Source of the DNA: a virus
Taxonomy: Duplodnaviria > Caudoviricetes
IMG/VR virus record: IMGVR_UViG_3300044770_000090
Coordinates: 1 to 38,382 of that record
Strand: one strand, 5' to 3'
DNA length: 38,382 bases
The notes under the pieces are model-generated. The model was not told the origin of the DNA, searched no databases, and worked only from the letters and a program-made list of their open reading frames with translations. Below, piece by piece: positions 1-38,382 of this stretch (its first letter is position 1; each line of letters starts with the position of its first letter). Made by a program: the position numbers and the translations under genes.

Positions 1-86
1 CTCCTCCCCTTCCCGTAGATCCGCTCCGCCACGATCAGCGCGATGCACACGGCCAACACGATCATCGCGGCCGCGGCGACGGGCGG
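1..86. repeat. Terminal direct repeat, copy 1 (assembly overlap of a circular or circularly permuted genome)
   Basis: Positions 1-86 are identical to 38297-38382. Confidence 0.97.
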
Positions 87-134
87 AATGCACTGGACGA
101 ACGAGCAGGCGTCGCCGGTTGCGGGGATGCTCAA
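1..134 (-). CDS. Small single-TM membrane protein (48 aa) spanning the circular junction; stop TAA at 38284-38286
   Basis: Hand translation (L/M)SIPATGDACSFVQCIPPVAAAAMIVLAVCIALIVAERIYGKGRSTGS; TTG start preceded by GAGGAGG and overlapping the upstream TGA; hydrophobic stretch followed by basic residues. Confidence 0.6.
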   Translation of the reverse strand, partial: MSIPATGDACSFVQCIPPVAAAAMIVLAVCIALIVAERIYGKGR

Positions 135-262
135 TGGACCTCCTCGCGCGTGATCACGGTGACGTGATCGGGCGCCGCAATCCGGTGGACGTCTTCGAGC
201 GATTCCATGAACTCGCCCGAACCCTCAGCGTGCGCGCCGCAGTCGATGCAGCGGATGGTCAT
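131..262 (-). CDS. Small putative Zn-binding protein (43 aa)
   Basis: Hand translation MTIRCIDCGAHAEGSGEFMESLEDVHRIAAPDHVTVITREEVH; CxxC plus His residues; start and stop both overlap neighbouring ORFs. Confidence 0.55.
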   Translation of the reverse strand: MTIRCIDCGAHAEGSGEFMESLEDVHRIAAPDHVTVITREEVH

Positions 263-399
263 GACGGCTGGCTCCCGGCCGGCCGCATGCGCCGGAGAAT
301 CTCATCCACCTGGAGCCCGAGGACTCTCGCGTTGGCCGCCTCCATCTTCGCTGGCTCGCAGCCAAGGCGGCACGCAACATCCGTGATCAGGAGTTGCAT
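259..399 (-). CDS. Hypothetical small protein (~46 aa, start uncertain)
   Basis: MQLLITDVACRLGCEPAK...; its TGA overlaps the ATG of the next ORF. Confidence 0.35.
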   Translation of the reverse strand: MQLLITDVACRLGCEPAKMEAANARVLGLQVDEILRRMRPAGSQPS

Positions 400-845
400 C
401 GCCACTGTCCACAGTGCCCGAAAGCTGAAGCGAGCGCGCCCGCGTAACCGAACGCGCTCGCCCCCGCGCGCAGAGCGAGCCAGGCAGAACCTCCCGCCCT
501 GCGCAAAAGGGATCCGGCGGCGTCCGGACACTCGGGTTGCCTCGCGGGTCCCGCGTCCCGTTCCCCGTCGCCGCCGGAATTGGATTGACGCGCCCGCCCT
601 GGACGGTTGGGGGTGTTGAGGCGAGCGAGCGCGTCAAGAGACTCCAGCGGGCCACTCTCTCGCTCCGTCACGTGCTGAGCGTGCGCGGCGTTGCCGTCCG
701 CGCTGACCCGCTGGAAATGGAAACCCGCCCCGCCGGACGAGGCAATTGCGTTGCACTCCGATTGCGGTTGCGCCACTGTCAGAGTTGGGGCGGAGCCTTC
801 ATCGGCAGGGGGATGTACGGGGACCGGCGGGACGGGGGAAGTCAT
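387..845 (-). CDS. Hypothetical protein (weak; the region may be partly non-coding)
   Basis: ATGA overlap with the RHH gene stop; low-complexity product with no recognisable motif. Confidence 0.25.
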   Translation of the reverse strand: MTSPVPPVPVHPPADEGSAPTLTVAQPQSECNAIASSGGAGFHFQRVSADGNAAHAQHVTERESGPLESLDALARLNTPNRPGRARQSNSGGDGERDAGPARQPECPDAAGSLLRRAGGSAWLALRAGASAFGYAGALASAFGHCGQWRCNS

Positions 846-1063
846 GCGTTCCTAATCGTTGCGGCCCCGACCGCTAGACGCTGCTCTCTATACGCGCGCC
901 ACGCGAGGCGCAGCAGCATCGAGACGTTACCATCTGTCCATTCGTCCGCGTCGATCTTCATCAGGACCCAGTCCGTCTCGCTGACGCGGATGCTGCGACC
1001 CTCCATCATCGCGGCGGGGTCGCTGGCCGCCGCCTTTTTCTCGGGTTTCCTGTTGGCCTTCAT
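842..1063 (-). CDS. Ribbon-helix-helix (Arc/CopG/MetJ-like) transcription regulator, 73 aa
   Basis: RSIRV (beta strand) - SETDWVLMKIDA (helix A) - GN turn - VSMLLRLAWRAY (helix B); first gene after the promoter. Confidence 0.7.
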   Translation of the reverse strand: MKANRKPEKKAAASDPAAMMEGRSIRVSETDWVLMKIDADEWTDGNVSMLLRLAWRAYREQRLAVGAATIRNA

Positions 1064-1070
1064 GTCGGAC

Positions 1071-1099
1071 AATGTATTTACATGGTATACTCCAGTCAA
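1071..1099 (-). promoter_or_regulatory. Sigma70-like early promoter TTGACT-N17-TACATT; leaderless start of the RHH gene
   Basis: Near-consensus -35/-10 with a 17-nt spacer in the most AT-rich intergenic region; ATG follows 7 nt after the -10 with no Shine-Dalgarno. Confidence 0.75.
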
Positions 1100-1154
1100 G
1101 TGAGAAGATGTAAAATCTTCAACCGTAACAATCGGAATTGTTCCCCCCGGAACA
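1072..1154. promoter_or_regulatory. Cluster of short inverted repeats (candidate operators) in the divergent control region
   Basis: ATGTA-TT-TACAT (1072-1083), GAAGAT-N5-ATCTTC (1104-1120), AACAAT-N4-ATTGTT (1127-1142), TGTTCC-N4-GGAACA (1139-1154). Confidence 0.5.
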
Positions 1155-1172
1155 TCTCTAACGGAGGTAGAG

Positions 1173-1484
1173 ATGGTATCGACTAAGTGTAGATGCGGTA
1201 AGCCTCGTGCCAGATCTAGCCGGGTCTGCCTCGATTGCCACGCGGCCTACATGCGCCGCTGGCGCGTGACGCACCGTCTGAGCCTTCCCCAGAGGCGCAA
1301 GGCCAGTGCCCGCAGGATGGCCACCGTCTACCAATCACGAGGGGCGCTCGCCGCTGGCCCCTGTGAGGCGTGCGGGGCGCAGAAGGCCCAGAACCACCAT
1401 GAAGACTATTCGAAGCCGCTGGAGGTCCGCAGGCTTTGCAGGCCGTGCCATCTGGCGGTCCACGGAACGGCGAAGGCGGGCTGA
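1173..1484 (+). CDS. HNH-like Zn-binding endonuclease
   Basis: CEACG...HHEDYSKPLEV..LC..CH...H motif typical of phage HNH proteins; N-terminal CRCG...CLDC; RBS GGAGGT. Confidence 0.8.
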   Translation: MVSTKCRCGKPRARSSRVCLDCHAAYMRRWRVTHRLSLPQRRKASARRMATVYQSRGALAAGPCEACGAQKAQNHHEDYSKPLEVRRLCRPCHLAVHGTAKAG

Positions 1485-1492
1485 CTGAAGTA

Positions 1493-1549
1493 GCGCGGGC
1501 GGGCCGGAGGAGGGGGTATCTCCTTCTGGGGAGGTGCTCCCGCCCGCGC
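1493..1549. terminator. GC-rich hairpin between convergent genes (possible bidirectional terminator)
   Basis: GCGCGGGCGGG (1493-1503) pairs with CCCGCCCGCGC (1539-1549), with an inner stem; no clear U-tract. Confidence 0.45.
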
Positions 1550-1565
1550 CAGGGGATGCCGGGGG

Positions 1566-2381
1566 CTACGGACTCGCCTCCCCCGCCGTCGGGACGATGA
1601 GGAAGATCCTGCCAGCGGTGGAGTCCTCCACATCGATCCCGTCGTTGATGGGCGAGCCGTATTCGATCTCGGCCCCCATGCCGAAGTCCCGCGCCGGGGA
1701 GAAAAACAGCCGGATCCCCGCGGTGCACGAGACTCGCAGGAACTGCTCGGTCGTCTCCGTGTCCACCATCGCTGTGGTCTCGCTGCCCTCCACGGTCACA
1801 GGCGTCTGCCCTGTCACCTTGTCGGTCCAGACGCCTCCGATGCGGGCCCCGAGATACGCGCGCACGCGGGATGCCGGGTCCCCGTCGTCGGTGGAATTGT
1901 CCCCGAGGTTGAGCCGGCCGCCCACATCCACGCGGTAGGCGCCGATCTCGGTTGCGAGTCGTTCGAGGTTCACGTTGCCCGAGAACCGGCCCGAGCGCAG
2001 CGGCTTGTCCCACGCGAATCCGTAGGCCATGCCCGAGTCGTCCAGCTCGTCGGCGTCGTCTCCGTCCGCGTTGACGTTGGCCTGGCCGATCGCGATCTCC
2101 ACGGTGCTGTCGTCGGCGAGGACGGTAGACGATGCGCCACCACAGACGGCGCCGGCGAGGAGCAGAGGCACGAGCAGCGCCGGCAGCGGGATGCCGGTCT
2201 GCTGGTCGTTCTTGTAGAAGAACCGGTGCCCCATGCCGGCGAAGCTCGGCAGGAACGTCGCGATCAGGAAGTTGATCACGAGAGCCGGGATCTTCCAGTC
2301 CTCCGGGAGCGTGTCGGTGGCGATGACGCCAGCCGCCGCGCCCCCGTTTGCCAGGTGTAGCCAGTTCGACAGATTCTTCAT
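1566..2381 (-). CDS. Holin-like TM N-terminus + signal peptide + predicted 8-stranded outer-membrane beta-barrel (271 aa)
   Basis: RBS GAGGAGG; two N-terminal hydrophobic segments; third segment LPALLVPLLLAGAVC...VLA|DD; eight alternating amphipathic strands such as YRVDVGGRLNL, RAYLGARIG, VSCTAGIRLFF, FGMGAEIEY; last gene of the lysis block. Confidence 0.65.
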   Translation of the reverse strand: MKNLSNWLHLANGGAAAGVIATDTLPEDWKIPALVINFLIATFLPSFAGMGHRFFYKNDQQTGIPLPALLVPLLLAGAVCGGASSTVLADDSTVEIAIGQANVNADGDDADELDDSGMAYGFAWDKPLRSGRFSGNVNLERLATEIGAYRVDVGGRLNLGDNSTDDGDPASRVRAYLGARIGGVWTDKVTGQTPVTVEGSETTAMVDTETTEQFLRVSCTAGIRLFFSPARDFGMGAEIEYGSPINDGIDVEDSTAGRIFLIVPTAGEASP

Positions 2382-2416
2382 CACGATCCTCCTCACGATC
2401 CATTGCGTTAGGCGGT

Positions 2417-2530
2417 TCACTTCACGATCAGGCTTGCGAGCTTGTTGCCGAAGTACCACCCGAAGCCGAGGCACAGCCCGGCCAGCACGTAGCACGCCGC
2501 GGCCCAAAGACTCCAGATGTCCCCACACAT
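2417..2530 (-). CDS. Small membrane peptide (37 aa) in the lysis block
   Basis: MCGDIWSLWAAACYVLAGLCLGFGWYFGNKLASLIVK; RBS AAGGAGG; TGATG coupling. Confidence 0.65.
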   Translation of the reverse strand: MCGDIWSLWAAACYVLAGLCLGFGWYFGNKLASLIVK

Positions 2531-2769
2531 CACGGCACCTCCTTCGGTTCCTCTGCCTGCTGCTGGAGCTGTTCGTGGAAGCCCTCGTAGTACTCCGGGC
2601 TCTGGCCCGTGTAGACGACCCCGTTGCAGGTGTCGAGCGCGCCTTCCTTGCGGGCTATCACCTGCTGGTTGAAATGGTTCGTCGTGTACCAAGCGAGGAT
2701 CGCCGGCAGCGCCATCTTCACGAGATCGAGGATCCACTTGCGCCATTTGTCGCTTTCGGTCTCGCTCAT
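2530..2769 (-). CDS. Small membrane-anchored protein (79 aa) in the lysis block
   Basis: WILDLVKMALPAILAWY hydrophobic segment; coupled to both neighbours. Confidence 0.65.
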   Translation of the reverse strand: MSETESDKWRKWILDLVKMALPAILAWYTTNHFNQQVIARKEGALDTCNGVVYTGQSPEYYEGFHEQLQQQAEEPKEVP

Positions 2770-3086
2770 CGGCCCCTCAGTTCCTGCTGGCGCAGCCGCT
2801 CATCGAGCTTCTGGAGGTAGCCATTCAGGGCGGCGGTGTTCTCCTTGATGCTTGCGGAGAGATTCCCAATCTCGAAGCGCAGGCTGCGCAGCTCGTAGTC
2901 CCTGATGGCCTCGAGGGTGGCCTTGTTCTCGATGAGGGCCTTATCCTGGCGCTCGTTGTTGTCCGAGTTGATCAGGATCTGCCGGCCCATGTAGGTGAAC
3001 ACGACCACGATGAGAAAGCCGGCCAAGCCGACGAGTCCTCGCGCGATCAACGGCCAGCTCGGATAGTGCCCCTCGGGGCTGCTCAT
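2766..3086 (-). CDS. N-terminal TM + coiled-coil protein (holin- or i-spanin-like topology), 106 aa
   Basis: GLVGLAGFLIVVVFTYM TM followed by a heptad-rich tail; ATGA coupling. Confidence 0.65.
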   Translation of the reverse strand: MSSPEGHYPSWPLIARGLVGLAGFLIVVVFTYMGRQILINSDNNERQDKALIENKATLEAIRDYELRSLRFEIGNLSASIKENTAALNGYLQKLDERLRQQELRGR

Positions 3087-3523
3087 GCGAACTCCGGCTC
3101 TGGGATGACGATCCATTCGGGCGTGTCGCCCTTCTCGGGCTCCGTCGGTGTGCCGAACTTCAGCCCGCGCAGCGCGTACCACGCCCGGAAGCGACCCATG
3201 CCGTCGGCGATACAGATCCGCTGAAAGAGTTCATCGGCCTGCCGCTTGCACGGGTAGTAATCGAGCAGCCCCATCCGCAGGAGCTGATAGATCGCGTCGT
3301 GCACGAGCGAGCCGCGCATCGCGGTCTTCGTGTCGCGCATCGGACCGGACGGCCCGTCCCACATGTAGCCGCCTTCCTCGCCGCCGTCGATGATGAGCAC
3401 CCCGGCCATGTCGAGACGGATATAGGGCACGTCGATGATCGCGGAGGGGAGAATGTCGGTGGCGATGGTGTAGGTGGCCCCGAGCTGGTACTTCCATCGC
3501 GGCTTGATCTCGCGGTATCTCAC
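3083..3523 (-). CDS. DUF1353-family protein
   Basis: KYQL...GYMWDGPSGP..DT...MRGSLVHDAIYQL.R...AD..F...GM...RA motif. Confidence 0.8.
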   Translation of the reverse strand: MRYREIKPRWKYQLGATYTIATDILPSAIIDVPYIRLDMAGVLIIDGGEEGGYMWDGPSGPMRDTKTAMRGSLVHDAIYQLLRMGLLDYYPCKRQADELFQRICIADGMGRFRAWYALRGLKFGTPTEPEKGDTPEWIVIPEPEFA

Positions 3524-4044
3524 GCGGCGCCTCCGGGAAGCGCCGGGGTTGATGTCACGCCTGCAGGGAACGCCTTGCGCGAAAGTTCGACGTGAGGACC
3601 GTCGATCAGCGGCCCTTCGTCCGGGCCAGCGTTAGGGCGTGCCTTGTACCAGCGCACGCGGTACGCCTTCGCCTCGAAGTCCAGATCGCCGTGGATGTCG
3701 TTGAGCAGGCGGTCCCACACTCCGCCCCAAACAATCGGAACGCCCTGTTCTATCGCCGCCGTCCTGAACGCCGCCGCGATGAGCGGGTAGGGCGGCCAGT
3801 CCCAGCTAATCTTCCCGCCGACATAGGCCGCAAAGTCGATGGCGTGGCCTGTCAGGTGACGCCCATCCATCGTCCGCGATGCGCCCGAGGCTACCAGCGC
3901 GGCCTGCCGTATCTTCTGGCGTAGGCCCTCCGTGATGCCGAAGTCGATCTGCGAGATCACGATCGCCCGGCGCACCACGCGCACGAGGGGCTCCAGCACG
4001 CCGACGAGCCGCGACTCCGACGCTCCCCCGAGCTGGTAGATCAC
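3520..4044 (-). CDS. Endolysin, M15-family L-Ala-D-Glu peptidase
   Basis: DFGITEGLR...RQ..LVA.GASRTM..RHLTGHAIDF...WGG.W...DGPHVEL Zn-peptidase motifs. Confidence 0.9.
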   Translation of the reverse strand: MIYQLGGASESRLVGVLEPLVRVVRRAIVISQIDFGITEGLRQKIRQAALVASGASRTMDGRHLTGHAIDFAAYVGGKISWDWPPYPLIAAAFRTAAIEQGVPIVWGGVWDRLLNDIHGDLDFEAKAYRVRWYKARPNAGPDEGPLIDGPHVELSRKAFPAGVTSTPALPGGAA

Positions 4045-4454
4045 GGGTTCACCATCGCCGGGATCTCAGGGTGCATCGTGCGCAGCTGGCCGAGCATGCT
4101 GAAATCCTCTTGCGTCACGCAGTCCGACGCCGCAAACCCGCCCGCGCCGTCATCCCACACCGCCGAGACGCACCCGTAGATCAGGCGCCCGAGAGCCGGC
4201 TGGGGCGTGGTGCAAAGCACATCGCGCCAGGGGCCGTAGGTCTCGGAAAACAGGATCGTCCCCATCTCCAGCGCGGGTTCAATCCCCGACTGCAGCGGGC
4301 GGTACACCTCGCACAGGTAGCCGTCCCACGCCGACCCGGGAAAGGCCGTCGCTGGCGCGTCGAAGATGAAAAACGCCGCGTCCCCCGGCGCCGCCAACAG
4401 CAGCAGCAGGGAGAGTGCCGAGAGGACCTCGACGTTGACGGGGATGTTGATCAC
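4041..4454 (-). CDS. Exported protein with signal peptide and FN3/Ig-like beta domain
   Basis: LSALSLLLLLAAPGDA signal-like segment; F.FDAP...DGY...Y.CVSAV...S pattern; four Cys. Confidence 0.55.
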   Translation of the reverse strand: MINIPVNVEVLSALSLLLLLAAPGDAAFFIFDAPATAFPGSAWDGYLCEVYRPLQSGIEPALEMGTILFSETYGPWRDVLCTTPQPALGRLIYGCVSAVWDDGAGGFAASDCVTQEDFSMLGQLRTMHPEIPAMVNP

Positions 4455-4699
4455 TCGATGGGCCTCTGGTGGCGCAGGATGATCTCCGCCGCCAGCGCCA
4501 GCGCCGCACGCTCGTCGTCGGAAAACGTCTTGTCGTCGGCCTGCGCGGGCTCAAGACCGATCGTCATGAGATCCACACCTTCGGCGTTGAGGATCGGAAC
4601 GCGCACGCTGATGGTCGCGCGCATCGGATCGGCCTGCGTTGCGAGCTGGGTGATCGGGACATTCGTCTTGATCGGTTCGAGCAGCTTGACGAGGGACAT
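4451..4699 (-). CDS. Hypothetical protein, possibly a tail-fibre chaperone (82 aa)
   Basis: RBS AAGGAG; follows a fibre-like gene; coupled to the next ORF. Confidence 0.5.
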   Translation of the reverse strand: MSLVKLLEPIKTNVPITQLATQADPMRATISVRVPILNAEGVDLMTIGLEPAQADDKTFSDDERAALALAAEIILRHQRPIE

Positions 4700-4702
4700 G
4701 GG

Positions 4703-5446
4703 TCACGCGCTCCTTTTGACGCCGAAGATCGGGACGTTTATCGACCCGTCGTACTGCCAGGTGAGAGACGAGGGAGCCGGATCCGTGATGCCGGAGGCTG
4801 TGTCCTTGCGGGCCATGCAGATCGCGCCGGTCCAGGTGCTGTCCACGCCGTGCACCGGGGCTGCGTCCGTATACAGCAGCGCCTTGAGCGTCGGGGGGGT
4901 GGTGCAGTTGATCCAGAGCGCGCCCCAGTACATGCGCCCTTCGCGCAGCTGGATGTTGAGGCCGTTGATCTGCTTGAGCCCGGTGCTCGCGACCGTCAGG
5001 ACCCCGAGGGTGGACAGCAGCGTCCCCGGGATCAGGTCCTTGCCGCGCTTGGGGCCTTCGTCGTCTTCGTCGAGTCCGTAGTAGATGGCGAGGGTTGCCT
5101 CAGCAGCTCCGCCGCTTCCGGCGCTCGACACCCAGATCCCGGCGTCGGAGATCGTCCAGTCCTCCATCACCGTCGGCCACGGGATCAGATACAGCCGCTC
5201 GTGTGTGGTCGCCTGGATGTCGGTGAGCTCCCCGTAGCGTTTGTTGGGGATGATCCACGAAGTGGTCAGCTCGGTTGAGACCCCCACCACGTGGCGGAAC
5301 TTGTCGGAGCCCATCCCCTCGTGGTCCAGGCGCACGCGCACGCTCGACGGGTCGATCGTCTCGATGTGATTGTCCGGAGAGAGGTACACCTTCTTGCCGG
5401 TGCCGGGGACGGCGGGCAGAGAGGATCGCGCGGCGAGTTTCAGCAC
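4703..5446 (-). CDS. Putative tail fibre / receptor-binding virion protein (247 aa)
   Basis: Beta-rich Gly/Ser/Thr composition; located after tail-tip genes and downstream of its own late-promoter motif. Confidence 0.55.
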   Translation of the reverse strand: MLKLAARSSLPAVPGTGKKVYLSPDNHIETIDPSSVRVRLDHEGMGSDKFRHVVGVSTELTTSWIIPNKRYGELTDIQATTHERLYLIPWPTVMEDWTISDAGIWVSSAGSGGAAEATLAIYYGLDEDDEGPKRGKDLIPGTLLSTLGVLTVASTGLKQINGLNIQLREGRMYWGALWINCTTPPTLKALLYTDAAPVHGVDSTWTGAICMARKDTASGITDPAPSSLTWQYDGSINVPIFGVKRSA

Positions 5447-5502
5447 GAGGGCCCGCGCGTGTGTGAGGGGTGTCTATCCTGCGGCGGCAAGGGGAACCTG
5501 TC

Positions 5503-5551
5503 GTCGCAGCTCCGGGGAAGAGACTAGCCAGCGGGCGGGCTAGGGGTCAAT
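5503..5551 (-). promoter_or_regulatory. Late-promoter motif copy 1: TTGACC-N18-TAGTCT containing CTAG-N12-CTAG
   Basis: 5503-5528 (26 bp) and 5539-5551 (13 bp) are identical to 21455-21480 and 21491-21503. Confidence 0.8.
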
Positions 5552-6200
5552 ACTGGACAACCAGGCGCGCCAGGGTGTCATCCACCGACCCGACAAACGA
5601 CACGAAATCGGCGTACAGCGACAGCACGTCGCCGGCCTTGAAGGGCGTGAGCCCCTTGGCCTGCGAGACGTTGGAGTTCTTGATCCCGGTGGAGTTGATC
5701 GTCAGGCCGCAGGAGTAGGCGTTGGCGCCGTTTCGGCGCGCGCGGATCACGAAGCTGCCGGGGGATGTCGCCACGGTGCAGTTCAGCGCGAACGACAGCC
5801 CCACGATCCACCCGGGCCGATCCATCACGTAGCCGAGGTTCGCCTGCATCGCGAGCCCGGAGAACAGCAGGTATCCACTCGCCGAGATGACAGAGGAGTT
5901 CGACCCGATGAGAGAGTCCAGGCTCACGGGCGCCGGAACGTCTGGGGCTTCGACCTGATCGACGAAGTGGAGTTCCGAGGTCTCGGTGTCGAACGACAGC
6001 TCCGAGCCGTCCTCCATCACGAGCTCCCCGGCGCATAGCATCATGTAGTCGGCCGGGACGGTGAGGACCTCGCCGGCGCGCAGGATGTGCTTGATCATCT
6101 GCGCTTCGCGCGCGGCGACCACGTCGCCCGCCACGCGCGCTCTCTCCTCGCGGATCGCGTGAGCGTCGAGCGGAGTGTCCGGTGTACCACGATGCGCCAT
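5547..6200 (-). CDS. Putative tail fibre / receptor-binding protein with C-terminal jelly-roll-like head (217 aa)
   Basis: TGATG coupling; C-terminal beta-sandwich pattern (...G.IVGLSF.....F.I...RNG.....FKAGDVLSLY); position after tail-tip genes. Confidence 0.6.
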   Translation of the reverse strand: MAHRGTPDTPLDAHAIREERARVAGDVVAAREAQMIKHILRAGEVLTVPADYMMLCAGELVMEDGSELSFDTETSELHFVDQVEAPDVPAPVSLDSLIGSNSSVISASGYLLFSGLAMQANLGYVMDRPGWIVGLSFALNCTVATSPGSFVIRARRNGANAYSCGLTINSTGIKNSNVSQAKGLTPFKAGDVLSLYADFVSFVGSVDDTLARLVVQY

Positions 6201-7792
6201 CAGGGCACCTCCCACCGCATGCGAAACGCCAGGTCCTCGAGGCACCGTATCACCGACCCGGCCCCGGAGAACCCGCGCCAGGCGATCCCCACGATGACGT
6301 CCGTGTCGTCGCGATCGGTGCGCGCGAGCCGGACCATCTTGTGCTTGCCCGCTCCCACACCGATCGCCTCGACGGATCCGGTGGGCAGAAAGACATCGGG
6401 CATGTCGAAGTAGTCGCATCGCAGGTCCGCCACACCGTTGGGGGTGACGATCTCGGCATGCATCACCAGGCGGCCGCCCTCGGCGCCCATCCCCGTGGGT
6501 TGCCGGATCCTCATGGTGCTGTCGACGATCATCGTGTAACCGGCGGTGCCTGGCGAGGGCCAGGAGAAATCCCGCTGGCGATACCCGCGCTCGAGCAGCT
6601 CGCGATCACGCTGCGCCGCGCGGCGCATCCACCCTGCGGTGATCGCCCCTCCTCCTGCGCGCGCGGCCGGGGGCCAGTGTTGCCAGTGATGAGCGAGCAG
6701 CGCCTTGTCCCCCGCCGGGGAGTTGGCGGTGTTCATCGGCTGGGGGAGCCACGAGGCGCCGGCGGAGGTGACACGCACGAACGTCGTCTGGCCGGTGGTG
6801 TTGTTGTGCACGCGAGCGCCGATCTCGATCTCCTTGCCGCGGAAGGCTGAGAGGTTGATCTGCTGCTTGCTGGCGAAGGCGTACGAGGTGTTTGAGTAGG
6901 GCCCCGTGATCTCGGCGTGGTGGAGGTTCGAGAACGGATACACCTCAGATCCCGCGGAGTTCACCGCCACGAACTGCACCTGGCCGGTGCCACCCGTCAC
7001 GCGGATCTCGGACAGAATGTCCAGGACCTCGGCCCACTTCGGCACGTAGATCAGAAACCCGCGTTTGAGCGGGCTCCATCCTGAACCGCCCACGGACGTC
7101 CAGGACTGCTCCCCCATCAAGACACCGCCGCCACGCTGGCGCAGCTTCTGATCCCGGTCGTAGAACGCCGTGCAGATCGCGGCCGTGATCGGCTTGGCCT
7201 CGAGGAGCATCGCGTCTGTGAGATCCGAAGACGGTGCGGTCGTCCAGTCAGGATCCGGGTCGATGCGCAGCGCGTTGCGCACCGCGTCGTCGGGCCCCAC
7301 GGACACAGGAAACGGATCCGCCTGCGCGCGCCCGGACGGCAGCGCGGCGATGACGAGATCTCCAGAGGCCCCGGCGTGCCCTGCGTAGATCTCCACCACG
7401 TAAACGCCTTCGGCGAGTGAGGAGACATCCACGGTGACGGTCCACGGAGAGGCCGAGACGTTGGTGTCCTGGAGGGCCGAGTTCAGGTTCGCGCCGCCCG
7501 GGTCGACTCTGACCTGGGCCCACGTGCGCGCGGCTCCGGTGGTGCGCCGGCCGACGTAGAACTTCACGCGCAGCGTCTTCGCGAACGCCGGGATGAACAT
7601 CCGGACCGGAACGCCGCACGCCACGACGTTGGGGAAGGTCTGATTGAGCCCCGTGATCCCGGTGAGCTTGTTCTGCCAGGTGCTCTCCTCGAGCGCCAGG
7701 ACGTTGTCGTTGTCGCGGAAATACGTCCGCCACTTGACGTCTTCCTGGCCAGCGTCCGGGTCGTCCTGTGTTGTGACCTTCGTCCAGGGCAT
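6200..7792 (-). CDS. Tail-tip/fibre protein made of three tandem related modules (530 aa)
   Basis: Three W...(I)T....(RDND/DRD/QRD)..L anchor motifs, each followed by a beta-rich domain. Confidence 0.65.
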   Translation of the reverse strand: MPWTKVTTQDDPDAGQEDVKWRTYFRDNDNVLALEESTWQNKLTGITGLNQTFPNVVACGVPVRMFIPAFAKTLRVKFYVGRRTTGAARTWAQVRVDPGGANLNSALQDTNVSASPWTVTVDVSSLAEGVYVVEIYAGHAGASGDLVIAALPSGRAQADPFPVSVGPDDAVRNALRIDPDPDWTTAPSSDLTDAMLLEAKPITAAICTAFYDRDQKLRQRGGGVLMGEQSWTSVGGSGWSPLKRGFLIYVPKWAEVLDILSEIRVTGGTGQVQFVAVNSAGSEVYPFSNLHHAEITGPYSNTSYAFASKQQINLSAFRGKEIEIGARVHNNTTGQTTFVRVTSAGASWLPQPMNTANSPAGDKALLAHHWQHWPPAARAGGGAITAGWMRRAAQRDRELLERGYRQRDFSWPSPGTAGYTMIVDSTMRIRQPTGMGAEGGRLVMHAEIVTPNGVADLRCDYFDMPDVFLPTGSVEAIGVGAGKHKMVRLARTDRDDTDVIVGIAWRGFSGAGSVIRCLEDLAFRMRWEVP

Positions 7793-7802
7793 GAGAGGGG
7801 CC

Positions 7803-9455
7803 TCAGTAGAGGTAGTAGCCGGGGGCACCGCCGATCAGGTTCGAGGCGTTGCCGAAAAACGCGTACCGCTTCTGTGTGAGGCTCGCTGCTCCGTAGTCTG
7901 GGGTGCCATCCGGCGCGATCCAGGACCACTTGCGCCTGAAGCTGTGGTCGAACAGCGTGAGATCGACCGCGCCCTGGCCGTAGTCAACCCCGGCGCGGAT
8001 CACCTCCATCAGGCGATCGGTCAGGCCGCGGGTGCCTACAGTGGTGTCCGGCAGATCGGGATCGGTCAGCGAGACCACGTTGCCCACCTCGACGTCGCGC
8101 TTCGTGAGGGCGAGCTCGACGTCAACCTCGATGGGAGGGCCCTGCCAGCGTCGCAGGTGGCGCGCTGCGATCTCCTGGGCGAGCGCGATCCCGTTGAGCG
8201 CCGTGCGCAGCCCCCCGGAGTTGATCTCGACGATGCTGACCTCCTTGCTGTTGGTCTGGTCGGGGATGTTCTCCCGCAGCGCGAGATCGGCGTACGCGGA
8301 GCCGCTCTCCACCGGCACGTCCCCCCGCACGATCACGCGGTTGAAGTGCGAGTCGATCAGGCGCTTCCACTTCGGCGAGGTGATCATGTCCTGGGGCGCG
8401 AGCGTGACGGGTGAGGCGACCTCGGGCCCAGGGGGCACGAACGCGCGGACGCTGATCTTGCCGTCCGATCGGATGTAGGGGAAAAAACCCAGGAGGAACA
8501 GCTGCGCCTGGAAGAACTGGCGGGCCTTCGCGGCATCGCGCCACAGGAAATCAACGTCGAAGTTCGCGTACAACGCGTCGCGCGTGAACTGGAACCCAGG
8601 CACGTCCACGTCGGCCGCTGGAATGCCCAGGCCGGAGGGGCCGTTCCAGAAGTCAACCACAGAGAAGTCTGTCGTCGCCGCGGTGGCTGTCGCCGGCTCG
8701 TAGATCCGCTCGAACACCCCCGAGAGCAGCGCGTAGAAGATGTTGATGATGTTGCCACGCACAAACGGCGCGCGCGTGAAGATGTCGTTGTTCAGATCGG
8801 ACCACGACTGAGTGATCCCGGTGGACAGGTTGACCCGCTTGGTGGGGCGGTCCCCGCCGGTGATGGTGAGTTTCTCGTACTGCGACCCGTCCTTGCGATA
8901 GAGCAACGCCGTGCCGCTGTAGAACTCCAGCTCGTTGTTGAGGATCAGAAACGTCTGGCCCAGCGCGGGCACCGCGGCGAGCTTGAACGTCTCGGCCTGC
9001 TCGGTGCCCAGCATGATCAGATCGCCCCACTTGCGCAGCAGGCTGTCGACCGTGCACTCCCACGTGCGCGCGCCGGAGTCGAAGTGGGTCTTGCGCAGCT
9101 CGCCGGTGAACAGCTTGCGATACTCCGACTCGGGATCGTCGCGGTAGCCCCCGTAGAGGGTGCCGCGCATGTTGACGTTGCTGGGGACCACGGGTGTGGC
9201 CTGCTCGGTGGAAAAGATGTCGGTGAGCTTCTGGTCCTCGTCGATGAACCGCAGGCGCACCTCGCCGTAGGTCGTGCTGTTCTGGAGCCGTTCGAGTGTC
9301 GCCACCGTGGACTCCGGCAGCTCCAGGCAGTGGACCTGCGTGCGCGTGGGCGCGAGCACCGGCAGCATCACGTACTGTTCGGAGGCAATGTCGTCGAACC
9401 GCCAGAAGTAGTTTGGCTTGTTGTTGGGTTTTGCGGTTTCGGCCGCGTAGGTCAC
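7803..9455 (-). CDS. Tail-tip hub (Tal/baseplate-hub-like) protein, 550 aa
   Basis: Position after the Dit-like genes; patterns LFTGEL and G+I...FNRV.V...EVGNVVSLT.P.LP...G...MEV typical of hub proteins. Confidence 0.7.
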   Translation of the reverse strand: MTYAAETAKPNNKPNYFWRFDDIASEQYVMLPVLAPTRTQVHCLELPESTVATLERLQNSTTYGEVRLRFIDEDQKLTDIFSTEQATPVVPSNVNMRGTLYGGYRDDPESEYRKLFTGELRKTHFDSGARTWECTVDSLLRKWGDLIMLGTEQAETFKLAAVPALGQTFLILNNELEFYSGTALLYRKDGSQYEKLTITGGDRPTKRVNLSTGITQSWSDLNNDIFTRAPFVRGNIINIFYALLSGVFERIYEPATATAATTDFSVVDFWNGPSGLGIPAADVDVPGFQFTRDALYANFDVDFLWRDAAKARQFFQAQLFLLGFFPYIRSDGKISVRAFVPPGPEVASPVTLAPQDMITSPKWKRLIDSHFNRVIVRGDVPVESGSAYADLALRENIPDQTNSKEVSIVEINSGGLRTALNGIALAQEIAARHLRRWQGPPIEVDVELALTKRDVEVGNVVSLTDPDLPDTTVGTRGLTDRLMEVIRAGVDYGQGAVDLTLFDHSFRRKWSWIAPDGTPDYGAASLTQKRYAFFGNASNLIGGAPGYYLY

Positions 9456-10171
9456 GAGGTGGCCCCTCCGCCTGGCTGATCGTGTCCGACCGACTGCTTC
9501 ATCGAGAGCGCGAAGGAGAACAGATTGGAGGGGATCCGCCGCACGGGTTCCACCTTCTGGCGCGTGATCATCACCCCGTAGCTGTCGGAGTCGGTGAGCA
9601 CGTCGCCGACATTGTATCCATAGGTGAGCTCGGTCACCCGGCCGCCGATCGTGTAGTCGCCCAGACCTACGCCAACGCCGTTGAACGTCACGTCCTCACT
9701 GATCCCAGTGGTGAGGTTGAGCAGGCGGTAGGCCGTCTTGCTGTCGGTGACCGGAGTGCCGATCGCGTTGACATCGTCTGTGCTGATCGCGTTGGCCGTC
9801 GCGGGTGCTGGCGAGTCCAGTACGCGCAGCACGGCCGACACCGGGTCCATGAGAAACGTGAAATGCCCGCCGGCACCTGCCCACGACCAGAACGCCACCA
9901 TCTCGTCGTTGAAAGCAGCGACCTCCGGTGTGTCCTCCGGGTAGCCTGGGACGTAGATCACGATCTGGTCGTAGATGCTGATGGGCTCGCGGCTTACCGC
10001 CCCCCCGGTGGTGGCTTCTACGATCACGATCCCGGGGCCGCGCGACCAGTGCAGGGTGAACGCCCCGAAGCGCCGGATCTCCGCGTGCTGCACCGGCCAG
10101 GGAAACAGGATGTCGCGCACACCGGAGCCTGGGTTGTAGCGGATCAGCGGAGCAGACGGGTACGCGATCAC
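9452..10171 (-). CDS. Distal tail (Dit-like) protein, paralogue B
   Basis: Second gene after the tape measure; clear similarity to 10168-10797. Confidence 0.65.
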   Translation of the reverse strand: MIAYPSAPLIRYNPGSGVRDILFPWPVQHAEIRRFGAFTLHWSRGPGIVIVEATTGGAVSREPISIYDQIVIYVPGYPEDTPEVAAFNDEMVAFWSWAGAGGHFTFLMDPVSAVLRVLDSPAPATANAISTDDVNAIGTPVTDSKTAYRLLNLTTGISEDVTFNGVGVGLGDYTIGGRVTELTYGYNVGDVLTDSDSYGVMITRQKVEPVRRIPSNLFSFALSMKQSVGHDQPGGGATS

Positions 10172-10797
10172 GGGACCAGATTCACGAACGTCCGGAACTT
10201 CAGCCGGAAGTCCACGCGCTTGGAGTCGCGCTCCCGGGTGGGGTTGGTCTGATCGATGGCGATGCAGCGTGGGAAGTAAAGCCGGGACCGGAAGCTATCT
10301 CCCGAAGCGTACGAGTAGATCAGATTCCCCACGGCCGTCACCGACACACCGGCCGAGATGGACGCGATCTCCACCACCTCGCGCGCCGCTCCCCCGTTGG
10401 CCGCTTCGATGAGGTATTTCACGCCGACGATGAGCCCAGTGGTGCTCGCCAGCGGGATCACTTTCTGACTCGCAGGCGCCGACCCGTCCAGGAGCTTGTT
10501 GCTGGTCTGGGTCTGATCGACACCGAAAGCGAACTCCCCGCCGCTGCCCGCGTGCGCCCAGAAGGCCTCCATCTCGTCCACGAACGCCGAAACCGTCGCA
10601 TCGTCGATCGACATGCGGGTGAGCACCGCCTCGTACTCGTCGAGGAAGTGGTAGAAGTGGCGCATCTCGACTCCGCCACGTGTTCGGTGGTCGGTGCGAT
10701 CGGGCACCCGGCCAGGGCCTGGCAGGTCCTCGAGCCCGCTGGGCAGGATGACGTTGCGCGAGCCCGAGCCGGGGTTGTAGATGATGACGGCCGCCAT
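10168..10797 (-). CDS. Distal tail (Dit-like) protein, paralogue A (209 aa)
   Basis: Immediately after the tape measure (TGATG overlap); MAAVIIYNPGSG... start. Confidence 0.7.
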   Translation of the reverse strand: MAAVIIYNPGSGSRNVILPSGLEDLPGPGRVPDRTDHRTRGGVEMRHFYHFLDEYEAVLTRMSIDDATVSAFVDEMEAFWAHAGSGGEFAFGVDQTQTSNKLLDGSAPASQKVIPLASTTGLIVGVKYLIEAANGGAAREVVEIASISAGVSVTAVGNLIYSYASGDSFRSRLYFPRCIAIDQTNPTRERDSKRVDFRLKFRTFVNLVP

Positions 10798-13646
10798 CAG
10801 CTCACCACGTGCGAGGCCTTGAGCACCCCGCCCTTGGATTCGACGACGTCGGTGATCTCGCGCATCAGCTCTTCGACGAGGTTCCGGGTGATCATGTTCT
10901 CGAAGCGCATGTTGAAGGTGAACCCCGGCGACTGGCCCCCGCGCGTCGCCTGAGACAAGACGGCCTCTTCGGCGAACTTCGTCACGTCGTTGCGCAGGAT
11001 GATCTCGCCGGGTTGGGCTGCGATGAGCACCGAGTCGCGCGTGGTGCGCGTGCCGGCGATCTGACCGCCGGTGGCGAACCCTGGCACGGCCAGAACCCTG
11101 GGCAGCGGAGGAGGGGCGTTCTGGATCTGCCCCCCCTGCGCTGCGAAGCCCGCGGGATGCATCGCCGCCGTGTCGGGGACCTGGCCGCCCTGGCTGAAGC
11201 CAAATAAGCCGACGCCAGTCGCGGAGGAAATCGCCTTGAGGATGAGGGCCTGGACGATGGCCTTTGCGATGTCGGCCATGAACTGCTTGAAGAACTTCCG
11301 CCACGAGACGTCGGCCCCGAAGGCCGCGTCCACGATCGTGTCGCCGAGCCTCAGCGCGCCGTTGATCAGCGCCTGTTGCACGGCCGCGATCAGCTCCAGA
11401 TTCGCTTGATGCTGGGCCGCGGCTTCATTGGCAACGGCCACTTGCTCCGCGACGACGGCCCACGCCCCCGACATGCTCCCCGTCGCCTCCCACGCCTGGA
11501 GGAGCATCGCGTTGAACTGCTCGACACCGAGGACCGCTTCGCCGATGGACCGGACGAGCTCCTCGTTGATGTCGTTGAGATCCAGCGCGCCGATCTGGTC
11601 TGCGACCCTCTCCCACGCCTCGGCCTGGGAGTCTGTGGCAGCGGCGGCCTGAAGCATCAGGATCCGGAAGCCATCCGCGCCAAGGAGCAACTCCCCTTGC
11701 GCCGCGATGGCGTCTTTCTGGGCAGCCGCAACCGTCGCTTCGACCACCTGCGCGCCGACTTTCTGCCACGCCGCGGCGAGGCTGCCAGTCTCTTCGACGG
11801 CGCCGAACAGCGCCTTGTTGAAGTTGGCCGTCCCGACAACGGCCTCCCCCTGGAGTCGGACGATCTCCTGCTGGAAGGCCGAGATCCCCTGCAGGACGGC
11901 CGCCGCCTCGTTGATCTCCCCGACGTCGATCTTGAAGCCCAGCGCCGGGATATCGATGTCTTTGACCGCGGCGTCGATCCGGATAGTCGACAGCGCGAGC
12001 TCGGCGGCATCGGCGATCTCCGGGAGCTTCGCCTTCATGGACGCCAGCAGCGCCAGGCTGGCCTGGTCCCCAGCGTCCGCAAATACCTTCACCAGAACAT
12101 CCGCGTTGACCCCCGCCAGACCAGCCTCGGCCGCTTTGGCGATGTCCGGGATCTTCACGTCGAGATCGGCGAGAAGCTTGAGCTTCTCTGTGTCTCCGAT
12201 CTTACGCAGGTCCACCACGAGTGCCTGCAGGGCGGCTCGCGCGCCAGCGACGTCTCCCACATCGATCAAATCAGTGAATGCCGGGCCCAGTTGATCGAGA
12301 GTCCGCTTCAGCTTGAGGGCCTCGTCGTCGAATCCCCCGAGCCCGTCGGCCGCGGCCTGAGCCGCCGGCGCCACGGCCAGCACTTCCTCGCGCAGCGCCT
12401 TGATCCGCGCCTTTGTGTCGAGGGTCTTGTCTGAGTCGGGGATCAACTCCAGCGTCCGAAGCTCGTGGGCCTTCGCGGTGAGTTCCGCGGTTGCCGTTGA
12501 GACGAGGCCCAGCTCCGCCCGGAGCGCCTGAATCTTGGCGATGGTCGCGTCGGCGCGCTCGGCCGGCGGGATGACTTCCAGCGAGGCCAGCACGACGGCC
12601 GAGGACCGCAGGTCCTCGATACGCTTTCGGGTTGCCTCTGCGGCATCGGCGATCTCGTCGAACACCGACGCAAGGCCCGACAGGTCCGGCCCCTGCCCGA
12701 GTGCCGACAGGATGCCACTCAGCGCGGCGGCCCCCTGGCCGAGCCGGGCGACGCTCTCGGTCAGAGCGGCGATGTCCGCCGCGGCGAGGCTCACGAACTC
12801 GCGGAAGTTGACCGACCGCACCGCAGCGGCCAGGTGATCGAAGACCCTGCTCAGCCCGTCGATGAGCGCGATGACTTCGGGGGACTGGATGATCGTCTCG
12901 CCGATCGCTTCGAGAAGCGTCTCGTACGCTTCGGCGGCTGCATTCACGCGCCCGGTGAACGTTCCCCCGATCGCCTCGGCATTGTCGCGCCAGCGCCCCT
13001 CCATGATCCCCAGGACGGTGGACAGGCGTTCTGAACCCTTGACGGTCTCGTCGATGCCGAGCTGCACGCGCCCGAGGCTGTTGACCTCCCCGCTGAGGAC
13101 AGCTGAGAGTTGGCGCGCGGCCGTGACGGCATCGACGCCGGTGGAGATGGAGAAATCCAGCGTCGCGCGGGTGGCGCGCTCCAGTTCCGCACCCCCGAGC
13201 CGGCCCAGAGAGATCAGCAGGTTCTGCACCTCGCCGATCGTCTCGTCGCTCACTCCGGTCAGGCGCGTGAGGGCGTCGGCCGTCGCGCCAAGATCGGCGA
13301 CGGAGTCCTGCGCTCGCCCGCCCATGTTGGCGAGAGAGACGGCGAGCCGGGTGGTGATGGCTTCCTGCTCCAGCGCCGCGGTGATCGCCGGAGAGATGGC
13401 CGAGACGACCGTGCGCCAGGCTTTGCCGGCCAGCTCGAGCGCCTGGTTCACGTCCGTCAGAACACCGCGGAACTGCTGGTACGCCCCCAGGATCCCGCCG
13501 CTGGCGTTGGCGGCGTCCTGCTGCGCCTGCTCGTCGCGCTTGCGCTTCTCTGTGAGGACGTCGAGCTTGACCGCGATCTCGGTGAGGGTCTTGCTGGCGT
13601 TGTCGATCGCCTCGACGAGGATGTCCAGGCGCTGCTGATCGGCCAT
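10797..13646 (-). CDS. Tail tape measure protein (949 aa)
   Basis: LDILVEAIDNAS N-terminus, Ala-rich helical body, C-terminal F.QGG/FATGG..G....DSV....PGE motifs; follows the tail chaperones. Confidence 0.92.
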   Translation of the reverse strand: MADQQRLDILVEAIDNASKTLTEIAVKLDVLTEKRKRDEQAQQDAANASGGILGAYQQFRGVLTDVNQALELAGKAWRTVVSAISPAITAALEQEAITTRLAVSLANMGGRAQDSVADLGATADALTRLTGVSDETIGEVQNLLISLGRLGGAELERATRATLDFSISTGVDAVTAARQLSAVLSGEVNSLGRVQLGIDETVKGSERLSTVLGIMEGRWRDNAEAIGGTFTGRVNAAAEAYETLLEAIGETIIQSPEVIALIDGLSRVFDHLAAAVRSVNFREFVSLAAADIAALTESVARLGQGAAALSGILSALGQGPDLSGLASVFDEIADAAEATRKRIEDLRSSAVVLASLEVIPPAERADATIAKIQALRAELGLVSTATAELTAKAHELRTLELIPDSDKTLDTKARIKALREEVLAVAPAAQAAADGLGGFDDEALKLKRTLDQLGPAFTDLIDVGDVAGARAALQALVVDLRKIGDTEKLKLLADLDVKIPDIAKAAEAGLAGVNADVLVKVFADAGDQASLALLASMKAKLPEIADAAELALSTIRIDAAVKDIDIPALGFKIDVGEINEAAAVLQGISAFQQEIVRLQGEAVVGTANFNKALFGAVEETGSLAAAWQKVGAQVVEATVAAAQKDAIAAQGELLLGADGFRILMLQAAAATDSQAEAWERVADQIGALDLNDINEELVRSIGEAVLGVEQFNAMLLQAWEATGSMSGAWAVVAEQVAVANEAAAQHQANLELIAAVQQALINGALRLGDTIVDAAFGADVSWRKFFKQFMADIAKAIVQALILKAISSATGVGLFGFSQGGQVPDTAAMHPAGFAAQGGQIQNAPPPLPRVLAVPGFATGGQIAGTRTTRDSVLIAAQPGEIILRNDVTKFAEEAVLSQATRGGQSPGFTFNMRFENMITRNLVEELMREITDVVESKGGVLKASHVVS

Positions 13647-13648
13647 TC

Positions 13649-13873
13649 TTACCCCCGTCCCCTCGCCATCAGCGACGCGAGCATCGCCTCGTACTCCTTG
13701 CGCTGCTCGCTGGAGTCGCGCGCGTCCTCACGCGACCCAACGCCTGCGCACATCAAATCGAAAAAGAACGCCTGGACCCTATTGAAGCCCGGCAGCAGCT
13801 CGCTCGGTCTGCAGCCGTATCTCTGAGCGACCCGATCGAACGTCAGGCAGAGTTCGGGTCGCTCGACGTAGGG
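13649..13873 (-). CDS. Tail assembly chaperone C-terminal extension (lambda gpT-like), probably reached by a -1 frameshift
   Basis: Open -1 frame PYVERPELCLTFDRVAQRYGCRPSELL...ARGRG* fills the gap up to the tape measure and has no obvious start of its own. Confidence 0.65.
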   Translation of the reverse strand, partial: PYVERPELCLTFDRVAQRYGCRPSELLPGFNRVQAFFFDLMCAGVGSREDARDSSEQRKEYEAMLASLMARGRG

Positions 13874-14253
13874 CGCATCTGATCGCGCGCCTTGTTGCTC
13901 ATCCCCGACAGTTCGATGATCTTCGTCAGGAGCGAGAACAGATCCACGGCCGGGATCTCGCTCATGGCGACCTCGTCGGGCCCGTCACCCACGACCGGGT
14001 CCACCAGTCCCAGCGCGACGATCTTCTGGAGCTTGCGCACGTGCTCGGGACTCTGGAGCATCTCGCGCCATCCCCACGTGCGCTCGACGTTCTCTGTCGG
14101 CGACTCGGTCGGCAGGAACGACGGGAGCTTCTCCCACACCGCGGTCAGCTCGGCGAGTTCCACCGAGCGCACCTCGTAGGTGAGCCCCGAGGGGCCCTCG
14201 ACGGTCCCCCGGCTCGGTTCCTTCCACATCCTGACGTCTCTCTTGTTTCCCAT
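13843..14253 (-). CDS. Tail assembly chaperone (lambda gpG-like, ~136 aa)
   Basis: Between tail tube and tape measure; helical composition; GLVDP.V motif. Confidence 0.75.
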   Translation of the reverse strand: MGNKRDVRMWKEPSRGTVEGPSGLTYEVRSVELAELTAVWEKLPSFLPTESPTENVERTWGWREMLQSPEHVRKLQKIVALGLVDPVVGDGPDEVAMSEIPAVDLFSLLTKIIELSGMSNKARDQMRPTSSDPNSA

Positions 14254-14348
14254 GGGTTGCCAGCAGCTCCTATCGGTTGTGGTGGTTGAAACACGCGAGG
14301 ACCGCACCCGCTGACCCGAACACGATCCCCGCGCGACCCTGTCTTGCC

Positions 14349-14621
14349 TCAGCTCGCGGGGTGCAGCTCCGTCTCGGCGAACGGGTGCGAGCGCATTCCG
14401 TCGCGTCCCTCGTAGCTGACCTGGTAGTGCGGCTCCTTGTCGGCCGACACGATGAGGGCCGTCACCACCCCTGACTGTCCCTCGCCAAACGCCACGACCT
14501 CGCCGATCCCGTAGGCGAGGTAGGTGTCCACCCCCGAGATCCGATTGCTGATCACGGTGTTGGGCTCGCGCTTGCCGTCCGCGCTTTCCGGTGCTGGATC
14601 CCCTTCCTTGCGACGAACCAT
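14349..14621 (-). CDS. Small SH3/KOW-like beta-barrel protein (90 aa)
   Basis: Y.IGEVV......GVV.A........Y.VSY.......F.E.EL pattern; RBS AAGGAG. Confidence 0.6.
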   Translation of the reverse strand: MVRRKEGDPAPESADGKREPNTVISNRISGVDTYLAYGIGEVVAFGEGQSGVVTALIVSADKEPHYQVSYEGRDGMRSHPFAETELHPAS

Positions 14622-14656
14622 CTGCGGCTCCTTGTGTCTGCGCCCGAGAACTGGTG

Positions 14657-14696
14657 GAGGGATGCCCGGGGCGAGGCGCGTGCCCCGGGCTCCCTC
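14657..14696 (-). terminator. Hairpin downstream of the tail tube gene
   Basis: GAGGGA-T-GCCCGGGGC...GCCCCGGGC-TCCCTC inverted repeat; no U-tract. Confidence 0.5.
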
Positions 14697-14709
14697 TGTT
14701 GCATCCCTG

Positions 14710-15714
14710 CTAGATCGCCGACTCGGAGTTCTTGTTGACGATCTGGAACGCCGAGAACGCTGCGCCCGTGTCCTCTATCGCCTTGATGGACACCTGCGTC
14801 TGGATGCGCCCGAAGCCCGTGATGGGGACCGGGGCCGCGTCCAGGAAGGCATCGTCGAGGATGAAGTCCAGCGCGTACTTGATACCCCCGGACGCGCCGA
14901 CGATGTCGTTGGGCGACAGGTGCGCGAGCGTCACCTTGCCGAGCGTGCCGGCGAGCGCCTTGGCGGTGAAGTCCGCGTGGTCGTGGAACTCCGCCACCAG
15001 GTTCAACGTGACGGTGCGCGGGGCCGTGCGCGTCGGCTGGAGGATGTTGGTGCTGCCGAGTGACCTGCGGTCGTTGTCGAGCTGGTTGTCGACGATCAGC
15101 TCGTAGGACTCAACCTTGCCGGTCATGTTCACCACCCCGCCGAAGTCGAAGTTCACCGTGACTTCTGACGCCAGCACCGGCTCGAGCGGCGACGGATAGG
15201 TGGGTGTGGTCGGGGCATCGATCCCGCCCGCCGAGACGATCATCTCGCGCGCGATGCCGCCGAACTCGATGAGCACGGGCTTGTCGGACCTGGCGTCGGC
15301 CGCCACGCGCATCCGCGACAGGTTGCAGCCCTTGGCGATGTAGACGGCGACGTCCTTGTCCACCTCGATGGTGAGGCCGGTGTGGATGGCGTCTTGCGGG
15401 TTGAACGCGTGCGTGAAGCCCGTGGGCGCCGAGCCCGACGTGGTGCCCGAGGTCCCGTGCTGGATCGCGCGGAAGAGCTTGAGCATCCCGTCGTAGAGCA
15501 GATCGAACTGCATGGGCCCTTCGGCGAAGTCCTTGATCTTGAACCGGCCGAGATAGGACGCGGAGCGGAACCCGCCCCGAAACCCGTAGCTCGGGATGTG
15601 GTTGATGTTGCTCTCACGCTGCTCATAGAAGTCCACGCGGGCGACCGAGGTCCCCCAGGTGCCTTCGTTGCCGATGCCGACGTAATTGGCGCGCTCTCTG
15701 AGTCCGACGACCAT
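14710..15714 (-). CDS. Major tail tube protein (334 aa)
   Basis: YVGIG.E.TWGT, TH.F.P, LTIEV.KD....Y...GC, ELIVDNQL motifs of siphovirus tube proteins; RBS GGAGG. Confidence 0.85.
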   Translation of the reverse strand: MVVGLRERANYVGIGNEGTWGTSVARVDFYEQRESNINHIPSYGFRGGFRSASYLGRFKIKDFAEGPMQFDLLYDGMLKLFRAIQHGTSGTTSGSAPTGFTHAFNPQDAIHTGLTIEVDKDVAVYIAKGCNLSRMRVAADARSDKPVLIEFGGIAREMIVSAGGIDAPTTPTYPSPLEPVLASEVTVNFDFGGVVNMTGKVESYELIVDNQLDNDRRSLGSTNILQPTRTAPRTVTLNLVAEFHDHADFTAKALAGTLGKVTLAHLSPNDIVGASGGIKYALDFILDDAFLDAAPVPITGFGRIQTQVSIKAIEDTGAAFSAFQIVNKNSESAI

Positions 15715-15717
15715 GGC

Positions 15718-16011
15718 TTACTTGCCTCCTTCCGGTGACGACGCCTGCAGGTCGGGCCCCGCGGTGGCGGCCTTGGCGGCTTCGGCTTCCTTGTCGCGCA
15801 CGGCCTGGCGCTTGCGCAGCGTCGCGGCCAGGCCGGCGTCCGCGGTTGAGAACTCCTTGGGCCGGCGCTCGCACAGCTCGATCGCCAGCTCCTCGGGGAC
15901 GTCGGTGTCCTTGCCCCGGAGGAAGTTGTAGATCCCGCCGCGCTTCTGCTTGGCCTGCAGCCCGACTTTCGGGCCGTGGTAGGTGACCTTGACGCTCTTT
16001 GCTACTTCCAT
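15718..16011 (-). CDS. Small hypothetical tail-module protein (97 aa)
   Basis: RBS GGAGG; VKVTY.GP...F.RG....VPEELA..L pattern common just before tube genes. Confidence 0.7.
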   Translation of the reverse strand: MEVAKSVKVTYHGPKVGLQAKQKRGGIYNFLRGKDTDVPEELAIELCERRPKEFSTADAGLAATLRKRQAVRDKEAEAAKAATAGPDLQASSPEGGK

Positions 16012-16021
16012 CGCAACCTCC

Positions 16022-16960
16022 CTAAATGCGCCCGCGGGCGTACCGCGCGCGCGCTTCGATGATGACGTCGCCGATGCCCTCGGGCTTGGTGAGCTGGTCG
16101 TCGGTCTCGCGCGGATCGGCCACGCGGACGTTGAGCCCTTCGATGTGATCCGCCGAGAACCCAAGACGCTGCGGATCCATCTCGACCGCCTTGACGACGT
16201 CGCCCTGCAGGCGCACCACGCGCAGCTGGGCGTCATCGACGTTCACGAAGCATCGCAGGCGGATCCCGATCACCCCGTCGCGCTGGCGCGCGGTGTCGCC
16301 CAAAACCGCGTTGCCGCGTTCCGCCACAATCACGGCCTCCACCGACACCGCAGGGCACGCCGTGAGCTGGTCTCTCATCGCGGGGAGCAGGTACACCGAC
16401 TCATTGAGCAAGGTGTTGTGGAAGCCGCTCGCGCGCGCGATACCTTTGAGGCGCGCCACCACCGCATCGAACACGGCCTCAAGCAACGGCACGAACAGCG
16501 CAACCACGTACGACGACGTATCCGCGCGGACGCGGACGATCTTAGATCCTGCGCTGTCGTCGTCTTTGCTCTCAAGCGATAGCCGCAGGCGCGACGCGCC
16601 CTGGGGCCAGGTGAGCGAGAGTGTCGCGGTCTTCACACCGGTGCTGTTGAACGTAGCCGAGTAGGCCGAGTTGGCCACCACGGCACAGCTCGGGCCCACC
16701 GCCTGCACCCGGAAGCGGTACGACGTCGCGGCCGACAGCAGGGTCACGTTGAGCGACACGTCGAACTCGGTGAGCCCCGGCACGGCGTCCTCCGGGACGT
16801 TCGCGTCGAACGACATGCGCTCGACAAACGCAGCCGACGCGATCTCGCTGTTGGCGTTGCCGCCGCTCCCCACCACACGAGCCAGATCGAACGGCACGTG
16901 CGCACCGTCGCACTGAGGGTCGGTGTTGACGTTGTGGAGGTAGAGCTTCGTGGCTGGCAT
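16022..16960 (-). CDS. Tail terminator (lambda gpU-like) with an extra N-terminal ~155-aa beta domain (312 aa)
   Basis: C-half EAVFDAVVARLKGI....GFHNTL...PAVSV...DVVKAVEMDP; TGATG coupling; syntenic position. Confidence 0.65.
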   Translation of the reverse strand: MPATKLYLHNVNTDPQCDGAHVPFDLARVVGSGGNANSEIASAAFVERMSFDANVPEDAVPGLTEFDVSLNVTLLSAATSYRFRVQAVGPSCAVVANSAYSATFNSTGVKTATLSLTWPQGASRLRLSLESKDDDSAGSKIVRVRADTSSYVVALFVPLLEAVFDAVVARLKGIARASGFHNTLLNESVYLLPAMRDQLTACPAVSVEAVIVAERGNAVLGDTARQRDGVIGIRLRCFVNVDDAQLRVVRLQGDVVKAVEMDPQRLGFSADHIEGLNVRVADPRETDDQLTKPEGIGDVIIEARARYARGRI

Positions 16961-17427
16961 CAGAGCAGCCCGCCTGTGAACACGATCGGCCGGCGGATGA
17001 CGTCGTGCAGCAGCGCGATCCCCTGGGGGAGCGTGGTTTCGATCGCGTTTCGGGTGAAGCGCTTCTCGGTGATCCGCGAGCCGGGGTGATGGACGCGGCG
17101 GGCGAAGACGACCCGTCCGCCGATGATGAAGCGCAGCGCCTTCGCGTTGCGCGGCTCGATCACGTGGGGCTTGGTGGTCCCGCCGAACTCGTGGATCCGG
17201 GCGTAGGGCTTCGGGATGCGGATGCGCAGCTGGCTGTTGCCGATCACCGAGTGGTGCGTGACCTTGCGCATGCCCCCGGCGCTGTGGGTCTTGAACACGT
17301 CGGTCTGGTTGCGCTGGGTCTGCCCGACGATGAGAACGCCCCACTTGTTGAGCGCCGCGCGCTTGCCGGCACCGCGGATCGCCACCGCGGCAGCACGGAA
17401 ACTCTTGGCCAGCTCGTCGGACTTCAT
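16960..17427 (-). CDS. Neck / virion morphogenesis protein (HK97 gp10 / Mu gpG-like, 155 aa)
   Basis: YARIHEFGG.TKPH.I.PRNAKALRF...VFARRV.HPG motif. Confidence 0.85.
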   Translation of the reverse strand: MKSDELAKSFRAAAVAIRGAGKRAALNKWGVLIVGQTQRNQTDVFKTHSAGGMRKVTHHSVIGNSQLRIRIPKPYARIHEFGGTTKPHVIEPRNAKALRFIIGGRVVFARRVHHPGSRITEKRFTRNAIETTLPQGIALLHDVIRRPIVFTGGLL

Positions 17428-18023
17428 CCGAAGATCCCCCGCGACTGCTTGAACGGCTTGAGCCCCTTGATGACCGCGGGCAGCAGCGCCACCGGCTCCA
17501 CGTACACCACCGAGCCGTCTGGAAGCGTGCGCGTCTGCACGCCCTGGTTCTTGCGCACGTTCCACTCGTAACCGATCTGGCGCCTGGTGAGCATCTTCAC
17601 CATGTCGGGGGTGGCGGCCCAATTCAGCACGTAGAGCACGCGGAGCGACTGGGGCCACTCCAGAAACGGGACGAAGGCTTTGCGGATGACGATCCCCGCG
17701 GGCCCGTCGAGCACGTACTCGGTCGCGGCGATGAGGGTGCCGGCACCGAAGGCCTGGTCGATGTCCTCGTACAGGGCGTCGATTTGTTTGACGTTGCGAT
17801 GAGGCAGCCCGATCCGATCGGTGCCCGGCCCGTCGAGGGTCACCGTGTGGACGGTGGCGTCATCGAACGCGATCGGGACGCTGGCCGCGTTCACCATGCC
17901 GACCTCGCGCAGGATCGCATCTGACACCGCCGCGACCGCCGCCGTGAGAAACCCATCCGAGCCGCTGGTGTTTTCCAGCTGCAGCCAGGTCTTGGTTTCG
18001 TCTACGGTCACCAGATTGGGCAT
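17424..18023 (-). CDS. Head-tail connector (HK97 gp6 / SPP1 gp15-like)
   Basis: LVTVDETK.WL...D.FL...V.AVS; DGPG...I.LP; V.Y...W...P.MVK; L.PF C-terminus. Confidence 0.85.
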   Translation of the reverse strand: MPNLVTVDETKTWLQLENTSGSDGFLTAAVAAVSDAILREVGMVNAASVPIAFDDATVHTVTLDGPGTDRIGLPHRNVKQIDALYEDIDQAFGAGTLIAATEYVLDGPAGIVIRKAFVPFLEWPQSLRVLYVLNWAATPDMVKMLTRRQIGYEWNVRKNQGVQTRTLPDGSVVYVEPVALLPAVIKGLKPFKQSRGIFG

Positions 18024-18129
18024 GGGTCACTCGTGAAATAGGGGCACCGCCGCGCGAGCCGTGGAGGGGTAGCCGGGAGCTGCTAGTCGGAGACCCTGGG
18101 CCAACGGACGCGCAGCGGTGCCCAACCTG

Positions 18130-18483
18130 TCACCCCCGACGCGATCGCTCGCGGGTCTTTTCCGGACCCCGGGGGGGATTGCCGATCTTGCGGTCCTGGT
18201 GATCGCCGGGACCCTTCTGCTTCTTGGGCTCCTTGCGATCGCCGTCGCCGTCGCCGCCGACCTCATCGCCCTCGATCACTTCGGCGACTTCCTTTTCGCG
18301 GACCCAAGTGTCCGCCAGCGCGGAATCCACCAGCAGCTCGTCGCCGGGCTTGTGGGGCCCGACTTTCTTGGTGATGCGGATGCGCACGCCGGGGTCACCG
18401 GCTTCGAGCCGGATGTTCGAGGGGGGCTTGGCTTCCTTGATCGATTCGATCGTGATGCCGCTCTTTCGTGCCGCCTGTCCCAT
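18130..18483 (-). CDS. Small post-capsid hypothetical protein (start may be 18498)
   Basis: IRITK....KPGD...VD...A..W pattern and charged tail; follows the major capsid gene. Confidence 0.7.
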   Translation of the reverse strand: MGQAARKSGITIESIKEAKPPSNIRLEAGDPGVRIRITKKVGPHKPGDELLVDSALADTWVREKEVAEVIEGDEVGGDGDGDRKEPKKQKGPGDHQDRKIGNPPRGPEKTRERSRRG

Positions 18484-18518
18484 GTCCTCAGCTCCCATTC
18501 CCGCGATTCGTGGGACTG

Positions 18519-18549
18519 CCCCCGGCGAGGATCGCGACCTCGCCGGGGG
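18519..18549 (-). terminator. 12-bp perfect hairpin after the major capsid gene
   Basis: CCCCCGGCGAGG-N7-CCTCGCCGGGGG; no U-tract. Confidence 0.6.
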
Positions 18550-18564
18550 ACGTTCCTTTACGCC

Positions 18565-20076
18565 TTACGCCACGACCTCGATGTTCGAGAGCTTCGAGAA
18601 ATACTCCGGGACCCAGCACACGAACCCGGTGCGCTGGAGCATGCGGAGCAGGATCTGGCCCTTCTTGAAGGGCCCCTCGGCGTACGGGTTGATGGAGAAC
18701 TCCGTGCCCATTCGCTCCCCGAAGACCATGAACGTCGGGTCGCCGTGGAACGCCGTGGTCTCGTTGGTCTGCGTCGCACCGCGGTTCCGGCGGATCTTCG
18801 AGGTCGGGTACAGCCGCTGCCGACCGGAGCGCTCCGGGGCATCGCCCGTCACGTCGAAGATCACCTGCGCGGCGACGGTGCCCGCGCTGATGACCGCCTG
18901 CACCAGGTCGCGCACGACCCACGGGTGGCACCAGATCGCCCCAGCGCGCACCGTGGTCCAGTGCTCGCCGGCGTAGCGCATCTTGAGCCACGAGGCGAGC
19001 GCGAGCGCGACACCGGCGTCCGAGGCCGCGCCGGCGTTGTTGACGTTCGCCACACCCGTGGTCCCGAAGACGCCGAGCCAGTTGGGGGCCACGCCGTCAC
19101 CCTCGAGCGCCAGGCCATCCTGCGTCCGACCCAACACGCGGATCAGATGCGCCATGACGAAGTCCATGAGGTTGACGATGTTGTCCTGGATCAGCTCGAT
19201 CGAGATCGTCACCATCGCGCCGAAGCGGCGCGCGATGAGCTGGTTGTTTCCGAACGTCCCTTCCGAGTCCGCGATGGTCTGCGCTTCGTTGTCGATCGTG
19301 ACGGTGAAGTCCGACGCCAGATCGGGCAGATCGTGCTGGTCGGACTGCATCTGGATCACGGTCGGGCCCGCTGCGCGCACCACCGAGAACTCCTTCATCA
19401 GCTCGCCGATGACGGGCTCTGTGATGAGGGGCACCAGGAACCCGCCTTCGGCTCCCGTTCCCTCGGCCAGCGCCGCACGCTGGTCGGGAGGGAACATCCC
19501 GTACATGCCCTCGTCGAGCGCCGCGCGCAGCTTGTCGGCCGCGGTGGCGTGCTTCTGGGCTTTCTCGGAGTTGCCCTTCTGGGCCTCGAGGTAGCCCTTC
19601 ACGCGCTGCTGGAACCATCCCCCCAGCGCGGTGTAGAGCACCGGGTCCATGTTCGCGAGCGCGACCTGGCTGCGCCCACGCTGCACCCGCACCACACCCT
19701 CTTCCACCGTCGGGAGCATGACCTCGCCCCCGGTGATGCCGGCGACGCGCGGGATCCAGGACTTCAGCTCCTCGGGCATCGCCTCGACGATCGCGTCACG
19801 CCGGCGCGAGGTCGAGCCGTACCGCGCGCGATCGAGCTGCTTTTTCACCTGCTCGGCGGTCTCGTTGGCGGTCTTGATCTTCTCGTCCATGCCCTTGAGC
19901 AGCGCGGCGACGTCGGTGTCTCCGCCGATCTGCCCGAGGCTCTTCTTCACGCCGCCGACGACGTCCTTGAACTCGTCCATCGACGTGAAGTACTTGTCGA
20001 GCTTCTTCTCGAGCTGCTTGTAGAGCGCGGCGGTCTGGGCTTCCGTGCTCTGAGTTTCCTGCGTCGCTTCCGGCAT
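18565..20076 (-). CDS. Major capsid protein, HK97 fold (503 aa)
   Basis: Coiled-coil delta domain, then EGTGAEGGFLVP, IS.ELIQD, L.GDG..P...GV motifs; RBS GGAGG. Confidence 0.93.
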   Translation of the reverse strand: MPEATQETQSTEAQTAALYKQLEKKLDKYFTSMDEFKDVVGGVKKSLGQIGGDTDVAALLKGMDEKIKTANETAEQVKKQLDRARYGSTSRRRDAIVEAMPEELKSWIPRVAGITGGEVMLPTVEEGVVRVQRGRSQVALANMDPVLYTALGGWFQQRVKGYLEAQKGNSEKAQKHATAADKLRAALDEGMYGMFPPDQRAALAEGTGAEGGFLVPLITEPVIGELMKEFSVVRAAGPTVIQMQSDQHDLPDLASDFTVTIDNEAQTIADSEGTFGNNQLIARRFGAMVTISIELIQDNIVNLMDFVMAHLIRVLGRTQDGLALEGDGVAPNWLGVFGTTGVANVNNAGAASDAGVALALASWLKMRYAGEHWTTVRAGAIWCHPWVVRDLVQAVISAGTVAAQVIFDVTGDAPERSGRQRLYPTSKIRRNRGATQTNETTAFHGDPTFMVFGERMGTEFSINPYAEGPFKKGQILLRMLQRTGFVCWVPEYFSKLSNIEVVA

Positions 20077-20142
20077 CGCTTCCTCCAAACACGAGATGGT
20101 GTTGACCTGCACCGCGCTCCTGTCGCGCGTGTGGGAATTTGC

Positions 20143-20571
20143 CTATGGCTTGCTGAGCACCGCGAACGACGGAACGGTGCGCGTCCTGAACGCCTTGGGT
20201 CCCTTGTTGAGATGGAACACGACGGCGAGCGGGACTGACGGTGTGCCCGAGGCGATCGTGCAGAGCGCGCGATAGAACGGCTTGTCCTTGTCGTTGAGCT
20301 TGACGCCGCCCATGCGGACCGCCACGTCGTTCGCCGTGGTGATCTGTGGGAAGGCCGCCACGGTGATGTCCTCGTACGTGCCCCCCACCGTCGCGCTCTT
20401 CTGGATCTTGACGTCGAGGGTGGTGGTCGCCGACATGGTCCCGACGTTCAGCTCGACGTCAAGCTCGTCGTAACCGCTGAGGTCCTGGCCCGTCGGCGTC
20501 ACCGTCGCCGTGGCTGTCTGCGGCGCGACGTGCTGGAGGACCTGCGTTTCATCGAAGTTTCTGCTGCTCAT
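20143..20571 (-). CDS. Head decoration/cement protein (142 aa)
   Basis: G.DLSGYD...V.LNVG.....TLDVKIQ.S.T..G.Y.DI..A.F.Q.T...FYRA pattern; ATGA coupling to the protease. Confidence 0.7.
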   Translation of the reverse strand: MSSRNFDETQVLQHVAPQTATATVTPTGQDLSGYDELDVELNVGTMSATTTLDVKIQKSATVGGTYEDITVAAFPQITTANDVAVRMGGVKLNDKDKPFYRALCTIASGTPSVPLAVVFHLNKGPKAFRTRTVPSFAVLSKP

Positions 20572-21440
20572 TCGTTCCTCCGTGCAGTGGCGCGCGCGAG
20601 TAAGAGCCGCGCGTCGACGTGTGCGTTCATCGCCTTGAGGCCCGACGTCACGCTGCTGGCTCCCGTTTCCGAGTGCGAGTGCGTGCGGCCCAGCCCCTCG
20701 ACCGATCTCAGTGCGTTGGGGTTCGCCGGGACGGCGACCCAGGAACATTCCCAAAGATCCTGCTCGGTGAACTCGTACCCGACGAAGGTCCCGTCGTCCG
20801 GGTCCTCAATGCGGGCCCAGTCCCACGGACGGAAACCAACAGACACCGCCCACACCGACCCCGCGAGGATTTTGCGGAAGGTCATGTCGGCCGTGTCGTT
20901 CATCCCTTCGGCGTCGAAGTGTCCGTCGGCCAGAAGCGCCGGGGGGCCTGACTCCTTGCGCGCGTTGTTCCACAGACCGGTGAGTGCGGCGATCGAGTAG
21001 TCGTGATCGATCAGCATGGGCCCGTACTTGCGGAAGTCTTTGAGCTTCCAGCCTGAGACGCGGATGATGTCGCGGTAGCGGTCCTGGGTCTCGTCCGACA
21101 TCGTGACGTCGGTCACGATCCGATCGGCCTGGTTGACTTTGCGCACGCGCGCCGGTGTGGCGATGGTGCTCTCGCACTGGAGGATGAAGCGCCCGTCGGG
21201 GAGATCGCGCTTGACAACACGGCCGGAGTCCACCAGCTCGCCGAAGCGCTTCTCGCTGCGAAATGCTGGCGAGGCCTCAACCGCGTATGCGGTGCGCTGG
21301 GCGAGCAGCTCGCGCAGATCCTTCAGATCGCGCGACACGCTTTGGCGACACTCTTCCCCATCACCACGCTCGCAGGCACACGATCGCTGCTGAGCGTCGC
21401 TGGGGGTTTGATCGTCCGGCTTCTTGTCTTCCTGCGGCAC
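20568..21440 (-). CDS. HK97-family prohead maturation protease
   Basis: SDET.DRYRDII...GW, L.DHD, AVSVGF.P, L.E.SWV.VPANPNAL motifs. Confidence 0.92.
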   Translation of the reverse strand: MPQEDKKPDDQTPSDAQQRSCACERGDGEECRQSVSRDLKDLRELLAQRTAYAVEASPAFRSEKRFGELVDSGRVVKRDLPDGRFILQCESTIATPARVRKVNQADRIVTDVTMSDETQDRYRDIIRVSGWKLKDFRKYGPMLIDHDYSIAALTGLWNNARKESGPPALLADGHFDAEGMNDTADMTFRKILAGSVWAVSVGFRPWDWARIEDPDDGTFVGYEFTEQDLWECSWVAVPANPNALRSVEGLGRTHSHSETGASSVTSGLKAMNAHVDARLLLARATARRNE

Positions 21441-21454
21441 GTGTTGCGCTCGGT

Positions 21455-21503
21455 GTCGCAGCTCCGGGGAAGAGACTAGCGAGGGGCGGAGCTAGGGGTC
21501 AAT
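21455..21503 (-). promoter_or_regulatory. Late-promoter motif copy 2: TTGACC-N18-TAGTCT, upstream of the protease/capsid genes
   Basis: Near-identical to 5503-5551. Confidence 0.8.
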
Positions 21504-21508
21504 CCGGC

Positions 21509-21760
21509 CTACAGGATGTTCCCGCACGTCGCGCACTCGAGCAGGGGCTCGTCGTCGGTGTCGCGGCGCAGACGGAACGTGACTCCGGCGCACTCGGGGC
21601 ACGGGATGAGGCCGTTTTCGTCGTAGGGATCCGGGTCCAGCACCAGGCCGATCGCGCGGCATTCCAGAGTGATCGATTTGCGAAACGGCACCACCTTGGC
21701 GGAGGCGCGTTCGCGGCACCTGCGCCGGCGTTCGGCGTGTTTGCGCCGGCGCGCGGCCAT
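21509..21760 (-). CDS. Basic Zn-ribbon protein (83 aa)
   Basis: Arg-rich N-terminus, CPEC...CATC; starts directly after the portal stop. Confidence 0.65.
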   Translation of the reverse strand: MAARRRKHAERRRRCRERASAKVVPFRKSITLECRAIGLVLDPDPYDENGLIPCPECAGVTFRLRRDTDDEPLLECATCGNIL

Positions 21761-21762
21761 AC

Positions 21763-23952
21763 TCACGAGGTCACAGGCAGACAGACACAGTGACAATTCA
21801 TCGATTCCTCTGGGGGGGCCCCCGGCTCCTGGGGCCACCTCAAGCCGTTGGGGAACGGCTCGCCCAGGTTGCGCACCTCGCCGTCCTGGGCGGCGTGGCT
21901 GGGGCGGACGTTCGACATGCGCGAGGTGAGCCACTCGCTCTTGCCGATGCCGGCCTCCTGCATCGCCACGTAGCGGGCGTTGCCGAAGACCGACCCGACC
22001 TCGGTCTCCGCCACCACCTTCGCCTGGCCGACGTAGGCCTCCCGGTGGACGGCGTGGACGCGCTCGACGATCTGGGAGGTGCTCTCGCCTTTGTCGATCC
22101 CCGTTCCGATGGCGTCTGTGATGCGGTCGCGCGCGCGGATGCTGGCCCCGACGATCTTCTGAGTGCGCGCGGCAAGCAGCGCCAGGACCCTGGGATCCGC
22201 ACCCTCGAACGCGATGTCCAGGCCGACCTGGTCCATGAGCGACTGCCACCCGATCTTGGCCGCAAGCAACGCGGCCGCCTTCACGCGCTCGAGCGCCGTG
22301 CGCCCGACCTCGCTTTCCGGCGGGACGAGGTTGTCGCCAGCGGCGCGGCACAGAAGACCGCGGATGTTCGGGTAGGCCTGCTTGCCAGGGTCGAGCGCCT
22401 GGCCCAGCTCCCCGCCCTTCTCCGCGTCGGCCTCCTGGATGCGGCGGATCGTGTCATCGCGCATCCAGGTCAGAAACGATCGCCACCGGCCCAGGTAGAC
22501 GCGCTCGACGCTGGCGCGCTTGCGCTCCATGCCCCGCCACAGCGCAGCCCGGATCGTCTCGCTCGACGGCCAGGCGCCGCGGTGCAGACGGGAACGCCGG
22601 CGGCGCACGCCTGCCCCCTCGCCCTCGCCAGCGCCGTCGCCTCCCTCGCTGAGCAAGTCCCCGCCTCCCTCGAGTAAGTCCTCGGCCGGCATCATGCCGA
22701 TCGGCATCCACCCGGTCTCGAGCCAGGGCTTGCCCTCGGTGTTGAGCGTGATCCCCACCGTGCCGTACGCATCCACCGGCGGGATCCCGTCGGTCACCAT
22801 CACATGCGCCGACGCGATGGCGGAGCGGCGCTCCTCGGGCATCACCTCGGCGAACTTCTGCTCCCAGAGGTAGCGGAAGAGCACCCGCGGGTAGTAGACC
22901 TTGAGGATGCGCTCCTGGATGATGCCGGAGACCATGGTGGCGCGGTTGTGGATCGTGCCGCCCCAGAAGAAGCGCAGCTCGCTGGTGCTGATCGATCGGT
23001 TCGCGTCCTCGGTGAACCCCGCGACCGACATGGGCACCCCGTAGATCGCCATGATCTGCTTGGTGGAGAGCATCTGGGTCGCCATCCACTCCGCGTCGCG
23101 CTGGTTGACGGCGATCGTGCGCAGCTCGGTGCCCTGGAAGAGAAACGGGATCTTCCAGAAGCGCCGGAGCCCCGTGAACTTCTGCTCGAAGTCGTTGCGC
23201 ATCCGCTTGAGCTCGTCTTTGTCGGGCTCGGGGACGTCCTTCGGAGCGTAGTAGTAAAACGGCGGCATCCCCCCCTGGCCGTAGAACAACTCCTGGGATT
23301 TTGTGCTCTTCCAGGAGAGCGAGTACGACAGGCGCGCGGCCGACAGCGGACTCAGACCATCGTGCGGCTCGTCGGGGTGGAAGTAGAGGAACGGCACGAT
23401 CTCCTCGGGCAGATACCGGCGCTGCTTGCCGCGGTCGCTGTGTTTCCACCCCAGCAGCTCGCGCGTCCCTTCGGCCTCGTCGGGCGTGACGTCGCCGCGC
23501 AGCAGTTCGATCCCTTGTGGCTCGCGCGCGCCGTCTCCGATCCCAAGCAACCGCCAGAACGCCTTGCCCTTGAGATCGAGAAGCGCGTACGTGCCTTCGA
23601 GCAGCTGCGCCGTGATCATCTGGTAGAGGTCGTGTGTCTCGAAGTCACGCTGCTGCGCCTGGCCGCGCCCGGTGTCTTCCGACAGGACCCAGTCGAGCGC
23701 CGCGGCTGAGGTCGCGATCCGGGACACCGCCACGTAGACCGACCAGACCTGCGTGTACGGATCGGCCGGCACGTCGAAGAGGATCTGGTACTCGGCACCG
23801 CGGCGGAAGATGCTCTCGAAGCTCAGCGCGCCCTTGGTCTGCATCTCGTGCAGCAGCGCGCCCATGGCCTGGCGCGTCGGCGAGTGCCGCCCCTGGCTCT
23901 TCACCGGCAAAGTGCGCGATCGTGTGGAGGTCCGCTTCACGGGAACGGGCAT
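21763..23952 (-). CDS. Portal protein fused to a MuF / SPP1 gp7 head-morphogenesis domain (729 aa)
   Basis: Portal motifs VYVAVSRIA, GKAFW, GLSPL, I.AIYGVP; C-terminal A.TE......R....K.EW.T....VRPSH...DGE.......F..GL.WP..P...PEE..NC.C. Confidence 0.9.
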   Translation of the reverse strand: MPVPVKRTSTRSRTLPVKSQGRHSPTRQAMGALLHEMQTKGALSFESIFRRGAEYQILFDVPADPYTQVWSVYVAVSRIATSAAALDWVLSEDTGRGQAQQRDFETHDLYQMITAQLLEGTYALLDLKGKAFWRLLGIGDGAREPQGIELLRGDVTPDEAEGTRELLGWKHSDRGKQRRYLPEEIVPFLYFHPDEPHDGLSPLSAARLSYSLSWKSTKSQELFYGQGGMPPFYYYAPKDVPEPDKDELKRMRNDFEQKFTGLRRFWKIPFLFQGTELRTIAVNQRDAEWMATQMLSTKQIMAIYGVPMSVAGFTEDANRSISTSELRFFWGGTIHNRATMVSGIIQERILKVYYPRVLFRYLWEQKFAEVMPEERRSAIASAHVMVTDGIPPVDAYGTVGITLNTEGKPWLETGWMPIGMMPAEDLLEGGGDLLSEGGDGAGEGEGAGVRRRRSRLHRGAWPSSETIRAALWRGMERKRASVERVYLGRWRSFLTWMRDDTIRRIQEADAEKGGELGQALDPGKQAYPNIRGLLCRAAGDNLVPPESEVGRTALERVKAAALLAAKIGWQSLMDQVGLDIAFEGADPRVLALLAARTQKIVGASIRARDRITDAIGTGIDKGESTSQIVERVHAVHREAYVGQAKVVAETEVGSVFGNARYVAMQEAGIGKSEWLTSRMSNVRPSHAAQDGEVRNLGEPFPNGLRWPQEPGAPPEESMNCHCVCLPVTS

Positions 23953-23962
23953 CGGTCTCCCC

Positions 23963-25219
23963 TCAGTCGATGAGCATGAGGCGTCGCGCCATCTTCTGCG
24001 CCGCCCAGTTTCCGATCACGAGCGCCATGACGGTGTCGTCGTGCGAGCCGCTCTTGGCGCTGTACGAGAACGCGCCGCCGGGATTCCTCTTGGCGCGGTA
24101 CGCGCGCAGCTCGGCCTGCAACGGCGACAGCGGCGCCAGGCGCATCCGCCCGAACTCGATGTCACCGGCGGTCAGCATCACGGCGTCGTTCTTGAGCTTG
24201 GGTTCCGTCGTCCACGGCCGCACCGAGACTTTACCGCGCTTGCGCAGCCGGTGATAGAGCGGACGGCCGGGTCCGTTGATCTCGATGTAGATGGTCGCGT
24301 TGTTCCAGAGCTTGGCGTAGTTCTCGGCGCGGATGACCTGGTCGTCGTAGTCGATCCGGTGGAAGCGATCCATCCCGGTGATGTCGATCGTCTTGCGGCC
24401 GATGGGCACGGGCATGAGAACCGTGAAGTCCTGGGCTTCTGCGACGTCCATGCCGATCGCGTAGCTCACGCCCCGCTGAGGTCCGGTCGGCGCGAGAGTG
24501 GTGCGCTCCTCCACGCGGCGGAACACGGCCTCGAGCGATTCGATCCATTTCGCCTCGTAGAGCGCCTCGAACATCCACGTCGGCAGGCTGCCGCGCTGTT
24601 CGTCGATCCACTTGTGGTACTCGCGTCCCTCGTGGGTCGCATCGCCCCCCAGCGCGTTCCACTTGTCGGTCCAGGTCCACTTCCTGAAAAACGAGTACTC
24701 GGCGCGGGCTGGATCTTCGGCGTGCTCGCAGATGTCGAAGAACGGGCCGTCGACGTCTCCCGTGTTGCCGATGTAGCGGATCGGGCCGAGTGTGGACGCC
24801 ATGCGCGAGGTGATCGCCTTGCGCGCGAGTGCGGTCAGCTCGTGGGCCTCGTCGACGGCAGCCGCGTAGACGGTGGGGCCCGTCATGTTCCCGGGAGAGT
24901 CCCACGAGCGAAACTCGATCCGACTCCCGTTGACCAGACCAATCGCCGGAGGTTTTCCGGCAGAGGGGCTCTCTCTCTTCCACGCCTGCACGCCCGAGGA
25001 AAGCGTCAACTGGTCGTGGATGGTGAATCCGGCCATCGTCGAGGCGTACGTCGGTGCGCACCACCAGGTCAGCGGAGCGCAGCTCGCCCAGGTGTAGCCC
25101 AGCAGCCAGCACGCGATCCCGACGGTCTTTCCAACCTGCGGAGCGCTCAGCACGACACCCTCACGCCTCGTATCCAGAACGAGGTCCTGCTGGTAGTCGT
25201 ACAGCGGGGGCAAACGCAA
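23963..25219 (-). CDS. terL: Terminase large subunit (start uncertain; TTG at 25219 assumed)
   Basis: Walker A PQVGKT, APTY, Walker B AAVDEA, RNase-H-like GMDVA...DFT, IEING, HDD.VMA. Confidence 0.9.
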   Translation of the reverse strand: MRLPPLYDYQQDLVLDTRREGVVLSAPQVGKTVGIACWLLGYTWASCAPLTWWCAPTYASTMAGFTIHDQLTLSSGVQAWKRESPSAGKPPAIGLVNGSRIEFRSWDSPGNMTGPTVYAAAVDEAHELTALARKAITSRMASTLGPIRYIGNTGDVDGPFFDICEHAEDPARAEYSFFRKWTWTDKWNALGGDATHEGREYHKWIDEQRGSLPTWMFEALYEAKWIESLEAVFRRVEERTTLAPTGPQRGVSYAIGMDVAEAQDFTVLMPVPIGRKTIDITGMDRFHRIDYDDQVIRAENYAKLWNNATIYIEINGPGRPLYHRLRKRGKVSVRPWTTEPKLKNDAVMLTAGDIEFGRMRLAPLSPLQAELRAYRAKRNPGGAFSYSAKSGSHDDTVMALVIGNWAAQKMARRLMLID

Positions 25220-25640
25220 TACGGCCGTCCGCGAGGATGCAGACGTACTCGGGGCGCGGGCCGGTGGGCGGGGTGACGATGTGCTCCTGCTTGTCCTTCC
25301 AGCCGGCTTTGTTCTTCTGCCACCAGATGCAGGCCGCGATCGCTGCGCGCGCGAATTTCGGATCATCGGCACGCCTCGCCAGCGCGTGCACGGTCTGAGC
25401 GATCGTGCCGTTGGCGTGCTCGCGCGCTTCGTCCACGATCTCGCGCAGGGTCTCGTTGCGACGCAGGACCCTGAGCCACGACGTGCGCGTGATGTCGAGC
25501 ATGCCGGCGACTGTCGCGTCGTCCCAGCCGTTGCGGTAGGCGTTGCGGATCATGTCGAGCTTGTCGCCATCGAAGCTCAGGCGGATCGCTTCTGTCTTGA
25601 CGGTGAGTTTGTGGATGCTTTCGACGGAACGCCGTGCCAT
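25161..25640 (-). CDS. terS: Terminase small subunit
   Basis: HTH (GWDDATVAGMLDITRTSW), A.IWW.KNK.GWKDK.E motif; directly upstream of terL. Confidence 0.85.
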   Translation of the reverse strand: MARRSVESIHKLTVKTEAIRLSFDGDKLDMIRNAYRNGWDDATVAGMLDITRTSWLRVLRRNETLREIVDEAREHANGTIAQTVHALARRADDPKFARAAIAACIWWQKNKAGWKDKQEHIVTPPTGPRPEYVCILADGRIAFAPAVRLPAGPRSGYEA

Positions 25641-25664
25641 TCAATCAGGCTCGCGAGCAGCTCC

Positions 25665-25705
25665 TCGCAGCCTGGAGGCTAGCAGGGGGACGGCCTAGGG
25701 GGCTA
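25665..25705 (-). promoter_or_regulatory. Late-promoter motif copy 3 (degenerate): TAGCCC-N18-TAGCCT upstream of terS
   Basis: Same CTAG-N12-CTAG spacing (25679-25682 and 25695-25698) and downstream GCTGCGA as copies 1 and 2. Confidence 0.6.
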
Positions 25706-25900
25706 TACGCCCGCGGGCGCGTGGAGGAAGCCCAGCGCGGTGCGGACCTGGAAGATGAGCTCGAGCTGCTGGCCCGCGAAGCAGAACGAGCACAGCCGCG
25801 GATCCACCGGCGACCACGAGCACGGCAGAGCCGCCAGGCCCGCCCCTTCCATCAGACACGGCGCGTCGTTGGTGCACCCGCAGCGGCGGCAGGATCTCAT
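25703..25900 (-). CDS. Small Cys-rich Zn-finger protein (65 aa)
   Basis: CRRCGCT...PC...C.W....LCS.C motif common in phages; ATGA coupling. Confidence 0.75.
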   Translation of the reverse strand: MRSCRRCGCTNDAPCLMEGAGLAALPCSWSPVDPRLCSFCFAGQQLELIFQVRTALGFLHAPAGV

Positions 25901-26298
25901 GGGTCCTCGGGCAGCGCGTCGTACAGCGCGTTGAGGTCCTCGATCATCTGCCGCACCTCGCGACGACCGCCGATGATCCTCGCGTCCTCGCCTGCCGTGG
26001 TCAGGATCGCGTAACGACGGCCGCACGGGATCACGCGGGCATCACCGTGGCGGTAGTCTCTGTCGCCACCGCAGGGCTCCGGGGTTCGTTCGAGCCATCG
26101 GAGCGTTTGGTGCAGCTCGCTCAGGCGCCGCGTTCTGGAGCCCGCGCCGAATATCGTGACGATCAGAACGTCGTCGTCACCCAGATCCTCAAGCGCGGCG
26201 ATATCCCTGCGCACCTGTTCAGCCTGCTGGTGCCGCAGTGCCGCCTGCTCAGGTGTCTCCGGCGGGGAGCAGCTCAGTTCGTGTTCGTCGAGCGTCAC
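25897..26298 (-). CDS. Hypothetical protein (~133 aa, start uncertain)
   Basis: GTG preceded by GGAG; stop coupled to the next ATG. Confidence 0.5.
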   Translation of the reverse strand: MTLDEHELSCSPPETPEQAALRHQQAEQVRRDIAALEDLGDDDVLIVTIFGAGSRTRRLSELHQTLRWLERTPEPCGGDRDYRHGDARVIPCGRRYAILTTAGEDARIIGGRREVRQMIEDLNALYDALPEDP

Positions 26299-26366
26299 AT
26301 CTCCGCGTTCGTACAAACTTCCTTCCCCCCTCCCGCCGATCTTTTTAGGGGCGCCGGCTGTGCCCT

Positions 26367-26789
26367 TTACTTCCCCATCCACAACTGCAAAAGAACCGCG
26401 TCTGCGTGCCCCACGGAGTACTCGGTCAGCGCGATCGGGAAGGCGTCGAAGCGCTCCCCGGCGATGACGAGGTCCACGGTACGGCGCTTGCCGGTTGCGT
26501 CCGCCAGGTGCGCGAACATCCGCTGCGCGATCTCGCGCGTGACGGTGATCTCCATCCGCCCGCAGATGACCGGCATGCCTTTCGCCTGGCGCAGCGCGTC
26601 CACCCCGTGCAGCTTGCAGCCCGCCGAGATCGCGCGTGGCGGGTCGGGGCATCCGCTGCACTGCGGGAACAGGGGATGCGGGTGTGGCGCACCCGCATTG
26701 CGCGCCTTCGTGCGGCCGCCCTGCTGGCCCCACGCTCGGCGCTGCTCGCTCGAGATGCGGTCTTTCCTCATCAGGCCGGAGATCTCCAT
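26367..26789 (-). CDS. Hypothetical protein (140 aa)
   Basis: Follows the initiator; RRAWGQQGGR (KGG-like) segment and CSGC...C..H. Confidence 0.55.
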   Translation of the reverse strand: MEISGLMRKDRISSEQRRAWGQQGGRTKARNAGAPHPHPLFPQCSGCPDPPRAISAGCKLHGVDALRQAKGMPVICGRMEITVTREIAQRMFAHLADATGKRRTVDLVIAGERFDAFPIALTEYSVGHADAVLLQLWMGK

Positions 26790-26792
26790 GCC

Positions 26793-27773
26793 TCACGATC
26801 CCTGCTTGCCCGATTCTACCGCGTTGCGTTCCGGTGGCGCTCCCATCTCCTCGGCGTCGTCCACTGCGGACGGCTGCACTTTCACCCCCGTCGCTTCGAG
26901 GAACGCCGCTCGTAGATCCCCCGGGCTTTCTCCGCGCAGCGCCTCCCACCCACCGACGGCCCGGACGGCCTTCTTCCATGCAGGCTCTTTCTCGAACATT
27001 GCCTCCCGCTGGGGATTTTTCTGTTTCGCCACTCGGAGGGCTGACTCGAAGGCGGACTCCGCGAGCTCGACTTGCGTGGGCTGGTGGAGCCTGCCCTTGC
27101 GCTTCCCAGGTGGCTCGAGGGGCTGGTCTCTGGTTGGCTGTCTCCCACCTGCCAGGGCCTGGACGATCTCGGAGATGGGCGCCATCCCGGCCTTTGCCTT
27201 TGACCTTCGCCTTCCTCCTTCCGAAAAGTGTGAATCTTGCCCCCGTGGGGTGTCTGGCTCGGCCGGCGGTTCAGCGGAGGCGGCCTGATCGGATCTCCTG
27301 TGATCTGGTTCTGATCTCCTCTCAACTACACTCCTCTCAACTACACTCAACCCAACCCTCTCCTCTCCTCTCATGGAGGAAACCTCCGGGAAGCCTCCGG
27401 GAATCTTCCCGGAAGCCTCCCCCAAGCCTCCCCTGCCTTGGTAGGCGGGCAGTTTCGACGGCGTTGGATATTTAGGCTTCTGCCATCGGTCCCACGTTGC
27501 GAGCTGATAGAAAACTGAAGGATCGTCTGGGCCTCGGTAGAAGTACACCATCCCGTGCCCGGAGATCTCCGCGGCGAGCTTCGCGATCGCCCCGAGCGCG
27601 ATCTCGTCGGCCGGGAAGATGGTTGCCTTGAGAGACGCGGGTGACCCAGAGCCGCGCCCGAGGTCATCGGCATTGCTGAACATCCCGATGAAGAGCAGCC
27701 GGGCGTCTCGAGAGAGCGCCATGAAGTCTTCATCGGTCCAGATCGAGGGCCAGATCCATCGCTGCCGTGCCAT
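26793..27773 (-). CDS. Phage replication initiator / replisome organiser (326 aa)
   Basis: MARQR.I.PSIW.DE.F..LSRDARLLFIG.FS.ADD.GR...LKA.IFP...W..WQKP..P.PS.LP N-terminal domain; RBS GGAGG. Confidence 0.85.
   Translation of the reverse strand: MARQRWIWPSIWTDEDFMALSRDARLLFIGMFSNADDLGRGSGSPASLKATIFPADEIALGAIAKLAAEISGHGMVYFYRGPDDPSVFYQLATWDRWQKPKYPTPSKLPAYQGRGGLGEASGKIPGGFPEVSSMRGEERVGLSVVERSVVERRSEPDHRRSDQAASAEPPAEPDTPRGQDSHFSEGGRRRSKAKAGMAPISEIVQALAGGRQPTRDQPLEPPGKRKGRLHQPTQVELAESAFESALRVAKQKNPQREAMFEKEPAWKKAVRAVGGWEALRGESPGDLRAAFLEATGVKVQPSAVDDAEEMGAPPERNAVESGKQGS
27316..27434. repeat. Putative replication origin: five 11-bp iterons plus a 2 x 15-bp repeat inside the initiator gene
   Basis: AAACCTCCGGG/AAGCCTCCGGG/AATCTTCCCGG/AAGCCTCCCCC/AAGCCTCCCCT at 27380-27434; CTCCTCTCAACTACA twice at 27316-27345. 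Confidence 0.7.
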
Positions 27774-27812
27774 CGAACCTCCAGGGGGGAAGGGGTCTGT
27801 AGGTCGGACTTT

Positions 27813-27834
27813 TGCCCCCTCAGTTGAGGGGGCA
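27813..27834. promoter_or_regulatory. Perfect palindrome upstream of the initiator gene
   Basis: TGCCCCCTCA-GT-TGAGGGGGCA. Confidence 0.5.
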
Positions 27835-27850
27835 TTTCTCCAGCGGTCGG

Positions 27851-28135
27851 CTATCCACCCATCGGCAATTCGGGATGGTCCTGCAGCTCCGTCCCGGTGG
27901 TGATGGCCTTCGCGACGCGCGCGATCTCGCCTCTGAGGCCCTTGATCTTGCGGTTCCATTTCCCCTTCGCCTCGACGAAGCCCTCTTCGGTCTCCTCGAG
28001 ATCGGCGACCAGCGCCGGCAACCTACGGCGGCGCTCCTCAAGCTCGGTGGCCGAGAGCGTCACCGCGTGCTGGTAGTCGTCGGGGGGATTGAGGTTGTCG
28101 GGGTCCGTGCCGTTGCTCTTGCGCCTCTTGGCCAT
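27851..28135 (-). CDS. Small coiled-coil hypothetical protein (94 aa)
   Basis: RBS AAGGAG; amphipathic helical hairpin. Confidence 0.7.
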   Translation of the reverse strand: MAKRRKSNGTDPDNLNPPDDYQHAVTLSATELEERRRRLPALVADLEETEEGFVEAKGKWNRKIKGLRGEIARVAKAITTGTELQDHPELPMGG

Positions 28136-28160
28136 TGCCGCTCCTTCCGCTGGGGTTCGG

Positions 28161-28658
28161 TCAGCCGCGGGATGCGACCGCCGTCATTGCGTCACTCCAG
28201 AGTTTCCCGCGCGCCCACTCGTAGAGCCACAGCGCGTCGGCTTCGTTGTCGTCTTCAATCTCGTGTCCGAAGTAGGCCCGCGCGCGGTAGACCATCGAGG
28301 CCTTGTCCGCGCGGCCGTCTCCGGCCGTCGCCTTGATCTGCTGGACCGTGGCGGAAAGGAAGCGTGCGCCGATCTGGTGCGCGAACATCTCGCAGATGGC
28401 GACACAGCCCAGGTGGAAGCGCGTGGGGGCTCCGCCGCGGTGGAATCCCTGCTCGGCGGCGACGGCCTCGACGACGTCGGAGCCTATGCGACCGTGAAGC
28501 AGTTTCAGCAGGGCCCAGAGGTTCGAGTACTTCTCGCCGGCCGCGTGACGGCCCAGGACGTGCGAGCCGGACTCAAGCACGGTGGCCTTGCGCGCGAGTT
28601 CGCCAACGGCGTAGCCGCAGACGGTGGCCGGGTCGATTGCGACGATGAGGGCGCTCAA
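28161..28658 (-). CDS. ruvC: RuvC-like Holliday junction resolvase (~165 aa)
   Basis: IVAIDP, VAAEQ, IK...G.GRADK..M, DNEADAL catalytic motifs; TTG start overlapping the upstream TGA. Confidence 0.85.
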   Translation of the reverse strand: MSALIVAIDPATVCGYAVGELARKATVLESGSHVLGRHAAGEKYSNLWALLKLLHGRIGSDVVEAVAAEQGFHRGGAPTRFHLGCVAICEMFAHQIGARFLSATVQQIKATAGDGRADKASMVYRARAYFGHEIEDDNEADALWLYEWARGKLWSDAMTAVASRG

Positions 28659-28843
28659 TTGTACCGCGCCCCCCGCGCGGTACTGCATCGCTCGCATGGG
28701 CACTTATCGGGCCAGCGCCTTGGGGTCCGCCTTCCGTCGAACACGGTGCCGCACTGTGGGCACGCGGTCGTTGTCAGGCCCGCGCGCATCCTGTGGCCAC
28801 AGGAGTAGCAGCGCTCCCAGAGATACGCGCCGTCGTCTCCCAT
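28655..28843 (-). CDS. Small Zn-ribbon protein (62 aa)
   Basis: CYSCGH...CPQCG...CPCERC; stop coupled to the ruvC start. Confidence 0.6.
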   Translation of the reverse strand: MGDDGAYLWERCYSCGHRMRAGLTTTACPQCGTVFDGRRTPRRWPDKCPCERCSTARGARYN

Positions 28844-29052
28844 TCCCAATCCCCCGATTCAATTGCGTTCTGATTGCCGAAAAGGCCCCGCCGGGCCACA
28901 TCGTCAGTCCGTGACGCGGTTCTAGGCGCGCCACAGTCTCAAGCGCCACTACGGCGCACCCGGCGGGGCATGTCGTTGCAGCGGACCCTCCCCGGGATCG
29001 AGGTGCATTCCCGCCGCGCCGTCACCGGACGCGGAGGTCCGCTGCGACCTCG

Positions 29053-29580
29053 TCATCTGATGCAGTTGACGGCGGCGGCCATGCAGTACGGCGGCGGGCC
29101 GCTGAAGTAGGTCTTCCAGTTCTCGCAGTCCGGGTCGCCGAACTTGCAGTCGTCCGTCCGGTCCATGATGGGCGAGTCCATAGAGAGGACTGCCCGACGA
29201 GAGCGCAGCTCGTTGAACTCCGCCCGCGTGATCTTGCCGCACTGGAGATCCTGATAGAGCTTGTTGATCCTGTCACCTTCGGTGAGCATGTGAGCCGAGC
29301 GGGCCGCGTCGTGTAGCGCGAGCCGGCGCGCCTGTACCTGCCGGCGCATCTCCTTGCGGCTCATGCCCGTGGCGTCGAAGCTCTCGATCATGTACCGGCC
29401 AGGTGTGCGCCGGTCTTCGAGGATGTTGCATCGCTCGGCCGTGGAGGTCGCCGGATCGCAGACCACCACATGCTGCACGCCGAGATTGTCCGCCCCCCTT
29501 GGACGGGAGGCGTAGAACACCCCCGCCGATACGAGTAGTCCCGCCGCGATCACCGCCGTGGTTCTGGCTGCTGTCCTCAT
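29053..29580 (-). CDS. Exported or membrane-anchored Cys-rich hypothetical protein (175 aa)
   Basis: RBS AGGAGG; TTAVIAAGLLVSAGVFYA hydrophobic N-terminus; seven Cys, mostly in close pairs. Confidence 0.7.
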   Translation of the reverse strand: MRTAARTTAVIAAGLLVSAGVFYASRPRGADNLGVQHVVVCDPATSTAERCNILEDRRTPGRYMIESFDATGMSRKEMRRQVQARRLALHDAARSAHMLTEGDRINKLYQDLQCGKITRAEFNELRSRRAVLSMDSPIMDRTDDCKFGDPDCENWKTYFSGPPPYCMAAAVNCIR

Positions 29581-29627
29581 TGCCTTCCTCCTGTTGCGGC
29601 CGGAGCCGCGCGGTTACTGAGAGCCGT

Positions 29628-30785
29628 CTACTCCAGAAGCGCCCGGCACAACGCGCGGGCGAGGTTGACTGGTACGGCGTTTCCGATCTGACGCACGCGC
29701 TGCTCTTGGTTGCCGGCGATCTGGTAGCCGTCATCGAACGACATGGCGCGCGCGAGCTCGTGAGGCTGGAGCATCCGGAAGTGGACATCGAGGACCGCGC
29801 CATCAGTCTCGGCGGTGACCAGCCCGAGCCGATCCTTCGCTGCAACGGTTGGGACCGGACGGCTCGTCGCACGCGGCGCCCCTCCTGACTGCTGCTGGAG
29901 CAGGAACGGCTCGCACAACCCAAGGTGCTGACCCTGCGCTGTTACAGCGGGGACAGGCCGCTCGATAGAACGTGCCGTGCCTGTGCCGCGCAGGATGACG
30001 AGGAAGGGTTCGAGCTGCGGCCCACCGAAGCGCCGCAGCCCCGCGATGATCCGATTCATCGTCGCCGGAGACAGGGGCCGCTTCCGCGCGAAGATGGACT
30101 GAGACGGCAGGGCCCAGTCGATGATCTCCCGGGCGGCCTTCCACTGCTCGGTCTTCCGGTGCAGCCCAGGGTTTTCGGAGTGCGATGGTTCCGGCCATGA
30201 GATCCGGTGATTCCCCCGGCGCGCCAGGATGAAGAGCCGCTCGCGTGTTGTTGGGTCGCCGTAGTCCGCGGCGTTGAGGATCCGGTCCTCGACCCGGTAG
30301 CCCAGAGACGAGAGCGCCGCCAGGAAGGCGCGGTAGGTCTCCCCCTTGTGCGTTTTCATGGGTCGGCCCCCCACCCCCACCGGCCCCCAGTCGCGGAACT
30401 CGCGGACGTTCTCCACCAGGAGGTTGTCCACGTAGATCGCCTCGGCCCATCTCAGGACGTGCCAGGCAGACGCGCGCTTCTGATCGGTGACGGGGCGTCC
30501 CCCGCGCGCGTTGCTGTGGTGGGTGCACTCGGGCGAGGCGACCATCAGATCGAGCCGACCCGAAGGGACCGCCGTTCTCGGGCTCACCGTGTCGAGGTCG
30601 GAGCACAGGTGCCGGGCGAAGGGATGGTTCGCCGTGTGCGTCCGGATCGCCACGTCCCAGTGATTCACGGCGACGAGATCGAGCCCGAGCCCGAGATCGC
30701 GGCACGCGTGCGCGAGGCCGGTGGACGTTCCCCCGGCCCCGCAGAACAGATCGGCCGCTCGGATGACGCGGGCGGCGGCGGTCAT
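29628..30785 (-). CDS. C5-cytosine DNA methyltransferase (385 aa)
   Basis: Motif I DLFCGAGG, IV SPEC, VI ENV, VIII TTRERLF, IX R.L...E.AR, X QIGNAVP. Confidence 0.93.
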   Translation of the reverse strand: MTAAARVIRAADLFCGAGGTSTGLAHACRDLGLGLDLVAVNHWDVAIRTHTANHPFARHLCSDLDTVSPRTAVPSGRLDLMVASPECTHHSNARGGRPVTDQKRASAWHVLRWAEAIYVDNLLVENVREFRDWGPVGVGGRPMKTHKGETYRAFLAALSSLGYRVEDRILNAADYGDPTTRERLFILARRGNHRISWPEPSHSENPGLHRKTEQWKAAREIIDWALPSQSIFARKRPLSPATMNRIIAGLRRFGGPQLEPFLVILRGTGTARSIERPVPAVTAQGQHLGLCEPFLLQQQSGGAPRATSRPVPTVAAKDRLGLVTAETDGAVLDVHFRMLQPHELARAMSFDDGYQIAGNQEQRVRQIGNAVPVNLARALCRALLE

Positions 30786-31048
30786 AGGAGGACCTGCTGA
30801 ACGGGCAGGCAGATGGGAGGCACCGGCTTCCTGCGTACAGCGCGCTGGCGCAGCCTGACTCCATCCGGCGGAGCGCCCATCGTCCACTCGCGCTCTTTCT
30901 CCGTGGCCGCGAGCTCGTGCTCGAACGACAGGTAGCCAGCTTCGCGCGCGCCCATGTCCATCAGCACCTCGCACCACTCCCTGCGCTTGCAGAGCTGGCA
31001 CGTCCGCTGATGAGCGAGCGAGGCGGAGATGGTCTCGCGCTGCATCAC
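30782..31048 (-). CDS. Small hypothetical protein with H...CxxC...C
   Basis: HQRTCQLCKRREWC; coupled at both ends. Confidence 0.6.
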   Translation of the reverse strand: MMQRETISASLAHQRTCQLCKRREWCEVLMDMGAREAGYLSFEHELAATEKEREWTMGAPPDGVRLRQRAVRRKPVPPICLPVQQVLL

Positions 31049-31368
31049 CGATCCCCGAAGGGCTCGTCGCCCCAGAGCGTGGCGTCCTCGGCCCCCATGT
31101 CCGCGGCTCGATCCGCGTCAGCGGCCGCCTGCTCGGCGCTGCGCTTCTTGAACTGCTTGCGGGCCGGACAGGTCCCGAAGTGGGTGACGTGCTCGCCGTG
31201 GCGGTAGGCGACCTCCTCCTTGCGAGCGAGGGCTTCGCGATCCGCTGTCGTCAGGCTGTCGCCGTCCACCGGCATCGGCCGGCCCTTCGCAGTCCGCAGG
31301 AAGGCGATCTCCTTGCCGCAGGCCTTCGCCGCGCTGCAGGGGGTGGTGACTTTGCGCAGGCGGATCAC
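31045..31368 (-). CDS. Small phage Zn-binding protein (107 aa)
   Basis: C....CGKEI.F..T.KG..MPVD...HFGTCP motif; RBS GAGGAG; GTGA overlap. Confidence 0.75.
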   Translation of the reverse strand: MIRLRKVTTPCSAAKACGKEIAFLRTAKGRPMPVDGDSLTTADREALARKEEVAYRHGEHVTHFGTCPARKQFKKRSAEQAAADADRAADMGAEDATLWGDEPFGDR

Positions 31369-32111
31369 AGGCTCCTCAGGTCGATCCACCACGCGATCAG
31401 GAACGCCATCCGCCGCTCGCTCGATGCGGGAGCTCGGCCGCCACGGGATCTGATGCGCCCGATCAGGATCGGGTCGGGGTGCTGCGCCTGCGGTACAACG
31501 ACTCCGATCTCGTCGAAGAGCTTCAGCGCCAGCGCCTCAGACGCGGCACTCATCAGCGCCGGAGCCGCGGCAATCACCGGGAACTCGACATCTCCATGGT
31601 CGACAGTTTGGGTGAACCACTTCGTGATTTCCTTGCCGGCCTGGTCTTTCACCTTGAAGTCTCCCCGCCGCACGAGCTGCTGAGGTGACACGTAGCGCCC
31701 CTCGCCGGGTGGCAGCGCCCTCGCTTCTTCGTCGCGCAGCGACGGGTAGTTGTAGGTGGACGTGGCATGCTGGTGGCTCGGGTTCTTCCGATCGGTGCGG
31801 ATCGCGAAGATGTCCATGCCCATGTCGGGGATGATCTGGTAGCCCGCCTCGACAGCCGCGCGGCACTTGTCGTAGAACACGACGCGCTGTCGCTGGCGCC
31901 GCTCCGCCGAGACGAGCCCTCTCACCGTGAGCCGGTTCATCTCCGCGCTCTCGATCGCCTGCTGAATGTCGCGGAGTGCGACCTTCTCTTCGTTGACCTT
32001 CCCGGTGAACCACTCCACCAGACGAGCCTGCGCGTGCTTCATCTCCGTAGACGAGCGCGCGATGACGAAGTGTCCGGTGGCCTGCTCTTCTACCTTCGCG
32101 ATCTGATCCAT
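31365..32111 (-). CDS. Hypothetical protein (248 aa)
   Basis: RBS GGAGGAGG; globular-looking sequence with an N-terminal coiled coil; coupled at both ends. Confidence 0.75.
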   Translation of the reverse strand: MDQIAKVEEQATGHFVIARSSTEMKHAQARLVEWFTGKVNEEKVALRDIQQAIESAEMNRLTVRGLVSAERRQRQRVVFYDKCRAAVEAGYQIIPDMGMDIFAIRTDRKNPSHQHATSTYNYPSLRDEEARALPPGEGRYVSPQQLVRRGDFKVKDQAGKEITKWFTQTVDHGDVEFPVIAAAPALMSAASEALALKLFDEIGVVVPQAQHPDPILIGRIRSRGGRAPASSERRMAFLIAWWIDLRSL

Positions 32112-32341
32112 CACGTCCTCCTCCATGTGTCCGCCACCCTGCAGGGATGGCAGCCCCCGGTCAGACGCACCCGGCACACCAGAGCGTGTGCGAGATGCGC
32201 GCGCGCCTTGCCGATCTCCGCCTGCTGGGCCTTCACGGTGGCACCGTTGGCCTCCGCTTCCCTGCGGGCCGCGGCGAGATCGCAGCGGAGGCGGTCGAGG
32301 TCAGTGCGCTGGCGCGCGATGGTGCCCTGCGGGACGCTCAT
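32111..32341 (-). CDS. Small coiled-coil protein with C-terminal H..C...CHPC (76 aa)
   Basis: ATGA and TGATG coupling to neighbours. Confidence 0.6.
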
Positions 32342-32928
32342 TGGCCTGGCGTGACCGGGCACGCGGGCGACGCCTTCTCCCCCAGCGGATTCGGCAGTAG
32401 CCGCGCGTCGAACAGCCGCACGAACTGATACACGCGCGGGCGCAGCAACATCGGCACGCGCGGATCTTCGGGACTCTCCGCGCCGTTGAACGCCACGTGC
32501 ATCGGGCAGTTGCCCCAGTCGTGGCAGTTCCACGCGGTGGCGACTTCCTCGATCGTGCGCCCTCCCGCGGTGCACAGAGACGGAACGACGCTCTCGATGT
32601 ACTGAGCCAACGTCTCTCCGGTCTCAAGACGGGCGCCCCCGAGGTCGGCGCCCCTGAGGTTGGCGTCCCTGAGGTCGGCGTCCCTGAGGTCGGCGTCCCC
32701 GAGGTCGGCGCCCCTGAGGTCGGCGTCCCTGAGGTCGGCGCCCCTGAGGTTGGCGTCCCTGAGGTTGGCGTCCCTGAGGTTGGCGCCCCCGAGGTCGGCG
32801 TCCCTGAGGTCGGCGTCCCTGAGGTTGGCTTTCTTCCCGACGGCGATCTCCATCGCCGCGCGGATCGAGTCGGCCTCGACCTCGAGCAGCACTTTGCCGG
32901 TCCACCAGGATTTGATCTCGATCTTCAT
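32338..32928 (-). CDS. Pentapeptide-repeat protein (196 aa)
   Basis: MKIEIKS..TG.VL N-cap; 13 x A(N/D)L(R/G)(D/G); RBS GGGAGG; ATGA coupling to sbcC. Confidence 0.92.
32635..32829. repeat. 13 x 15-bp tandem repeat encoding the pentapeptides
   Basis: Unit G(T/C)CCC(T/C)GAGGT(C/T)GGC repeated 13 times. Confidence 0.95.
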
Positions 32929-35423
32929 GCGGCCTCCCTCTGAAGAGTTGTAGTGATCCGCCCGTCGGCGACGAAGAGGCGCGCGTCGGCCGCCTCCCAG
33001 ACTTCCTGACTGTGCGAAACGAAGATCACCTGACGGAACGCCCCCAGCTCGCGCGCGCGGCGCAGCATTGAGACGTAGGCCATCGCGTTGTCCGGATCGA
33101 GGGCCCCGGCGGCCTCGTCCAGCCACAGCGTCTCCCAGCGAACACCGGCCTTCCGGACGTTGAAGATTGCAAAGGCCAGCCGGACGGCCGTATCGATGAC
33201 CACACCCTGGCCGCCCGAGAGAGCCTCGACCTGCTTCTCGCGTCCGTTGTGCGTGACGCGAACGTCGAAGCTCTCCGTGTACTCGCCCCTGGCGGACTTC
33301 TTCTCGCGCAGGGTCTCGAACGCGACGCTGTAGCGGTTATCGCCGGGCCAGTCCGCAAGCAGCGCGTTGATGATGGCGACGACTTCTGGGCCCGCCGCGT
33401 CGATCTCCAGCGCCTGGACGCCGTCCTTACCCAGCGCCCGCTCGAGGAGCGACCAGTCGCCCAGGTGCATCTGGAGATCGGCCACGCGAGCGCGCAGGTC
33501 GCCCATGACCTTGCCTTTCTCCTGCAGCTGTGCGACGCGCGCCTGGATGCCAGCGCGGGCGATGTCGGCCTCCCGCAGTGCTTGCTCCGCCTTCGCACGG
33601 GTCTGCGACGCCAGCGCGTGAGCGCTCGCCACGCCGGAGGTGTCCTCGTCACGCTCGGCGTCCTTGAGTGCACGGTGTGCAGGGCCGTAGGCCTCCGCCG
33701 CGATCCTGAGCGACTCGGTAGCCGCCTCGAGCTCGACCTCGGCGTCTTGCAGCGCGGCGTCTCTTTCCGCCTGCGCCGCGGCGAGCTGTTCGGTGGCGGT
33801 CCCGGCTTTGGTAGCGGCCTCCTGCATCTCCCGTGCGAGTGTCGCCTGCGCGTCGGTGGCCTCTTCGACGAGGGATGCGAGCTGCTCGCGGGCGGTGGAG
33901 GCAGCTTCGGCCTTGGCGATCCAGGCGTTGAGCTCGCGCTCGCGGACGGCGAGAATGGAGAGGCCCCGCTCGGGTGACTCCTGCGCCTCTTTGAACGTCA
34001 GCAGATTCTGCAGGTCACTCGCCTCGCGGGTCCTTTCCGCGACGCGCTGCTTTTCGTACAGGATCCCCTCGTTGCTGAGGACCTCGAGCCCCCCGCGGGC
34101 CCCTCGAGCGTCAGCCAGGAGGGGGCAGGTGCCGGCGAGATCGGCAATTCCGCGGCCATCCTGACGACGCACTGTCCCCGTTGCGGGGGGCGCCAGCTCC
34201 GGGTCCCATCTCGGCGCCTCCGTACACGGCGCCTGCTCCATCAGCGCCGCCTGCCGGGTCAGACGCTCCACTTCCCGCCGGAGGGCCTCGGTGGCGGCCT
34301 GCAACTTCTGCTCTGCGAGGACGACCGCGTTGGTGGCGGCGGCGGAACGACGGCGGAGATCCTCCAGCTCCTTACGCTGGTCCTCGTAGTAGGTGCGCTG
34401 GTCGGCCAGCTCCTCGAGCTCCTGGCGCGCGGCTGCGGCATCGGGGACATCCGCCAGGGCCGCCTCGAGCCGCTCCCTGCGCTTTGCGAGCCGCTCCATG
34501 GTCTCGGCATGTCGACGACGGATGGGCTCCTTGAGCTTCTCGACGTCGGTCTCCCCGAGGAAGCGAAGCTTCCGCTGGAAGTCCTTCTCGACGTTCGCAC
34601 CGCGCAGGACCGCTGCCTGCTTGGCACGCTCGGCCCGATCCAGCTCTCGACTGGCCGAAGCCTCAGCCGCCCGGAGTGCTTCGCGCTTACCGGCCGCGGC
34701 CTTGGCACGCTCTAGAGCAGACAGCGCTGCGGTCTCCTCCGCGCGCGCCGCCACCAACGCTGTCCCGGCTGAATCCACGAGCAGGGTGGCGTTCTCGAGA
34801 AGGGCGAGCTGCTCAGGCAGTGCGTGGAGCTCGAGCATCAGCTCGCGCTCTTTCGCCTGCGCCGTCTCGAGCGTTCGCGTCGTCTCCCCGCGATGCTCCC
34901 CGGCGATCTCCGACATGACCTGGAGCATCGCGAGCCGGAGCATCTCGATCACGAGCTCCTTGCGCTGGGACTTCTTGGCCCGAAGAAACGATCCATCCTT
35001 GCTCTGCGACGAAAACACCGACGCCAGGAACAGATCGAGTGACCCGAACCTGCGTCCGATCTCTGTCTCGAACTCCGCCGCGCGGCCGGTGGTGAGGCTC
35101 GCGCCATTGACGAAGAGGTAGGCCTCGGTCGTGCGGTGCTCGGCGTCAACTTGGACGCGCACCTTCAGCTCGTCGCCGCCGTCGTCGAAGATGGCTTCCA
35201 CGAAGGCGTTTGTCCCCTCCCATCCCTCGTACCACCCGGGACGCGACGGGAAGGTCTTGTAGAGCGCAGTCGGTGCCGCTTCGAGACAACTGGTCTTTCC
35301 CGAACCGTTGCTGCCGACCAGTGCGATCAGGCCATCGCCGACGGCGTCAAGATCGATGGTGACGGGGTCGGGCCCGAGGAACGCATCGACGCGGCCGCGG
35401 AACGTGACGCTGCGGAGTCTCAT
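32925..35423 (-). CDS. sbcC: SbcC/Rad50-like SMC-family ATPase (832 aa)
   Basis: Walker A GSNGSGKT, long coiled coil, signature LSGGQ, Walker B/D-loop [12 protein letters not shown]-loop FVSH. Confidence 0.93.
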
Positions 35424-35869
35424 CGGCCAGCCTCTCGAACCGCCAGTCGCGGACGCCGTGCGTGCTCCGCCTCCACCGTGCCACGCACGAAGGCGATGAA
35501 CTCTTCAGGCGTCGCGAAGACGGTGACTTCGGGCAGATACGAGAAAACGTGGCTGCGCTCGCCGATCCAGAAGAGGCGGCGCTTCAGAGCCAGCGCCATC
35601 CCGAACTCGACGTTTGACCCGCCGCGCATTCCAGCGGGCGCGAAGTAGACCAGCGTCTCAGCTTGGCCGACGTCGTACACGTCGTGATTAGCAAGCTCGG
35701 CGTTGAACTCTTGACTCTTCGGATCGTCTGCCATCCGGTGCTGAGGGTCGGTGAGCCACCGGCTCGTTACTTCGATTCCGAGCGAGCGCAGGGTTACACC
35801 CAGCGCCTCGAACTCCTCTCGGCGGCTCCATCTTCCGGCGAGGTAGACCTTCCCCAGTGTCACGCTCAT
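35420..35869 (-). CDS. Nucleoside 2-deoxyribosyltransferase (NDT) / nucleotide N-glycosidase family protein
   Basis: KVYLAG, DVYDV, GGSNVEFGMA (catalytic Glu) motifs; flavodoxin-like pattern; coupled to sbcD and sbcC. Confidence 0.8.
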   Translation of the reverse strand: MSVTLGKVYLAGRWSRREEFEALGVTLRSLGIEVTSRWLTDPQHRMADDPKSQEFNAELANHDVYDVGQAETLVYFAPAGMRGGSNVEFGMALALKRRLFWIGERSHVFSYLPEVTVFATPEEFIAFVRGTVEAEHARRPRLAVREAGR

Positions 35870-37044
35870 GCCGCCACCTCCCGGGTCTGCTCCGCCTCGA
35901 TCGCTGCGAGCTTCACGCGGATCCTCTCGCGGGCCGCGTCGTCGATCTCGATCTCCTTGGCCGCGAGCCAGGCCTCGATCTTCTGGAACGAGTCCTTCGC
36001 CTCGACGATCAGCTCCGAGCGCACGCGGGCGGACTGCTCAACGATGGCTTCGAGCTTCACCTCGTGGGCGCCCCGGGCCAAGAGGGCTGACCGGATCTGA
36101 TCTTCGTCCACCGTGTGCAGCTCCTCGGCCGGGACGTGATACCGGAGGCGGACTAGATCGCCCGGCTCGACGTAGGTGTCGTCCACGACAAGCACCCCGT
36201 CGCGCCTTCCCGCTTCGATGTGGACGATCCTCCGCGCCGGCAGCTCGACGAACTCGCTGCTGACTATCTGACCGTTGTGTATCTCAACGATCCTGACTCC
36301 CTTGGGGTCTTGCACCTCTCCGTGGTCGTGGCGCGTGGAGTTGCCGGAGTACGCGACCCGCCCGCCCAGCCACGATTGATGGAGATGGATGTGGCCCAGC
36401 GCGGCATAGGCTGCGCCGATGTCGGCGATGTCGGCCGGAGAGACCTCCGCGGTCTGCCCGATAAGCGGCTGGCCTGAGGAGGCGATGGAACCACCGATCA
36501 TGGCGTGTGAGACGAACAGCGGGGTGGCGCCCTCGCTCCGGATCCTGCTCGCCTCGGCGCGCAAGCATGTGAGGAGCTGGCGCATCGCCTCGATCGTGAG
36601 GCGCTGGGTCTCCGTGATGTCTGACGTCGCCGGCAGACCCGCGACGAGATGGGCTTTGTTCACCCAAGCGAGACCCAGCAGACCGACGCGGTCCCCGCCT
36701 GCGAGATTCCAGATCGGCGCCGCACCCGGAAGCGTCGCGCGCTCCTCGATCCTCAGCGGGTGCCGGGTCCGGAGGCGGTTGAAGATCTCGAGGTCGCCCG
36801 CCTGGTCGTGATTGCCCTTGACCCCGTAGAGAGGCGCGACTTCCGTGATTGCCTGGAGCCAGTCCGCAAGTGCGGCTCGCTCCGCAGCGGTTGAGCGGCG
36901 CTCGAAGAAGTCTCCGCCGTGGAGGACCAGGTTCACTTCGCGCGCGCGGGCCAGCGCAACGATCTTCTCGTGCATTGCGATCACGTCGGAGAACCGCTTC
37001 GACTGGTCGAAATGCGAGTCGCTGGTGTGCAGAAGGCGGATCAC
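35866..37044 (-). CDS. sbcD: SbcD/Mre11-like metallophosphoesterase nuclease (392 aa)
   Basis: LLHTSDSH, GGDFF, GNHD, SH, ALGHIH..Q, YSG.....HGE...KG; GTGA overlap. Confidence 0.93.
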   Translation of the reverse strand: MIRLLHTSDSHFDQSKRFSDVIAMHEKIVALARAREVNLVLHGGDFFERRSTAAERAALADWLQAITEVAPLYGVKGNHDQAGDLEIFNRLRTRHPLRIEERATLPGAAPIWNLAGGDRVGLLGLAWVNKAHLVAGLPATSDITETQRLTIEAMRQLLTCLRAEASRIRSEGATPLFVSHAMIGGSIASSGQPLIGQTAEVSPADIADIGAAYAALGHIHLHQSWLGGRVAYSGNSTRHDHGEVQDPKGVRIVEIHNGQIVSSEFVELPARRIVHIEAGRRDGVLVVDDTYVEPGDLVRLRYHVPAEELHTVDEDQIRSALLARGAHEVKLEAIVEQSARVRSELIVEAKDSFQKIEAWLAAKEIEIDDAARERIRVKLAAIEAEQTREVAA

Positions 37045-38198
37045 CGCGCCCCTCCTCTGCTCTTGAGCCACTCGATGTTTGCGGCAATCGCCTGCACGCC
37101 CGATGTCTTCGGGAACTTGGCGATCTCGAGGTCCTTCAGATCGGCGTGCGCCTTCTGGTCGAACTTCGGCCCCCACGGGTAGCACTCGCCGCACCGGATC
37201 GATCCGACGAGCTCGCGCGTCTTCTGGGCAACGGCCTCGGAGACCTGGAGCTGGTGGCCACAGGGACATCCGCACAGCGCGACAGGGGCGGACTGAGCCA
37301 CCGGATCTTTCGCCGGAGGCGGAGCCGAGGGCGCACCGAACAGCGCCTCGTCGACGTCGTCGGTCCCGTGGAGGGCCTCGCGCTCCTCGTCCTCGGTCAT
37401 GCGCACGACGCGATCGGCAGGCGGGAGCGACCGCACCGGCTCGGGGCGGTTGTCGTGATCGCGGGGAACGTCGATGATCTTCCCGCCCTCGGGAAGCGCC
37501 TTCGGCGTCCCCGGTCCGTAGATCTTGTCGGCGATGCCGAGCGATTGGGCGGCGACCATCTTGCGCACCTCCGGATCGGACATGTCCGGATCCGCGACGA
37601 GCGCCGGGACGACGAAGGGCTTCGCCAGTTCCGTGAGCGTGTACTTCTGGCGCAGGGCGAGAGCCCCGCGCACCGCGCGCAGCAGCGCCTTCGTCTCGGC
37701 CATCTCGTGGAGGAACTGACGCGCGGAGGCGAGCTGGTTGGCCGTGAAGGACGCGACCTGCGCCGACCCGTCGCGGTAGTCCACGCGCTTGGAGCCGATG
37801 TACTCCACGCGCGTCCCGTCGAGCTGGGGGACCGAGATCCGGACCTGCCAGTCGCACACGTACTGCTCGCGCCCGTCGTCGGTCCTGGTCGACTCCACCA
37901 CCGTCGCGCCGGCGGCCTGGAGCAGCTTGAGGATCATCGTCTTGCCTGGGGCGCGTTCGTTGGGCTCGCAGAACTTCGGCTTGTAGACGTCGGCCCCCGC
38001 CGGGTCGATCACGACGGCCCGCAGAGAGACGCGGTGCATCGGCGGGATGTAATCGACGTGCTGAACGGGGGTGATGAGGTTCGCGTGCGCCGCGACCTGG
38101 TCGTAGGCCTCGCGCAGGTTCTCGATCTTCGCAATGGGCGCCTCGGGCAGATAGTCGAGCCTGCGCGCGAGAGCCGTTGTTTCCTTGGTGGTTGCCAT
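37041..38198 (-). CDS. Putative single-strand annealing recombinase (RecT/Redbeta-like) with C-terminal Cys cluster (385 aa)
   Basis: EMAETKALLRAVRGAL helix resembles the annealase MAxKxAxxRA motif; upstream of sbcD/sbcC; RBS GGAGG; CGCPC...CGEC tail. Confidence 0.6.
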   Translation of the reverse strand: MATTKETTALARRLDYLPEAPIAKIENLREAYDQVAAHANLITPVQHVDYIPPMHRVSLRAVVIDPAGADVYKPKFCEPNERAPGKTMILKLLQAAGATVVESTRTDDGREQYVCDWQVRISVPQLDGTRVEYIGSKRVDYRDGSAQVASFTANQLASARQFLHEMAETKALLRAVRGALALRQKYTLTELAKPFVVPALVADPDMSDPEVRKMVAAQSLGIADKIYGPGTPKALPEGGKIIDVPRDHDNRPEPVRSLPPADRVVRMTEDEEREALHGTDDVDEALFGAPSAPPPAKDPVAQSAPVALCGCPCGHQLQVSEAVAQKTRELVGSIRCGECYPWGPKFDQKAHADLKDLEIAKFPKTSGVQAIAANIEWLKSRGGAR

Positions 38199-38208
38199 GG
38201 TATCCTCC

Positions 38209-38234
38209 AAAAGTCAAAGGGGCCTGACAGCCCC
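38209..38234 (-). terminator. Possible intrinsic terminator/attenuator upstream of the recombination block
   Basis: Minus strand GGGGC-TGTCAG-GCCCC followed by TTTGACTTTT; a second 9-bp hairpin (ACGCCGGCG/CGCCGGCGT) lies at about 38255-38277. Confidence 0.45.
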
Positions 38235-38296
38235 GCCCAACCTGAATGAGGAGCACGCCGGCGCCCACCGCCGGCGTTGCTACTTAAGACCCAGTG

Positions 38297-38382
38297 CTCC
38301 TCCCCTTCCCGTAGATCCGCTCCGCCACGATCAGCGCGATGCACACGGCCAACACGATCATCGCGGCCGCGGCGACGGGCGG
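38297..38382. repeat. Terminal direct repeat, copy 2
   Basis: Identical to 1-86. Confidence 0.97.

What the first reader, a model, noticed from the sequence alone, without database searches (positions are those of the whole stretch)
1566..2381. Holin-like membrane domain fused to an outer-membrane beta-barrel at the end of the lysis cassette
Seen: one ORF with a strong RBS encodes (i) two hydrophobic segments in about the first 50 aa, (ii) a third signal-peptide-like segment ending in a plausible SPase I site (STVLA|DDST), and (iii) eight amphipathic strands (VEIAIGQANV, MAYGFAWDK, FSGNVNLER, YRVDVGGRLNL, RAYLGARIGGVW, VSCTAGIRLFF, FGMGAEIEY, AGRIFLIV) in an OmpA/OmpW/Lom-like pattern. The usual terminal aromatic BAM-signal residue is absent. 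Known: Gram-negative lysis normally needs spanins, either an Rz/Rz1 pair or a T1 gp11-type unimolecular spanin anchored in the outer membrane by a lipoprotein. Inference: this is either a polyprotein whose cleavage yields an inner-membrane holin plus an OM barrel in fixed ratio, or an uncleaved IM-to-OM tether using a beta-barrel instead of a lipid anchor. Either would be a lysis architecture I do not know to have been described. It could instead be a Lom-like superinfection-exclusion OMP.
Basis: partly seen in the sequence, partly recalled or inferred. Interest (0 to 1): 0.8.

Follow-up and report, generated by a model that had tools for sequence, protein, structure and literature searches.

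The report
Holin-like protein fused to outer-membrane barrel
At the end of its cell-bursting genes, an uncultured phage encodes one protein that joins a small holin-like domain, likely in the inner membrane, to a predicted outer-membrane barrel through a signal-peptide-like segment; it is likely cut in two, and the barrel would then be a candidate for opening the outer membrane in a phage with no recognisable lipoprotein spanin.

Summary
ORF 1566-2381(-) (271 aa, strong RBS) is the last gene of the lysis cassette of a 38-kb phage record. Residues 90-264 model as an eight-stranded OmpA/NspA/OmpW-type barrel (pLDDT about 90; Z 17.5). Independent assemblies bridge the junction. Six of 19 relatives carry the same N-domain on barrels 20-97% identical, one has another hydrophobic N-domain, and 12 are plain signal peptide plus barrel. 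The N-domain is under purifying selection and was never found alone. All 8 fused proteins keep an AxA-type site, and only 10-18 residues separate the third hydrophobic segment from strand 1, so cleavage is likely and an uncleaved tether unlikely. No coding-strand lipoprotein (o- or u-spanin) was found. Weak points: helix 1 is barely hydrophobic, no holin family matches significantly, three other membrane genes could be the holin, three related loci keep an internal start before the signal segment, and the barrel's elaborated loop faces outward. Best reading (0.4): a self-splitting precursor giving a holin-like piece and an outer-membrane lysis barrel. A receptor-masking or Lom-like barrel is the main rival (0.27). 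The architecture was not found in the papers searched; function is untested.

The parts
1566..2381 (-). Fusion gene, 271 aa: N-domain + internal signal segment + barrel
2388..2394 (-). Ribosome-binding site GAGGAGG, 6 nt before the ATG
   Evidence: sequence
2193..2381 (-). Holin-like N-domain, residues 1-63: weakly hydrophobic Gly/Ala-rich helix 1, hydrophobic helix 2, conserved PSxxGxGH motif and basic loop
   Evidence: pN/pS 0.27
2115..2192 (-). Internal signal-peptide-like segment, residues 64-89, predicted cut after A89
   Evidence: pN/pS 0.8
1569..2114 (-). Predicted eight-stranded outer-membrane barrel, residues 90-271, with a long hairpin (187-212) that faces outward if OmpA-family topology holds
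   Evidence: pN/pS 0.15
2417..2530 (-). 37-aa single-segment membrane protein, conserved in L002 and L003
2530..2769 (-). 79-aa protein with a weak N-terminal hydrophobic segment and a helical tail; i-spanin-like or holin candidate
   Evidence: no family hit
2766..3086 (-). 106-aa membrane segment plus coiled-coil-like tail; i-spanin, releasin-like or one-segment holin candidate
   Evidence: PHROG 739 Rz-like E 0.049; DUF2730 E 0.067, below cut-off
3083..3523 (-). 146-aa DUF1353-like protein
   Evidence: phrog_1158 E 1.5e-12; DUF1353 E 0.04
3520..4044 (-). M15-type endolysin without signal or SAR segment
   Evidence: phrog_465 E 3e-49
1491..1551 (-). GC-rich stem between this gene and the convergent + strand gene; possible end of the late operon (weak, no U tail)
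   Evidence: z -2.28, 6 of 200 shuffles fold as well; not called by the terminator scan

Best explanation
The gene encodes one precursor that is likely cut by the host signal peptidase after A89 into a small, likely inner-membrane holin-like protein and a predicted eight-stranded outer-membrane barrel, and the barrel would serve as the outer-membrane half of this phage's lysis machinery in place of a lipoprotein spanin. Steps: (1) shown: one reading frame, last gene of the endolysin cassette, barrel fold in the model, same N-domain on divergent barrels. (2) Inferred from hydropathy and charge: helices 1-2 form a hairpin with the basic 50-66 loop in the cytoplasm, so segment 64-89 points outward like a signal peptide. 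(3) Inferred from conservation: signal peptidase I releases the barrel, and BAM inserts it into the outer membrane. (4) Inferred from context only: the N-terminal piece accumulates in the inner membrane as a holin or holin partner. The barrel is then the outer-membrane anchor that, with one of the upstream membrane-plus-helix proteins (106 aa or 79 aa), draws the membranes together once the endolysin has removed the wall. The fusion would fix the ratio and timing of the two pieces. My odds by step: fusion real 0.97, barrel 0.93, cleavage 0.75-0.8, holin-type role 0.55, barrel acts in lysis 0.45.
For: Fold: pLDDT blocks 78-95 over residues 91-260; Foldseek NspA E 1.4e-7, OprF 5.1e-7; VIA-align NspA Z 17.5 (rmsd 3.0, 147 aligned), OmpW Z 17.2, OprF Z 16.3 (rmsd 1.9, 133 aligned). 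Fusion: 6 of 19 relatives share the N-domain; N-domain identity to the window 39-84% against barrel 20-41% in the five distant ones; N-domain profile finds only these fused clusters and none of 363 short candidates; pN/pS 0.27. Cleavage: [AVS]xA site in 8 of 8 fused and 11 of 12 stand-alone proteins; 10-18 residues from h-core to strand 1; chance per protein 0.17-0.52 in composition shuffles. Context: cassette order kept in L002 and L003; genes from the 137-aa gene to the 79-aa gene overlap by 4 nt; no lipobox ORF on the coding strand in any frame. Kongari et al. state that 'an OMP could act as an o-spanin' and that about 13% of genomes lacked spanins (PMC6139136, section 15).
Against: No significant holin match: none for the window's N-domain at E<=10; phrog_565 holin E 0.062 in 1 of 7 members; Atlas Holin_Dp1 score 0.78, a lead only; BFVD best E 1.7. 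Helix 1 is weakly hydrophobic, pinholin-like, yet the endolysin has no SAR segment. Three other membrane genes could be the holin. The barrel's periplasmic turn 160-172 is short or missing in 5 of the 6 fused relatives, barrels swap freely (one clade rejected, p-AU 0.008, long branches involved), and the elaborated loop is on the outer face; all three fit an outward-facing job. Context is known for only 3 loci, two of them close kin. The record has an 86-nt terminal repeat but a CheckV estimate of 45%, and my lipobox scan is a simple pattern, so a spanin could be missed.
Confidence: 0.4

Rival explanations
1. Cleaved precursor, but the barrel is not a lysis protein. It is a Lom-like surface protein that masks the phage receptor, excludes other phages or protects progeny from binding host debris, and it rides on a holin-like gene for late expression.
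For: The long, variable hairpin (187-212, longer in relatives) lies on the outer face by OmpA-family topology. Barrels are exchanged and divergent while the N-domain is kept. Closest folds include NspA, Ail and OmpX. Small barrels are common in phage genomes (35 BFVD matches at E<=0.001). 12 of 19 relatives stand alone.
Against: No Ail/Lom family hit. No integrase or repressor recognised in the window, so lysogenic conversion is not indicated. It leaves the outer-membrane step without any candidate.
Confidence: 0.27
2. The N-domain is not a hole-former but a timing leader. It holds the barrel at the inner membrane and slows cleavage, so the barrel is released late or partly mis-inserts into the inner membrane and depolarises it.
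For: N-domain never found alone; helix 1 is SAR-like; IM-tethered LamB(A23D) is toxic, probably by inserting into the IM and collapsing the proton gradient (PMC4817254, passages).
Against: The cleavage site is canonical in 8 of 8 fused proteins. Small eight-stranded barrels are poor pores (own knowledge).
Confidence: 0.13
3. Uncleaved IM-to-OM tether: a unimolecular spanin with a barrel instead of a lipid anchor.
For: Topology would place one end in each membrane; no lipoprotein spanin found; fused linkers are slightly longer than stand-alone ones (10-18 against 6-13 residues).
Against: Fifteen residues reach about 5 nm, well short of a periplasm of roughly 15-25 nm (recalled figure). The AxA-type site is conserved, the signal segment evolves like a signal peptide (pN/pS 0.8), and tethered LamB is not assembled in the OM. 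u-spanins have a lipobox, a periplasmic beta domain and a C-terminal membrane segment (PMC6139136, abstract and section 13); none is present.
Confidence: 0.1
4. Two neighbouring genes joined by loss of a stop codon. The barrel is made mainly from an internal start, and the fusion is tolerated rather than selected.
For: L002, L003 and L004 carry AGGAG, 6 nt, ATG in frame before the signal segment. L004 has a 1-nt deletion in the N-domain that leaves that start intact. Module boundaries recur at this point.
Against: The window has neither the SD nor the ATG there, confirmed in three independent assemblies. The open junction is kept across proteins only 30-38% identical. No stand-alone N-domain was found.
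Confidence: 0.1

Closest known systems
Eight-stranded outer-membrane barrels (NspA 1p4t, OprF N-domain 4rlc, OmpW 2f1t, OmpA, OmpX/Ail; Pfam PF13505)
   Same: Fold (Z 16-17.5), strand alternation, signal-peptide-like segment before strand 1.
   Different: 10-14% identity; below the Pfam cut-off (16.2 against 28.7 bits); no terminal aromatic; preceded by a 63-residue membrane domain; phage lysis-cassette gene.
Two-component spanins (lambda Rz/Rz1)
   Same: Position after the endolysin; upstream membrane-plus-coiled-coil protein with a faint Rz-like hit.
   Different: The outer-membrane candidate is an integral barrel, not a lipoprotein; no embedded or overlapping lipoprotein gene. An OMP acting as o-spanin is only proposed, without an example, in PMC6139136 section 15.
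Unimolecular spanins (T1 gp11)
   Same: One gene with inner- and outer-membrane parts in a lysis cassette.
   Different: Reverse order, no lipobox, no periplasm-spanning domain, conserved cleavage site between the parts.
Class II holins and pinholins (phage 21 S; recalled)
   Same: Small helical hairpin, weakly hydrophobic Gly/Ala-rich first helix, basic ends.
   Different: No significant family hit; fused to a barrel; paired with a non-SAR endolysin.
Lambda Lom and other phage-encoded OMPs (recalled)
   Same: Phage-encoded eight-stranded barrel.
   Different: No Ail/Lom hit; Lom is a plain signal peptide plus barrel outside the lysis genes.
Bradyrhizobium FbcH precursor of cytochromes b and c1 (recalled; not found in the library)
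   Same: Polytopic inner-membrane protein followed by an internal signal peptide that is cut to free a second protein.
   Different: Respiratory, chromosomal; second product stays at the inner membrane.

Membership tests
OmpA-like eight-stranded OM barrel | Eight antiparallel amphipathic strands closing a barrel | tested here: met
   Model strands; NspA Z 17.5, rmsd 3.0, 147 aligned; alternation clear in strands 3-8
OmpA-like eight-stranded OM barrel | Pfam PF13505 gathering score (28.7 bits) | tested here: not met
   16.2 bits, E 0.012; the fused relative in L004 passes with 31.1 bits; 6 of 20 members hit at E<=0.1
OmpA-like eight-stranded OM barrel | C-terminal beta-signal GXX-aromatic-X-aromatic (PMC13067283, passages) | tested here: not met
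   G257-R-I-F260-L-I262: second aromatic missing; same in stand-alone relatives; the review says several OMPs lack it
OmpA-like eight-stranded OM barrel | Cleaved signal peptide and outer-membrane localisation | not testable with these tools
   No SignalP or bench test; AxA-type site conserved
Holin | Small protein with at least one membrane segment encoded in the lysis cassette | tested here: met
Holin | Match to a described holin family | tested here: inconclusive
   No hit for the window at E<=10; phrog_565 E 0.062 in 1 of 7; Atlas 0.78; BFVD E 1.7
Holin | Timed lethal lesion in the inner membrane; complements lambda S- | not testable with these tools
   bench test needed
Pinholin (class II) | Paired with a SAR endolysin | tested here: not met
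   Endolysin has no charge-free N-terminal hydrophobic segment
Unimolecular spanin | N-terminal lipoprotein signal | tested here: not met
Unimolecular spanin | C-terminal membrane segment after a periplasmic domain | tested here: not met
   C-terminus is the barrel; linker 15 residues
o-spanin | Outer-membrane lipoprotein | tested here: not met
   No lipobox in the window's protein; relatives L002 and L003 have LSAC in the third segment
o-spanin | Adjacent type II membrane protein with periplasmic coiled coil | tested here: inconclusive
   106-aa and 79-aa candidates; Rz-like E 0.049; flank charges do not fix orientation
Ail/Lom | Sequence match to the Ail/Lom family | tested here: not met
   No hit in 20 members at E<=0.1 or for the window at E<=1; fold is related

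The most novel reading that the evidence does not exclude
A new class of phage lysis protein: one self-splitting precursor that uses the host signal peptidase to deliver a holin to the inner membrane and an integral beta-barrel to the outer membrane in fixed ratio, the barrel replacing the lipoprotein o-spanin. It would be the first example of the 'OMP as o-spanin' route proposed for spanin-less phages.
Probability: 0.3. Interest if true: 0.88.

Novelty: new variant of a known kind. Interest (0 to 1): 0.66.

Why it matters
How spanin-less phages of Gram-negative hosts cross the outer membrane is open: about 13% of genomes in the spanin survey had none, and an OMP acting as o-spanin was suggested there without an example (PMC6139136, section 15). 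This gene gives a concrete candidate that can be tested in the standard lambda complementation platform. Whatever the barrel does, a phage precursor that sends its two halves to two different membranes by an internal signal peptide was not found in the papers searched. It also warns annotators that such genes read as 'hypothetical' or as a plain OMP.

Tried and rejected
Complex prediction of barrel (90-271) with the 106-aa protein's tail (34-106): no answer, score 0.00, controls not folded; not used either way. Viral-contig scans with the protein, alignments A2, A3, A4, A6, A7, A9, A10: 0 confirmed relatives in 8 scans. Genome-contig scans: 0 in 2. tblastn against annotated phages with P0001, P0018, P0005 and against plasmids with P0016: no match. 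So the host and the context of the stand-alone barrels remain unknown. PDB sequence search: nothing meaningful. NCBIfam: nothing for the fusion. Fold search of the N-domain model (pLDDT 69): no match at E<=0.001; a holin on top at E 1.7 is chance level. Atlas scores 0.88 (whole) and 0.81 (residues 1-89) are leads only. P0019 (2065 aa, repeat protein) was dropped from the 20 hits as unrelated; P0007's 43-residue extension on a 916-nt contig was counted as stand-alone. Upstream GTG starts (2396, 2528) rejected: 2396 has no SD, and 2528 lies inside the 37-aa gene. RNA-library contigs cannot rank genes or show transcription, and parts without cover mean nothing. Promoter scan: no site before the gene; count at chance level. 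The L004 upstream fragment resembles the end of the 79-aa protein only weakly. PMC9360617 and PMC8705779 (passages) held nothing relevant. Supplements were not read; those of PMC6139136 list spanin-less phages and might bear on novelty.

Full report
Setting. The window is a whole virus record, G000, 38,382 nt, classed as having direct terminal repeats; I found an 86-nt repeat and 66.7% GC. CheckV's estimate is only 45%, which sits oddly with a gene set that includes both terminase subunits, portal, protease, major head, adaptor, tape measure, replication initiator and SbcCD-like genes. No integrase was recognised among 41 proteins scanned. Nearly all genes lie on the minus strand. The host is unknown. 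[quoted passage not shown]

The observation. ORF 1566-2381(-) gives 271 aa with GAGGAGG 6 nt upstream and no SD-linked internal start before codon 90. It ends the cassette: 137-aa secreted protein, M15 endolysin (phrog_465, E 3e-49), DUF1353-like gene, 106-aa, 79-aa and 37-aa membrane proteins, then the fusion. Contigs from 3 of 4 DNA runs laid bridge the N-domain/barrel junction without indel. All 4 RNA-library runs laid have a contig on the gene, and one (X18, 1891-2489) bridges the junction; this does not show transcription, as DNA can be in such libraries.

The barrel. AlphaFold2 on a 20-row alignment gives eight long strands plus a hairpin at 189-210, with pLDDT 78-95 over residues 91-260 and 47-75 over the first 90. 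Foldseek's top PDB matches are NspA, OprF, Ail and OmpA. The independent aligner gives NspA Z 17.5 (rmsd 3.0, 147 aligned), a Legionella porin Z 17.5 (rmsd 5.0), OmpW 17.2 and OprF 16.3. Pfam OMP_b-brl scores 16.2 bits, under its cut-off, but the fused relative in L004 passes. The beta-signal lacks its last aromatic, as in the stand-alone relatives; a 2026 review notes OMPs without it (PMC13067283, passages). By OmpA-family topology (own knowledge) the long hairpin faces outward and the 160-172 turn faces the periplasm.

Relatives. phmmer over 1.84 billion representatives gave 20 hits. One, P0019, was dropped as an unrelated repeat protein. Of 19, six share the N-domain (P0003, P0005, P0009, P0011, P0014, P0018), one has a different hydrophobic N-domain (P0020), and 12 are signal peptide plus barrel. 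None of the clusters looked up lists an NCBI source. A profile of the N-domain found only the window's cluster and those six among 7,995 longer candidates scored and none of 363 short ones; this word-based search has limited reach. In the five distant fused relatives the N-domain is 39-72% identical to the window's and the barrel 20-41%. On a barrel tree the seven fused rows do not form one clade (p-AU 0.008; 10 of 17 inner branches open, three long branches). So the N-domain has been joined to, or kept with, different barrels more than once. Against L002, pN/pS is 0.27 for the N-domain, 0.80 for the signal segment and 0.15 for the barrel: the N-domain is a selected protein, and the middle segment drifts as signal peptides do.

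Context of relatives. Three loci were retrieved. L002 and L003 are close kin with the same cassette order. L004 has the same N-domain and signal segment on a different barrel. Its start overlaps the stop of an upstream gene and it is followed by phage-type regulators; it has a 1-nt deletion near codon 31 that may be an error or real. All three carry AGGAG, 6 nt, ATG in frame just before the signal segment; the window does not. A second, barrel-only product is therefore possible in some relatives but not here. Contexts of the other relatives could not be fetched.

Cleaved or tethered. An [AVS]xA site lies between the hydrophobic core and strand 1 in 8 of 8 fused and 11 of 12 stand-alone proteins, and A89 aligns with the stand-alone -1 Ala. 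Composition shuffles give 0.17-0.52 per protein (product 1e-4, overstated because kin are not independent and the stretch is Ala-rich). The linker is 10-18 residues, about 5 nm extended, against a periplasm of roughly 15-25 nm (recalled). LamB with a damaged cleavage site stays at the inner membrane, is not assembled in the outer membrane and is toxic (PMC4817254, passages). I put cleavage at 0.75-0.8. A bacterial precedent for an internal signal peptide, Bradyrhizobium FbcH, is recalled and was not found in the library.

Is the N-domain a holin? It models as a helical hairpin (pLDDT 69) with basic N-terminus and basic distal loop. Helix 1 is weakly hydrophobic and 47% Gly/Ala/Ser, like a SAR segment. 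Family evidence is faint: nothing for the window at E<=10, phrog_565 holin E 0.062 for 1 of 7 members, Atlas Holin_Dp1 0.78, BFVD holin E 1.7. The endolysin has no SAR segment, so a large-hole holin is needed, and the 106-, 79- and 37-aa proteins are also candidates. The 106-aa protein has faint hits to both Rz-like spanin and DUF2730; DUF2730 is the Mu releasin family, N-out and C-in (PMC9239132, passages). LambdaSo shows that extra small membrane proteins can be needed for lysis and that spanins can be missed by homology (10.1101/2024.01.23.576932, passages).

What the barrel does. A pattern scan of all frames found no lipoprotein on the coding strand; the only hits were one antisense frame near 37,012. 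Known spanins use a lipid anchor, and Kongari et al. list about 13% spanin-less genomes and suggest that an OMP could act as o-spanin (PMC6139136, abstract, passages, sections 13-15). Position, fusion to a holin-like domain and the missing lipoprotein favour a lysis role. Against it, the barrel's periplasmic face is small and not conserved among fused forms, barrels are interchangeable, and the elaborated loop points outward, which suits receptor masking or exclusion. I give 0.4 to the lysis reading, 0.27 to a surface-protein barrel, 0.13 to a timing leader, 0.1 to a tether and 0.1 to a tolerated fusion with internal start.

Novelty. Searches for spanin, holin, barrel, fusion and lysis-module terms listed no paper describing a holin-signal-barrel gene; most hits were seen as listings only, and the library lacks most subscription papers. 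Earlier notes of this scan report the same layout in other genomes. They are unchecked AI notes, I could not test them, and I do not count them as support; no note matched this protein by sequence.

Verdict. A real, conserved and apparently undescribed two-membrane fusion in a phage lysis cassette. Cleavage is likely; holin and outer-membrane lysis roles are inferred and directly testable. New variant of a known kind; interest 0.66.

Noticed in passing
L002:1574-1618 and L003:1699-1743 (third segment): After the internal ATG these relatives have a textbook lipobox (LSAC), so the internal start could give a lipidated barrel; the window has GAVC and L004 has no Cys there.
   Followed up: partly
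L004:155-165: One base missing in a C run breaks the N-domain frame while the internal SD plus ATG stays intact; error or real loss of the N-domain.
   Followed up: partly
window 4041-4454 (-): 137-aa protein with a signal-peptide-like N-terminus, coupled directly upstream of the endolysin; no family hit. Another possible envelope or lysis factor.
   Followed up: no
window 2417-2530 (-): 37-aa single-segment membrane protein, well conserved in L002 and L003; absent directly before the fusion in L004.
   Followed up: partly
window 1173-1484 (+): Cys-rich 103-aa protein, phrog_2340 endonuclease E 1.7e-10, one of very few plus-strand genes, convergent with the fusion and kept in L002.
   Followed up: no
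P0020 (no locus): A barrel of the same family carries a different N-terminal domain with two hydrophobic segments and its own internal signal segment, suggesting a second independent fusion.
   Followed up: partly
window 32338-33126 (-): Gene with a short-period repeat; the antisense translation suggests a pentapeptide-repeat protein (inferred; PHROG hits are of unknown function).
   Followed up: no
window, whole record: Direct terminal repeat of 86 nt and a full-looking gene set, but a CheckV completeness of 45%; no integrase recognised.
   Followed up: no
window 29628-31001 (-) and 32925-38268 (-): DNA methyltransferase and SbcC/SbcD-like genes.
   Followed up: no
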